A stretch of DNA of 64,000 nt from an uncultured Patescibacteria group bacterium. Lineage in GTDB: Bacteria; Patescibacteriota; Patescibacteriia; Veblenbacterales; UBA10138. The notes under the pieces are model-generated. The model saw only the letters and a list, made by a program, of their open reading frames with translations. It did no database searches and was not told the DNA's origin. Shown here piece after piece: positions 1-64,000 of this stretch; the first letter of the stretch is position 1; every line of letters starts with the position of its first letter. The stretch lies in the NCBI GenBank assembly GCA_937929825.1, contig CALFUV010000004.1:1042-65041 (forward strand), given 5' to 3'. The position numbers and the translations under genes were made by a program.

Positions 1-1754
1 TTGACTGTTAAACTTTTATCAATGGAAAGGCGCTGCACAGAAAGATTATTAATACCGGCATTACCTAAAACTCCCAAACTGTTAGCAAAAATATGGCCAG
101 TAGCTTCAATAGTACCAGCCGTTAAACGAGTAGCTTCAATTCTTCCGGCATCAACTGTATCTAAAATAGCAGGGCCAAATACCTGCAATTCCTGCATCTT
201 GGTTAATCCTAAACCGCCTTCTAAATTTAGAGCACCGCGCAGAGTTAATGGTCCTTGAATAACAGCCCCACCACTTCTAACTTGTAAACTATAAACATCT
301 AGTAAACCAGTTGGTTCAGAAAACACCAATTGACGAGGTTCTGTGCCAGCTGTTAAACCACCGACTAAAGTCATAGGACCTGTGACAGATAAAGATTTTA
401 TTGATGATGAATCAGCCGATAAATTACTAAATGAACCTGTACCAGAATTTAAATTAACAGCCGATAAATTGTTAGTTATTAATTTTCCGGAAACAGTAAA
501 ATTAGTAACAGTTGACGGCCATACATTACTGGAAATATTTTGAGGTTTTTCCTTTTCAGCTGTTGTTCTAGTCTCAACAGCAATTTTATCTTCTTTAACT
601 TCAATTGGTTCTAAATTTTTAACCTCTTCTAAATCTTTATCTATTTTATTGTCAATAATAATTGAACCATCATCAGACGGTAATAAATCTTTTTTTTCAT
701 CATCACCCCGTAACAAAGGAGGAGCTTCAATTTTTTTATCTTCAACTACCAATTTATCAATCTTAGTGCTTGGAGAAATATTTACAGCCACAGAAGAACT
801 GCTACGCCGGAAAAATGCTATCGCGCTGGTACGAATACCATCAAGCCAACGTAAAAATCTTGTGTAACTAAATAAACTTTCTTCATCTGCTACTGTACCC
901 AAACCCTTAACTCTACCAACTTGATATATTTCAGATTCATCTATGCGATTGAAGGCTATTTTAATTGCTTTACCAAAACTATTTATCCCAGGTGATAATC
1001 TTTGGCCTAGAGCAATTTGAAAATAAAATGGTTTATAAGCCAGTGGTTCAGTAATAGATGCGAAATTTTTACCGAAGGCTAAAAATTTCGGATAACTAAC
1101 CCGATCATAAGGTTGTAAACCATTTGATATTTTTTTGCCGATCTGCATCTGCAAATCTACTAATTTAGAAGACAAATGATACAGAATGCTACTCTCTGAT
1201 ATAAAAGCTATTACAATATCTTCTGATAAACTTTTTATTCCAACTTTGGTTTGTTTAACATAAGCTGGGGCGAAAATTACACCCATTAAACCAATTACTA
1301 TTAAAAAGATACTAACCGTTACAGGTTTAAAACTAAATAATTTAAAAGACCATGCCTTGTTCAAAATGAACTTAACATGATCTGTAAATGCATCAAATAT
1401 CTCAGAGATTAAGTCAATAATCAGTTTTTGCCCTTGACTCAAGATTAATTTAACTGGTTGTTTAGTTTCTAGTTCTTCTACAACCTCAATAGTCTCTGTT
1501 TCGGGCCTATTCTTAATCTCAAGAGCGTTATTGCCGGAATGTATAACAGAAGCATAACGTCTTACTGAATAATGAGCCATGTACTCATTAACCCACTCTC
1601 GGGTAGTAAACCAGACCTTACCTAATTTTACCGCTTTTAGTTTCCCCTGCCCTGCTCTTAAACGAAAATAATCAGCTGAATAAGGTGAACCCTCTGCTGC
1701 TTGTTGCAGGGTTAAAAATTGCTGTGAAATTGTCTGGTCTTTTTTCTCCGGCAT
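1..1754 (-). CDS. Large membrane-anchored protein, partial (runs off left edge): N-terminal HTH_17/Xis/BldC-like domain, TM helix, beta-rich repeat region
   Basis: Absent from the ORF track because no stop lies in the window. Manual translation from ATG 1754: MPEKKDQTISQQFLTLQQAAEGSPYSADYFRLRAGQGKLKAVKLGKVWFTTREWVNEY; TM segment VTVSIFLIVIGLMGVIFAP; the same frame reads ...GVLGNAGINNLSVQRLSIDKSLTV at the window edge. The middle was not translated codon by codon. Confidence 0.85.
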   Translation of the reverse strand, partial: MPEKKDQTISQQFLTLQQAAEGSPYSADYFRLRAGQGKLKAVKLGKVWFTTREWVNEYMAHYSVRRYASVIHSGNNALEIKNRPETETIEVVEELETKQPVKLILSQGQKLIIDLISEIFDAFTDHVKFILNKAWSFKLFSFKPVTVSIFLIVIGLMGVIFAPAYVKQTKVGIKSLSEDIVIAFISESSILYHLSSKLVDLQMQIGKKISNGLQPYDRVSYPKFLAFGKNFASITEPLAYKPFYFQIALGQRLSPGINSFGKAIKIAFNRIDESEIYQVGRVKGLGTVADEESLFSYTRFLRWLDGIRTSAIAFFRRSSSSVAVNISPSTKIDKLVVEDKKIEAPPLLRGDDEKKDLLPSDDGSIIIDNKIDKDLEEVKNLEPIEVKEDKIAVETRTTAEKEKPQNISSNVWPSTVTNFTVSGKLITNNLSAVNLNSGTGSFSNLSADSSSIKSLSVTGPMTLVGGLTAGTEPRQLVFSEPTGLLDVYSLQVRSGGAVIQGPLTLRGALNLEGGLGLTKMQELQVFGPAILDTVDAGRIEATRLTAGTIEATGHIFANSLGVLGNAGINNLSVQRLSIDKSLTV

Positions 1755-1823
1755 AATCCCGGAATAAGTACTATATTTATTTAGATTTTTATTTTTTGGC
1801 TTATTTTAGCCGTATATGTCTTA

Positions 1824-1852
1824 ATTATAGCATGGTTAAGAGAAAAAATCAA
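1824..1852 (-). promoter_or_regulatory. Sigma70 promoter of the large HTH-TM gene
   Basis: TTGATT (1852-1847)-N17-TATAAT (1829-1824) with an extended -10 TG. Confidence 0.75.
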
Positions 1853-1853
1853 T

Positions 1854-1874
1854 ATCGTATACGATTACGTATAC
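1854..1874. repeat. Palindrome ATCGTATACGAT plus CGTATAC direct repeat (12-bp period); putative operator
   Basis: Perfect 12-bp palindrome 1854-1865; CGTATAC at 1856 and 1868, just upstream of the -35. Confidence 0.55.
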
Positions 1875-2202
1875 TATAAAAAATATTAAAAAATATCATT
1901 TGTTATAACTACTAAAATTTGTATTATTCAACACGCAATATATAAACAAATTTTGTTTATTAATTACATGAAATTTTACATAATTTACAAGCTAGTTATA
2001 CTGAATATTAAATTTAATTAAAATCTTGAACGAACTCCTTAATCCTAGATCATTAAGGCTTTAAGTTTTATACAAAATTCTTTAGCTATAATTTGCTGAG
2101 GTAAATCTATTTATTAAAAATGTTTATAATTTTCTAGATCTAAAAACCATAACAATTATTGACAGATTAATTTTTTATTTGTCTGGTAATAAATTTAAGA
2201 TC

Positions 2203-2227
2203 TTGACACACTTGACACATTTGACAC
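2203..2227. repeat. TTGACAC x3 tandem repeat, 9-bp period
   Basis: Copies at 2203, 2212 and 2221. Confidence 0.7.
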
Positions 2228-2286
2228 GTAAAAAAGCATATACGATGAAGTATACGCCTTAAAAAATGGTGTAATATAAATATCTT

Positions 2287-3336
2287 TTACTTTAAATATT
2301 TAATCTTAGCCGCTTTATGTTCTTCAAAGTTTCTAGAATATATTACTTGGCCAGAAGGAGTTGTCAGAAAAAACCAATAATCATTAGGTGTTGACTCAAA
2401 TACTGCCTGTAAAGAACTAAGACCAGGATTGGAAATTGGCCCCGGCGGCAATCCTGTATATTTATATGTATTATAAGGTGAATCCACTTGCAAATCAGCA
2501 GCAGTAACAGCGGGTAATTTTTTCCCTGTAATATAATTTATAGTTGAATCAGCTTGTAGAGGAATTCCAGCTTTCATACGCTTATAAAATATATCTGCTA
2601 CTAATTTACGGTCATTAAATCCCGGTACTTCCATCTCAATTATGCTGGCTAATGTCAGGGCTTTATGTATAGTCAAGCCACGACTGCTTAAAGTTTCATT
2701 CCAATCCTCCTGCCACTTTTTTTCTAAATTATTGAGCATCCGCATAGCCACCTCTTCGGCAGTTGATGAGGCATATACTCTGTAAGTATCGGGGAAAAGA
2801 TAACCTTCTAAACTACCTCCGGGCCAGCTATTCAATATGGTGCCTTTAAAATTTTTTACTAAATTTTCAGTTCTTTCACCGCCACCTACTGCTGCCTCAA
2901 AATCTCCCTTGGTCAAAAAATTGATTTGTGACAAATACTCATCTATTTGTTTAATATTCCAACCTTCAATTAAACGAATAGTTAACTCTTTCGGTGTAAT
3001 AATAGATCCTGTAATCATTCGCACTAAATTATAAATATTCACATTGCTTGGCAAATTATATTCACCAATTTTAATTTCGTCATCTTTCCCTGAAATAAAT
3101 AACCAACTCCTAAACCAAAATTTACTTTTTATCAATTCAACTGTTTTAAGTTTTTGTGCTATTTCCCCTATAGTCTGCTCCGGTGTTATATCTATTTTTA
3201 TATAACGACCAGCTGGACCAACTGGTCTGCTTAATTGATAATTAACTAATAAACTGCCAATTATGAGTAGTATAAATAACAAACTGACCTTACTCATAAT
3301 TTTCCTAATAGAAACTCTCCTCTTCATAATATACAT
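2287..3336 (-). CDS. mltG: Endolytic murein transglycosylase MltG (YceG)
   Basis: N-terminal TM; LEGYLFPDTY, LASIIEME, LQADST, SPYNTY, GLPPGPISNPG motifs. Confidence 0.95.
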   Translation of the reverse strand: MYIMKRRVSIRKIMSKVSLLFILLIIGSLLVNYQLSRPVGPAGRYIKIDITPEQTIGEIAQKLKTVELIKSKFWFRSWLFISGKDDEIKIGEYNLPSNVNIYNLVRMITGSIITPKELTIRLIEGWNIKQIDEYLSQINFLTKGDFEAAVGGGERTENLVKNFKGTILNSWPGGSLEGYLFPDTYRVYASSTAEEVAMRMLNNLEKKWQEDWNETLSSRGLTIHKALTLASIIEMEVPGFNDRKLVADIFYKRMKAGIPLQADSTINYITGKKLPAVTAADLQVDSPYNTYKYTGLPPGPISNPGLSSLQAVFESTPNDYWFFLTTPSGQVIYSRNFEEHKAAKIKYLK

Positions 3337-3427
3337 GTAAATTAATTTTCTTTATTTTATAACTTAATTGCTTAAATTACCAGTTTAAATAAAAAATAGC
3401 AATAAATAATTATTGAGGATATAAATC

Positions 3428-4057
3428 TTATTCACTTATAAGTGGTACAAAAACAAAACCCGGATATTCAGTGATATCAAAACTACTGCCTTTTTTTATA
3501 ATTCTTAACATGGTTTGAGTTTCCTTACCAACCGGCACAACCATTACTCCCCCATCTTTAAGTTGTGAAATTAACGCTTCAGGAATTCTACTTGCAGCTG
3601 CTGAAACTATTATACGGTCATATGGTGAATTTTTTTTATAGCCTTGAGTACCATCACCTATAATATATTGAACTCTTTTTCCCAATAAATCTTTAATATT
3701 CTCTCTGCCCTGCTTGGCTAAAATTTTTATTCTTTCCATAGCCACTACCGAACCTTGAAGACCAACAATAGCAGCCAACAATGCAGTTACATAACCAGAA
3801 CCAGCGCCAATCTCTAATATATTTTGACCAGACTCCGGCGATAGTAATTCCAGCATAAACGCCACGGTACTAGGTTGAGAAATAGTCTGTCCCTCACCTA
3901 TTGGGAGAGGTTGATCAGCATACGCTAACCCTTGCCATTTTTTATTTATAAAATGCGCTCTGTCAACTTTTATAAACCCGTTTATTAACGCCGGTGTTTT
4001 TAAAACACCCCGGGCAATCATAAAATCAACCAGAGCTTGGTTGGATTCAAAAATCAT
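3428..4057 (-). CDS. pcm: Protein-L-isoaspartate O-methyltransferase
   Basis: AYADQPLPIGEGQTISQP, LEIGAGSGY, PYDRIIVSAA, FVFVPL. Confidence 0.95.
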   Translation of the reverse strand: MIFESNQALVDFMIARGVLKTPALINGFIKVDRAHFINKKWQGLAYADQPLPIGEGQTISQPSTVAFMLELLSPESGQNILEIGAGSGYVTALLAAIVGLQGSVVAMERIKILAKQGRENIKDLLGKRVQYIIGDGTQGYKKNSPYDRIIVSAAASRIPEALISQLKDGGVMVVPVGKETQTMLRIIKKGSSFDITEYPGFVFVPLISE

Positions 4058-4058
4058 A

Positions 4059-4595
4059 TTACTTACTTTTTTCTGTAGAACTAAACAAAAAATCTGATAT
4101 TTTCACAGTTAAATAACCAAAACTAACTCCTACTAACGCACCGGCTAATACATCCAAAGGATAATGAACACCGACCGCTACCCGGCCTAAACTAACCAAA
4201 AATGCTAGCGCATATACCCAACGCCATTGCGGTCTCCTTTTGCTAATCAAAAATGCTAAGAAAAAAGCTAAAGTCGCATGATCAGAAGGAAAAGATTTAG
4301 TTTGTGCCCCCACATCAATTAAAGAAGGTAAATCAAGAGTAAAAAAAGGACGAGGCCGCCATAACCACACAGAAACTAAAGCATTAAAAATATAGGCAGT
4401 CAAAACACCCCAAAAAACAGACAGCAATCCCACAGGTTTAGATTGTTGATCTAACAATATGCTAAGCAATAACCAAATAACCAGTAACCAAATTAAACCT
4501 GAGGCCGCTATAACAGCTAAGGCTTGCCAATAAATTGATTTGGCAATCAAAGAAACTATTATTTCATAAATTTGCCTATCTAAGCCTAAGCACAT
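4059..4595 (-). CDS. PAP2-family phosphatase (BcrC-like undecaprenyl-diphosphatase)
   Basis: RPRP, SFPSDH, GRVAVGVHYPLDV motifs; several TM helices. Confidence 0.85.
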   Translation of the reverse strand: MCLGLDRQIYEIIVSLIAKSIYWQALAVIAASGLIWLLVIWLLLSILLDQQSKPVGLLSVFWGVLTAYIFNALVSVWLWRPRPFFTLDLPSLIDVGAQTKSFPSDHATLAFFLAFLISKRRPQWRWVYALAFLVSLGRVAVGVHYPLDVLAGALVGVSFGYLTVKISDFLFSSTEKSK

Positions 4596-4611
4596 CTACT
4601 TTATTTTAACT

Positions 4612-5472
4612 CTAAAACTGACATTGTGCACAATAATGAGTACCTCTTCCGGCAATAATTGTTTTATTTATAGCCCGACCACAGCGTCGACAGGGTTCAT
4701 CTGTTCGACCATATACATAACGATTCTGCCAATATGAACCATTCTTACCCAAAGCATCCACATAATTGCTAAAAGAAGTACCACGTGCCATAATTGCTCG
4801 TCTTAATACTTGTTTAATAGACCTATGTAAATTTCTTAGCTGTTGAAGTTTTAATTCAGCTACCTGCCGGTCTGGTTTAATTCTTGCTAAAAATAAACTC
4901 TCATCTACATAAATATTACCCAAACCGGCTACCACTTTTTGATCAAGCAATACTGATTTTATCTTGGAGCGACTACGCTTCTTTAAAATTTTTATAAACC
5001 TGCTTAGGGTAAAACTACTACTTAAAGGCTCCGGTCCATATTTTGATAACCATAATTCTATTTCCTGCTGATTAACTAACTGCCAATAACCAAACTGCCT
5101 GACATCATTATAAAAAAGTTTAGAACCGTTTAATAAACCCAATGTAATATAAGTATATTTATTAGGCACCTTACTAACTCCAACAATGGGATGACCACCG
5201 CTTTTAACACCACCAGCTCGACCACGCCAAACTAACTGCCCAGTCATCTTTAAATGAATAATAAGATAATACCCGCTAGACAACTCAATTAATAAAAGTT
5301 TAGCCCGTCGTTTAACAGACAAAATTTTTGCGCCAAGTAGATAGTGATTAAAAAATATTAATTTATTCCTCAATAATTTAGGTTTATTAACCTTAAAATA
5401 ATTTATTCGTTGATTTACTAACACAGAAGCTAAATCACGTTTAATTGTTTCCACTTCTGGTAATTCGGGCAT
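4612..5472 (-). CDS. mutM: Formamidopyrimidine-DNA glycosylase
   Basis: MPELPEVE, HLKMTG, GLGNIYVDE, C-terminal Zn finger CRRC...CAQCQ. Confidence 0.97.
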   Translation of the reverse strand: MPELPEVETIKRDLASVLVNQRINYFKVNKPKLLRNKLIFFNHYLLGAKILSVKRRAKLLLIELSSGYYLIIHLKMTGQLVWRGRAGGVKSGGHPIVGVSKVPNKYTYITLGLLNGSKLFYNDVRQFGYWQLVNQQEIELWLSKYGPEPLSSSFTLSRFIKILKKRSRSKIKSVLLDQKVVAGLGNIYVDESLFLARIKPDRQVAELKLQQLRNLHRSIKQVLRRAIMARGTSFSNYVDALGKNGSYWQNRYVYGRTDEPCRRCGRAINKTIIAGRGTHYCAQCQF

Positions 5473-5564
5473 AAAAGTTTCCAGCCTAAAATTAAATAAT
5501 TTATCTATATTGGTATGCTAATATAAATTCTACTGCTTACTTTACTTTCTTATACTTATTGTAA

Positions 5565-7142
5565 TTATAATAGACTGTGACCGGTCATAGTCCTTGGTTT
5601 TGGCAAACCCATTATTTTAAGAATAGTTGGCGCTACATCAGCCAATACTCCTGCCGGTGTCAATTTAGAAAGATCATCAGTCACTAATTGACCAGTTCCA
5701 GCCTTATCTTCCAATTCCCGAGCCACAATAATACAGGGCACGGGATTATTAGTATGCTCTTTATTAATAGTCCCTGTCTGTATATCAATAATACACTCAG
5801 CATTGCCATGATCTGCTGTTACTATAACTGCCCCACCATATTCCAGTGTACCAGCAACTACCTCACCTATACATTCATCTAATATATTTATAGCTTTTAC
5901 CGTTGCTGGTAAATTGCCAGTATGTCCCACCATATCGGCATTAGCAAAATTTATTACATAAAAATCATATTTACCAGTTCTGATCTCTTGTAAAAATCTA
6001 TCGGTTATACCGCGAGCTGACATTTCCGGTTTAATATCATAAGATGACACAACTGGCGAGGGTATCAAAATATGATCCTCACCTTCATAAGCTTGTTCCC
6101 TTCCACCATTAAAAAAATAAGTCACATGAGCATATTTTTCTGTTTCAGCTAAATGAAGTTGTTTAAATCCAGCTTCCGAAATTATTCTAGCTAACGGATA
6201 TTCAATCACCTGAGGAGGAAAAGCTACCTCTACCGGCATATTTTTCTCATATTCTGTCATGGTTACAAAATGAAGTTTATTTAGGGTGTGTCGGGGAAAT
6301 TTTTCAAAACTAGGTAAAACAAAAGCCTGTGTCAATTGTCGCGCTCTGTCTGCCCGGAAATTAAAAAAAATCACCACGTCATTATCTTTAATTGTAGCTA
6401 CCGGTTTACCACTTTCAATAATTACTGTTGGTACAACTTGTTCATCAAAAACCTTGGCTTCATAAGAAGCAGTTAAACCACGAATAGCTGACACTACTGG
6501 CTTACCCTTTCCTTCCACTAAACAATCATAAGCTGCCTGAATTCTATCCCAATGATTATCCCTGTCCATAGCGTAATACCGACCCATAATCGTGGCAATT
6601 TTACCTACACCTATTTTTTTTATTTTACTAGATAATTCCTCCAAATATAATTTAGCAGAATCAAATGGAGTATCACGTCCATCAAGAAAAGCATGTACAT
6701 AAACATCTTTAAGTCCAGAATACTTAGCCAATTCCAATAGTGCATATAAATGATCAATTGAGCTATGAACACCGCCAGGACTAGCCAAACCCATAAGATG
6801 CAAACTACTACTTCTTTTTTGGGCAACAAACATAGCCTCCGTCAAAACAGAATTTGAAAAAAAGGTTTTATCTACTATGGAGTTGGTGATGCGAGGTAAT
6901 TCCTGAAATAAAATAGTGCCGGCTCCCAGTGTCAAATGGCCAACTTCACTGTTGCCTATTTCTCCCCACGGCAAACCAACTGCCTCACCTGAGGCTTGTA
7001 GGATAAGGGTCGGATAAGTAACTATTAAACGATGCCAAACAGGTGTTTGAGCTAAATTAATAGCATTAGCCCGGGAGGGCGGCGCTACCCCCCAGCCGTC
7101 TAATATCACAAGTACCACCGGCTTTGGTCTTTGCTGAAACAT
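5565..7142 (-). CDS. gpmI: 2,3-BPG-independent phosphoglycerate mutase (copy 2)
   Basis: ILDGWG, GNSEVGH, DGRD, NFRADR, AETEKYAHVT, DMVGHTG, TADHGN. Confidence 0.95.
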   Translation of the reverse strand: MFQQRPKPVVLVILDGWGVAPPSRANAINLAQTPVWHRLIVTYPTLILQASGEAVGLPWGEIGNSEVGHLTLGAGTILFQELPRITNSIVDKTFFSNSVLTEAMFVAQKRSSSLHLMGLASPGGVHSSIDHLYALLELAKYSGLKDVYVHAFLDGRDTPFDSAKLYLEELSSKIKKIGVGKIATIMGRYYAMDRDNHWDRIQAAYDCLVEGKGKPVVSAIRGLTASYEAKVFDEQVVPTVIIESGKPVATIKDNDVVIFFNFRADRARQLTQAFVLPSFEKFPRHTLNKLHFVTMTEYEKNMPVEVAFPPQVIEYPLARIISEAGFKQLHLAETEKYAHVTYFFNGGREQAYEGEDHILIPSPVVSSYDIKPEMSARGITDRFLQEIRTGKYDFYVINFANADMVGHTGNLPATVKAINILDECIGEVVAGTLEYGGAVIVTADHGNAECIIDIQTGTINKEHTNNPVPCIIVARELEDKAGTGQLVTDDLSKLTPAGVLADVAPTILKIMGLPKPRTMTGHSLL

Positions 7143-7146
7143 ACTT

Positions 7147-8724
7147 TTATAACAAACTATGGCGTTTCATTTCCTTTGGTTTATCTTTACCCAAATAATC
7201 AAGTATGGTTGGTGCTACATCGCCTAGCACACCACGACGATGACGAAATGATTTGCCACGATAAGCTGTATTATAAAGTATGAATGGCACTGGATTGTTA
7301 GAATGCTCAGTATCAACTTCCCCTGTATCACGATTTATAAATTCCTCAACATTCCCATGGTCAGCAGTAATAAACATAGTACCATGCAATTTTCTTATTT
7401 GTCCGGCTATGGTATTCAAAGCTCTATCTACTGCTTCCATAGCCAAAATACCGGCCTCTAAATTACCGGTATGACCAACCATATCTGGATTTGCAAAATT
7501 AACGGCAATAAAATCATATTTTTTGGCTTTAAGCACCCGCACTACGTAACTGGTTATTTTATCGGCTGACATCTCCGGAGTGGCGTCATAGGAATCAACT
7601 TTTGGAGACGGGACTGATACTCTATCTTCGCCGGCTACCGGATGATCATAACCACCATTAAAAAAGAAAGTTATATGAGCAAACTTTTCGCTTTCTGCTA
7701 TATAAAGCTGTCTTAATCCCCTAAGCGCAAAAGGTAAACTATTTCTAATATCACGACTAGGATAAGCTGTTAGTATGTGATCCAAATCTGGACCAAAATC
7801 AGTCAAAGCTACAAAGCATAAATTTTTTAAAACCTTCCAGCGTTTAAAAGCACCCTTATTAACTTTTTCAAAATCAATTTGCACAAAAGGCTTAGCTAAT
7901 TGCCTAGCTCTGTCTGATCTTAAATTAAAAAATATTACTGCATCATTATCACGAATAACCCCCTTGGGCATACCGCGTTTATCAGTAATTATGGCAGGAC
8001 TAATAAATTCATCACTCTCTCCTCGATTATAAGCGTGCCTAATAGCTGCTTCAGCTGATATCTCAGCTCGGCCACGTCCTCGCGTTAATAAATCATAAGT
8101 TAAAGCAGTGCGGGACCATTCTTTTTTTCTATCCATAGCATATAAACGTCCGCAAATAGAAGCTATCACTTCACCATTCTTCAATCTTTTCTTTACTTCA
8201 CCTATAAATTTTATGGCATCATAACGAGCTGAATCACGCCCATCAGTAAAAAAATGTAAATACACTCTCTTTAAACGGTGTAACTGTATTAGTTTTAATA
8301 AAGCCATAAAGTGATCAGGTGATGAATGTCCGCTATTGTAATTTGATAACAATCCCATTAAATGTAGGTTTGATTTTTCCGACTTAACATGCTCAATAGC
8401 TGTACGAAAAGTCTGATTTTTGAAAAAAGTTCCGTCACGAATGCTTTTACTAATAATCACTGCGTCCTGATCTACAATACGGCCAGCTCCAAGATTTAAG
8501 TGTCCAGCCTCTGAATTACCAACCTGACCCTTTGGTAACCCCACTGCCTCACCTGAAGCCTTAAGTAGGGCACGGGGATATTTTCCGCTAATCTCTTTAA
8601 GAAAAGGTGTGCGTGCTATTACAGTAGCATCACTATCTTCGCCGCCATGTAGATTTACTCCCCAACCATCTAAAATTGCTAAAACTACGGGATGGTATTT
8701 AGTATTAGTATTTTTTTTATCCAT
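7147..8724 (-). CDS. gpmI: 2,3-BPG-independent phosphoglycerate mutase (copy 1)
   Basis: ILDGWG, GNSEAGH, DGRD, NLRSDR, AESEKFAHIT, DMVGHTG, TADHGN. Confidence 0.95.
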   Translation of the reverse strand: MDKKNTNTKYHPVVLAILDGWGVNLHGGEDSDATVIARTPFLKEISGKYPRALLKASGEAVGLPKGQVGNSEAGHLNLGAGRIVDQDAVIISKSIRDGTFFKNQTFRTAIEHVKSEKSNLHLMGLLSNYNSGHSSPDHFMALLKLIQLHRLKRVYLHFFTDGRDSARYDAIKFIGEVKKRLKNGEVIASICGRLYAMDRKKEWSRTALTYDLLTRGRGRAEISAEAAIRHAYNRGESDEFISPAIITDKRGMPKGVIRDNDAVIFFNLRSDRARQLAKPFVQIDFEKVNKGAFKRWKVLKNLCFVALTDFGPDLDHILTAYPSRDIRNSLPFALRGLRQLYIAESEKFAHITFFFNGGYDHPVAGEDRVSVPSPKVDSYDATPEMSADKITSYVVRVLKAKKYDFIAVNFANPDMVGHTGNLEAGILAMEAVDRALNTIAGQIRKLHGTMFITADHGNVEEFINRDTGEVDTEHSNNPVPFILYNTAYRGKSFRHRRGVLGDVAPTILDYLGKDKPKEMKRHSLL

Positions 8725-8792
8725 AATTTAAACTAGATAAAAACTAGGGCTAATTCAGCTTGTTGTTGAAATTATACTTTAAAAATGTCAGC

Positions 8793-10073
8793 TTAGCCAA
8801 TTTTTACCGATTTAATTTCAGTTTCAATTTCCATTAACCTATTATATTTAGCTACCCTTTCACCTCTAGAAGTTGGTCCGCTTTTAATGTATTCCGCCCC
8901 TACAGCCACTGCTAAATCAGCAATGAAGGTGTCCATAGTTTCGCCCGAGCGATGCGAAACAATAATTTTATAATCCGCTTTCTTAGCCTGTTCCACGGTA
9001 GAGATCGTTTCTGTTAACGTGCCGACCTGATTGGGTTTAATTAAAATGGCATTAGCTGCCCTAAATTGCAATCCTAATTGCAAACGTTGAAAATTGGTAA
9101 CAAATAAATCGTCACCCACCAAAATTACTTTTTTACCCAAACGTTTATTCATCTCTATCCAGCCCTGCCAATCATCTTGTGCCAAACCGTCCTCTAAAGA
9201 GACTATGGGATATTCTTTAAGCCATTTTTCATATAAATCAATCATTTGTTCTGAAGAATTAGTTTGCCCTTCATATTCATAATGTCCTTGCTGAAAAAAT
9301 TCTGAAGCGGCCACATCTAATGCTAAATTAACCTCCCGACCGGCTTTATAACCAGCTCTACTAATTGCTTCCAGTAAATAATTAATCGCCTGCTCGCTTG
9401 AATCAAGTTGGGGGGCATAACCTCCTTCATTACCAACACTGGTCTCAAGTTTACTGCTTTTCAAAACTCTACCAAGCGCATGAAAAACTTCCGCCCCCAC
9501 TCTAATACTTTCGGCTATATCTGCTGACTGACCTCGCCTGAACTCTGGAACTATCATAAATTCCTGTACTGCTAAATTATTATCAGCATGCACACCCCCA
9601 TTAAGAATATTCATCATTGGGACGGGCATCATATTATCTTTTGCGTTCAATTTAAAAATATTTTTTATATGTTTATACAAAGGCAATCCTGAGACAATCG
9701 CGCCGGCTCGAGCTACAGCCAAAGAAACTCCTAAAATGGCATTTGCTCCTAAATTATGCTTATTGCTGGTACCGTCCACCTCGGTCATTATAGTATCCAC
9801 TCTTTGCTGATCAATCACGGATACGCCTCGCAAAACCTGTCTTAACTCTTTATTAACATGACCAATGGCCCGTAAAACACCCTTGCCGTCATAGCGACTT
9901 TTGTCTCCATCTCTTAGTTCAAAAGCTTCATGAATACCGGTGGATGCCCCTGAAGGCACAGAAGCAGTACCAATCAAACCACCTTCAGTTAAAACAGTAA
10001 CTTCAATCGTAGGATCGCCTCGTGAATCTAATATTTCTCTAGCTTGTAAATCACTAATTATATCTTTTTTCAT
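8793..10073 (-). CDS. eno: Enolase
   Basis: AREILDSRG, VPSGASTG, VGDDLFVTN, SHRSGET, ERVAKYNRL. Confidence 0.98.
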   Translation of the reverse strand: MKKDIISDLQAREILDSRGDPTIEVTVLTEGGLIGTASVPSGASTGIHEAFELRDGDKSRYDGKGVLRAIGHVNKELRQVLRGVSVIDQQRVDTIMTEVDGTSNKHNLGANAILGVSLAVARAGAIVSGLPLYKHIKNIFKLNAKDNMMPVPMMNILNGGVHADNNLAVQEFMIVPEFRRGQSADIAESIRVGAEVFHALGRVLKSSKLETSVGNEGGYAPQLDSSEQAINYLLEAISRAGYKAGREVNLALDVAASEFFQQGHYEYEGQTNSSEQMIDLYEKWLKEYPIVSLEDGLAQDDWQGWIEMNKRLGKKVILVGDDLFVTNFQRLQLGLQFRAANAILIKPNQVGTLTETISTVEQAKKADYKIIVSHRSGETMDTFIADLAVAVGAEYIKSGPTSRGERVAKYNRLMEIETEIKSVKIG

Positions 10074-10082
10074 ATAAAATAA

Positions 10083-11261
10083 TTATTTTTTCTGATAATA
10101 ACCCAAAGCGGCTAAGCCGGGTAATTTTTCACCAGCCAAAAAAGCTAACATCGCGCTGCCGCCGGTTGAAAAATAATCAGCGCTTAAACTATGTTGATAG
10201 AAAAAACTGGTTGTATCACCACCGCCTACTACTACATAAACACGACGGCGAGCTAAGGCTGAAACCAAACGTCCAATAGCCAGTGTAGCATGCCGCCAAT
10301 TAGGTTCCTCTACCAATCCCAAGGGACCGCTCCAAAAAATTGTTCCAGCTTTTTTCAAATAATTAGAAAAAATAATGCAACTTTCAATGCCAATATCAAC
10401 TATTTTATCATTAAAAGAAATTGCATTAACTTTTTTTAACCAAGCTTCAGCTTGCTTAGTTTTTGGTTGATCAACCAAAACATCGACCGGTAAAATTATT
10501 TTTTTACCAGCGCGTCTCAATAGACTTTTGGCAATTTTCACTTCAGCTTGACTGTATAAAGACCGGCCTATTTTATAACCCTTAGCTTTTAAAAAATTAT
10601 TAGCCACACCGCCACCCACTAAAACCGCTTTTAAACGGGGTAAAAGCTTGGCAATTACTGGTAATTTATCACTAATTTTAGCACCACCAATTATGGCTAG
10701 TACTGGTTTTCGACCACTACGTCTAACTTTTTCTAAAGCCTCCACTTCATGAACCAAACCCAAACCGGCAAAAGAAGATAATTTAGAAGGTAAGGCTACT
10801 ATTGAAGCTGCCTGACGATGAGAGCAAGAAAAAGCTTCATTAACGTAAATTTGCCCCAAACCAGCTAAACGTTTAGCTAAATCAGAACTATTTATATCCT
10901 CACCCTTATCAAAACGAATATTTTCCAAAAGTACTAAGCCTTGGGCAGTCGCTTGTTTAATGACCTCAGCTGAAGAAGATAACGGCATAACCCTCACAGG
11001 CTGACGCAGTAATTTTCCTAAAGCATAGCCAATTGGTTTAAGGGATAATTTTGATTTAAACTTGCCTTTTGGTCTACCTAAATGACCTAGTAAAATAATT
11101 TTTGCTCCTCTTTTTTCTAAAAACCGAATAGTCGACACCGCCTCCTTAAGACGTGAATCATCTAAGACCTTTTTACCTAATAAAGGAACATTGGTATCAA
11201 TCCTGACTAAGGCTGTTTTGCCGTGTAAATTTTTAGCTGTGGCAATTGATTTAAAAATCAT
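10083..11261 (-). CDS. pgk: Phosphoglycerate kinase
   Basis: VRIDTNVPL, HLGRPKG, LLENIRF, GGAKISDK, GGGDT, STGG. Confidence 0.95.
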   Translation of the reverse strand: MIFKSIATAKNLHGKTALVRIDTNVPLLGKKVLDDSRLKEAVSTIRFLEKRGAKIILLGHLGRPKGKFKSKLSLKPIGYALGKLLRQPVRVMPLSSSAEVIKQATAQGLVLLENIRFDKGEDINSSDLAKRLAGLGQIYVNEAFSCSHRQAASIVALPSKLSSFAGLGLVHEVEALEKVRRSGRKPVLAIIGGAKISDKLPVIAKLLPRLKAVLVGGGVANNFLKAKGYKIGRSLYSQAEVKIAKSLLRRAGKKIILPVDVLVDQPKTKQAEAWLKKVNAISFNDKIVDIGIESCIIFSNYLKKAGTIFWSGPLGLVEEPNWRHATLAIGRLVSALARRRVYVVVGGGDTTSFFYQHSLSADYFSTGGSAMLAFLAGEKLPGLAALGYYQKK

Positions 11262-11341
11262 ACCTTATAATTATAAGCCAAGATAGGTTAAAATACGAGT
11301 TTTTAAAAAACTCCAGTTTGAAACAAACAAAATTAAATAAT

Positions 11342-12382
11342 TTAAACTAAGCTGGCAGCTATTTCTACCAAACGGTTAGCATAACCCCATTCGTTGTCGT
11401 ACCAAGCAATAACTTTTACCATATTACCACCCACCACTTGAGTCAAGGAAAGATCAGCAATAGCCGAAGCAGAATTACCTATAATATCGGAGGAAACTAT
11501 AGGTTCACTGGTAACTTGCAAAATACCGCGGTACCGGGAACTTTTAGCTGCTGTGCGTAAGGCGTTATTAACTTGAGCTTTAGTTACTTTTTTGCGTTTC
11601 AAAACAAATGTAAAATCTGACAATGAACCACAAGGTGTCGGTACACGAATAGATAATCCATCAAACAATCCTTTTAACTGTGGGATAGTTTCAGTAGTAG
11701 CTATGGCAGCGCCGGTTGTTGTAGGCACAATATTCTGAGAAGCAGCTCGGGCGCGACGTAAATCTTTATGCGGTCCGTCAACTAAATTTTGATCTGCTGT
11801 ATAACTATGAATAGTAGTCATCATAGCTTTCTCTACACCAAAAGCTGATACCATTACTTGAGCAATAGGCGAAATACAATTAGTTGTACAAGAAGCATTG
11901 GAAAATATGCTATCATTAATTTTTTGTTTATCTCCAGCATTAACTCCTAAAACATAAGTTGGCACTCCTCCACCCTTAGCCGGCGCAGACAATATAACCC
12001 GCCGCGCACCGGCTTTAAGGTGCCAAATCGCGTCATTTTTTTTAGTAAACCTGCCAGTGCACTCCAATACTACTTCTACACCCATTTTTTTCCAAGGCAA
12101 ACGTGCTGGTTCTTTTTCAGCCAACACCGGATACTTTTTCCCTTCTACAATTAAATTTTTGCTGTCAGCTGATACTTTTTTATCGTATAAACCATACACA
12201 GTATCATAGCGCAGTAAATGCGCCAATACCCGCGGCGCTACTAAATCATTAATAGCTATGACTCTTAAATTTGGTTTAGTAAGAGCAATTTTAAAAGCCG
12301 CTCGGCCAATGCGTCCAAAGCCATTAATAGCTATATTAATTTGCTTATTTGTTTTGGGGTTTGTTGAGATATTTGGGAGCAT
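11342..12382 (-). CDS. gap: Type I glyceraldehyde-3-phosphate dehydrogenase
   Basis: INGFGRIGR, SNASCTTNC, WYDNEWGY. Confidence 0.98.
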   Translation of the reverse strand: MLPNISTNPKTNKQINIAINGFGRIGRAAFKIALTKPNLRVIAINDLVAPRVLAHLLRYDTVYGLYDKKVSADSKNLIVEGKKYPVLAEKEPARLPWKKMGVEVVLECTGRFTKKNDAIWHLKAGARRVILSAPAKGGGVPTYVLGVNAGDKQKINDSIFSNASCTTNCISPIAQVMVSAFGVEKAMMTTIHSYTADQNLVDGPHKDLRRARAASQNIVPTTTGAAIATTETIPQLKGLFDGLSIRVPTPCGSLSDFTFVLKRKKVTKAQVNNALRTAAKSSRYRGILQVTSEPIVSSDIIGNSASAIADLSLTQVVGGNMVKVIAWYDNEWGYANRLVEIAASLV

Positions 12383-12519
12383 AAAAATTTAAGCTAATTA
12401 GTACGTATTAAGTATAACTCATCTTTGCTAATAAAAAAATAAGCTCTCTAGATATAAAGATAGCCTTATTTACTTCTTCTGAAGACATTAAGAATTTTTT
12501 AAACATTTTTATCAAGCTG

Positions 12520-13014
12520 TAAAAAGAAAGGTCTTTGCTTAACGCAAAGACCTAATTCCGTAAATTAAAACTTTTTAAAAACAGACTACTAATTTTGCTA
12601 ACCGCAAAATGGTTTTTAGATGGTACTTTTATGTGTACCTTGCCATTTGTTCGCTACACGGTTGCGTGTTTTTTCTTTTTTAACCAATGTTGGCTTATTT
12701 CCCAAAAATCCTGGGAGCCTTAGCGGCCATACCGCAAGGAAAGAAAAAATGAGTCTGTTAAGTTTTATTTACTTATTTTGCGAACTTTGCTGATTGATTT
12801 TTCTCCTGTTGAAGAATATAGTATTTTTTGTACCGAAGGTACAGCCTTTAACAAGGAGTGGCACGAAAATCGTGCAATCAGCTTTTATTATATCCACACA
12901 TCGTAAACTGATTTTTTCTCCAAACTTGGAGTAACTCACCGTTTCTCCGGAAGTCCGGCGTAATCAATTCCGCTGTGGAATATTACCAACCTAGCTAAGC
13001 TAAGTAACGGTAAT
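12520..13014 (-). ncRNA. Putative large structured non-coding RNA (~490 nt), class unknown
   Basis: Four base-paired domains with about 15 helices, a C(UUCG)G tetraloop and a possible pseudoknot; own promoter and terminator; no ORF in the track. Confidence 0.75.
12521..12553 (-). terminator. Intrinsic terminator ending the candidate ncRNA
   Basis: 10-bp perfect stem AGGTCTTTGC/GCAAAGACCT (12529-38/12544-53) followed by UUCUUUUU on the minus strand. Confidence 0.85.
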
Positions 13015-13018
13015 GATA

Positions 13019-13047
13019 ATAATATAGTGAATTATTATTTAGGTCAA
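13019..13047 (-). promoter_or_regulatory. Sigma70 promoter of the candidate ncRNA
   Basis: TTGACC (13047-42)-N17-TATTAT (13024-19); predicted start coincides with the first helix. Confidence 0.7.
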
Positions 13048-13130
13048 TAATTATATCTTGGGATAAATTGTGGAAAGATAAAAATTATATCTTGGCTTAT
13101 TTAAGCCAAAATTAATAAATATTCACAATT

Positions 13131-13844
13131 TTAATAAGGTTTAATAAATGTACCAATTGATTTACCAAAAATCACCCTTACTAAAGCATTTTTTTGCCAG
13201 CGACAAACTACCACCGGTATTTTATATTTTAAACAAAAAGCAAAAGCCGATTTATCCATTATACCTAATTTTTCCCGAATAGCTTGCGATAAGGAAATAT
13301 CCTGATACTTTACGGCATTGGAACTACGCTTAGGATCTTTTGAATAAACCCCATCAGCTGGTCCACACTTAATTATTACTTGAGCATGTATATCACGTGC
13401 CCGCAGCACCGCCGCTGTATCGGTAGTAAAAAAGGGCTTACCTGTTCCACCGGCAAAAATAACAATTTCTCCTCGTCGTAAACTGCCGCGGGCAGCGACT
13501 GTATCTAGCACTTGAACACCTGGCAAATCATAAGCTATTGGTGATTGTAAAACTGCTGATAGTTTCTTTTTTTGTAAAGCCTCCCGCAATGCTAAACCAT
13601 TCATAACCGTGGCCAACAAACCTATATAATCAGCCGTGATATCACCTAATCCTTGACCATGCGTACGCCTTCGCCAAATATTACCGCCACCCACCACTAC
13701 CGCTGTTTCTATTTTTAGCTTTCTTAATTTCCTTAACTCCTCAATTATCATACTTAAATATCTCTTCTGAATACCACCTGATTTGCTACTAAAAGCTTCG
13801 CCTGAAAGCTTAATTAACACACGTTGATATTTAAATGTTGACAT
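13131..13844 (-). CDS. pyrH: Uridylate kinase
   Basis: IKLSGEA, VVGGGNIWR, GTGKPFFTTDTAA, DGVYSKDP; follows tsf. Confidence 0.95.
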   Translation of the reverse strand: MSTFKYQRVLIKLSGEAFSSKSGGIQKRYLSMIIEELRKLRKLKIETAVVVGGGNIWRRRTHGQGLGDITADYIGLLATVMNGLALREALQKKKLSAVLQSPIAYDLPGVQVLDTVAARGSLRRGEIVIFAGGTGKPFFTTDTAAVLRARDIHAQVIIKCGPADGVYSKDPKRSSNAVKYQDISLSQAIREKLGIMDKSAFAFCLKYKIPVVVCRWQKNALVRVIFGKSIGTFIKPY

Positions 13845-13937
13845 AACTTAATTAATTTTATCATGACATTAAAAATAAACCAACAAAAAACAGCTTTGTA
13901 GTATAAGACGGCTTATTTTAATATCAAATCTTATTCC

Positions 13938-14528
13938 TTATCCTCCAAGAACGAATCTGGCAAATCTTTTTACTTTAATATTTTCACCTATAGTAGCCAC
14001 GGCTTCAGCAATAACATCACCAACTGTCTGTTTATCATTTTTAAAAAATGGTTGTAATAATAAACAAACTTCTTGGTAATATTTATTAAGCTTACCTTCT
14101 ATTATTTTTTCCGCTATATCTCCGCTTTTGCCCTCAGATGCTAATTGTTCGCGATAGACACTTTTTTCACGAGCGATAATTTCTGCCGGAATTTGTGATG
14201 GATCTAAATAAAGAGGGTTCGCGGCGGCAATTTGCATAGCTATATCATGAGCTAGTTCCTTAAACTTATCCGTTCTAGCTACGAAATCAGTTTCACAAGC
14301 CACCTCCACCAATACACCCAAACGACCTCCAGTATGAATATAAGCTTCTACCAAACCTTGTCCAGTAGCTCTCTCTCCTTTGGCGGCTGCCACTTTTACA
14401 CCACGCTGTCGCAGTAAATCAACCGCCTTATCAAAATTACCTCCAGCCTCTTCTAAAGCTTTTTTGGCCGCCATCATACCCGCGCCTGTTTGTTCTCTAA
14501 GTTTTTGCACTTCTTTTAAATCACTCAT
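13938..14528 (-). CDS. tsf: Elongation factor Ts (short form)
   Basis: LREQTGAGMM, EVACETDFVA, GENIKVKRFARF. Confidence 0.97.
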   Translation of the reverse strand: MSDLKEVQKLREQTGAGMMAAKKALEEAGGNFDKAVDLLRQRGVKVAAAKGERATGQGLVEAYIHTGGRLGVLVEVACETDFVARTDKFKELAHDIAMQIAAANPLYLDPSQIPAEIIAREKSVYREQLASEGKSGDIAEKIIEGKLNKYYQEVCLLLQPFFKNDKQTVGDVIAEAVATIGENIKVKRFARFVLGG

Positions 14529-14545
14529 ATTGTAAAAAATAATAA

Positions 14546-15259
14546 TTATTTACTTTGTCTTTCATGATTGCTTGATTCTTTTTTACCCTCTCTAATAGCT
14601 TGAACCACCAAATCAACCACCAGCTTAATTGAGCGTAGGGCATCGTCATTTCCGGGAATAACATACTGGATCATTTTCGGATTGGTGTCAGTATCTACAA
14701 TACCTATCACCGGCACATTAACTTTGTTAGCCTCACGAATAGCGTTTTTACCCTCCCTAACACCAACTATAAAAACAGCTTCCGGCAACTTAGTAAGTGT
14801 ACGAATGCCGCCAACCGTCAACATTAAACGATCTAAATCCTTTTGCAATTCTAACTGCTCTTTTTTGGTATACTGATTCCAAACACCTCTGTTCTTTTCT
14901 GCTTCCAGTTTATCCAAACGCTGAATAAGTTTACTAATTACACCCCAATTAGTAAAAACACCACCCAACCACCGCTCTACTATATAAGGCATACCAGTAT
15001 CTAAGGCGGCTTGACGTATAACTTCATCAGCTTGTTTTTTTAAACCAGTAAACAAAATCTGCCCGCCAGCTGCAGTCAATTCCTTAATAAAAACCAGAGC
15101 GCGATTAAGCTCCACAACCGTCTTTTCCAAATCAAGTATATGAATGCCCTGTCTTGATGTATAAATATACTGCCTCATGCGCGGGTGCCACTTTGAAGTC
15201 TGATGACCAAAGTGCACACCGGCTTTAAGCATTTCTACTAATGATGGGATTTCTGGCAT
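14546..15259 (-). CDS. rpsB: 30S ribosomal protein S2
   Basis: AGVHFGHQT..WHPRM, RWLGG.FTN, IPGNDDA. Confidence 0.98.
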   Translation of the reverse strand: MPEIPSLVEMLKAGVHFGHQTSKWHPRMRQYIYTSRQGIHILDLEKTVVELNRALVFIKELTAAGGQILFTGLKKQADEVIRQAALDTGMPYIVERWLGGVFTNWGVISKLIQRLDKLEAEKNRGVWNQYTKKEQLELQKDLDRLMLTVGGIRTLTKLPEAVFIVGVREGKNAIREANKVNVPVIGIVDTDTNPKMIQYVIPGNDDALRSIKLVVDLVVQAIREGKKESSNHERQSK

Positions 15260-15264
15260 AAAAA

Positions 15265-15420
15265 AATTATCTCCTTTACGCGAATGAGCTATAGCCCTCG
15301 CCTGCTACTGTATTGGTTTTTAGGCTAAGGAAGTCTGATATTATCAGACCAAGGTATAAGCCCCAAAACAGTATGATTAATTAGTGAGAACATTATAAAC
15401 GATTCATTCTTTCTTGACAA
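15265..15420 (-). promoter_or_regulatory. rpsB promoter and structured 5' leader (probable S2 autoregulatory element)
   Basis: TTGTCA (15420-15)-N17-TATAAT (15397-92); leader pairings TACTG/CAGTA, TTTTGGGGCT/AGCCTAAAAA, TCTGAT/ATCAGA; SD AAGGAG. Confidence 0.6.
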
Positions 15421-16101
15421 GGGATAAAAGAAAACCCCCGGCCTGTTGAAATTATTCAGGCAGAGGGGGTGTCTATAAAATGATATTTTTACTAAAATTA
15501 ATCGACCTAATGGCAAATAGCGTGGGGTGCTGGCTATATATTTTTTATAATCATCACCAAAACGACTTAATAAAAATTTTTCCTCAGCTAATATCACTTG
15601 ATGATAAATATAAGCCGATTTTATGAGGATCACAAAAAATAAAACCAAAAAAATTGGTTCGGTTAAAAAAGGCCAAGTATAAGTAATCAACATACCAAAC
15701 CATTCTATAGCTAATCCTACATAAATAGGATTACGGCACAAATAATAAGGTCCGTTTACAACTAACGGCTCGGGACTTTTTGTTTTTTCGGCAAAACCTG
15801 CCCATGAACGCCCAATAGTTATTCTCCCCCAAACTACTAAAATAAAACCCATAAAAAACAAAATAACACCGCTTACCAAGGCAAAATAATTTATGGGGAA
15901 AATAATAAAAACTATTACTGAAAAAATAATTACCAAAAACTTTGCTAACCCGCTAATTTGATACAATATAATACTGGCATCAGGAATAAGGGATTCGTAT
16001 TCTACTCCGTTATCTTCTTCAAGTTGACCCCATAACCAACAGCGATATACCCAGGTTGCCAAAAATAAAACTAAAACAGCTATTTTTAATAAGACTTCCA
16101 T
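15325..16101 (-). CDS. Isoprenylcysteine carboxylmethyltransferase / PEMT-family membrane methyltransferase
   Basis: LVVNGPYYLCRNPIYVG and EEKFLLSRFGDDYKKY..TPRYLP motifs; multi-TM; SD AAGGAG. Confidence 0.85.
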   Translation of the reverse strand: MEVLLKIAVLVLFLATWVYRCWLWGQLEEDNGVEYESLIPDASIILYQISGLAKFLVIIFSVIVFIIFPINYFALVSGVILFFMGFILVVWGRITIGRSWAGFAEKTKSPEPLVVNGPYYLCRNPIYVGLAIEWFGMLITYTWPFLTEPIFLVLFFVILIKSAYIYHQVILAEEKFLLSRFGDDYKKYIASTPRYLPLGRLILVKISFYRHPLCLNNFNRPGVFFYPLSRKNESFIMFSLINHTVLGLIPWSDNIRLP

Positions 16102-16109
16102 AACTTACT

Positions 16110-16143
16110 CCTTTTTTAATGAACTACCTTTTTTAATGAACTA
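16110..16143. repeat. Exact 17-bp tandem duplication CCTTTTTTAATGAACTA x2
   Basis: Copies at 16110-16126 and 16127-16143, abutting the SD of the methyltransferase gene. Confidence 0.8.
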
Positions 16144-16232
16144 TTTATTATTTATTTTATTTTTAATCAATAAATATACCCCATTTAATATCTCTTGTCA
16201 ATATTTTAAGAATATGATAAACTATTTCCATT

Positions 16233-16481
16233 ATGAAAAAAGATATTCACCCTACTTATTATCCTAAAGCCAAAGTCGTTTGTGCTTGTGGCAATAGTTT
16301 TACTATCGGCTCAACTGTTGAACAAATGAGTGTGGAAATATGTTCAACTTGTCATCCATTCTTTACCGGTAAACAAAAACTGATGGATTCAGCCGGACGG
16401 GTAGAACGCTTTCGTAAGCGAGCGGAAAAAAGCCACTCCGCTACTGGACGAAAACTTAAGGCTAAAAAAACTGACAAGTAA
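16233..16481 (+). CDS. rpmE: 50S ribosomal protein L31 (Zn-binding type)
   Basis: [32 protein letters not shown]. Confidence 0.98.
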
Positions 16482-16496
16482 ATTTATTTTTAAACA

Positions 16497-16538
16497 AACC
16501 CGACTCAAAGTTTGTATATGAATACCGAGCGGGTTTTT
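16497..16538 (+). terminator. Intrinsic terminator after rpmE
   Basis: AAACCCG..CTC / GAG CGGGTTT stem plus T tract. Confidence 0.55.
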
Positions 16539-16563
16539 GATTATGGTGATAAAATAATCACAT

Positions 16564-17616
16564 ATGAACTTAGGTGATAAATTAAAAATACTGCGAAAAC
16601 AAGCGGCTGAACTGGAAACAAAACTTCAGAATCCAGAAATTTTTTCCAATGCTGAAAAAATAAGGTACTTAAACAAAAGTTATGGAGAAATCCGGGCTGC
16701 TATAGAATTAGCCGAGCAAGCTGAAAAACTTGAACAACAAATAAAAGAGCTTAACCATTCTTTGCGTACAGAAAAAGAAACCGACTTACAAAAATTAATG
16801 TCTGAAGAGTTAATTAATCTGAATAATAATTTAGCTAAAATCCAATATGAGTTGAGTGAATTACTTGAGCCGTCAAACCCCTTGGATAATAAAAACACCA
16901 TCATTGAAATTCGCGCCGGTACTGGTGGCGATGAAGCAGCCTTGTTTGCGGCTGATCTCTATCGCATGTATGCCCGCTTTGCTGAACGTAAGGGCTGGCA
17001 TGTACAAGTGTTATCAGAAAACCGAAACACTTTAGGCGGCTATAAGGAAATTATCTTTGAAATCACCGGCCAAAAAGTTTATTCCAATTTAAAATACGAA
17101 AGCGGTGTTCACCGGGTACAAAGGGTACCAGTAACGGAAAAAAATGGTCGGGTGCATACTTCAACTGCTACGGTAGCAGTTTTACCTGAAGCCGAAGAGG
17201 TAGATATTGAACTTAAACCGGAAGAATTGAAAATTGAAGCTACCACCTCCTCTGGTCATGGTGGCCAAAGTGTAAATACAACTTATTCAGCTATACGTAT
17301 TGTCCACTTACCAACTGGACTGACAGTTATTTGCCAAGATGAACGCTCACAAAAACAAAACAAAGAAAAGGCTTTGGCTGTTCTCCGCTCTAGACTTTAC
17401 GCCCTGCAGCAAGAAAAACTTCGCCAAGAAAGAGACTCCGCACGTCGTGGACAAATAGGCACTGGTGAACGATCGGAAAAAATCCGCACCTACAATTATC
17501 CTCAAGACAGATTAACTGACCATCGCACCAAAGATTCATGGCATAATTTAACAGATATCTTAGATGGCAACTTAGATGACATTATTAATAGGCTTAAACA
17601 AGCAAACATAGCTTAA
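16564..17616 (+). CDS. prfA: Peptide chain release factor 1
   Basis: EIRAGTGGDEAALF, HRVQRVPVTE (PxT), GGQ, KIRTYNYPQ. Confidence 0.97.
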   Translation: MNLGDKLKILRKQAAELETKLQNPEIFSNAEKIRYLNKSYGEIRAAIELAEQAEKLEQQIKELNHSLRTEKETDLQKLMSEELINLNNNLAKIQYELSELLEPSNPLDNKNTIIEIRAGTGGDEAALFAADLYRMYARFAERKGWHVQVLSENRNTLGGYKEIIFEITGQKVYSNLKYESGVHRVQRVPVTEKNGRVHTSTATVAVLPEAEEVDIELKPEELKIEATTSSGHGGQSVNTTYSAIRIVHLPTGLTVICQDERSQKQNKEKALAVLRSRLYALQQEKLRQERDSARRGQIGTGERSEKIRTYNYPQDRLTDHRTKDSWHNLTDILDGNLDDIINRLKQANIA

Positions 17617-17627
17617 AGCAACATATT

Positions 17628-18476
17628 ATGACCTATGGTCAGGCTTTAATTTGGGCCATACGACTCTTAAAAAAAACATCTCACTCCCCAGAACTTGATG
17701 CTGAGTTAATTTTGTCTTCTACTGACGAATGTTCACGGGCTACTTTGTTGACTAGAGTAAACAATCAGCTAAATTTTTGGAAATTTATTAAATTTAAAAA
17801 ATATATTTATCAAAGATTATCGGGCTACCCAGTAGCTTATATAACAGGTAAGAAAGAATTTTATGGCAGAGAATTTTTTGTTAATACTCACACTTTAATT
17901 CCCCGACCAGAAACAGAAATTTTAGTAGAGGAAGCCATCCTTCTGATTAACTCTAATAAAGAAATAAAAAAACTAATAGATGTTGGCACAGGCTCCGGTT
18001 GTATTGCTATTAGCCTAGCTTGTAAACTACCGCAGATAAAAATATTGGCTACAGATATTTCTAAATCAGCTCTGCGTATAGCTCATCAAAATGCTATTCG
18101 CTTTGGGGTTGATAATAAAATAGTTTTAAGACATGGTAATTTGCTTGAACCAATAATGGAACAATTGCAACCTAATTCAGTAATTATTGCTAATTTACCA
18201 TACTTGAAAACAGAAGAAATTAATGAAAGCTTAAAATACGAACCGACCCAAGCTTTAGATGGTGGATTTGATGGAATGAAATTTTATAAAGCCCTTCTTT
18301 CACAAATAAAAAAACCACTCCCAAAACTTAAACCATTATTTATTTTACTGGAAGTACATCCACCAACCATATTATTACTTAAATCTCTTATTTCTAAATA
18401 TCTGCCTTCAAATCAAACAGAAATCATAGCTGATTTATCCGGCAAACAGCGGTTACTCAAAATAGGACTAAATTAA
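17628..18476 (+). CDS. prmC: Release factor glutamine methyltransferase
   Basis: LIPRPETE, DVGTGSGCI, NLPY, EPTQALDGG; follows prfA. Confidence 0.95.
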   Translation: MTYGQALIWAIRLLKKTSHSPELDAELILSSTDECSRATLLTRVNNQLNFWKFIKFKKYIYQRLSGYPVAYITGKKEFYGREFFVNTHTLIPRPETEILVEEAILLINSNKEIKKLIDVGTGSGCIAISLACKLPQIKILATDISKSALRIAHQNAIRFGVDNKIVLRHGNLLEPIMEQLQPNSVIIANLPYLKTEEINESLKYEPTQALDGGFDGMKFYKALLSQIKKPLPKLKPLFILLEVHPPTILLLKSLISKYLPSNQTEIIADLSGKQRLLKIGLN

Positions 18477-18615
18477 ATAAAAACGACGCTTATAGTGTGC
18501 TAATAATATCATTAATTACAAATACCCACATTTTATCCACCAAGATAACAATGATGATATTTTATTTTTTTGTTAAAATATCTTCGCAAACACAATAATA
18601 AAAAGAGAGGTAAAA

Positions 18616-18912
18616 ATGAAAACACTTCTTAAAATAACAGACATTATTAAACAGTGGCAATTTATTGCCCAAGAATATTGCCAAAGTAAAGAAAACTTGC
18701 CCCTACGGGTAATAATAAATAAATCTAAAGAAAAAATACATGCTGAAATTTTTAATATTATTACCAATGATGGCGAAAATGAAGTAATTCTAGTTACTGA
18801 ACATGGCCCACTAATTATTAATGAAAATAATCAATGGGCTCTATACTTGGGTCAAACTGCCGGTAAAAAGACAATATTCACAAAAAATCTAAATAAAAAC
18901 GAAGAGGAATAA
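18616..18912 (+). CDS. Hypothetical protein
   Basis: 98-aa ORF with SD GAGGT and a downstream terminator. Confidence 0.65.
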   Translation: MKTLLKITDIIKQWQFIAQEYCQSKENLPLRVIINKSKEKIHAEIFNIITNDGENEVILVTEHGPLIINENNQWALYLGQTAGKKTIFTKNLNKNEEE

Positions 18913-18930
18913 TTATGTCTGTTAAAAAAT

Positions 18931-18969
18931 AAAAAGCCGACTCTTTACCAAAATAGATTCGGCTTTTTT
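18931..18969. terminator. Bidirectional terminator
   Basis: AAAAGCCGA...TCGGCTTTTT between convergent genes. Confidence 0.7.
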
Positions 18970-19002
18970 ATATTTTAATCTTCAAACCTTAATCTAGAAA
19001 AA

Positions 19003-19674
19003 TTACTTATCAGCCTCAGCTGGACCTTTTTCCTCAATCTTACCTTTTTCTTCAACTTTAACAGCTTCCACATCTTCTTTTACTTCGGCTTTCAATTCTG
19101 CCAATTCAGATTCACTGCGCGGTTGAGTAACTGTAGCTACAACCTCATCATCATCAAGAGAAACAATTTCTAAACCAGCTGGTAAATCAATTTGTCCGGC
19201 TGTTATAACATCATTAAACTGCTTTAAGCCGGCCAAATCAACCGTAATTTCATGCACTAAATCTTTAGGTAAACACTTAACTTTAACTTCATTAACAGCT
19301 CTAACCAAAATCGCCCCCAGCTCTTTAACCGCTGGCGATTCGCCTACATACTTTAAGGGAATATCTACCTCAAGCTTCTCATCCATTCGTACTTGATGAA
19401 AATCAACATGCTGAATAATGCCAGTTACCGGATGACGTTGTATATCCTGTATTAAAACCTTAACCGGCGGTTGACTATCAATAGATAAATCAAATAAAGT
19501 TGTTTCTCCAACTTGGCGATACACCTTATTAAAAGCTTTCTCGTCAACTGATATAGATTGATTGCTAATACCATGACCATATACCACGCCTGGTATTAAA
19601 CCTTGGTGACGTAAATGTTTAACCTCTTTACCTGAAGCTGTTCGTAAATTAACAGATAATACACTCATATACAA
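19003..19674 (-). CDS. rplY: 50S ribosomal protein L25/Ctc
   Basis: LRHQGLIPGVVYG, IQRHPV..IQHVDF, C-terminal beta domain, acidic tail. Confidence 0.95.
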   Translation of the reverse strand: MYMSVLSVNLRTASGKEVKHLRHQGLIPGVVYGHGISNQSISVDEKAFNKVYRQVGETTLFDLSIDSQPPVKVLIQDIQRHPVTGIIQHVDFHQVRMDEKLEVDIPLKYVGESPAVKELGAILVRAVNEVKVKCLPKDLVHEITVDLAGLKQFNDVITAGQIDLPAGLEIVSLDDDEVVATVTQPRSESELAELKAEVKEDVEAVKVEEKGKIEEKGPAEADK

Positions 19675-19698
19675 CTAATGTAATATCAACTAAAAAAT

Positions 19699-20019
19699 TT
19701 AATTGGTAGGAAATAAGAATTGATGGAAAGAAATAACTTCATCTGTTTTGACTGTCGTTTGATCCTTAAAACGAAGAACGTCATCACTTGTTAAATCTGT
19801 AACCAAACCGATTGAAGTTGGTCCGGCACCTGAAGTAAAAAGTAATGCCACTACCGAGCCACCACAATTAGAGCATTGTATATGCAATAAATGAGCTTCA
19901 TCTTTTTCCTCTAAAACCTTGGCTCGCAAAGGATTATAGTTTGATTCACACAAAGGACAATAAGACAGGAGTTTTAAAACCTCTCCTGATAAATAATGTG
20001 GTTTTTTTCTGGATTGCAT
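19699..20019 (-). CDS. Small Zn-ribbon hypothetical protein
   Basis: CPLC and HIQCSNC pairs, GLVTDL motif; SD GAGGAG. Confidence 0.75.
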   Translation of the reverse strand: MQSRKKPHYLSGEVLKLLSYCPLCESNYNPLRAKVLEEKDEAHLLHIQCSNCGGSVVALLFTSGAGPTSIGLVTDLTSDDVLRFKDQTTVKTDEVISFHQFLFPTN

Positions 20020-20106
20020 AATTCAAACTCCTCTTGTATAATTTATCAATTTAAAACAATATTATTTACTTAAAAATTTAGCACTAATAATTATTTTTGT
20101 CAAATT

Positions 20107-21234
20107 TTATTTATTTCTTATTTCATCTGATGGGGCTTGCCAACCATATTGCTTCACGAAATTTTGTAAAATACCAACTGCTAATAAACTAACTACTAAA
20201 GAAGATCCTCCGTAACTTATAAAAGGCAAGGTAATACCAACCACCGGGGCCAAACCCAAATTCATTCCAATATTAAGCAAGGTTTGCGTTGCCAAAAGAC
20301 TAAAAATACCAATTGTAACCAAAACACCAAAATCATCTCTTAATCTTCTTAATAATCTCCAAATACGGCCAAAAAACCCTATCCACAATGAAATAATTAT
20401 CAAACTGCCAGCTAAGCCTAATTCTTCAGCTAAAGAGGCAAAAACAAAATCCGTGTGCTGTTCTGGTAAAAATTTTAGCTGACTTTGAGTACCAACACCC
20501 AAACCTCTACCCCATAATCCACCTGAACCAATAGCAATAACTGATTGGGTAACATTATAACCACTACCTAAAGGATCTTGTCGAGGATTGAAAAAAATTT
20601 CCAATCTTTGTTTTTGATAATCTTTCAAAAAAAGACTGGTCAGCAAAACAACCAGCAAAACTAAAAAAGTCATGGCCAACCACCAACTAACCGGCTTAGG
20701 TATAACCGCCAGCATAACTGATAAAACAACTACTAACATAAAACCAGAACCAAAATCAGGCTGCATTAAAATAAGGCCCAATAAAGGTAAAAGCAATAAA
20801 AAAGCAATAATTGTTTTTTTAACATCCAAGGGTGCACCCACATGGGACAAATAACTTGCCAAAACAATGATCCAGACTAATTTAACTAATTCCACCGGTT
20901 GAAAACTAACCCCACCCCACTGTAACCAGCCTGTTGTACCACGCAGTGTTTGACCAAAAAATAATACTAATAGCAAAAGTACAAGGGCAGCTACATATAT
21001 TATTTTGGACCATGATCTATATAGGCGATAATCAATTAAAGAAATACCAATCATGCCACAAAAACCTACTGCTACAGCCAAAATTTGTCTGTCAAAAGCT
21101 GCTGAAAGTTCTGGTCTGGTTATGGAACTAGAATAAAGTTCGGCTAAACCAACTAATAATAAAAGAATTGTAAAAACTAATAGTAAAATATCCCAACCTC
21201 GCCATAGAGACAAAAACCTTTGCCACATAATCAT
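20107..21234 (-). CDS. rodA: SEDS peptidoglycan polymerase RodA
   Basis: FQPVELVK, QPDFG, GYNVTQSVIAIGSGG, FLPEQHTDF, LPFISYGGSS. Confidence 0.92.
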   Translation of the reverse strand: MIMWQRFLSLWRGWDILLLVFTILLLLVGLAELYSSSITRPELSAAFDRQILAVAVGFCGMIGISLIDYRLYRSWSKIIYVAALVLLLLVLFFGQTLRGTTGWLQWGGVSFQPVELVKLVWIIVLASYLSHVGAPLDVKKTIIAFLLLLPLLGLILMQPDFGSGFMLVVVLSVMLAVIPKPVSWWLAMTFLVLLVVLLTSLFLKDYQKQRLEIFFNPRQDPLGSGYNVTQSVIAIGSGGLWGRGLGVGTQSQLKFLPEQHTDFVFASLAEELGLAGSLIIISLWIGFFGRIWRLLRRLRDDFGVLVTIGIFSLLATQTLLNIGMNLGLAPVVGITLPFISYGGSSLVVSLLAVGILQNFVKQYGWQAPSDEIRNK

Positions 21235-22058
21235 TTTATTGTTCTGGGATCAAGCACATTAACTTCAGGCTTAATAATTACACTATCAGCTGATATCACC
21301 ATATTTGGCCAATAAAACTCCACTACTCTCTGGCTTTGACTAATAACATTTACTATTGATTTTTGTGCTACTGCCTGAATACTACCGAAACGACTTAAAA
21401 TGGCTGTTAAGTTAACTTGCCAATAACTATCATTATTTTTATTATTCAACTTAAAAGTTAATTTGGTGGCGGTTGGCGAATTGTAATCATTAGGTATTAG
21501 ATGTTCTATTTCCTGTTCGCTAATCTCAAAAGAAGGAATATTTAATTCGGATAAATCTCTTATTCTCTGCCATTCAATTCCATCAAAAGTTACCTCAATT
21601 TTCTGCGGTTTTGTTTGTAAGGGAACTCCTAATTTAATCAAATACTTTTCCTCCATAGGCAGAAAAAAAGCATGCCCTTGAGAATTAACTCCATCAGCTG
21701 TAAAGGTGAATGATAAATTTGTTATAGCCCACTTCATATTTGGATTTTTAACTTCTGCCACCAAATCGTACAAATTCTTGGCAGAAGGTACGGCCGTAGT
21801 TAACTTTATTTCCAAAGGAACAGGCCGGCTAGAACGACGATAATCATCAACATTGATATTTTGGCTTACCAACTGTCTCAGAGCATCTTCTTCAGCTTGT
21901 CGACTGGTTAACCAATCAGTCAGCTGCCATAAGGCATAACCACAAAATGACAAGGCAATAACTCCTATTATTACCACAGCCAGACGATGAAAAGTGGCTC
22001 GGTGAAGAATCCACCAATACCCTAATTTTAATTGTTTATCAGTTAAATTATCAGACAT
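21231..22058 (-). CDS. Membrane-anchored hypothetical protein with beta-rich extracellular domains
   Basis: N-terminal TM; YDLVAEVKNPN; ATGA overlap with rodA. Confidence 0.75.
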   Translation of the reverse strand: MSDNLTDKQLKLGYWWILHRATFHRLAVVIIGVIALSFCGYALWQLTDWLTSRQAEEDALRQLVSQNINVDDYRRSSRPVPLEIKLTTAVPSAKNLYDLVAEVKNPNMKWAITNLSFTFTADGVNSQGHAFFLPMEEKYLIKLGVPLQTKPQKIEVTFDGIEWQRIRDLSELNIPSFEISEQEIEHLIPNDYNSPTATKLTFKLNNKNNDSYWQVNLTAILSRFGSIQAVAQKSIVNVISQSQRVVEFYWPNMVISADSVIIKPEVNVLDPRTIK

Positions 22059-22153
22059 TTATTATTCACTATAACTTTATTCTACCACACTCCTCTCCAC
22101 AACCAATAGTTAAGGTGTTATAATTAATAAAGATTATTAATTACTTATATTCT

Positions 22154-22441
22154 ATGATAGAAACAAGCAAGGATATACTTAATCTTTCTTTGGCAGTTTC
22201 AGTTTTTGGTTTAGCTTTTTTAATTGGGTGGATCTTAGTTTATTTTCTCATAATAATCCGACGAATGGTTAAAATAATGGAAGGGGTTGAACAATCTATG
22301 AATAAAATTGGCAGTTTTGTAGACCTGGCACGGGAAAAACTCAACCATTCAGCTGGCTATCTTTCCATATTAGCCAACGGCATTCGAGATTTGGTCAATT
22401 ATCTTATTTTTAAAAAATCAATTAAAAATAAAAAAAAGTGA
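22154..22441 (+). CDS. Small single-TM coiled-coil protein (DUF948-like)
   Basis: TM helix then amphipathic helix; own -10 TGTTATAAT and terminator. Confidence 0.7.
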   Translation: MIETSKDILNLSLAVSVFGLAFLIGWILVYFLIIIRRMVKIMEGVEQSMNKIGSFVDLAREKLNHSAGYLSILANGIRDLVNYLIFKKSIKNKKK

Positions 22442-22470
22442 ACAATCTATTATTAATTTGATAATCAATT

Positions 22471-22505
22471 TAAAAACCGGATTTATTTGATAAACCCGGT
22501 TTTTA
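22471..22505 (+). terminator. Intrinsic terminator
   Basis: AAAAACCGG...CCGGTTTTT. Confidence 0.65.
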
Positions 22506-22577
22506 AATTATGATACAATTGACTTATATAAGCACACATCCTTCTTCCTTATTATTTCCATTATTAAATTTTATTAA

Positions 22578-25500
22578 ATGGCTTTTACACACCTCCACGT
22601 CCATTCTCACTATTCCCTGCTTGATGGACTACCTAAAATTCCGGATTTAGTGGCTAATGCCAAAAACAAGGGCTTTACCAAACTAGCACTTACTGATCAC
22701 GGCGCGGTTTATGGTTTAATTGAATTTTATAAAGAATGTCGGAATCAAGAAATATTACCGATTTTAGGGGTAGAAACCTACGTTGCCCCACGACGTTTAA
22801 CAGACAAACAAGCTAAAATTGATGACCAATCTTACCATCTGATTCTTTTAGCCAAAGATTTAACTGGTTACAAAAATATCATTAAATTGGTGACTCTAGC
22901 ACATTTACAAGGTTTTTATTACAAACCACGTGTTGATCACCAAGCTTTAGAGATGTACAGCCGTGGTTTAGTGGCTCTCTCCGGTTGCTTGAAAGGAGAA
23001 ATACCACAAGCCATCATGCGAGGTGATGAAGTTCAGGTTAAAAATCTTATTCAATGGTATTCGTCTGTGTTTGGTGAAAATAATTTTTATTTGGAAGTAC
23101 AATCCCATCCGGAACTTGAGGAACAAATCAAGGTTAATCAGGAACTTAGACGCTTAAGCAAAGAATTCAACCTACCGCTAATTGCTACCAATGATAGCCA
23201 TTACTTAGAATCAGAAGATAAAGATGCTCAAGATATACTGGTTTGTATTCAAACCGGTAAAAAAGTAACTGATGAAAAAAGACTTGATATGCGATTAATT
23301 GATACTTCACTTAAAACTGAGGATATTATTAGACAGGAATTAAAAGATTATCCTGATGCTGTTGATCAGGCTGATATTCTAGCCCAACAACTTGCCGTAG
23401 AATTACCTCTTGGACAAAGGTATTTTCCCAGCTTCCCTACGCCACAAGGCGAAACCCCGGAAGCTTATCTCCGACTACAAGCCGAACAAGGATTAGCTAG
23501 ACAATTTCCAGGTGGTGTCAATCAAGAAACGCGTGAACGACTTGAATATGAAATGGATATTATTAATAAAAAAGGCTATGCCAGTTACTTTTTGGTGGTG
23601 GCTGATTTTGTTAACTGGGCTCGTTCTCAAAAAATCATTGCTACCACACGCGGCAGCGCTGCGGGATCTTTGGTTTCTTATCTTATTGGTATTACCACTG
23701 TCAATCCCTTGAAATACCAATTACCTTTTGAAAGATTTTTAAATCCCCATCGACCAAGCCCTCCTGATATTGATATGGACTTTGCCGATAACCGACGTGA
23801 TGAAGTGATTGCCTATGTTACTGCCAAATATGGAGTTGATCGAGTGGCACAAATAGTCACTTTTGGCACCATGGCGGCCAGAGCAGCTGTTCGTGATGTT
23901 GGCCGAGCTCTAGGTCTGCCTTATGGCTTATGTGACAGAGTGGCCAAACTTATACCCTTTGGCAGTCAAGGTTTTCACATGACTATAGAACGGGCTCTAC
24001 GGGAATCACCTGAACTTAAAAATCTTTCCGAAACAGATCCTCAAGTAAAAGAATTACTTTTGTTGGCCCAAAAAGTAGAAGGTTGCGTTAGGCATGCCTC
24101 TATTCATGCCGCCGGGGTAGTAATCTCCCCTACTCCTCTAACTGATTACGTGCCTCTACAATATGATGTTGATGGAAATCATATAATAACCCAATACGAT
24201 ATGTGGTCATGCGAAGATGTTGGTTTAGTAAAAATGGATTTTTTGGGTATCAGAAACCTATCGATTTTAGGCAGCGCCGTTAATATAATTAAAAAAACTA
24301 AACAAATTGAAATTAATCTTGATAACATACCCCTAAATGATAAAAAAACCTACGATCTTATGTCTAAGGGTGAAACTATGGGTATTTTTCAGTTATCTGG
24401 TTCAGGTATGACACGATATTTAAAAGAACTTAAACCTTCTTCCATAACTGACGTAATGGCTATGGTGGCCTTATTCCGTCCCGGTCCTATGGAATCAATA
24501 CCTGAATTTATTAAACGAAAACACAACCCTAAAACTATAAGCTATCTTGATCCAAGACTGAAAGATATTCTCAAAGACTCTTATGGCATCATTACTTATC
24601 AAGATGATGTTTTGATGATCGCTATTAAACTAGCTGGCTATACTTGGGAAGAGGCAGACAAACTCAGAAAAGCCATGGGTAAAAAAATTCCCAGAGAAAT
24701 GGCTCGTCAAAAAGAAAAATTTATCTCCGGTTGTATTGTTAACGGTCTAAGTGAAGATAAGGCTAAAAAATTATGGGAGTTAATTGAACCTTTTGCCGCC
24801 TATGGTTTTAATAAAGCTCATGCCGCTTCTTACGGCATTGTCGCTTATCAAACAGCATATCTTAAGGCTAACTTCACTACAGAATTCATGGCCGCCCTTA
24901 TGACGGCTGAAGCTGGAGATTTGGAAACGGTGGCTCAAGCTGTTAATGAATGCAAGCGCTTCAATATCACAGTTCTACCGCCGGATGTAAATGAAAGTTT
25001 AGCTACTTTTACCGTAGTTAATGATAATTGTATAAGATTCGGCCTCTCGGCAATAAAAAACTTAGGCACACAAGTAGTAGAAACAATCATCACAGAAAGA
25101 AAAACTAATGGGCCCTTTACCTCTTTAGCAAACTTCATGGCCAGAACCTCGGGACGCGAATTTACCAAAAAATCACTGGAAAGCCTTATTAAATGTGGGG
25201 CTTTAGATAGTTTACATACCGAAAGAGAACAATTATTGCAAGCTATGGATCTTCTTTTGAGTTATGCCAAAAAATCCCAACAAGCCAAAGTAGCTCAACA
25301 AACAAGTTTATTTTCAGGATCAGCTGTTATAGAACCAACTTTAAAATTACCAGCTGGCCAACCGGTTGATAAACAAGAAAAATTGTCTTGGGAAAAAGAA
25401 CTATTAGGTTTATATGTTACCGAACACCCCTACTTACAATATTACCAGCAACTATCTGAACTTGTAACTTCAATATCGGAAATTGATCATTTAAAAAATG

Positions 25501-26048
25501 ACTCCTCGGTTTTTGTGGCTGGTATAATAACCTCCATTAAAATTGTTACTACTAAAAAAGGAGAAGAAATGATGTTTATTGGCTTTGAAGACCTGACTGG
25601 TAATTTAGAAATGATTGCTTTTCCTGATACGTTGCGATCAGAGCGCGGCAAATTAACAACTGACTCCATCATATTAGTTAAAGGTAAATTAAGCCGTAAA
25701 AACGGAGATAAAAAAATAATTATTCAATCAGTTCACAAACTAACTTCACCTAGTAACGCTGGCGAAGAAGCAAAAAAATTTTTTAACGGTTTCAGTACCT
25801 CAAATCCTATAAACCCAGACAACAATTTGATTATTTCTTTGCCTGAAAATACTACCACCAAAATAATTAGCCTAACACAGGAAATATTATCTCGTTACCA
25901 GGGCAATACCATCGTAATAATGGAACTAAAACATGCTGGCAAAACAAGAAGAATATCAACCGATTATAGAGTACAACTAAACCCCAATTTAAAAGAAGAA
26001 TTGCGCTCTTTACTCGGACCAAATTGTCTGCCTAACGAACAGGTTTAA
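22578..26048 (+). CDS. dnaE: DNA polymerase III alpha subunit
   Basis: PHP HLHVHSHYSLLDG, RGSAAGS, PDIDMDF, KMDFLG, YGFNKAH, OB fold. Confidence 0.98.
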   Translation: MAFTHLHVHSHYSLLDGLPKIPDLVANAKNKGFTKLALTDHGAVYGLIEFYKECRNQEILPILGVETYVAPRRLTDKQAKIDDQSYHLILLAKDLTGYKNIIKLVTLAHLQGFYYKPRVDHQALEMYSRGLVALSGCLKGEIPQAIMRGDEVQVKNLIQWYSSVFGENNFYLEVQSHPELEEQIKVNQELRRLSKEFNLPLIATNDSHYLESEDKDAQDILVCIQTGKKVTDEKRLDMRLIDTSLKTEDIIRQELKDYPDAVDQADILAQQLAVELPLGQRYFPSFPTPQGETPEAYLRLQAEQGLARQFPGGVNQETRERLEYEMDIINKKGYASYFLVVADFVNWARSQKIIATTRGSAAGSLVSYLIGITTVNPLKYQLPFERFLNPHRPSPPDIDMDFADNRRDEVIAYVTAKYGVDRVAQIVTFGTMAARAAVRDVGRALGLPYGLCDRVAKLIPFGSQGFHMTIERALRESPELKNLSETDPQVKELLLLAQKVEGCVRHASIHAAGVVISPTPLTDYVPLQYDVDGNHIITQYDMWSCEDVGLVKMDFLGIRNLSILGSAVNIIKKTKQIEINLDNIPLNDKKTYDLMSKGETMGIFQLSGSGMTRYLKELKPSSITDVMAMVALFRPGPMESIPEFIKRKHNPKTISYLDPRLKDILKDSYGIITYQDDVLMIAIKLAGYTWEEADKLRKAMGKKIPREMARQKEKFISGCIVNGLSEDKAKKLWELIEPFAAYGFNKAHAASYGIVAYQTAYLKANFTTEFMAALMTAEAGDLETVAQAVNECKRFNITVLPPDVNESLATFTVVNDNCIRFGLSAIKNLGTQVVETIITERKTNGPFTSLANFMARTSGREFTKKSLESLIKCGALDSLHTEREQLLQAMDLLLSYAKKSQQAKVAQQTSLFSGSAVIEPTLKLPAGQPVDKQEKLSWEKELLGLYVTEHPYLQYYQQLSELVTSISEIDHLKNDSSVFVAGIITSIKIVTTKKGEEMMFIGFEDLTGNLEMIAFPDTLRSERGKLTTDSIILVKGKLSRKNGDKKIIIQSVHKLTSPSNAGEEAKKFFNGFSTSNPINPDNNLIISLPENTTTKIISLTQEILSRYQGNTIVIMELKHAGKTRRISTDYRVQLNPNLKEELRSLLGPNCLPNEQV

Positions 26049-26080
26049 AATTTGTTATAATAAATACATCAACTAAATTT

Positions 26081-27226
26081 ATGAACAGAACCTCTTCTCA
26101 TCTATCTGAAAAAAACACCGGCAAACCAATGAAAAAGATTATTATCAGTTTTAGTTTAGCGGTGATTGCTTTAATTGTACTAATTCTTTATTATGCTCTA
26201 GCTAAAGCGGTAATTACCTTGGAAGTAGTGCAGGATAGTATGACTATGGAAACAGTTTTGGAATTAAAACAATATAACGAAGAAGGTGAGGTTACCGGCA
26301 CAATAATGGAAACTGAACTTACCCAAAGTAAGATTTTTCCAGCTAGCCCTTCAGGGGAACTAGAAGAAAAAGCCTCAGGCACTGTTATGCTGGTGAACAC
26401 CAATAATTCACCACAAACACTTATTGCCACTACCCGCCTACTTTCGCCACAAGGAGTCCTTTTCCGTTTAAGCCAAACAGTTACTGTGCCAGCTAATAGC
26501 CAACTACAAAATATAAAAGTGATAGCCGATCAACCAGGTGAAACCAGCGCTATTGCACCGACTCGCTTTACAATTCCGGGGTTAAATCCAACTTTAAGAG
26601 AATTAATATATGCTGAATCAACAGAACCTATGCGACGCTTGCCTAAAGCAGGTTCTACACAAATTACACCCATTGACCTTGATCAAGCCAGAAAAATCTT
26701 GACTGATCTTTTAATCCCGCAAGCGCTGGCTAATCTTCGTGAACAGCTACCAAGTGAAAAAAGAAATTTGAGTGTAGTTTACAAAAGTGAAATTATCAAA
26801 GCTGAATCAGATGTACCGGCTGGCTCAAAAAACAGCCAATTTAATTATACAGTTACTGTCAAAGTAACAGCTGTTTTTTACAATCCCGACGAATTACGTG
26901 AACTGGCTCTGAAAAACCTACAAACTAATTTATCGTCTGGCAGAAAAATTTTGAATCTGGAACCGGAAAGTCTGGCTATCAGTATTGAAGATGTGGCTGG
27001 AGATTTAACCACTGCTTATTTACGGATTAAATTTTTAGCTCAAGTAATTATTACTGATCCTGAACTGGTTTTCCGCATATCTGATTTGCTTGGTCGTACA
27101 CCTGAAGAAGTACAAAACTATTTTAGCGCCTTTCGGGAAGTTAAAAATGTTAAAGTAGAACTTTCACCTTTTTGGGTAAAAAGTGTGCCCACAGTGGAAA
27201 ATCATATTACCTTAAAACTACAATGA
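26081..27226 (+). CDS. Membrane-anchored protein with baseplate-J/gp47-like domain
   Basis: N-terminal TM; KASGTVMLVN, QTLIATTRL, F.L..TVTVPA, ADQPG, FTIPGL. Confidence 0.65.
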   Translation: MNRTSSHLSEKNTGKPMKKIIISFSLAVIALIVLILYYALAKAVITLEVVQDSMTMETVLELKQYNEEGEVTGTIMETELTQSKIFPASPSGELEEKASGTVMLVNTNNSPQTLIATTRLLSPQGVLFRLSQTVTVPANSQLQNIKVIADQPGETSAIAPTRFTIPGLNPTLRELIYAESTEPMRRLPKAGSTQITPIDLDQARKILTDLLIPQALANLREQLPSEKRNLSVVYKSEIIKAESDVPAGSKNSQFNYTVTVKVTAVFYNPDELRELALKNLQTNLSSGRKILNLEPESLAISIEDVAGDLTTAYLRIKFLAQVIITDPELVFRISDLLGRTPEEVQNYFSAFREVKNVKVELSPFWVKSVPTVENHITLKLQ

Positions 27227-27228
27227 TA

Positions 27229-27257
27229 TTGATAAAACAAATAATAAGTGGTATTTT
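27229..27257 (+). promoter_or_regulatory. Sigma70 promoter of the thrS leader
   Basis: TTGATA-N17-TATTTT with an extended -10 TG. Confidence 0.6.
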
Positions 27258-27263
27258 AAATTT

Positions 27264-27444
27264 GTACCTGATTGTGGCGGCAACCAACCGCTAGATCCAA
27301 TATTTTGGATATCCCCATCTTATTAAGGGACTAAAGGTACAAACAATCTGCGAGCGGTCCGATATCTATCGGACAAGTTGGGTGGAACCCTCCGATTTAT
27401 ATCGGAGCCCAAACGTGGTTATCTCGTTTGGGTTATTTTATTTT
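27264..27444 (+). promoter_or_regulatory. T-box riboswitch leader (atypical stem I) with antiterminator/terminator
   Basis: AAGTTGGGTGGAACC T-box at 27375-89; CTCCGAT/ATCGGAG-CCC antiterminator; CCCAAACG/CGTTTGGG terminator plus U tract; lies upstream of thrS. Confidence 0.8.
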
Positions 27445-27476
27445 ATAATTAATCTTAGATTTAATATCTAAAATAT

Positions 27477-29234
27477 ATGCCTTCTTCGCTTGAAGTTAAA
27501 CGCCACTCCTTGGCACATCTATTAGCAGCTGCTGTTTTGGAACTTTACCCTCAAACTAAACGTGCTATTGGTCCAGCTATAGATGATGGGTTTTATTATG
27601 ACTTTGATTTTGGTGATATTAAAATCAGCGAATCCGATTTACCTGAGATTCAAAAAAAAATGCTGGAGTTGTTGCCAAGTTGGCAAAATTTTGAACGTGA
27701 AGAAATATCATCAACAGAGGCACAAAAAATTTTTCGGGACAATCCTTATAAACTTGAACTTATAGAAGAATTGTCTTCTGAAGGTCAAACCTTATCCATC
27801 TATACCAGCGGAACTTTTACTGATCTTTGCCGCGGCGGGCATACTGAAAACATGGCAGAAATTGCTGAAGGATCTTGGCAATTAGATAGAATTGCTGGCG
27901 CTTACTGGCGTGGCAATGAAAAAAATAAAATGCTAACCAGAATCTATGGCTTAGCTTTTGAAACTAAAAAAGAATTAGATAATTATCTCAAACAACGCGC
28001 AGAGGCAGCTAAACGCGACCATCGCAAACTAGGTAAAGAACTTAAACTGTTTACTTTTTCTGATTACGTTGGCCCTGGACTGCCATTATGGCTACCTGCT
28101 GGCGCAGTACTGACTGAGGAATTAGAAAAGCTAGCTAAGGAAACTGAATTCAAAGCTGGTTATAAAATTATCCGCACACCTCATATTGCCAAAGAATTAA
28201 TGTATAAAACTTCCGGCCATCTTCCTTATTATGCGGACAGTATGTTTCCTCCGCTAACTACGGAGGATGAAAATGAAAAAACAGTTTATTATCTTAAAGC
28301 TATGAACTGCCCACATCATCATCAAGTCTACTTAGCTGAACCCAGAAGCTATCGCGACCTACCTCTACGTCTCGCTGAATATGGCACAGTATATCGCTAT
28401 GAAAAATCTGGTGAACTTTTTGGTTTAATGCGCGTGCGTATGCTTTCTATGAATGACGCCCATATTTACTGCACACCGGAACAATTCAGTGCTGAATTTC
28501 AAGCGGTGAATAAAATGTATATTAATTACTTCAAACTTTTTGGCATTACCAAGTATATTATGCGTTTTTCCACCCATGATCCAGCTGAACTTGACAAAAA
28601 ATATGTGAACGAACCAGAAATCTGGCTCCAAACTGAAAATATGGTCAGACAAGTACTTAAAGATAGCAACATAAATTTTGAGGAAGTACCAAACGAAGCC
28701 GCTTTTTACGGGCCTAAAATAGATGTACAGGTTTGGAGCAGTATTGGTCGCGAATTTACACTAGCGACTAATCAGGTCGATTTTGTTCAACCTAAACGCT
28801 TTAACTTAACTTATATAGATAAGGGCGGAGTGGAAAAAACTCCCTTGTGTATTCACCGCGCCCCCTTAAGTACACATGAAAGATTTATAGGTTTCATAAT
28901 TGAGCATTATGCCGGTGCTTTTCCAGTTTGGCTATCACCAATTCAGATTAAATTATTACCAGTTGGCAGTACTCATATTGATTATTGTCAAAAATTAGCC
29001 GGGGAATTAAGAGAAAAAATGATTAGAGTGGAAGTGGACGATGCTAACGAAACTATTGGTAATAAAATCCGTAAAGCAGAAAAAGAGAAAATACCCTACG
29101 CTTTAGTAATTGGTAATAAAGAAATAGAATCTGGTAATTTAGCTATACGCCAACGTGGTAACAAAAAAATTACATTAATTGAAAGAAATAAATTTATAAA
29201 TTCACTATTGGAAGAAATTACCAACAGAAAATAA
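27477..29234 (+). CDS. thrS: Threonine--tRNA ligase (lacks N-terminal TGS domain)
   Basis: RHSLAH, DLCRGGH, GAYWRG, RDHRKLG, MNCPHH, AAFYGPKID, IHRA. Confidence 0.98.
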   Translation: MPSSLEVKRHSLAHLLAAAVLELYPQTKRAIGPAIDDGFYYDFDFGDIKISESDLPEIQKKMLELLPSWQNFEREEISSTEAQKIFRDNPYKLELIEELSSEGQTLSIYTSGTFTDLCRGGHTENMAEIAEGSWQLDRIAGAYWRGNEKNKMLTRIYGLAFETKKELDNYLKQRAEAAKRDHRKLGKELKLFTFSDYVGPGLPLWLPAGAVLTEELEKLAKETEFKAGYKIIRTPHIAKELMYKTSGHLPYYADSMFPPLTTEDENEKTVYYLKAMNCPHHHQVYLAEPRSYRDLPLRLAEYGTVYRYEKSGELFGLMRVRMLSMNDAHIYCTPEQFSAEFQAVNKMYINYFKLFGITKYIMRFSTHDPAELDKKYVNEPEIWLQTENMVRQVLKDSNINFEEVPNEAAFYGPKIDVQVWSSIGREFTLATNQVDFVQPKRFNLTYIDKGGVEKTPLCIHRAPLSTHERFIGFIIEHYAGAFPVWLSPIQIKLLPVGSTHIDYCQKLAGELREKMIRVEVDDANETIGNKIRKAEKEKIPYALVIGNKEIESGNLAIRQRGNKKITLIERNKFINSLLEEITNRK

Positions 29235-29236
29235 AA

Positions 29237-29265
29237 ACTGCCAATTCGTTATTGGCAGTAAAAAA
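29237..29265. terminator. Terminator between thrS and a convergent ORF
   Basis: ACTGCCAAT/ATTGGCAGT inverted repeat. Confidence 0.65.
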
Positions 29266-29266
29266 T

Positions 29267-29674
29267 CTAATTGAGATTAATAGGTAAATATATAGGATTA
29301 TAAAATTTTTGTAAATCTCTCTGTAATAAAGAAAAAATAATTAGAGGATCAATATTATTATTTATTACAGATACCCTTCTCATCAATTTACTACAACTTT
29401 CAATAAACGGAACATCCATTATGGCTGGAGGGACCAAAATATAAATTAAACCCCAATAATTTACAACTTTTAGCTCATGTAGAAATTCTAGGGCTTCACT
29501 TTGATTTATAAATTCACCGATTATTATATCCGGTGAATCTACACCTGAACTCGCCCATTGAAAAGCTGCTTCTTTTTCCCCAATATAAACTTCAAATTTA
29601 TTTTCTATTAATATATATTGAAGATTTTTAAATACATCATCAACAAATAAAATTTTACCCTTAATTTTCTTCAT
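29267..29674 (-). CDS. Degenerate receiver (CheY-like) domain protein; start probably 29674
   Basis: KILFVDD and PDIIIGE resemble REC beta1 and beta3; AAGGT upstream of ATG 29674. Confidence 0.5.
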   Translation of the reverse strand: MKKIKGKILFVDDVFKNLQYILIENKFEVYIGEKEAAFQWASSGVDSPDIIIGEFINQSEALEFLHELKVVNYWGLIYILVPPAIMDVPFIESCSKLMRRVSVINNNIDPLIIFSLLQRDLQKFYNPIYLPINLN

Positions 29675-29760
29675 TTTTAATACCTTTATTTTATTTTTAA
29701 ATAAATTGATTTTCTGTTTTTGATTATTTATGCTTTTAATTGTCATTTATAACAGTCAAT

Positions 29761-30723
29761 ATGAATTCTGTCAAACCGCCAATGATAACTATAATCGGAC
29801 AAACAGCTTCTGGCAAATCTATTTTAGCTATAAAACTTGCCAAAAAATTTAATGGTGCAGTAATTTCTGCTGATTCACAACAAATATACAAATATGCAAA
29901 AATTGGCACTAATCAACCAACTGGCCAATGGCTAAAAGCAGATAAAAAATGGCAAAAAGTGATTAACAAAGACCAGCTCTACTTTGTTGCAGGCATCCCA
30001 CACTTTTTTATTGATGTTTTATCACCTAATAAACAGTATTCAGCAGCTCAATTTCAAAACAATACCAATAAATTATGCACAAAGTTATCAACAGCCAAAA
30101 TTTTACCAATATTAGCCGGAGGAACTGGTTTATATGTTTCAGCTATTGTTGAAAACTATAAATTTCCAAAAACAAAAGCTAATTTAAGTCTTAGAAAAAG
30201 GCTTAATAAGTTATCCACAACTGTCTTACAAAAAAAACTCAAAAAACTTGATTTAATCACTTGGCAATCAATAGATAAAACTAACCGACGTCGCTTGATA
30301 CGGGCCTTAGAACATATTATTACAACAGGTGAATCTTTTCGTGGCAGCCAACAAAAAAATATACGGCCTAATACTTTGATTATTGGCTTGAAAAAAAATA
30401 AAAATACTTTACACCAAGCAATAGTTAAACGTACTAATAAAATGTTTGATCAAGGTTTAATAAATGAAGTTAAGTTTTTACAAAAAAAATACCCCCATTC
30501 TCCACTACTACATTCAATTGGCTATCGTGAAGTGATAGATTATTTAAAAAATAAAATTACACAAACTGAATGCAGGCAAAAAATAATAAACCATACTTGG
30601 CAATATGCACGACGACAATTAACTTGGTTTAAAAAAATGTCTAATATTAAATGGGTTAATAATTACCAACAAGCCGAAAAAATTATTAAACATTTCTTAA
30701 AAAATTATTCTAATATTAACTAA
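29761..30723 (+). CDS. miaA: tRNA dimethylallyltransferase
   Basis: GQTASGKS, ISADS.QIY, GGTGLY, RRLIRALE, IGYRE, YARRQLTWF; start uncertain (29740/29761/29782). Confidence 0.95.
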   Translation: MNSVKPPMITIIGQTASGKSILAIKLAKKFNGAVISADSQQIYKYAKIGTNQPTGQWLKADKKWQKVINKDQLYFVAGIPHFFIDVLSPNKQYSAAQFQNNTNKLCTKLSTAKILPILAGGTGLYVSAIVENYKFPKTKANLSLRKRLNKLSTTVLQKKLKKLDLITWQSIDKTNRRRLIRALEHIITTGESFRGSQQKNIRPNTLIIGLKKNKNTLHQAIVKRTNKMFDQGLINEVKFLQKKYPHSPLLHSIGYREVIDYLKNKITQTECRQKIINHTWQYARRQLTWFKKMSNIKWVNNYQQAEKIIKHFLKNYSNIN

Positions 30724-32176
30724 TTCCAGCCTGTTTTTTAATTTCTTCCTCTATCAATACAGGATTAATTTTACCTTTAGTATTTTTCATAACTAAACCA
30801 ACAAAATATTTTATCAAAACAGTTTTACCTCTTCGCAATTCCTCAGCCTGAGTTAAATGTAAATTAATGACTTTACCAACCTCGTCTTCAACATTAAAAC
30901 TATTTTCCAGCTGTGATAAATCTTCATTTTTTATAATTTCAAAAGGAGGCTGACCGCTTTCTACCATTTTACGCAATAAAACTTGGGCATTAGTGGAATT
31001 TACTTGTCGTCGCGCCACCATTAGTAAAAACTGCACAAAATCAGAAACCCCAAACGGTAATTCGTTCAGACTTATTTTTTTATCAGCTAAAACTTCAGTT
31101 AATTTATTCACAATCCAATTAACTGCTAATTTGGCTGTAGCTCCAACACTGCCATCCAATTCACCTGCCAATTCAATAATTACCCGCTCAGTATAATCAC
31201 CTAACTGCTTATCTTCAGTTAAAAGACGGGCGTCAGCTGGTTTTAAATCATAACTTGACTGCCAGCGTCGACGACGAGCGGCTGGTAATTCCGGTAACTC
31301 TTCACGCCACATATCAACTTGTTCTTGAGTTAACCGTAAAAAGTGGATATCGGGCTCTGGAAAATAACGATAATCATTCTCAGCTTCTTTTTCTCTTTGA
31401 GCAATCGTTTCTCCCCTCAACTCATCCCATCCCCGAGTATTGGTGACTGAAACCGGCTGACCATTATGCCAAAGTTCACTTTGGCGTTTTATTTCATACT
31501 TTAAGGCTTTTTCTACTGAACGGAAAGAATTCAAATTCTTAATTTCTGTTTTAGAATATAAGTTATTATCACCCTTAGGTCGCAGAGAAATGTTAGCATC
31601 ACAACGTAAATGACCTTTTTCCATATCAGCATCAGATGCACCAATATAACGCATTATTAACCTTAATTCCTGTAAAAAAATTCTGGCTTCTTCCGGTGTT
31701 TTAATTGATGGCGTGGTAACTATTTCTAACAAAGGAATCCCAGCCCGATTAAAATCAATCAATGATTTTTTATTTTGATGTATCAATTTAGCTGTATCTT
31801 CTTCTAAATGTAATCGTTCTAAATCTATTTTTTTTAAACCAGCCGATGTTTCAATTTCCAAATAACCATTACTGGCTAAGGGTTCATCATACTGAGAAAT
31901 TTGATAACCCTTGGGTAAATCAGGATAAAAATAATTTTTACGATCAAATTTAGAATTTAAGTTTATATTAAAATTTAAAGACAAGGCTGCTTTTACCCCT
32001 ATTTCAATAGCTGCAGCATTTGGTACAGGTAAAGTACCCGGGTGGCCTAAACAAATAGGACAAACAGTAGTGTTGGGTGATTTATTTTCACCGCTGTTAT
32101 CACAAGAGCAAAACATTTTACTCTTGGTCTTTAGTTGAAGATGTATTTCTAAACCAATAATAGGTTCTAATTCCAT
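30716..32176 (-). CDS. gatB: Asp/Glu-tRNA amidotransferase subunit B
   Basis: IGLEIHLQL, FDRKNYFYPDLPKGYQISQ, LRCDANIS, DYRYFPEPD. Confidence 0.98.
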   Translation of the reverse strand: MELEPIIGLEIHLQLKTKSKMFCSCDNSGENKSPNTTVCPICLGHPGTLPVPNAAAIEIGVKAALSLNFNINLNSKFDRKNYFYPDLPKGYQISQYDEPLASNGYLEIETSAGLKKIDLERLHLEEDTAKLIHQNKKSLIDFNRAGIPLLEIVTTPSIKTPEEARIFLQELRLIMRYIGASDADMEKGHLRCDANISLRPKGDNNLYSKTEIKNLNSFRSVEKALKYEIKRQSELWHNGQPVSVTNTRGWDELRGETIAQREKEAENDYRYFPEPDIHFLRLTQEQVDMWREELPELPAARRRRWQSSYDLKPADARLLTEDKQLGDYTERVIIELAGELDGSVGATAKLAVNWIVNKLTEVLADKKISLNELPFGVSDFVQFLLMVARRQVNSTNAQVLLRKMVESGQPPFEIIKNEDLSQLENSFNVEDEVGKVINLHLTQAEELRRGKTVLIKYFVGLVMKNTKGKINPVLIEEEIKKQAGIS

Positions 32177-32245
32177 ATGTTGTTAAGTGTAGCAAAAATT
32201 CATATAAAAAGCCTAGCCCCAAAAAGGTACTAGGCAAAAATTTAA

Positions 32246-33118
32246 TTAATAGACGGCCGGCATAAAACAACGATGTAATTCTAGTAATTTTTTTTCCTCC
32301 AAACTCAATATTGGAGTAAAAATAATTTTTTCTGAATATTTTCTCTCTATCCAAAAAACATCTCCTACCAGATTATAAAAACCTGGCGTTCTTTCTCGTA
32401 GCCATTGGGCTACGGCATTTCTAATTTTTTCCGGAGTGGTTAATTCGGTTGAGCCAAAATATTTTTTCTCCTGTTCTATTATTTCCTCAAGCAGAGCTTG
32501 GGAAAATTTTTTTTGTTCAGGATTTAAATTTTTACTGAATAGTTCCTTACACATCTGTTGAACTCGACCTCGCCAATGAAGAAGTATTTTAGCGGCTAAA
32601 CCTCGTAGCAATTTGGATTCAAAAGCGCCTAACCTAAATAATTGACGACGGAAAATATCAGCAGCACAAAAATCTTCTAATTGTTTTTTGGAGTATACCA
32701 TGGCTCCATAAACCTTGGAAACTAAAGGCAAATCCAAAAAACTTGAAAAAGCTACTAAGGTACCAAATGCGCCAGCGTCGTCTAGTTGAATGAGGGGCTT
32801 AACACAATAATTAAAACCCTCATTTTTCTCATCTAGAGTAACTTCATTAAGTGGTTTACCAATACCACTAGCATAAGCTGGAGTAAAAAAAGTTATATCA
32901 AAAGGACCGCTTGACAATGGTGATTCTAACCATGATGAGTCATTAATAACTTCACTAGACAATTTTATTATCATTATCTCGTTAGCTAATGGAATTGGCT
33001 TATAACTGGTAGTAGTGGCTACAATATAAGCTCCGTGACTATAAACTTGACGGACGGCTGCAATGGCAGCCTGTCCAACGACACCACTGGCGCCGATGAC
33101 CAATATTTTCTTTTTCAT
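32246..33118 (-). CDS. Rossmann-fold (atypical SDR-like) hypothetical protein
   Basis: ILVIGASGVVG dinucleotide-binding motif; YGAMVYSK resembles an extended YxxxK; SD AAGGAG. Confidence 0.6.
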   Translation of the reverse strand: MKKKILVIGASGVVGQAAIAAVRQVYSHGAYIVATTTSYKPIPLANEIMIIKLSSEVINDSSWLESPLSSGPFDITFFTPAYASGIGKPLNEVTLDEKNEGFNYCVKPLIQLDDAGAFGTLVAFSSFLDLPLVSKVYGAMVYSKKQLEDFCAADIFRRQLFRLGAFESKLLRGLAAKILLHWRGRVQQMCKELFSKNLNPEQKKFSQALLEEIIEQEKKYFGSTELTTPEKIRNAVAQWLRERTPGFYNLVGDVFWIERKYSEKIIFTPILSLEEKKLLELHRCFMPAVY

Positions 33119-33131
33119 AATTATCTCCTTT

Positions 33132-33830
33132 TTAATTTACTTTTTTGATGGTTGGTTTAATTACTATTTTATCCCAAACCTTATGATGTATTTCCTTGGG
33201 TGTCAAGAGCCTGCCTGCTTCTAGACATTTAATAACTTTGGCTTTAATTAAACTTGCCAGCTGTAAATATCTCTCTTCGGCAGCTTTTAAATGTGTCAAA
33301 TCAGCCTCATGAAGATCTTTTTTAACACCTGATTTTATGTAACCTCTGATATTCTTTTTAATAACCAACTTTTGAGCAATTTCAGCTGGTACATGCAATA
33401 ATATTGTTAGATTTGGTTTAGGCAAACCTAAAACATTAAATTCCAAATTAAACAACCACTGCCAATATTTCTTTAATTCTCTACTTGACTTTATCTTTCC
33501 GCCTTGATGAGCCGCGTTAGAAAGAGTAAATCTATTAGCTACTACTATCCTGCCTTGTTTAAGCCATAAATGAAGCTTATTCTTAACGGAATAACGATCT
33601 AGGGCATAAAAAAGAGAAGCAATATAAGGTGAAACATTTTTACCATATTCACCGTTTAAATATTTCTCCACATAATAAGCCGATGGTTTGCCGTATTGTG
33701 GAAAATCCAACTTAGAAACTTTATAACCACAACGTCGCAAAGCCGAAACTAATAACTTAAATTGTGTACCTTTACCAGAGCCGTCTGTTCCCTCAATAGC
33801 AATAAAAAAACCTTTTTTAACTTTTTTCAT
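33132..33830 (-). CDS. tmk: Thymidylate kinase
   Basis: IEGTDGSGKGTQ, FPQY, LFYALDR, LPKPNL; start likely 33830. Confidence 0.9.
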   Translation of the reverse strand: MKKVKKGFFIAIEGTDGSGKGTQFKLLVSALRRCGYKVSKLDFPQYGKPSAYYVEKYLNGEYGKNVSPYIASLFYALDRYSVKNKLHLWLKQGRIVVANRFTLSNAAHQGGKIKSSRELKKYWQWLFNLEFNVLGLPKPNLTILLHVPAEIAQKLVIKKNIRGYIKSGVKKDLHEADLTHLKAAEERYLQLASLIKAKVIKCLEAGRLLTPKEIHHKVWDKIVIKPTIKKVN

Positions 33831-34323
33831 AAACCACAAACTTATAAGTAATATGGCCTTCGGTTATTGGCTCGGATTCACTTTTTTTAATAAACTGGGC
33901 CGGAATCTCGGGGAAAAAAGTATCACAATTAAAATTACCTTGTATTTCTGTTAAATACAATTTTTGACACAAGGGATGAACTATGGCTTGCCTATATACT
34001 TGCCCGCCACCAATGACAAAAATTTGCTCTACAGACTTGCTGATAAGTGTTGCAAGAGCCTCATCAATGGATTGTGCCTTATAAACCCCTTTAGGTAATT
34101 GAAAATACTTTTCTGTTAAAACTATATTTATTCTTTGCGGCAATGGCCTAAATTTCTCAGGTAAAGAAAGCCAAGTAGTTCGGCCCATAATAATGCCATT
34201 ATTCCCCCTACCTACGGTAATCTTTTTAAAATACTCCATATCACCTTGTAAATTCCAAGGCAAACCTCCTTTTATACCAATGCCTCTCTTATCATCAATT
34301 GCTGAAATAATAGAAAAATACAT
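33817..34323 (-). CDS. folA: Dihydrofolate reductase
   Basis: IGIKGGLPW, MGRTTW, RPLPQRINIV, IGGGQVY, CDTFFP. Confidence 0.96.
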   Translation of the reverse strand: MYFSIISAIDDKRGIGIKGGLPWNLQGDMEYFKKITVGRGNNGIIMGRTTWLSLPEKFRPLPQRINIVLTEKYFQLPKGVYKAQSIDEALATLISKSVEQIFVIGGGQVYRQAIVHPLCQKLYLTEIQGNFNCDTFFPEIPAQFIKKSESEPITEGHITYKFVVYEKS

Positions 34324-34375
34324 AATCTTTATTTATTCTACTATATTAATATAAATATATCTTTTAAATTATTTA

Positions 34376-35302
34376 CTAAACCGCAATTTGAAACTTAATA
34401 AAGGGATGGCTTTGATAATTTTCCAACACAAAATCGTCTGGTGTTAATTCGTCCATAGGTTTGGATGATATTTTTAATGTTGGTAAAGGCAAGGGTTGAC
34501 GATCAAGTTGTTCTTTTATACCTTCTAAATGATTTTGGTAAATATGAGCATCTCCAAAAGTGTGAATAAAAATCCCAGGAGTAAGATTGGTCTCTTGAGC
34601 AATTATGGTTAAAAGGGTGGCATAAGAAGCAATATTATAAGGTACACCCAAAGCCATATCAGCACTGCGCTGATAAAGCTGTAAATCAAGCCTGCCTTCT
34701 TGTGAAACATAAAACTGAAAAACAGTATGACAAGAAGGCGGCGCATAATGACGGGCCTTTATGAGGCCCTGCATCTCTCCTACATTCCAACCGTTTACAA
34801 TCAAACGACGGGAATATGGGTCATTCTTAATTGTCTTTATTATCTGTTGGATTTGATCTATTTCCCGTCCATCTTTTGTACCCCAACGACGCCACTGTTT
34901 ACCATAAACAGGTCCAAGCTCACCCCATCTCTGGGAAAAATCATCATCATTTTTTATTCTCTCTACAAATTTAGCCATTTCAAACTGCCATTCTTCAGAA
35001 TAACGGGGAAATTTTTCTAATAACTTATTCTCTTCTAAATAAATCTCAAAAGCCCATTCGTTCCAAATATTCACACCGTTCTGCACCAAATATTGAATAT
35101 TAGTATCGCCACGTAAAAACCATAATAATTCCACCACTATATTACGGTAATTAACCTTTTTAGTGGTAACTAAAGGAAAACCTTGTCTTAAATCAAATTT
35201 CCTTTGAGCACCAAACAAAGAAACTGTACCAATTCCCGTACGATCTTGACGCACTTCACCTTTATCTAATATTTCCTGCAATAGACTCAGATATTGCTGC
35301 AT
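34376..35302 (-). CDS. thyA: Thymidylate synthase
   Basis: [46 protein letters not shown]. Confidence 0.97.
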
Positions 35303-35439
35303 AGATAATAGTTACGATTGATAAGTACTATACTGTAAGATAGCGCTAAATCAAATATATCACAACTTAACAAAAAATTACTCACCACCTTACAAACTGG
35401 TGAAAAATTAATTTAATTACTCTACTAAAAATCAGCCTG

Positions 35440-35865
35440 TTATTTACCCGTACTGCCAAAACCACCTTCACCTCTTGAGGTCTCCGATAAAACTTGAACT
35501 TCCTCTACTTCAACTCTTTCCACTTTTTGAAGAAGCATTTGCATGACTTTTTCACCCTGCTTGAAATGATAATCAGTATCACTGGTATTAAGAAGTGTTA
35601 ATAGTAATTCTCCTCTATAACCAGAATCTATTACTCCTGCCATTACCTTTAATCCATGTTTAGCTGCTAAACCTGATTTATCCCAAAAAAGACCTACATA
35701 ACCATCTGGTATAGCCACAGCCAGTCCTGTGCGAATACCTGTCCTACGACCACGGGCTGGTACCACAAAATCTTCTAAAGCGTAAAAATCAAGGCCGGCA
35801 TCTCCTAAATGTTCATAAGACGGCAACTTAGCCTGTGGATCAAGTTTTTTAACTTGTAATTTCAT
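35440..35865 (-). CDS. dut: dUTPase
   Basis: DAGLD, KSGLA, GVIDSGYRGE, RGEGGFGSTG. Confidence 0.96.
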   Translation of the reverse strand: MKLQVKKLDPQAKLPSYEHLGDAGLDFYALEDFVVPARGRRTGIRTGLAVAIPDGYVGLFWDKSGLAAKHGLKVMAGVIDSGYRGELLLTLLNTSDTDYHFKQGEKVMQMLLQKVERVEVEEVQVLSETSRGEGGFGSTGK

Positions 35866-35975
35866 AATATTAGGGGGAGGAATTAATATTTTCTTAATTA
35901 ATATACTGATTCATATTCAATAATCATCTTTTTTAAATTTTTAAGATTAAATAAAAAATATCACACCTCATATTA

Positions 35976-36548
35976 TTATAAATATTTTTTAACCAACTCT
36001 TTTTCAATTTTATTATACAATTCTTGTATTGTGCCGTCATTAATAATTTTTAACTGGGCTCTTCTTCCTAGTTTGCTAATATAAACTTCGGTTACTGCTT
36101 TTTCTTCACGCTTAAAATCAGTTAAACTTACTTTATTCTCACCGACTTTTTCCCTGCGCTGTCTAGCTCGTTCATAACGCAATGATAAAGGAGCTGTTAA
36201 ATATACCAATAAAAATCCAGGCAATTTTTTTAATAAATCATATTCAGCCGGATGACGCAGACCATCTATCACCACTCTCTTATAACCGTGAGAAATTATA
36301 TCCTGCTTAATTACTTGGGCTAAAATTCCTCCGCCAAATCTTTCTCTAAGCGCACTTACTAAATTAATTTGATTAGATCGGCTAATTGGTAAATGTAAAC
36401 GATTTAAAATATCCGATATAATACGGGAAAAATGATAACCGTAAAAATTGTGTCTCTTAATAAGATACTGCGCAGCCACTTCTTTACCAGCAAGTTTTTC
36501 CCCCACAAAAACTACTACTGCCGGTTTTATTTTTTTCTTTAATGCCAT
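35976..36548 (-). CDS. P-loop nucleotide monophosphate kinase-like protein
   Basis: GEKLAGKE P-loop, VVIDGLRHPAE, IINDGT; lies between dcd and dut. Confidence 0.75.
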   Translation of the reverse strand: MALKKKIKPAVVVFVGEKLAGKEVAAQYLIKRHNFYGYHFSRIISDILNRLHLPISRSNQINLVSALRERFGGGILAQVIKQDIISHGYKRVVIDGLRHPAEYDLLKKLPGFLLVYLTAPLSLRYERARQRREKVGENKVSLTDFKREEKAVTEVYISKLGRRAQLKIINDGTIQELYNKIEKELVKKYL

Positions 36549-36553
36549 AATAA

Positions 36554-37135
36554 TTAATCTTGATTGCTTAATTCCTCTGATAACTTAGAAGCTAATGGCT
36601 TAGTTTGTCCTGAATATTTATTGCTATGCTTAGCATAATAGGGCACTTCTACTGGTCCCGATACCTCTTCAAAAGTAAAAGCACATATTCTTATACCTGG
36701 ATACAATGCCACCGGCATAACTCCTAAATTACCTAATTCCATAGTTGGCACACCACGCCAGCCGGGATCAAAAATTGAAGCTGTGCCGTGAACTATTATT
36801 CCTAAACGACCCAGTGAACTTCGACCTTCAATTCTACCTAAAATATCATCAGCTAACTCTAAATTTTCCTCTACACTGGCAAGGGCAAAATCACCCGGCT
36901 GTATAATAAAAGGTTCATCAGTTGAAATAATTATTTCATCCATTAACTTATCAATATCCACTTGTCTTTTTAAATCAATATAAGGATAACGCGAATGCCT
37001 AAAAACCCGAAAGTTTCTGCCCAAATGCAAATCAATGGAACATGAACCTAATTGTTTTGCCAAATCAGGCGCTGGTGTTATTTTTATTCTTCCCGTCGAG
37101 AGCGCCTTTTTAATATCTCGGTCAGAAAGTATCAT
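36554..37135 (-). CDS. dcd: dCTP deaminase
   Basis: MILSDRDI, SIDLHL, EGRSSLGRLG, DPGWRG..TMELGN, KYSGQ. Confidence 0.96.
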   Translation of the reverse strand: MILSDRDIKKALSTGRIKITPAPDLAKQLGSCSIDLHLGRNFRVFRHSRYPYIDLKRQVDIDKLMDEIIISTDEPFIIQPGDFALASVEENLELADDILGRIEGRSSLGRLGIIVHGTASIFDPGWRGVPTMELGNLGVMPVALYPGIRICAFTFEEVSGPVEVPYYAKHSNKYSGQTKPLASKLSEELSNQD

Positions 37136-37138
37136 AAA

Positions 37139-37825
37139 CTAAACTATGTTCAATTTAATAGACGGGCTCATAGAAGCAGCTAGGGTAATATTTTTAAAAT
37201 ATGTTCCTTTAGCAGCCGCTGGTCTGGCTTTTTTCAAGGATTCTATAACAGCATTAATATTTTCTAATAATTTATCATCAGAAAAAGAAAGCCGCCCAAC
37301 TACCAAATGAACATTACCGGTATCATCAGCTTTATAACTTACCTTACCAGCTAGTAATTTACCTACCACCTCACCCACATTTGGTGTTATGGTTTCTGTT
37401 TTTGGATTAGGCATTAATCCTTGCTGGCCAAGTATTTTAGCAATTGGTGCTAATAGTTTCATCATTTCAGGTGTAGCTATAGCAATATCAAAATCGCACT
37501 TCTTACTGGCTTGTATATCTTTAATTAATTCTTCTCCACCTGCAATATAAGCACCGGCGGCTTTGGCTTCTTTTACTTTTTCCTCGCCGCAAAAAACCGC
37601 TACTCTTATTTTTTTGCCTGTGCCATGAGGTAAACTTACACTGCTGCGTACTAGTTGATTGACCTGTTTAACATCTATACCAAGTTTAGCATGAAGTTCA
37701 ACGGCTGAATCAAATTTAGTTGACGGCATTTGTTTTAATAACTTAATAGCCTCGCTGGGGCTATAGGCCTTGCCTTGTTCAATCAACTTAACAGCGGCCT
37801 GATATTTTTTACTTCTGATTGCCAT
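37139..37825 (-). CDS. rplA: 50S ribosomal protein L1
   Basis: KFDSAVE, LPHGTGK, GLMPNPK, PAAAKG. Confidence 0.98.
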   Translation of the reverse strand: MAIRSKKYQAAVKLIEQGKAYSPSEAIKLLKQMPSTKFDSAVELHAKLGIDVKQVNQLVRSSVSLPHGTGKKIRVAVFCGEEKVKEAKAAGAYIAGGEELIKDIQASKKCDFDIAIATPEMMKLLAPIAKILGQQGLMPNPKTETITPNVGEVVGKLLAGKVSYKADDTGNVHLVVGRLSFSDDKLLENINAVIESLKKARPAAAKGTYFKNITLAASMSPSIKLNIV

Positions 37826-37838
37826 ATTTATTCCTTTC

Positions 37839-37875
37839 AGGTGGTGCTAACCTTTATTTTTATAAAGTCCCACCA
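37839..37875 (-). promoter_or_regulatory. Probable L1-binding autoregulatory leader before rplA
   Basis: GGUGGGA-CUUUAU/AUAAAG-GUUAGCA-CCACC hairpin with asymmetric internal loop, adjacent to SD AAGGA. Confidence 0.65.
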
Positions 37876-37927
37876 GATTAATAAATAATATTAATTACTT
37901 AATTATAATTTATTTGATTAAAATTTA

Positions 37928-38356
37928 CTAACCTTCCACCACAATACCCATATTCCTAGCCGTGCCTTCAATAATTTTCATAGCCGCGGCCAAGTCATTG
38001 GCATTAAGATCAGGCATCTTAATTTTGGCAATCTCTTCAATTTGTGCTCTTGTCACCTTGCCAACTTTCTCCTGTAAGGGCTTGCCCGAACCTTTTTCAA
38101 TTTTAGCCGCTTTTTTCAACAATTCAGCCGCCGGTGGAGTTTTCAGAATAAAAGTATAGGTTCTGTCCTCATAAACTGTCATTTCTACAGGGGTCACCTC
38201 GCCCAGCCTGTCCTGTGTGGCGGCATTAAATTTTTGCACAAATTCGGCAATATTAAGGCCATGTGGACCTAAAGCTGTACCTACCGGTGGGGCTGGTGTA
38301 GCTTTACCACCAGGAATTTGTAATTTGATAATTGTTTTAACTTTCTTTGGTGGCAT
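37928..38356 (-). CDS. rplK: 50S ribosomal protein L11
   Basis: [25 protein letters not shown]. Confidence 0.98.
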
Positions 38357-38392
38357 AATAAAAAATCAAAATTTAAATATTAAAAATAAAAA

Positions 38393-38938
38393 TTATAATT
38401 TCTGAATTTGTAAACTATCAAGCTCTACCGGAGTTTCACGACCAAACATAGAAACCAGTGCCTTAATCTTACCCCGAGCCTCATCCACTTCGGCTACTTT
38501 GCCTTCAAAATCCTTAAATGGACCATCAATAATTTTAACCGGTGTGCCGGGCGAAACATCAATCTGATATTTAGGCTCCTGAATACCCATACGCTTTTGA
38601 AGTTCTTTAATTTCTGATTCATCAATCGGCGTAGGAGTAGTACCTGTGCCAATAAATCCAGTAACATTAGGGGTATTACGCACTACATACCAACTATCAT
38701 CAGTTACTATCATTTCCACCAGTACGTAGCCGGGAAATATTTTTTCCTCTATCACCCGACGCCTACCGTTCTTGATACGAATTTTTTTTTCAGTTGGAAT
38801 AAGTACGTTGAATATTTTATCCGACATATCCATGGATTCAATTCGTTGTTTTAAATTACGCGCAACATTCTCCTCATACCCGGAATATGTATGAATAGCA
38901 TACCAGCGTTTAGCTTGTTGCCCTGTTTGACGAGACAT
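38393..38938 (-). CDS. nusG: Transcription factor NusG
   Basis: WYAIHTYSGYE, FPGYVLVEM, TPNVTGF, KOW GPF, FGRETPVEL. Confidence 0.98.
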   Translation of the reverse strand: MSRQTGQQAKRWYAIHTYSGYEENVARNLKQRIESMDMSDKIFNVLIPTEKKIRIKNGRRRVIEEKIFPGYVLVEMIVTDDSWYVVRNTPNVTGFIGTGTTPTPIDESEIKELQKRMGIQEPKYQIDVSPGTPVKIIDGPFKDFEGKVAEVDEARGKIKALVSMFGRETPVELDSLQIQKL

Positions 38939-38977
38939 AAGTATTATAATTCTAAAATTAACTTTAAAAAATAAGTA

Positions 38978-39169
38978 TTAGCCGAGGAATAATATTTTTT
39001 CCAATCCCAAATTAAGTAAAAAATCAACCGCTCCCAAAAAAGCTGCCAAAAAAACTGATAAAGCTATAACTATCAGCGTATGTTGAATTATTTCATTTTT
39101 AGTAGGCCAAACAACTTTTTTCAACTCTTCCCAAGCCCCCTTAAAATATGAAATTAATGTATTTACCAT
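38978..39169 (-). CDS. secE: Preprotein translocase SecE
   Basis: ELKKVVWPT followed by a TM helix; upstream of nusG. Confidence 0.95.
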   Translation of the reverse strand: MVNTLISYFKGAWEELKKVVWPTKNEIIQHTLIVIALSVFLAAFLGAVDFLLNLGLEKILFLG

Positions 39170-39284
39170 AAAAAATTTGCTAAAATTAGGCTTTTTTAAA
39201 AGGCCTTTGTGGGCCTTTGTTTTAACAAATATATAATACCAGCTAAGTTAAATTATGGCAAGTATCACATAATAAAAATTAAAA

Positions 39285-39323
39285 ATCGGCCCAAAGCATA
39301 TTATTAATTAATGCTGAGCCGAT
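39285..39323 (-). terminator. Hairpin after the radical SAM gene
   Basis: ATCGGC..AGCAT / ATGCT..GCCGAT, then a T-rich run on the minus strand. Confidence 0.55.
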
Positions 39324-39340
39324 CATTTGATGATATTATT

Positions 39341-40819
39341 TTACTCTTTACAAATTTGAGATGTTACTTTTTCAAAGTGTAATCCCATAATAGCTAATTC
39401 TATGGCCACGGGAACTGCTTTTATTTTTGTAAAGAAAGTTTTTATCAATAACCACCAATAAAGCCAACGCTTTTGAGAAATTACGCCTATATACCAAGAA
39501 CTCTTAATCACAGCTATAATTTCGCTGGTCTTAATCCGATTTTTAACTGTCGGCTGATAATTTTTTATAAAAGTCCAGATGCGCTGATAATAATTCTTGG
39601 CAGAATAAATGGTGTCTAAAATCATCTTATAGCCGGCAATAAGCTGTTCTTTGTCCATCTGGGGTTTAAAATTCAGCTTGGCGCTAGTATTATTGCCGCT
39701 TGAATCTTCAAGCAATCTTCCTTCATTTTTAAGCCTATTCCATAAATCAGTGCCCGGAACAGCCTGAAGCAAACCAACCATGGCATTTACTATGCCCGTA
39801 CTTTGAATATAATTGATAAGTTGATCAAAGACTGAAGGCGGATCATTATCCAAACCCACAATAAATCCGCCAAAAACCTGCATGCCATGACTTTGAACTT
39901 TTTTTACTACTGCCACTAAATCCCTTTTAGCATTTTGATCTTTATGACAGCCCAACAAGCTCTCTTTATTTACAGTTTCAATTCCCAAAAAAACTTTGGA
40001 AAAATTAGCCTGCTGCATTAGCAATATAAGATCATCATCATCAGCCAAATCAACACTAGCCTCAGTGGTTAACTGGAACGGATAATTACGCTGACGTTGC
40101 CAGATTATAAATTCCTTAAGAAATTTTTTGACATGCAATTTATTGCCGATGAAATTATCATCTACTAAGAAAATCGTGCCGCGATAACCGCGTATATAAA
40201 GAGAATTGAATTCAGCTATCATCTGCTCTGTTTTTTTAACTCTGGGCACACGCCCAAACATACCAGTAATATCGCAAAAATCGCAATTCCACGGACAGCC
40301 ACGGGAATACTGCAATAACATAAAAGCATAATCGCGAAAATCAATTAACTCCCACATCGGCAGAGGCGTTTTTGTTAACGCCGGCTTTTCTATTGAACTG
40401 TATTCTGGTTGCGGAGTACCAGCAGCAAGATCTGCTAAAAAAGGCGCCAGAGTAACCTCAGCCTCACCTTTAATAAAATGATCCACATTGGTAAATAAGT
40501 GTGACATATTATTAAATACTGGTCCCCCAGCTACCACTTTTTTGCCAGCTGCTTTAGAGCGATTTATAACTTCCTGAGCGCTTTTACTTTGCACCAGCAT
40601 GGCGCTAACAAAAACCATATCAGCCCAAGCAATCTGCTCATCAAGCAATGGCCTAACATTTAAATCAACCAACTGTTTACTCCATTCCTTAGGCAAAATT
40701 GACGCTACTGTCAAAAGACCCAAAGGAGGCATACTAGCCTTACGGCCAATGAATTTTAGGGCAGTTTTAAATGCCCAAAACGCGTCCGGGTATTCCGGAT
40801 AAACCATTAATACTTTCAT
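39341..40819 (-). CDS. Cobalamin-binding radical SAM protein (HpnP-like, DUF4070)
   Basis: PPLGLLTVA B12-binding N-terminus, SRGCPWNCDFC, FLVDDNFIGN, GFIVGLDND, PGT.LW.RL. Confidence 0.9.
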   Translation of the reverse strand: MKVLMVYPEYPDAFWAFKTALKFIGRKASMPPLGLLTVASILPKEWSKQLVDLNVRPLLDEQIAWADMVFVSAMLVQSKSAQEVINRSKAAGKKVVAGGPVFNNMSHLFTNVDHFIKGEAEVTLAPFLADLAAGTPQPEYSSIEKPALTKTPLPMWELIDFRDYAFMLLQYSRGCPWNCDFCDITGMFGRVPRVKKTEQMIAEFNSLYIRGYRGTIFLVDDNFIGNKLHVKKFLKEFIIWQRQRNYPFQLTTEASVDLADDDDLILLMQQANFSKVFLGIETVNKESLLGCHKDQNAKRDLVAVVKKVQSHGMQVFGGFIVGLDNDPPSVFDQLINYIQSTGIVNAMVGLLQAVPGTDLWNRLKNEGRLLEDSSGNNTSAKLNFKPQMDKEQLIAGYKMILDTIYSAKNYYQRIWTFIKNYQPTVKNRIKTSEIIAVIKSSWYIGVISQKRWLYWWLLIKTFFTKIKAVPVAIELAIMGLHFEKVTSQICKE

Positions 40820-41269
40820 TTTTTCTCCTATTATTTATTTTTTAAAGAATTATTTTATTTACTTTTAATAATTCTGATTATATACCAACTCTATAATAAC
40901 CACCAAAATTATTTCATGGCACCTGATTTTATAGAGCAGAAAATAAATTGTTTTGGTTATGTTATAAAATATCCAAAAACAAACTCACAACCAAAAAATA
41001 AAACTTCAAAAATCAAATAAAGTCTAATAAAAATTATCCTTATACTCTGTCTCCCTAAAATACAAAAAAGTAATCTCTTAAGTGCTCTTTACTTATTTTT
41101 TAAATTATGTTATAATATATAAACATAATTTTAATAATTTAATAAGCAAATAGCTGTTGTTTAAATTTAAATCACTTATAAACCACTTAAAACCTTCTTT
41201 TTTTAAAATAAACCAAATATACTATACTTTTACTTTTATAAATTATCTTTTTTAACTTGCTATATATTT

Positions 41270-44053
41270 ATGATGGAGAAGCCTCAAATACCAAGATTTC
41301 AAGAAAGAAAAGAAAAAAGAGAGGAATTAAAAGAATTCCTGCCTGCTGATCTCCAGCTTATTTACGGGACAGATGTAAAGCCCTCAAAATGGCATTTTGG
41401 GGGTGAGTTGCTAAAAAGAAGGCAGTCTGAAGAAACAGCTGATAAGCTATTTTTTAAAGCTCTTGATGAGTATAACAATAACAAAACAATAGAAACCAAC
41501 CTTTTTTCTGAAGTGTTAAAAGACAAACAAGAAACAGCCCAGTTGATGATTTATGATTGCCAACTGCAAACTGGTTTAAAAGAATTAGCAGATAATCATG
41601 AGTGGGACGACTACGCCTATCTTTTGATTAAAATGTCTGACCTGGGGAAGGTGAATTTTAATAATCCTCAATACAAAAGAATAAATGAATATATCAAAGG
41701 CCAGCCTGAAGAAGATGGCGCTTTTCTTTTGTACAACATTTCTGCCAACCTTGTTTTAGACAAAGATCTTTTAAAATATCAAAAAGACCAGTATCATCCC
41801 TGGCAGGCTTTGCGGCAAACCAGCCTAGAAATAAACAAAGAGCAAACAGAAAACAAACAGGTGAAAAATCCGGAAAAGTGGTGGCAGGAAAACAGCTATT
41901 TCTTGGGCCGTTTTCTGGCGCTTGGCAATTTAGCCATAGCCCTTGTTAAGGAAAAGTTGCCAGATGGCATTCCTTATCTTGAAGGAATGAAAAGAGTATA
42001 CAAGGAAGCTATAGAAAACAACCAGTCTTTGGCGCTTATTTACAAAACCATTGCTGACAATAAATTAAGCTATCCTCATGAACTGGGGACTTTTGTTGAA
42101 ATCACCAGCGCTTTCACAAAAGCCAATAAACTGGATATTTTAGCCCAAGTGGTGGAAACAACAGAAGCCGGCAAAATAAATGAAACTGCCTCCCGCGAAC
42201 TTTTAAAAATCACTGTTCAGGAGCTGGGCATTTCTCCGGAAAAGATAGCAGACTCAGACCTTAAAAAATGGAAAGCGGACTATCTCCCCAACCTTATTTC
42301 CAACGACGTGATAATGCAGGGGTTAATAAAAGATGGAGATAAGGGCTATGAAAACGCCCGGGAGCTATACCGCGAACTTTTAAAGTCTGTGTTTGAAGGC
42401 AGGTTTGATGATTTCCTAACCAATGAACATCAAGCCGGCGAAGTGGGCCGAGATGTTGCCCGCCACAACGCCCAAATCAAACAAACATATGAAAAACTGG
42501 GCATTCCTTGGGATAAATGGCTTAATTATGATAAAACCCAAGATTTTATTGTTTCCACAGAAATTAAGGTTAATGCCCGAGAAAGAAACCAAAAGCTTTT
42601 GGCTGAAAGAGCCGGAGCGGTTTTGAGGGCTCTAAAACCGCTTGAGGCTAAACTGACTGAAAGAGAATACCAGCCTCTTATTCATATTCTTTCCGGAACA
42701 AACAAGAAAAAGGATTTAAGTCAGGTTAAGGGCGAGGAACTTAAAACTTTGCTGGCAAATTTGGAAGAACGCCTGCAAAACCTTTGCTCTAAACAAGAAT
42801 ACCAGGATTGGGCTGAATGGAACCATATCTTTGAACACATGGGACATTTGCGAGAAGCAGTGGAAACGGTTTTGAAAACAGGAGAAAGCCTAAGCGAAAC
42901 AAGAGAAAAAGGTTTTCGCATCAAACTTTGGGATCGTGATCCGCGCAAGGATTTCTTCCAAGGCAACTATACTCACTGCTGTATTGCTGTGGGGGTTAAA
43001 AACACCCCGCCTGAGGGGGGTCTGACTACTCATGACCCAAGCACAATCATGCATTATCTGGCTGATCAGGGTATTCAGGTGGCAGAAATTCTTGACGAGA
43101 ATGAAAGAGATCCCATTGGCAATACCTGGCTTTTTGTTTCCCAAAACGAACTGGGAGAACCGATTTTAATCGCTGATAATGTTGAAATTAACAAAAGATA
43201 TAAAGATGTTCACGTCAATAACGCTATTCGCGACAATCTTCTGAAGTTTCTTGAAAATTACGCCAGGGAAACCAATATGGCTGGGGCTTATCTTGGCAAA
43301 GTGTCAACTAACGATATTGATGACGATAACCTGGGAACTAAAAAACTGCCGCCAGTGGACAAAGTGGGCGGGTATCTGGCTGAATACACTTCACATAGAA
43401 TCAGGCCGGGACGTTATTATTTGGAAACCTATAATCACCAAGAGTTGGCGGTTATCTGGGATGGCCAAGAAAACAGGCATCTTCAAAAAGAAAAAAGCGA
43501 GAAGAATAAAAACGGCTTTGTGATTATCTCTGATTTGGATGGCCTAACCAGAGCTGAACCCCTTACCCCAGAAACAATCCGCGCCGCCCAGCAAAGCGGC
43601 AGAATAGCCGGGCTGGATATATCTCAAATCAGACAATCAATAGAAGAGATTGAAAACAAATCGTTTGAAGGCGCTGCCCGCCAGTCTACAGACGAGATTT
43701 GGGAAACAATTCAAAATCCCAGAGGCCTTCAAATGATAGTCAGGAAAGAAGGCCGGATTGTGGGATACCTCTCTTCCCGACCAGCTGATACTTTCCTGCC
43801 CCCGGTCAGCCATGCTGAATACGACTCCTCACCTGAGGTTCTTTATATTGAATCCATTGCCGGCAACTTTGACCCATTTGAAACAATCAGGATTATTAAG
43901 GAAAAAGCCCAAGAAGCCGGTTACAAGAAAATAGCCCTTCACGGCATAAACCAGCAGTTAAACAAAGCTCTGGCCAGATTTGGTTTTAAAACCAAAGCAA
44001 CAGTTAAAAACTGGCTTGGCGCTACAGCAGCCTATATGGAAATGGAGTTGTAG
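41270..44053 (+). CDS. Large hypothetical protein (927 aa), helical N-terminus, GNxTxCC motif, GNAT-like C-terminal domain(s)
   Basis: Long ORF; WDRDP..D.FQGNYTHCCI; C-terminal IENKSF, GRIVGY, LYIESIAG, RFGFK. Confidence 0.75.
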   Translation: MMEKPQIPRFQERKEKREELKEFLPADLQLIYGTDVKPSKWHFGGELLKRRQSEETADKLFFKALDEYNNNKTIETNLFSEVLKDKQETAQLMIYDCQLQTGLKELADNHEWDDYAYLLIKMSDLGKVNFNNPQYKRINEYIKGQPEEDGAFLLYNISANLVLDKDLLKYQKDQYHPWQALRQTSLEINKEQTENKQVKNPEKWWQENSYFLGRFLALGNLAIALVKEKLPDGIPYLEGMKRVYKEAIENNQSLALIYKTIADNKLSYPHELGTFVEITSAFTKANKLDILAQVVETTEAGKINETASRELLKITVQELGISPEKIADSDLKKWKADYLPNLISNDVIMQGLIKDGDKGYENARELYRELLKSVFEGRFDDFLTNEHQAGEVGRDVARHNAQIKQTYEKLGIPWDKWLNYDKTQDFIVSTEIKVNARERNQKLLAERAGAVLRALKPLEAKLTEREYQPLIHILSGTNKKKDLSQVKGEELKTLLANLEERLQNLCSKQEYQDWAEWNHIFEHMGHLREAVETVLKTGESLSETREKGFRIKLWDRDPRKDFFQGNYTHCCIAVGVKNTPPEGGLTTHDPSTIMHYLADQGIQVAEILDENERDPIGNTWLFVSQNELGEPILIADNVEINKRYKDVHVNNAIRDNLLKFLENYARETNMAGAYLGKVSTNDIDDDNLGTKKLPPVDKVGGYLAEYTSHRIRPGRYYLETYNHQELAVIWDGQENRHLQKEKSEKNKNGFVIISDLDGLTRAEPLTPETIRAAQQSGRIAGLDISQIRQSIEEIENKSFEGAARQSTDEIWETIQNPRGLQMIVRKEGRIVGYLSSRPADTFLPPVSHAEYDSSPEVLYIESIAGNFDPFETIRIIKEKAQEAGYKKIALHGINQQLNKALARFGFKTKATVKNWLGATAAYMEMEL

Positions 44054-44084
44054 ATAAGACAACCGCGCTTGTTTAAAATAAACT

Positions 44085-48396
<4,312 letters not shown>

Positions 48397-48399
48397 AAA

Positions 48400-49422
48400 C
48401 TAAAACTGTTCCAAAAATCTTAAATCACCAGACAACAACAATCTAATATCATCAATTTTATATCGCATCATAACAAGCCGCGATAAACCAAGACCAAAAG
48501 CAAAGCCGCTGTATTCTTTTGGATTAAGACCACCAAATTCCAATACGCGAGGATGAACTAATCCACAACCAATAAGCTCGATCCAACCGCTTTGTTTACA
48601 AGACCGACATCCTAAACCATTACAAACCAAACACTTCATATCTAATTCAAAACCCGGCTCCACAAACGGAAAATATCCCGGCCTTAAACGCACCTCCACT
48701 TCACGCTGAAAAATACCAGAAAGAAAAACTTTCATGGTCCCAATTAAATTAGCTATGGATATATCTTTATCAACTACCAAGCCTTCCAGCTGCCAAAAAG
48801 TATGATCATGTGAAGCGTCGGTAGCTTCATAACGAAACACCCGCCCAGGCACCACTGCCCGTAAAGGTGCGCCATATTTCTCCAACGCTCTCACTTGCAT
48901 AGCTGAGGTGTGAGTACGTAATAACCAGCGGTTATCTGGTTTACCTCCCTTAATATAAAAAGTATCTTGCATATCACGTGCTGGATGCCAAATTGGAATA
49001 TTCAAACTTTCAAAATTATAATACTCACTTTCCAACTCAGGACCGTCTAATACCATAAAACCCATCGAACGAAACAAGTCTTCTAATTCTCTCTGTACCC
49101 TCATTAACGGATGCAAGTGACCGATTGGCGGTTTAATACCCGGTAAAGTAAAATCAATTCCTTGTGATTTTCTATCACCAATAGTTTTAGATACTCTCAA
49201 AAAAGCGATTTCTAACTCACGCTTAACTTGATTAACTAATTTACCCAACTGCGGCCTTTCTTCCTTTGCTACTTGTTTTAATAAAGCCATAATAGAGGCC
49301 AATTCGCCCTTACGACCAAGATATTTGATTCGTAATGCCATTAAACTGTCTTGATCTTTTATTTGTTTCAAGTCAGTTAATGCTTTACCGCGAAGTTTGT
49401 CTAATTCTTGGTGTAAAGACAT
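48400..49422 (-). CDS. pheS: Phenylalanine--tRNA ligase alpha subunit
   Basis: HPARDMQDTF, LRTHTS, YFPFVEP, GFAFGLG. Confidence 0.98.
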   Translation of the reverse strand: MSLHQELDKLRGKALTDLKQIKDQDSLMALRIKYLGRKGELASIMALLKQVAKEERPQLGKLVNQVKRELEIAFLRVSKTIGDRKSQGIDFTLPGIKPPIGHLHPLMRVQRELEDLFRSMGFMVLDGPELESEYYNFESLNIPIWHPARDMQDTFYIKGGKPDNRWLLRTHTSAMQVRALEKYGAPLRAVVPGRVFRYEATDASHDHTFWQLEGLVVDKDISIANLIGTMKVFLSGIFQREVEVRLRPGYFPFVEPGFELDMKCLVCNGLGCRSCKQSGWIELIGCGLVHPRVLEFGGLNPKEYSGFAFGLGLSRLVMMRYKIDDIRLLLSGDLRFLEQF

Positions 49423-49425
49423 AAA

Positions 49426-49815
49426 TTAAACAGCCGGTGGTATTCGCCTAACGGATAACCAAAAAAATTCCAACAAAGTAAGTCCAACTACCAATAAAGA
49501 AAGATTCCACCATGTCAATAAATTATTAGCCTGCAGCCACAAAGAAATAACAACCGCTAAAGACAATAATATTCCTTGACGAAAAGATATAGAAACATGG
49601 CGAAAAAGAATATCATCGCGATGTCGCCAGTACCTCCAACCAAATCCCAATAAAGTAATAGTTCCAGCTAAACTAAGGAATAAGGAAGCATAAAAGAAAA
49701 TAAGTCCTGTTTGGCCTGTTGTTTCAGGATTTAAATATGTTAATACCAAAAAAAATCCCAACCAAGCTATTAAGGTACCAATAGCAAACCAGACAAGATA
49801 TTGTCGAAGTGTCAT
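49426..49815 (-). CDS. Four-TM hypothetical membrane protein
   Basis: Hydrophobic helices; SFRQG motif; 3 bp before pheS. Confidence 0.75.
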   Translation of the reverse strand: MTLRQYLVWFAIGTLIAWLGFFLVLTYLNPETTGQTGLIFFYASLFLSLAGTITLLGFGWRYWRHRDDILFRHVSISFRQGILLSLAVVISLWLQANNLLTWWNLSLLVVGLTLLEFFWLSVRRIPPAV

Positions 49816-49931
49816 AATTTGGCTAAAACAAAAGAAAAAATAACAAGTTTAATACCTTTTTATTTTAGCAAATTTTACTATAAAAGACAAGCTATAAAAT
49901 GTTTTCATTAAACTTTTAAAAATCGCTTAAG

Positions 49932-50222
49932 TTAGCCAAAAATTTCCAATCTATAATTTCCTTTTGGTAAACGAGTTTCAAGTTCCTGCAAAATTTCCAG
50001 TTGTCTTAGTCTTAACTCAGATGCTAATTGCGGGGAACCAGCACTAACCCGTAAAATATTATCACGCCAAGATACTTGCCTTAATGTTTGATAAGCTTTC
50101 GTCCCCAAACGTTCTTTAATAATATCCCGAAAAATTTGAGTTACTTGAGCGGCTTCTACTGCCTGTTGTATACCTTTTTGTTGTAAACTTTGCTTGAGTA
50201 TTGATCTTAATTCATGAAACAT
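49932..50222 (-). CDS. dciA: DciA/DUF721 family protein
   Basis: Size and pattern L.VSAGSPQLASELRL....IL..L. Confidence 0.7.
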   Translation of the reverse strand: MFHELRSILKQSLQQKGIQQAVEAAQVTQIFRDIIKERLGTKAYQTLRQVSWRDNILRVSAGSPQLASELRLRQLEILQELETRLPKGNYRLEIFG

Positions 50223-50223
50223 A

Positions 50224-53200
50224 TTATTTCAAACCTAACTGACGATAACGACAATCATGTTTAGGAGCTTCTTCGTCAGCCAATAAAAACGAATCGTTAA
50301 TCGCTGCTTGTACAATATTTTCTATTATTGACAGATACTCAATCTTAAGTTGTTCTTTCTCCTGACTATTTGCCAAAAAATCAGGTGAAAATTTATTCGG
50401 TTGTAAATACCAATAACGAGCTCCTTTAACTTTCTCATGAAAAAATTCCTCAGCCGCTAATTGATAAATAATAAGCTGATCGCGATCAACTTTAGCTAAA
50501 CCTTTAGCCGGTTCGCTGCCTGTTTTGTAATCAATTATAAAAACCCCGTCCGTACTTTCATCTATTCGATCAACTTTGCCGACAAACTTATACCGGCCAA
50601 AAGCAATCTTAAAAAATGCCTCCAAATATTTGGGTCGTGGCGGATGAGCTATTATTTCTTCAAAAAAATTATGCAATTGTTCTGGCCCCCGCTTTTCTTT
50701 ATACTCCTTTTTTTGTTCGACTGACTCATACCAATCATCAATCCACACTTGATTAAATATTTTTTGTAAATCTGATAAAGATGGTGGCTGGCCAACTGAT
50801 CCACGACTGCTAAATAATTCTCCCTGCACAATATTAATCTGCTGTTGCCAACGTCGTAAATACAACTCCAAGGTTTTGTGTATAGTGGAACCAAAACTCA
50901 AACTAGCAGAGCCAGGTTCTGGTAATTTAAGTAAATAACGATACTTATATTCCAACGGACATTTCTTAAAAGCTGAAACTGAACTAAAAGAAAAACTATC
51001 AGGTGGTTTATACCCGGCGCGAAAAGCTGTAGGCACATAAAATGACCGTAAAATCTTGGTTGATGAACTTTTAATATCTTCTTCTCCTACTAAACCAAGT
51101 TCAAATAAAAAACGTGAAGGTTTTTTGGTTGTTTTACCGTAATAATCCATAGCCCGGGTTAAAAAAACACCGTCACAGGCTCGAGTTAAAGCAACGTAAA
51201 AAAGCCGCCTTTCTTCCTGCAAATGAACATCACCTTCTGGCAGAGTTTCCTTAATTAGTTCACGCGGTAATTCTATAGCTTCTCTACGCTCTAATGACGG
51301 AAATCTTTTATCTACTAACTGAACTATAAAAACATAAGTCCACTCTAATCCCTTAGCCGAATGAATGGTGACAACTTTAATTGTCTCTGGGCCTACTTCA
51401 GTTTCTGGTGGTAATTCTCCTTCTTCTCCTGATTCCAATTCCAAAGCTAAATAACGCATAAAACCGGCTAAAGTACGATCACCTGTATCTGCTTCATAAC
51501 GTTGCAAGTGTTGATAAAAAGCTGTTAAAAATTCCGCCTCGCGTGAAGCAGCTGGGTGCTGCAAGCGTTCATTAATAGCTAAATCTTCCACCACCATCAC
51601 ATAAAGCTCACTCATACTCCGCTGACGGGCCGTTAAAGTATGTTTATCCACTAAATGCAGAAATTTGTCTATTTTAACCAAACTATCCCGACTTAAATCA
51701 AAAGAAGATGCTCTTTTTAATGCTTCGTATAGTGAAATGGTATTTTTATTAGCGTTAAAAGATAATTTAGCTAAATCTTCCTGCGCTAAAAAAAATGGCT
51801 CATGAGATAAAACATGATAAAGAGCGGCGGATTCGTGATAATTATCTAGTAGTTTAAAATAATTAACCAAGAAAACTATAATATCTTCCTGATACAGACC
51901 TCGGTTAGCCACATAAGTATGCGGCAGACGAGCCTGGCGTAAGGCTTGCAAAAAAGGTACGGCTTGAGAATTAGCTCTGACTAAAATAGCAAAATCACTC
52001 CAATCAAGTTTTTTTTCCTGTTTAAGCAACATAATTTTATCTACTACACCTCTGGCTTCAGACTGAACATCATTAAATACTAAATGATCCACTATCCCCT
52101 GCCCTGAGCGATGACTAATTAATTTTTTAGACAGTGATTTTCCTTTACTGGCCAATTTAACCTCTAAACGATAGGGGTTATTTAGTTGAATAAATTCATA
52201 AGCCGTATCCAAAATATTCTGATAACTGCGGTAGTTGACGGTTAAAAAAACTTCACGGGCGTCAGGATAATCTTTTTTAAATTCTAAAATATTGGAAATA
52301 GAAGCTCCTCTGAACTTATAAATTGACTGATCATCATCTCCAACCACAGTAATATTATTAGCTGGCCGAGCCAAAAGTTTTAACATTTCATATTGAGCGT
52401 GATTGGTGTCTTGAAATTCGTCCACTAAAATATATTTGAACTTTTGCTGAAAATATTTTAAAGCACGGGGACGGGTTTGAAAAAGTCTCAAAGTATAATT
52501 TATTAGATCGCCAAAATCAAGGGCTCCAGCCTCATGTAAAAGTTTTTGATAAACAGCGTAAGCTTCTGCCACTTCAATTAGACGTGATATTTCGCTTTCT
52601 TCTGATTGTAAATCAAATAAATCCGAGGTTTTATTTTTCTTAACTTTTCTTTTATTAATTTTATTTTTTGATTTATGTAAATACTCGCCAGCACCGCTAT
52701 CCAATCTCTTTGACTCCACAAATTTTAAATACTCTTCCGGATAAACAGCTTCGTCTTTAGCACGCGAAAAATGAGTAAGCAAAGCATGAATAAATTTAGT
52801 AGGATTACCAAGCGGTTTGTAATAATCAAGTTTAAAATTACTTAAATTATTACGCACTAGCATCCATTGCTCGGCTGTGGTTAATACACGAAAATTATTG
52901 GGTAAACCTATTTCCACAGCCCAATCCTGCAATACTTTTTCGCCAAAACTATGAAAAGTTGACACCCAAACATTAACAAAACCCATTGGCAGTAATCTAT
53001 CTACCCTCTCTTCCATTTCAACTGCAGCCTTATCAGTAAAAGTTAAGGCTAAAATCTCTTCGGGCTTAGCTAAGCCCTGATCAATAAGCCAAGCAATGCG
53101 CCGGGTAACAACTGTTGTTTTCCCGGTACCCGCACCAGCCACTATTAAAAGAGGGCCTGAGGTATGAGTAACCGCTGTTAATTGATCTTTATTTAAATCC

Positions 53201-53247
53201 TTTAATACGTTATTTTCTTTAATCAAAGCCATAATACTGTCTATCAT
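50224..53247 (-). CDS. UvrD/PcrA-type helicase fused to a C-terminal PD-(D/E)XK nuclease
   Basis: AGAGTGKT, VDEFQD, GDDDQSIYKFRGA, TIHSAKGLE, EERRLFYVALTRA; SFSSV..F.KCP, GKVDRID, IIDYKTG, QL.IY; start may be 53232. Confidence 0.93.
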   Translation of the reverse strand: MIDSIMALIKENNVLKDLNKDQLTAVTHTSGPLLIVAGAGTGKTTVVTRRIAWLIDQGLAKPEEILALTFTDKAAVEMEERVDRLLPMGFVNVWVSTFHSFGEKVLQDWAVEIGLPNNFRVLTTAEQWMLVRNNLSNFKLDYYKPLGNPTKFIHALLTHFSRAKDEAVYPEEYLKFVESKRLDSGAGEYLHKSKNKINKRKVKKNKTSDLFDLQSEESEISRLIEVAEAYAVYQKLLHEAGALDFGDLINYTLRLFQTRPRALKYFQQKFKYILVDEFQDTNHAQYEMLKLLARPANNITVVGDDDQSIYKFRGASISNILEFKKDYPDAREVFLTVNYRSYQNILDTAYEFIQLNNPYRLEVKLASKGKSLSKKLISHRSGQGIVDHLVFNDVQSEARGVVDKIMLLKQEKKLDWSDFAILVRANSQAVPFLQALRQARLPHTYVANRGLYQEDIIVFLVNYFKLLDNYHESAALYHVLSHEPFFLAQEDLAKLSFNANKNTISLYEALKRASSFDLSRDSLVKIDKFLHLVDKHTLTARQRSMSELYVMVVEDLAINERLQHPAASREAEFLTAFYQHLQRYEADTGDRTLAGFMRYLALELESGEEGELPPETEVGPETIKVVTIHSAKGLEWTYVFIVQLVDKRFPSLERREAIELPRELIKETLPEGDVHLQEERRLFYVALTRACDGVFLTRAMDYYGKTTKKPSRFLFELGLVGEEDIKSSSTKILRSFYVPTAFRAGYKPPDSFSFSSVSAFKKCPLEYKYRYLLKLPEPGSASLSFGSTIHKTLELYLRRWQQQINIVQGELFSSRGSVGQPPSLSDLQKIFNQVWIDDWYESVEQKKEYKEKRGPEQLHNFFEEIIAHPPRPKYLEAFFKIAFGRYKFVGKVDRIDESTDGVFIIDYKTGSEPAKGLAKVDRDQLIIYQLAAEEFFHEKVKGARYWYLQPNKFSPDFLANSQEKEQLKIEYLSIIENIVQAAINDSFLLADEEAPKHDCRYRQLGLK

Positions 53248-53310
53248 TAGTGTAGCATTTTAGAATAAATAAAAAAACGCCTGGTTTTACTGTGCCCAGA
53301 CGTTTATATA

Positions 53311-53755
53311 TTAAATTCTCACCAGATAAACAGACCAATGCTGGTCTTGATATATCAAATGAGCTAAATAAGTTGATAATTCAATATTAGGGTATCTCGT
53401 CTTTATCAACTCAGCTGCTTTTCGTAGCTCATTATAATGAAAACTATGCTCTTCATCAGAGTTTTTAAATTTTTGACTACCACCATAAGCTCCGCAGTCA
53501 GTATGATTGATAAGAACTATTTTAGAAACATGGTTGAAGTTTATCAGCAATGTCCAACTGACGGAGAGTAAAAGCGATATTGCTTTCTTCTTGAGTTGAA
53601 GCTAAATTTTTAACTCCTCCACCTATTACAACCCTATCGAAGCAGGAGGAATCAACCACTTTATCTTTAATAAGAAGTTCATCAATATTTGCTCCTCCCG
53701 GCCCTAAACGCCAGTCTATGCAGTAAAGTAAACAGGTTTTACAATCGTGTAACAT
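53311..53755 (-). pseudogene. Beta-class-like carbonic anhydrase split by a single-base frameshift
   Basis: CIDWR in the 5' ORF and NHTDCGAYGG in the 3' ORF; frames join at ~53535. Confidence 0.8.
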
Positions 53756-53792
53756 TTTTATTTCCTTTTTTGTTTATGTTTATAATTATAAT

Positions 53793-54245
53793 TTATAATG
53801 TTTGTTGATTAGGTGTAAAATTTGGCTTTGTCCGACGCTTACGCACCACTTTCAAACGTGCTAATTCCTTTTCCAATTTAGCAGCCAAAGCAGCGTAATC
53901 TGTACTTTCTGCTGTTCGCTGTTGTTGCATAAGTTGACGGGCACGGACACGAGCTTCCTCAGCTCTCTTCTCGTCTATTTCCTCTGCCCTCTCGGCTGTA
54001 TCTGCCAAAACCGTAACTTTACTTGGACTAACTTCAATAAAACCACCGGAAACTGCCAAAAATATTTCCTCACCACCAATTCTTACTATCATCTCACCTG
54101 GCACTAAATTAGCCACTAAAGGCAAATGATCCGGCAAAATAGTAATTTCGCCCATTTCAGTGGGCAGAGTAATAGATTCAACTGCTGAGGCGCTAAAAAC
54201 CACACGTTCAGGAGTAGCGATTTGAAATTTAATAGTTTTAGCCAT
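53793..54245 (-). CDS. atpC: ATP synthase epsilon subunit
   Basis: IATPER, GEITILPDHLP, VSGGF, LADTAE. Confidence 0.96.
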   Translation of the reverse strand: MAKTIKFQIATPERVVFSASAVESITLPTEMGEITILPDHLPLVANLVPGEMIVRIGGEEIFLAVSGGFIEVSPSKVTVLADTAERAEEIDEKRAEEARVRARQLMQQQRTAESTDYAALAAKLEKELARLKVVRKRRTKPNFTPNQQTL

Positions 54246-54249
54246 TATA

Positions 54250-54582
54250 TTAAAATTTATTTTTATTTATAATAGAAAATTGATCTTTGGCCTCATTTAT
54301 CATTTTCAAAATACTATCATCTGATATTGTAACATTAGAAGAAAAACTTAAATAACCAACGGTATTTTTAACTAAAGATAATAATTGATCATCAGAAGTT
54401 TCGGGATTATTATTAACTATTCTAACTAAATCAGAGGCCAAATTAAAACAACGTATTTTCATAGAATTATCATCCATACCCGCAGATAATTTGTAAGCTA
54501 ATAAATCTGCTACTAAAACTACTGGCTTATCTGTTTTTTCTTTACTGTTATCGTCTTGATTAGAGAGTTGTTCTATAGTCAT
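54250..54582 (-). CDS. Hypothetical protein inserted between atpD and atpC
   Basis: 110-aa ORF filling the gap, same strand, 4 bp from atpC. Confidence 0.6.
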   Translation of the reverse strand: MTIEQLSNQDDNSKEKTDKPVVLVADLLAYKLSAGMDDNSMKIRCFNLASDLVRIVNNNPETSDDQLLSLVKNTVGYLSFSSNVTISDDSILKMINEAKDQFSIINKNKF

Positions 54583-54601
54583 AACTTATAAAACTATAAA
54601 T

Positions 54602-55978
<1,377 letters not shown>

Positions 55979-56035
55979 TTAATTAATGATCTTGAATAAT
56001 GAATTAATAATGATGTTAATATTTATAATTTGCAA

Positions 56036-56968
56036 TTATCCTTCAACTGCTACTCTGCCTCCGGTAATATCTGCCAGTTCTGCAGTGATAGCCGCCTGAC
56101 GCGCTTGGTTAAAAGCCAGAGTCAATGAATCTATCATCTCTTTAGCGGCATCGGAAGCATTGCGCATAGACATCATGCGGGCTGAATGCTCGGAAGCATC
56201 TGATTCCAACAAGGCTTGATAAATTTGTATTTCAATCAAACGGGGCAAAAGATTATTCAATACTTTTTCAGGTGATGGTTCAAACTTATATTCATAATTA
56301 AAGCGATTTTGTTTTATATCTTCCTTTACAGGAGTTGTTTGAGTAGCCCGGGCCTGGCCCAAATATTCATCCGATTCCTCTTCCATGGGTAATATCTGTT
56401 TAAGACGCGGCCTTTGGTTAACCGGGGAAATAAAATCTGTATAAGCAATGACTACGCGATCATATTTACCGGCCAAATAATCAGTAATAGCTAGTTTAGC
56501 CACTGGCGTGATTTCTTCAATTTTGGTAGTAATATCTGGCTTAGTAAACTCAGCAGTTATATCATAACCTAAACGCCAGGCAATATCTCTACCTCTACGA
56601 CCAATTGCTATTAAACTAACTGTTAATTCAGGCTCTAGCCGTTGTTCTTTGATAATATACTGATGAGCTTTATTAACCAGTTGATGATTAAATCCAGCAC
56701 ATAGTCCCCGATTGGAAGATACCAGAATAATTCCTAAACTTTTTACCGGATAACGTTTGATCAATAAAGAGTGTTGTGAAGAATCTGTGCGAGATGAAAG
56801 TTCAGTTAATAACTGCCATGCCAACGTAGCATAAGTACGGGTAGCTAAAACATTAGCTACCGCTCGCCTCATTTTAGCTGCCGATACCAGCTCCATCGCT
56901 TTAGTAATTTGACGGGTATTTTGAATAGAGCGTATACGCCTTTTAATTTCTCTAGTTGCCTGAGGCAT
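56036..56968 (-). CDS. atpG: ATP synthase gamma subunit
   Basis: QITKAMELVSAAK, RGLCAGFN, SEHSARM, NQARQAAITAEL. Confidence 0.98.
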   Translation of the reverse strand: MPQATREIKRRIRSIQNTRQITKAMELVSAAKMRRAVANVLATRTYATLAWQLLTELSSRTDSSQHSLLIKRYPVKSLGIILVSSNRGLCAGFNHQLVNKAHQYIIKEQRLEPELTVSLIAIGRRGRDIAWRLGYDITAEFTKPDITTKIEEITPVAKLAITDYLAGKYDRVVIAYTDFISPVNQRPRLKQILPMEEESDEYLGQARATQTTPVKEDIKQNRFNYEYKFEPSPEKVLNNLLPRLIEIQIYQALLESDASEHSARMMSMRNASDAAKEMIDSLTLAFNQARQAAITAELADITGGRVAVEG

Positions 56969-57008
56969 ATTAATAAATTAAAAATTTAAATCTAAATATA
57001 AATACAAT

Positions 57009-58505
57009 CTACATTTTCTTAAAATCATCAATAGCTTGCTTAAGTCTTTCTTCTATCTCCGAAGTTAGTTCTTTATGTTCAGACAATTCTTTAAGAACGG
57101 CTTGACCTTTCATAAACTGGTGGAATCTTTTTTCCCAATCTTTTACCATTTCAACTGGTATATCATCAAGATAACCATTAGTCACGGCGTATAATATAGC
57201 TACCTGGTGTTCAACCGGCATCGGTTCATACTGACCTTGCTTTAAAATTTCAGTAACACGCTTACCGCGCTCTATCTGCTGTTTAGTAATCTCATCCAAA
57301 TCAGAACCAAACTGCGCAAAAGCAGCCACGTTTCTATATTGTGCCAAATCTAAACGCAGACGTCCGGCAACTTTTTTCATAGCTTTCACTTGCGCCGCAC
57401 TACCTACACGCGATACTGATAAACCAACATTTAAAGCCGGCCTTATACCTTGGTAAAACAAATCACTTTCCAAATAAATCTGTCCGTCGGTGATGGAAAT
57501 AACATTAGTAGGAATATAAGCCGAAACATCACCGGTTTGAGTTTCAATTATCGGTAAAGCAGTCAAACTGCCACCTCCATAATTTTTGTTAAGCTTAGCG
57601 GCCCGTTCTAAAAGGCGTGAATGCAAATAGAAAATATCACCCGGATACGCTTCTCTACCCGGGGGCCGTCGCAACAATAATGAAACCTGCCGATAAGCTA
57701 CCGCGTGTTTAGAAAGATCATCATAAATAACCAAAACATCTTGACCCTTATCCATAAAATACTCACCCATGGCGCAGCCGGCATAAGGGGCTAAGAAAGC
57801 TAAAGAAGCCGGATCTGATGCTCCAGCTACCACCACAGTAGTATATTTCATGGCTTCACGCTCTTTAAGTTTAGCTACTAATCTAGCTACTTTTGATTCT
57901 TTTTGACCTATTGCCACGTAAATACAAATTACATTTTGTCCCGCTTGATTAATAATCGTATCAATAGCCAAAGCTGTTTTGCCTGTTTGCCTATCACCAA
58001 TAATAAGTTCACGTTGCCCCCGGCCAATTGGAATCATGGAATCAATGGCTTTTATGCCGGTTTGTAATGGTGTATTAACACCCTGTCTGGTAATAACCCG
58101 CGGAGCAATACGTTCCACCGGATAAATATCCTCAGCTTTTATAGGCCCCTCGCCATCTAACGGTTCACCTAAAGGATTAACCACTCGCCCAACCACACCT
58201 TTGCCAACCGGAACGGAAAGAACTTTACCGGTTGACTTTACTATATCGCCTTCTTTTATTTCCAAATAATCACCCAAAATTATGGCTCCAACCTGACTTT
58301 CTTCCAAATTTAAAGCCACACCCTTAACTCCTTTAGAAAATTCCAACATTTCAGAGGCTAAACAATCTTTAAGACCGGCAATACGAGCGATGCCGTCACC
58401 CACCTCGATCACTGTACCAACTTTATCAGTACTAATCTTAGACTCAAAACCCTTAAGCTCAGCTTCTAATGTTTGTAAGAGAGAATTAGTATTTATTTCT
58501 GACAT
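57009..58505 (-). CDS. atpA: ATP synthase alpha subunit
   Basis: [32 protein letters not shown]. Confidence 0.99.
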
Positions 58506-58529
58506 AAATCTATTTATTGATTATATAAT

Positions 58530-58940
58530 TTAATAATTATCATCACCGGCCAGTTTCTTATACAAAGAATCAAGCCTGCCTTTTAAAGAACCATCATAAC
58601 GTTCATGGTCAAAAGTAATTACCACGCCGGCCAAAAGATGAGGTTTAACAGTACAAACAAGTTCCACTGGTTGACCAATACTCTTTTGTAATTCACTCAC
58701 TAAATTATCTTTTTGCTTTTTATCTAAATCACGCGGAGTGTAAATTTCTACTAATTTTAGGCCTGACTGAATCCTTTCTAAAGAACGTACCTCAGACAAA
58801 ATCTGATGCTTCCATTTAATGTGCCCTCGTCGCCAAACTAACCGCCAAAAATTACTTGCTATTTTTACCCGCTCCGCAGACGGCACAGATTGTGCGGCAG
58901 ATAAATAAACTTTGGCATAATCTTTGGGAGTAATTTTCAT
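58530..58940 (-). CDS. atpH: ATP synthase delta subunit (short)
   Basis: Position in operon; YAK.Y N-terminus, LLAGVVI...YDGSLKGRL. Confidence 0.88.
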   Translation of the reverse strand: MKITPKDYAKVYLSAAQSVPSAERVKIASNFWRLVWRRGHIKWKHQILSEVRSLERIQSGLKLVEIYTPRDLDKKQKDNLVSELQKSIGQPVELVCTVKPHLLAGVVITFDHERYDGSLKGRLDSLYKKLAGDDNY

Positions 58941-59449
58941 AATTTTGACCTCCGGCGACCAACTTCTTCCACCGCCTCATTAATTAATCTGCTATCAACC
59001 TCAGAAACAGGTAATTTACCTATCACCTTGGTAAGTGCTTGTGTAATAAGCCTAGCCGCCTCTTGCCTTAAATTCCTCATAGCTTTATCTTTTTCAACAT
59101 CAAACCTTTGTTTAGCTTCAGCTAAAGTTTGTTCTGCTTCAGATTTCATTTTAGCAATTATCTCTTGACGCCGATTTTCGGCTTCTTTTTCAGCTTGAAT
59201 AATAATTTCTTGAGCTTGGCGTTTGGCTTCAATCTCAGACTGCTGACGTTTAATTTCTAAATTTTTTAATTCCTCTTCTATGCGCTTAGCTTCCTGCAAG
59301 CTATTCTCTATCTTACCGCGTCGATCATCTAAAAATTTAAGCAAAGGTTTATAAAGTAATTTATAAAGCACACCTAAAACAATCAAAAAATTTACCGCTT
59401 GAGCAAGCAATAATTTCCAATCAATGCCTAGTTTAGTTAATAGTTCCAT
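58937..59449 (-). CDS. atpF: ATP synthase b subunit
   Basis: LLAQAVNF..L..L...LYKPL...LDDRR, long coiled coil. Confidence 0.95.
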   Translation of the reverse strand: MELLTKLGIDWKLLLAQAVNFLIVLGVLYKLLYKPLLKFLDDRRGKIENSLQEAKRIEEELKNLEIKRQQSEIEAKRQAQEIIIQAEKEAENRRQEIIAKMKSEAEQTLAEAKQRFDVEKDKAMRNLRQEAARLITQALTKVIGKLPVSEVDSRLINEAVEEVGRRRSKL

Positions 59450-59563
59450 AAAATAGAATTGAAAATTAGAAATCTAGAATTAGAGTATAATTTACAGCTT
59501 AAAACTGTCATCGCCGCTTCCGGCCCACCGATAAAAAGCAGTAAGCCGGGAAGCATCGACGAT

Positions 59564-59830
59564 CTAAACAAACTTAATAATCAAAGCCATAACCAAAGCA
59601 TAAATAGCAATTGCTTCACAAAAAGCAATGGCTAAAATCATAGCTGTTTGCACTTTGGAAGCAGCTTCGGGATTGCGACCAATTGATTCCATGGCCTTAG
59701 CGGCTAAACGACCTATAGCTAGGGCCGGAAAAATACCGCCAATGGCAATGGTAGCACCGGCAGCTATACTCTTTAAAGTTTCCGGATTTAGACTGGAAAC
59801 TGTTTGTACAAGTTCATTTTCTACTGCCAT
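59564..59830 (-). CDS. atpE: ATP synthase c subunit
   Basis: GRNPEA loop; AFCEAIAIY with conserved Glu. Confidence 0.97.
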   Translation of the reverse strand: MAVENELVQTVSSLNPETLKSIAAGATIAIGGIFPALAIGRLAAKAMESIGRNPEAASKVQTAMILAIAFCEAIAIYALVMALIIKFV

Positions 59831-59960
59831 ATTTTATAGACCTTTCTTAAATACCTCTTGATTCCGCTACAGATGTATCAATTTTTTATATCTGTCGGTT
59901 CAAAAGGCGATTAGTGATTAGCGCGTTTTAGCTATTAATCTAACTAAAACGCGCCAAGCT

Positions 59961-60734
59961 CTAATCATGAGCATGTTCAACTGTAGCAATAGTCAGGAAA
60001 ACAAGTGTTAATAAAGAAAAAACCAAGGCTTGAACAAAACCAACAAAAACCTCCAAAAACAAAAAAGGTATTGGGGCCAAATAAGGCACCAGAGTTGCCA
60101 CCACTATTAAAAGAACTTCACCGGCAAATACATTTCCGAAAAGACGAAAAGAGAATGAAACAACTTTGGCAACTTCTGAAATAATCTCCAAAATACCAAC
60201 AAAAAATAAAATTATGTTTTGAAAACTAAAATTTTTAAAAAGACTGCCTAAATTAATATATTTGGCGGCCTGTTTAAAAAATCCAAGAGCTGCTATACCA
60301 AAAATCTGAGTGCCCAGCACGGAAATCAAGGCAATAGCTAGGGTGGCATTAAGATCAGCTGATGTTGATCGTAAAAAAGGAACCAAAACTGGATGACCGT
60401 TATGAATCTGATTAAGACCTATGGTGCCCACACCGGGCAATAAACCAATCCAATTAGACAATAAAACAAAAAAGAAAATTGTGGCAGTGAGCGGTAAAAA
60501 TCTTTTAGCTTGTTCACGATTAGCGGTCACACTTTCAATAAAAGACAAAGCTCCTTCTAATATAACTTCTACTACATTTTGTAAACCCTGAGGCACATCA
60601 GCTAATTGACGACGGCTGATTATAAAAGCTAAACCGCAAAAAAATAAAGAAACAATTAAACCAACGAGTAACGAATTAGTAAAAGCAAAAGATCCTATGT
60701 AAAAAAGCGGTTCAGCGGCTAGCGAGATATTCAT
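59961..60734 (-). CDS. atpB: ATP synthase a subunit
   Basis: SADLNATL, SFSFRLFGNVFAGE, QALVFSLL. Confidence 0.97.
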   Translation of the reverse strand: MNISLAAEPLFYIGSFAFTNSLLVGLIVSLFFCGLAFIISRRQLADVPQGLQNVVEVILEGALSFIESVTANREQAKRFLPLTATIFFFVLLSNWIGLLPGVGTIGLNQIHNGHPVLVPFLRSTSADLNATLAIALISVLGTQIFGIAALGFFKQAAKYINLGSLFKNFSFQNIILFFVGILEIISEVAKVVSFSFRLFGNVFAGEVLLIVVATLVPYLAPIPFLFLEVFVGFVQALVFSLLTLVFLTIATVEHAHD

Positions 60735-60738
60735 ATCA

Positions 60739-61029
60739 TTATTGTTTATTCAGCTTCTTCTCGGATTTATTTTCCAAATGACTAACTGTCAAAGACGAAG
60801 AAACTATTACTTTAGTCTTTTTATAAACCAACCAAGTGGAAATTACAATGGAAAATAAAACTCCGCCAAGCAGTAACCAAGGCGAAGTAAAAAATACTTT
60901 ATCTGCTAATCTACCAGCCAAAGCTAATACCACTAACGGTATGGCTATAGTATAACCAAGCTCCCAAGCTAAAGACAAGGCCTGCCACATTGGCTTGTTT
61001 TTTATGAGTTGGTTATTTGCTTTAGACAT
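60739..61029 (-). CDS. AtpZ/AtpI family protein
   Basis: ELGYTIAIP, G..AD..F.TSPW; first gene of the atp operon; start probably 61029. Confidence 0.85.
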   Translation of the reverse strand: MSKANNQLIKNKPMWQALSLAWELGYTIAIPLVVLALAGRLADKVFFTSPWLLLGGVLFSIVISTWLVYKKTKVIVSSSLTVSHLENKSEKKLNKQ

Positions 61030-61186
61030 GCAATTAAATTTATAAAATACAAACTTCAAGCGATAAATATAACTAAATAATAATTACTTGTCAATGGTAA
61101 TTTAAAAAAATGGCTAATATTAAAGAAAAAATGTCACTTCGTAAATTAAATAACAAAATTATAAAATAAAATAATGAATTTTTTCA

Positions 61187-62254
61187 TTAATCTTCCTTTA
61201 TCCCCCTAGGCTTTTCTAGCTGTAAGGGCTCAATACCTGAAGCTGAACCTGAGATCTTTAAAACATCTTTATCTACTTTTTTTAGTTCAACATAAGCGTC
61301 GTTATAGGCATTCACCGTACTACTTAAACGTTCCCCCAATTTTTTCATATAATCCTCATAACTGGAAAGATGTTTGCCTAACAACTCCACATTTTTCCGT
61401 ATCTCTTTAGCTGATTCTTCTATTTCCATTCCACGTAGTCCTTGAAGAACAGTCTGCAAATAAGCTAAAAAAGATGTAGGTGAAACAATAATTACATGAT
61501 ACTTTCCGGCCGCACGTTGCATAAGGTTCTCTGTATCTTCTGTTGTAGCTCCAACCTTGTTAATAAGTAAATCATAATAAATTGCTTCATGAGGAATAAA
61601 CATAAACGCAAAGTCAGTTGTCCCCTCTTCTGGTTTAATATACTTTGATGTTTCTACAATACGATTTTTTAAATCACCTAAAAAAGCTTTCTCTAGTCTT
61701 TCTTTTTCAGATACATCTCGCGCTTCTATTAACCTGTTATAATTTTCCAATGAAAATTTTGAATCAATTGGTACTATCTTCTTATCTTTTTTAAGAGAAA
61801 CAAAAACAGCGGCATCAACTATACTGCCGTCTTTAAATTGATACTGCATCTTATACATCTCGGGTGGTAAAACATTCTTCAATAAAGTTTCCAAATAATA
61901 CTCACCTAATACGCCGCGTTGTTTAGGATTTTTTAAAATATCCTGCAGACTTTGTAATTGATCAGCAAAATTAATCACTTGACGGTTAGTTTCATCAAGC
62001 TTAGTTAATTTTTCGGTGACATCGCGGATAATCTTGGCACTTTCTCCAAATTGACTCTGTAAAATCTTAGTAGACTCACCCAATTTAGTATCCAAAGTTC
62101 GCCTCATTTCATTAAGTTCGTTCTGTAACATAAGTAATGATTGTCCGTCGCCTGACTGCTGTGCTTGCTTTTTTAAAGTCAAAAACAAAACAATAAATCC
62201 AACTATAACAACTACTATAAAAACGAGCGCTAAAATAATAATTTCCCATGACAT
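61187..62254 (-). CDS. rmuC: DNA recombination protein RmuC
   Basis: N-terminal TM, coiled coil, RGVLGE, PIDSKF, FMFIPHE, SPTS. Confidence 0.93.
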   Translation of the reverse strand: MSWEIIILALVFIVVVIVGFIVLFLTLKKQAQQSGDGQSLLMLQNELNEMRRTLDTKLGESTKILQSQFGESAKIIRDVTEKLTKLDETNRQVINFADQLQSLQDILKNPKQRGVLGEYYLETLLKNVLPPEMYKMQYQFKDGSIVDAAVFVSLKKDKKIVPIDSKFSLENYNRLIEARDVSEKERLEKAFLGDLKNRIVETSKYIKPEEGTTDFAFMFIPHEAIYYDLLINKVGATTEDTENLMQRAAGKYHVIIVSPTSFLAYLQTVLQGLRGMEIEESAKEIRKNVELLGKHLSSYEDYMKKLGERLSSTVNAYNDAYVELKKVDKDVLKISGSASGIEPLQLEKPRGIKED

Positions 62255-62275
62255 ACTTTTATTCTAACACTTTAA

Positions 62276-63049
62276 TTATAAAATTCCGAATAATTGACGG
62301 GCATTATAAGAAGTTGCTTTATCAACTTGTTCTAAACTAATACCTTTCAGGTCAGCAATTTTCTTAGCAACCTCCATGACATAAATCGGCTCATTACGTT
62401 TACCACGATAAGGCACAGGTGCCAAAAAGGGCGAGTCCGTCTCAATTAACAAACGTTCTAAGGGAACTAATTTAACTACCTCTAATAAATCTGATGATGA
62501 ATTTTTAAATGTTATTATACCAGTAAAAGAAATGTAAAAACCCATATTTAGCAAAGATTTAACTGTATGAGTATCACCTAAAAAACAATGGATCACTGCT
62601 CGAATATCCTGATAAGCTTGTAAAACTTGCAATAAATCATTATAAGCATCTCGACAATGCACAATTAAGGCTAGTCCTGCCTGACGAGCAATAGCTATCT
62701 GCGCCTGAAAAACTTTCATCTGAATCTGTTTTTCAGCAGTTTCCTGTCCCGGCTTAAGTCTAGCGTAATCCAAACCACATTCACCAACAGCCACTACCTT
62801 TTTTTGTTTAGTTAAGATGGATAATTTATCTAAAATTTGATCTGTAACCAAGCTAGCGTCGTGCGGATGAATACCTACACTTGAATAAATAAAATCATAC
62901 TCCTGCGCCAACTTCACAGCATAATTACTGCTCCTAAGATCAGTTCCCACATTAACTACAAATTCAAGTGTTTGTTGAGTACGGCTTAAAACTTCTGAAA
63001 AATCTGTCTGATAATCAGGAAAATCTAAATGACAATGACTATCTATCAT
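62276..63049 (-). CDS. tatD: TatD-family nuclease
   Basis: IDSHCHL, GIHPH, GECGLDY, HCRDA, HCF, ETDSPFL. Confidence 0.96.
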   Translation of the reverse strand: MIDSHCHLDFPDYQTDFSEVLSRTQQTLEFVVNVGTDLRSSNYAVKLAQEYDFIYSSVGIHPHDASLVTDQILDKLSILTKQKKVVAVGECGLDYARLKPGQETAEKQIQMKVFQAQIAIARQAGLALIVHCRDAYNDLLQVLQAYQDIRAVIHCFLGDTHTVKSLLNMGFYISFTGIITFKNSSSDLLEVVKLVPLERLLIETDSPFLAPVPYRGKRNEPIYVMEVAKKIADLKGISLEQVDKATSYNARQLFGIL

Positions 63050-63602
63050 AAATTGGAGGTAATGTTACGGGTATTTCTATACTACCAGGCATATAAGGTT
63101 GAGTATAACGAAGGATATCCGGCAAAAGTGGTACCAAAATACCAGCTAAAACCTGAAAAGCCAAAGCTAGTCTTGAAGAGTTAATAGCCTGTGAAATAAA
63201 ATCTGGTATAGTTAAATGATTATTAACTAATATCAAGGCAAGCCCTATTACAAATATACCTTCAACTATACCCAATACTCCACCCGCTAAACGGTCAATT
63301 GTTTTAAGAAAAGGTAAACGAATAAGAACAGCAAAAGATTTATCAAACAAATAAAATCCGAAACCAACTAAACGATTTATTAAAATAAAAATAACCAAAA
63401 AAGCTACTAACTTTAACCAAGGACCTTGATAATTAAAAAGTTTTTCAATTGGCCCTGCTAAATTATAGTAAAAATGACCAGCCAACCAAGCTCCGGCCAC
63501 CGTACCCACCAAACCGCCGAGGGCGTGGATAAGTCCAAACCAAAACCCAAACCACAAAAAACCAAACAAACATATTAATAATATTAAATCTAATATTGTC
63601 AT
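63039..63602 (-). CDS. cvpA: CvpA family membrane protein
   Basis: LD.I...GFWFGLI, DRLAGGVLG; multi-TM. Confidence 0.85.
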   Translation of the reverse strand: MTILDLILLICLFGFLWFGFWFGLIHALGGLVGTVAGAWLAGHFYYNLAGPIEKLFNYQGPWLKLVAFLVIFILINRLVGFGFYLFDKSFAVLIRLPFLKTIDRLAGGVLGIVEGIFVIGLALILVNNHLTIPDFISQAINSSRLALAFQVLAGILVPLLPDILRYTQPYMPGSIEIPVTLPPIYDR

Positions 63603-63606
63603 GTGT

Positions 63607-63999
63607 TTAATTATTTAAACGAGGAAATAAAGGTTGAGATTTTGTTATTTTATTTTGCCTTAAAAATTTTTCCATCTTAATAGCAGTTTCAGGCATAAAA
63701 GGTTTTAAATACCAAGCTACATCTAAGAGCATGGTACCCCATTTATCTAACAATAGTTGAATATCGGCTATTTGACCAGTTCTAGCCATTACCCATGGTT
63801 TAGTTTGATCAATCTCTACGTCTATCTCTGCCAGTAAATTAAAAACAGCCAACAAAGCTTTATCAAACTGAAAATTTCTTAAATGATATTCTATAGCCTT
63901 AGCAGTACCGCTGGTATAAGCATTAATATTTTCAGCTTGATTGAATTTTCCTTGTCCAAACCTTTCTATCATATTAGTAACACGGGAAAAAGTGTTGCC
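63607..63999 (-). CDS. metG: Methionine--tRNA ligase, C-terminal part (starts beyond right edge)
   Basis: Frame open to the edge: GNTFSRVTNM, IDQTKPW, LKPFMPETA, PLFPRL; near tatD. Confidence 0.9.
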   Translation of the reverse strand, partial: GNTFSRVTNMIERFGQGKFNQAENINAYTSGTAKAIEYHLRNFQFDKALLAVFNLLAEIDVEIDQTKPWVMARTGQIADIQLLLDKWGTMLLDVAWYLKPFMPETAIKMEKFLRQNKITKSQPLFPRLNN

Positions 64000-64000
64000 T

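Follow-up and report, generated by a model that had tools for sequence, protein, structure and literature searches.

Few bacterial RNAs are both large and ornate, and those that have been studied proved to be catalysts, scaffolds or RNA-only cages. ROOL RNAs average 581 nt and have many multistem junctions, few highly conserved bases and a single architecture with three pseudoknots; in the portions of the two reports available they occur in three phyla and lie in prophages near tRNAs (PMC5737381, PMC12286853). ROOL and GOLLD RNAs assemble protein-free, via kissing loops and A-minor contacts, according to the accessible text (PMC12286853). OLE (RF01071) and the raiA motif RNA, which are stand-alone, chromosomal, large and structured and whose function is unsettled, show good sequence conservation in many species according to the abstracts available. 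No large ornate RNA from Patescibacteria was described in the accessible text of the literature searched; 'Patescibacteria' occurs 0 times in the main text of PMC12286853 and 'Parcubacteria' 0 times in PMC5737381.

The stretch analysed here (64,000 nt; the window, to which coordinates without a prefix refer, from the genome designated G000) carries on its minus strand, between pyrH and gap, a predicted RNA of ~490 nt (Table 1). The locus is very probably a real ncRNA gene, and the RNA, with transcription predicted, looks like a large structured ncRNA of no catalogued family. The flanking ORFs, which we take to be pyrH (upstream) and gap (downstream) from their sequence motifs, are separated by a 748-nt spacer that contains no ORF of ≥60 aa (longest, 57 aa) and in which no SD-led ORF was found, and several non-triplet indels between G000 and its relative G001 disrupt any reading frame. 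The RNA is co-oriented with gap and its 3′ end lies ~140 nt upstream of that gene. One 23.6-kb contig from X1, possibly the origin of the DNA analysed, spans 12269-13300 with no differences, and contigs from X2 and X3 contribute no further variant of the RNA. frr usually comes after pyrH; it is not located at 12382-13131. The pyrH-gap spacer is an insertion hotspot in this family of genomes, and in G018 (L162) it holds what are presumably a radical-SAM-like gene and a Cys/Asp-rich 41-aa peptide. Downstream of gap-pgk-eno in the window are two tandem 525-aa ORFs (5565-8724), both of which we take to resemble cofactor-independent phosphoglycerate mutases.

Table 1 Predicted ncRNA gene, its parts and its flanks in the 64,000-nt window.
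Feature	Position	Strand	Basis or remark
Predicted ncRNA, ~490 nt	12522..13013	-	Ends placed from promoter and terminator; homologues
Upstream flank, 237-aa ORF	13131..13844	-	ORF list
Downstream flank, 346-aa ORF	11342..12382	-	ORF list
Palindrome TTGGCT-N6-AGCCAA	13092..13109	.	Upstream of promoter; similar in G001, G002, G008
Tandem DnaA-box-like pair TTTCCACA, TTTATCCCA	13059..13076	-	Likeness to consensus; putative DnaA sites
Sigma-70-type promoter TTGACC-N17-TATTAT	13019..13047	-	10/12 matches; TTGACC and 17-nt spacing in 5/5 carriers
5′ motif UUACCG(U)	13007..13013	-	28 nt after -35 in 5/5 carriers
D1, one hairpin	12982..13014	-	Occupies place of relatives' domain A (four-way junction) and hairpins B, C, D
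D2, irregular rod, long, containing ACUUC-GG and CUCC-RAG-UUGG-GAA	12890..12981	-	In G000, G001, G002, G008
D3, multi-stem domain	12789..12882	-	Common to G000 and G001 only
Junction GUUCGC	12780..12785	-	Identical in G001; candidate pseudoknot with GCGAAC 12649-12654
D4, ~21-bp interrupted helix around seven helices	12560..12772	-	Homologue for 5′ start only
Intrinsic terminator, 10-bp stem (12553-12529) and U tract	12519..12553	-	Removal costs 13 kcal/mol
TATACT hexamer before gap	12411..12416	-	In 4/4 carriers with gap assembled

Rfam searches gave nothing at gathering score in the window and only chance-level matches at the locus and at the corresponding loci of four relatives, in agreement with the earlier note, in which the RNA was described as unrecognised. 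None of the accessible text of the literature searched describes the family; supplementary motif catalogues of ncRNA screens beyond Rfam 15 could hold it. The other classes set aside at that stage are accounted for in the same way: a full-length RNase P RNA (234 bits) is present on contig C3 and a tmRNA (94 bits) elsewhere on C4, ARAGORN finds no tRNA or tmRNA in the window, and Rfam returned no SRP or group I/II intron match. The size, the multi-domain fold and one candidate pseudoknot would suit a ribozyme, a degenerate self-splicing intron or another mobile RNA, but any of these is highly improbable, as models of introns, RNase P and ribozymes all fail to score, the locus is single-copy in G000, lies within no gene, is not accompanied by an RT or endonuclease among the window ORFs and follows the host tree at one position (see below), and very few invariant bases are common to the members of the family. 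A group I-like P3/P7 reading of D4, suggested by motifs, was rejected, as it leaves no space for P4-P6 and is matched by no model.

Like ROOL, the RNA is of similar size, has many multistem junctions and few highly conserved bases, and is without a known protein partner; unlike ROOL, it is chromosomal at a housekeeping locus, restricted to one small clade and swaps whole domains. All-family scans of five members gave no match to the ROOL model (RF03087) at E ≤ 10 (limits 5-10), and a genome search with this model gave 0/4 carriers, its positive control being found nowhere. In place of the phage or prophage setting of ROOL there are housekeeping flanks, no tRNA in the window and no homologue in the phage and viral collections searched. 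GOLLD is resembled in the large multi-domain fold (830-880 nt in G008 and G011), the variable interior, the A-rich junctions and possible loop-loop contacts, while the differences again include the lack of a phage or tRNA context; rather than conserved 5′ and 3′ parts around one linker, most domains vary here, on both sides of D2. The GOLLD model (RF02032) matched at the locus in 0/4 carriers, with one 7-bit match elsewhere in G001. The likeness to OLE and the raiA motif RNA lies in the stand-alone, chromosomal, large and structured character of all three and in their unsettled function. Neither OLE nor the raiA motif gave a covariance-model match and, unlike OLE, which has dedicated Oap proteins, this RNA has no conserved partner gene beside it: oapA is directly downstream of OLE, and the next gene here is gap. 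The comparison with OLE, ROOL and GOLLD drawn in the earlier note holds for size and multi-domain style, but unlike those RNAs this one has no single shared architecture and was not found in phages.

Relatives of the RNA were found in G001, G002, G008 and G011 (with G000, the carriers). BLAST gave a match in G001 (73% identical, 260 columns, running through D2 and D3 to the beginning of D4) and one at the promoter in G002; the G008 homologue was found by reading pyrH-gap spacers and that of G011 by a search for the upstream cassette. A clear homologue is located just downstream of pyrH in G001, G002 and G008. The RNA precedes gap in each of the four carriers whose assembly includes that gene; the G001 assembly does not cover that side of the spacer, and no gap was found in it. 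G011 probably carries a family member, on the basis of the cassette, 5′ motif, position and tree, the D2 model not detecting it. The five carriers form one clade with bootstrap 86, or 94 when G013 is included, in a midpoint-rooted tree of PyrH+Tsf from all 21 family genomes in which partial sequences were retained. On sequence evidence, the RNA has been inherited vertically at one locus in this small clade.

Length varies from ~460 nt in G002 and 490 nt in G000 to 830 nt in G008 and 880 nt in G011; the value for G001 (>550 nt) is a lower bound, similarity ending ~100 nt before the contig end. In G001, G002 and G008 the RNA starts with a four-way-junction domain (A), followed by three hairpins. 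The 5′ regions of G001 and G008 have an identical abstract shape (0/150 shuffles each) and G002 nests the same parts in another way, while the junction shape of domain A alone is not rare (24-48/300 shuffles). Three 5′ domains are missing from the G000 copy, which carries D3/D4 and in which D1 may be their remnant. G008 has an insert of ~370 nt ahead of D2 (rejected as a D3/D4 homologue; best E 0.93), the G002 RNA ends after D2, and the G011 transcript embeds an SD and a 68-codon ORF. Common to 5/5 carriers are the box pair, the promoter and the 5′ UUACCG, and to 4/5 also D2, with few invariant bases across members. Judged from these sequences, the family is a constant frame carrying exchangeable domains. 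The first description of the locus included the promoter, but missed both the conserved box cassette upstream of it and the fact that the G000 copy is a 5′-shortened family member.

Directly after pyrH, three carriers have ORFs of 127-131 aa (L008:1012-1395, L003:1160-1543, L153:4553-4948) with a signal-peptide-like start, 46% identity between two of them and no Pfam family over cut-off. This upstream protein was rejected as an obligate partner, since no homologue was found in G000. In the G011 spacer, the 131-aa ORF and the small-peptide unit are separated by a further promoter-to-terminator unit, GC-rich and ~600 nt long (L153:5010-5630).

D2 is the only domain detectably common to G000, G001, G002 and G008. 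It is 90-135 nt long, with small internal loops of conserved sequence. In an unguided MAFFT alignment of the four sequences, 12/35 pairs are changed on both sides, 91% of cells are paired (28-47% in slid-partner controls) and 0/500 shuffles match; as the sequences are related and the structure was drawn from them, the shuffle control overstates and this covariation is supportive, not proof. An alternative structure, in which ACUU/RAGU pairing links the loops of two hairpins, scores alike (11/32 pairs). The ensemble favours the rod for three copies (G000, G001, G008), but hairpin 2 for G002. The 5′ motif can pair with the D2 tip over 8 bp in G000 and G008 and 6 bp in G002, has no such pairing in G001 and pairs elsewhere in G011. 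Short matches of this motif to 16S rRNA were set aside, as at 6-7 nt they are within chance.

Compensatory changes, looked for in relatives, were found in D3 as well as D2. Between the G000 and G001 copies of D3 there is one two-sided change and one change to a U-G pair, and D3 was found in 0/4 other genomes tested. The two-sided change falls in the stem 12803-10/12850-58 of the initial description and argues for it, against a low predicted probability (1.2 pairs). D4 makes up nearly half of the RNA, and similarity to G001 stops at its 5′ start, so that its helices are predicted in one copy. One candidate pseudoknot was noted in G000, with a few more in the G008 and G011 copies.

The earlier note had proposed comparison with shuffled sequences, and the minus strand proved far more stable than these (MFE -154 kcal/mol, z -7.74; 0/100 shuffles as stable); the plus strand of the locus has z -6.33. 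Without the terminator z is -9.2, versus -5.6 for the best of 25 control 460-nt windows, and values for single domains are -4.2 (D2), -4.5 (D3) and -4.7 (D4) and for the homologues -5.8, -8.5, -7.7 and -7.1. Among 189 windows of 300 nt from long gaps of G000, a set that includes tRNAs, rRNA and a T-box, the locus takes ranks 48, 58 and 70, so that folding alone does not single it out. All helices named previously are present where they had been placed, and the closing helices of D1-D4 are well populated in the ensemble (expected pairs: D1, 4.9/6; D2 outer, 4.7/6, and inner, 8.5/9; D3 closing, 7.0/8; D4 closing, 20.7/21), as is the terminator (9.9/10). For two hairpins assigned to D2, CCGG/CCGG and CTCCAA/TTGGAG, the bases are there but the pairs are almost unpopulated in G000 (0.02 and 0.06 expected), the ensemble placing these bases in the long rod instead. 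Unpaired bases are 43-54% A, about half, as would be expected for A-minor docking.

Housekeeping RNAs are usually expressed as an independent sigma-70 unit with an intrinsic terminator, and this RNA is like those of 6S, SRP, RNase P and tmRNA in that respect, both the promoter and the terminator attributed to it at the outset having been confirmed. The -10 element is TA-NN-AT in 5/5 carriers, and the first DnaA-like box ends 21 nt ahead of -35 in 5/5 (in G001 this distance was taken directly from sequence, a nearer CACA also being present). The likeness of the boxes to what we take to be the DnaA consensus suggests replication-linked control, and gating of the promoter by DnaA is put forward tentatively, at somewhat less than even odds. 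DnaA-like boxes lie ahead of only 5/90 promoter-like sites in G000, compared with 2.8% of random 45-mers, which supports no DnaA regulon. The palindrome was not seen in G011, and was rejected as a genome-wide operator, a spacer of 6 being no commoner than one of 4, 5, 7 or 8. In G047, a genome of another family, the same palindrome is found with a reverse box ahead of a promoter, which is followed by ~350 nt of structured sequence poor in ORFs (L014:1499-2190); the D2 model score there is only 13.8 bits.

The DnaA-box-like sites, together with the folding of the plus strand and the many other gaps of G000 that fold well, could also be read as signs of an element that works as DNA (an origin of replication, a sink for DnaA or a hairpin repeat) and in which folding is incidental. 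Such an element is very hard to reconcile with the remaining evidence: dnaA, with boxes of its own, is on another contig of G000 and the GC skew has no turn at the locus, which is thus not a replication origin; one-sided changes preserve G-U pairs on the promoter's strand; and the RNA has no internal repeats of note and no second copy in the genome.

Orientation and position, upstream of gap in 4/4 carriers with gap assembled, would be those of a cis-acting leader (riboswitch or attenuator) of the gap-pgk glycolytic genes. This is quite improbable, since G002 has a separate promoter-ORF-terminator unit between the RNA and gap, the TATACT hexamer, a probable separate gap promoter, is conserved in 4/4, and forbidding the terminator in folding costs 8-14 kcal/mol in 4/4 carriers tested, so that no competitive antiterminator is predicted; there is also no Rfam riboswitch match.

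The RNA was found in 5/21 family genomes and was not found outside these five carriers in the relatives, class genomes and viral, phage, plasmid and metagenome collections searched. The D2 model gave strong scores in 4/61 relatives and 4/21 family genomes, all of them training members. The promoter-plus-5′ pattern matched in 3/401 class genomes and the cassette pattern in 12/301, of which three are carriers and one precedes a long gene via a ~280-nt leader, the remaining matches being in or against coding sequence. As the D2 model and the 5′ pattern miss G011 and several spacers are incompletely assembled, these results mean 'not found' rather than 'absent'. With the D3 model, 140 class genomes yielded 19 weak matches (15-21 bits), the top eight of which were short or AT-rich and partial, or without alignment. 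A metagenome scan with the D3/D4 junction motif, which is common to two members only, gave 29 matches, all motif-limited; viral collection scans gave 1, 0, 3, 0 and 0 matches, none homologous; phage and plasmid BLAST gave only 42-45-nt chance matches; and a genome-collection scan gave 30 matches, three of which scored with the D2 model, and no new sequence. A record labelled Gammaproteobacteria (L092) has a pyrH 60% identical to that of the window and this RNA family, and is probably a mislabelled or mis-binned Patescibacteria contig. The argument, made when the locus was first described, that retention in a reduced genome implies an important role is not supported by presence in 5/21 family genomes and none found outside, with whole domains that come and go; as the RNA was not found beyond one clade, 'essential' is unsupported.

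The ORF of the G011 transcript bears on an alternative in which the RNA derives from, or is a relic of, a structured mRNA for a small protein, its modules being stabilising, with the ORF lost in four lineages and perhaps little function left. The start of this ORF is similar to a unit that G002 transcribes separately further downstream (63% over 76 nt, E 0.056). The spacer would then collect units of promoter, folded leader, small ORF, folded trailer and terminator, in keeping with the SD-led ORFs of 26-68 codons in the spacers of G001, G002, G006, G009, G011, G013 and G019, most of which carry an early [AS]P[LF] motif. However, 4/5 carriers are without an ORF yet keep compensatory pairing, promoter and terminator, no such small ORF was found anywhere in G000 under the pattern searched, and the D2 and D3 models matched no further unit among those genomes of the family that were searched; the relic origin, one of two main rivals with the protein decoy discussed below, is considered unlikely. 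Small SD-led ORFs at L149:1697-1903, L153:5752-5919, L003:847-1014, L008:2105-2224, L005:1129-1272 and L007:796-927 sit in promoter-terminator units of the spacer, and most share, near their start, an [AS]P[LF]xG[YF]-like motif whose coding sequence lies in a hairpin. Three that were tested had no Pfam match, and these ORFs are possibly an unrecognised small-peptide or leader family.

The strong promoter and the form of D2, a long and irregular rod whose internal loops are conserved in sequence, are also consistent with a protein decoy or regulator comparable to 6S, Ms1 or CsrB, in which D2 or the whole RNA would mimic a nucleic-acid substrate and so titrate RNA polymerase, a ribosomal protein or a nuclease, and no 6S RNA was found in G000 (0 matches; sensitivity limited, the control being found in 5/14 genomes). 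This explanation overlaps with that of a structural RNA, but a decoy as such is rather unlikely: the RNA itself has no 6S match and, unlike the ~180-nt 6S rod with its central bubble, the shorter D2 has no large central bubble; CsrA was found in 0/5 carriers and GGA in no hairpin loop of the G000 RNA; the Ffh domain was found in 0/21 family genomes (control 14/14); and the narrow distribution is untypical of a core regulator.

The best reading is that of a stand-alone large structural ncRNA acting in trans as a folded particle, rather than a message, leader or ribozyme (probability roughly 0.45), ROOL/GOLLD-like in style but a member of neither, with D2 as core. If the locus is a real ncRNA gene, a structural or scaffold mode of action has about an even chance. 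Transcription would start from the near-consensus promoter, with DnaA acting through the tandem boxes to tie the RNA level to replication state, and independently folding domains would dock through A-rich junctions to give a compact, nuclease-resistant body. D2 would be the working surface, either a protein-binding or a self-association site, in which ACUU and RAGU pair within the rod or between two hairpin loops, possibly giving dimers or oligomers, while the variable domains may adjust size, stability or extra contacts. Loop-to-loop contacts of this type hold ROOL and GOLLD cages together, as described in the available part of that report (PMC12286853). Oligomerisation through D2, a prediction from modelled pairing, is doubtful, and both domain turnover and presence in 5/21 family genomes fit a precisely built cage badly. 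An extended version of the structural reading, also unlikely, would be a Patescibacteria 'plug-in' RNA class with a fixed DnaA-gated cassette, a core (UUACCG and the D2 switch) and exchangeable domains, sometimes with a small ORF, in which domains turn over faster than neighbouring proteins diverge and D2 self-assembly might yield a replication-coupled scaffold, store or exported effector.

On sequence evidence this appears to be a real and new RNA family, of narrow distribution and unusually modular. Since domains have been deleted and inserted naturally while the promoter stayed invariant, the five variants are a ready-made truncation series for structure work, and one that points to D2 and the 5′ hexamer as core. 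Genomes of 0.7-0.8 Mb devote 0.5-0.9 kb to such RNAs. Elsewhere in G000, further ORF-poor stretches that fold strongly are located at C7:6750-7130 (L127), C5:16380-16830 (L118), C14:28600-29080 (L125) and C29:13750-14060 (L120), none with an Rfam match at E ≤ 0.05, and this reduced genome also has a T-box leader at L120:2437-2715 (107.6 bits, above the gathering score).
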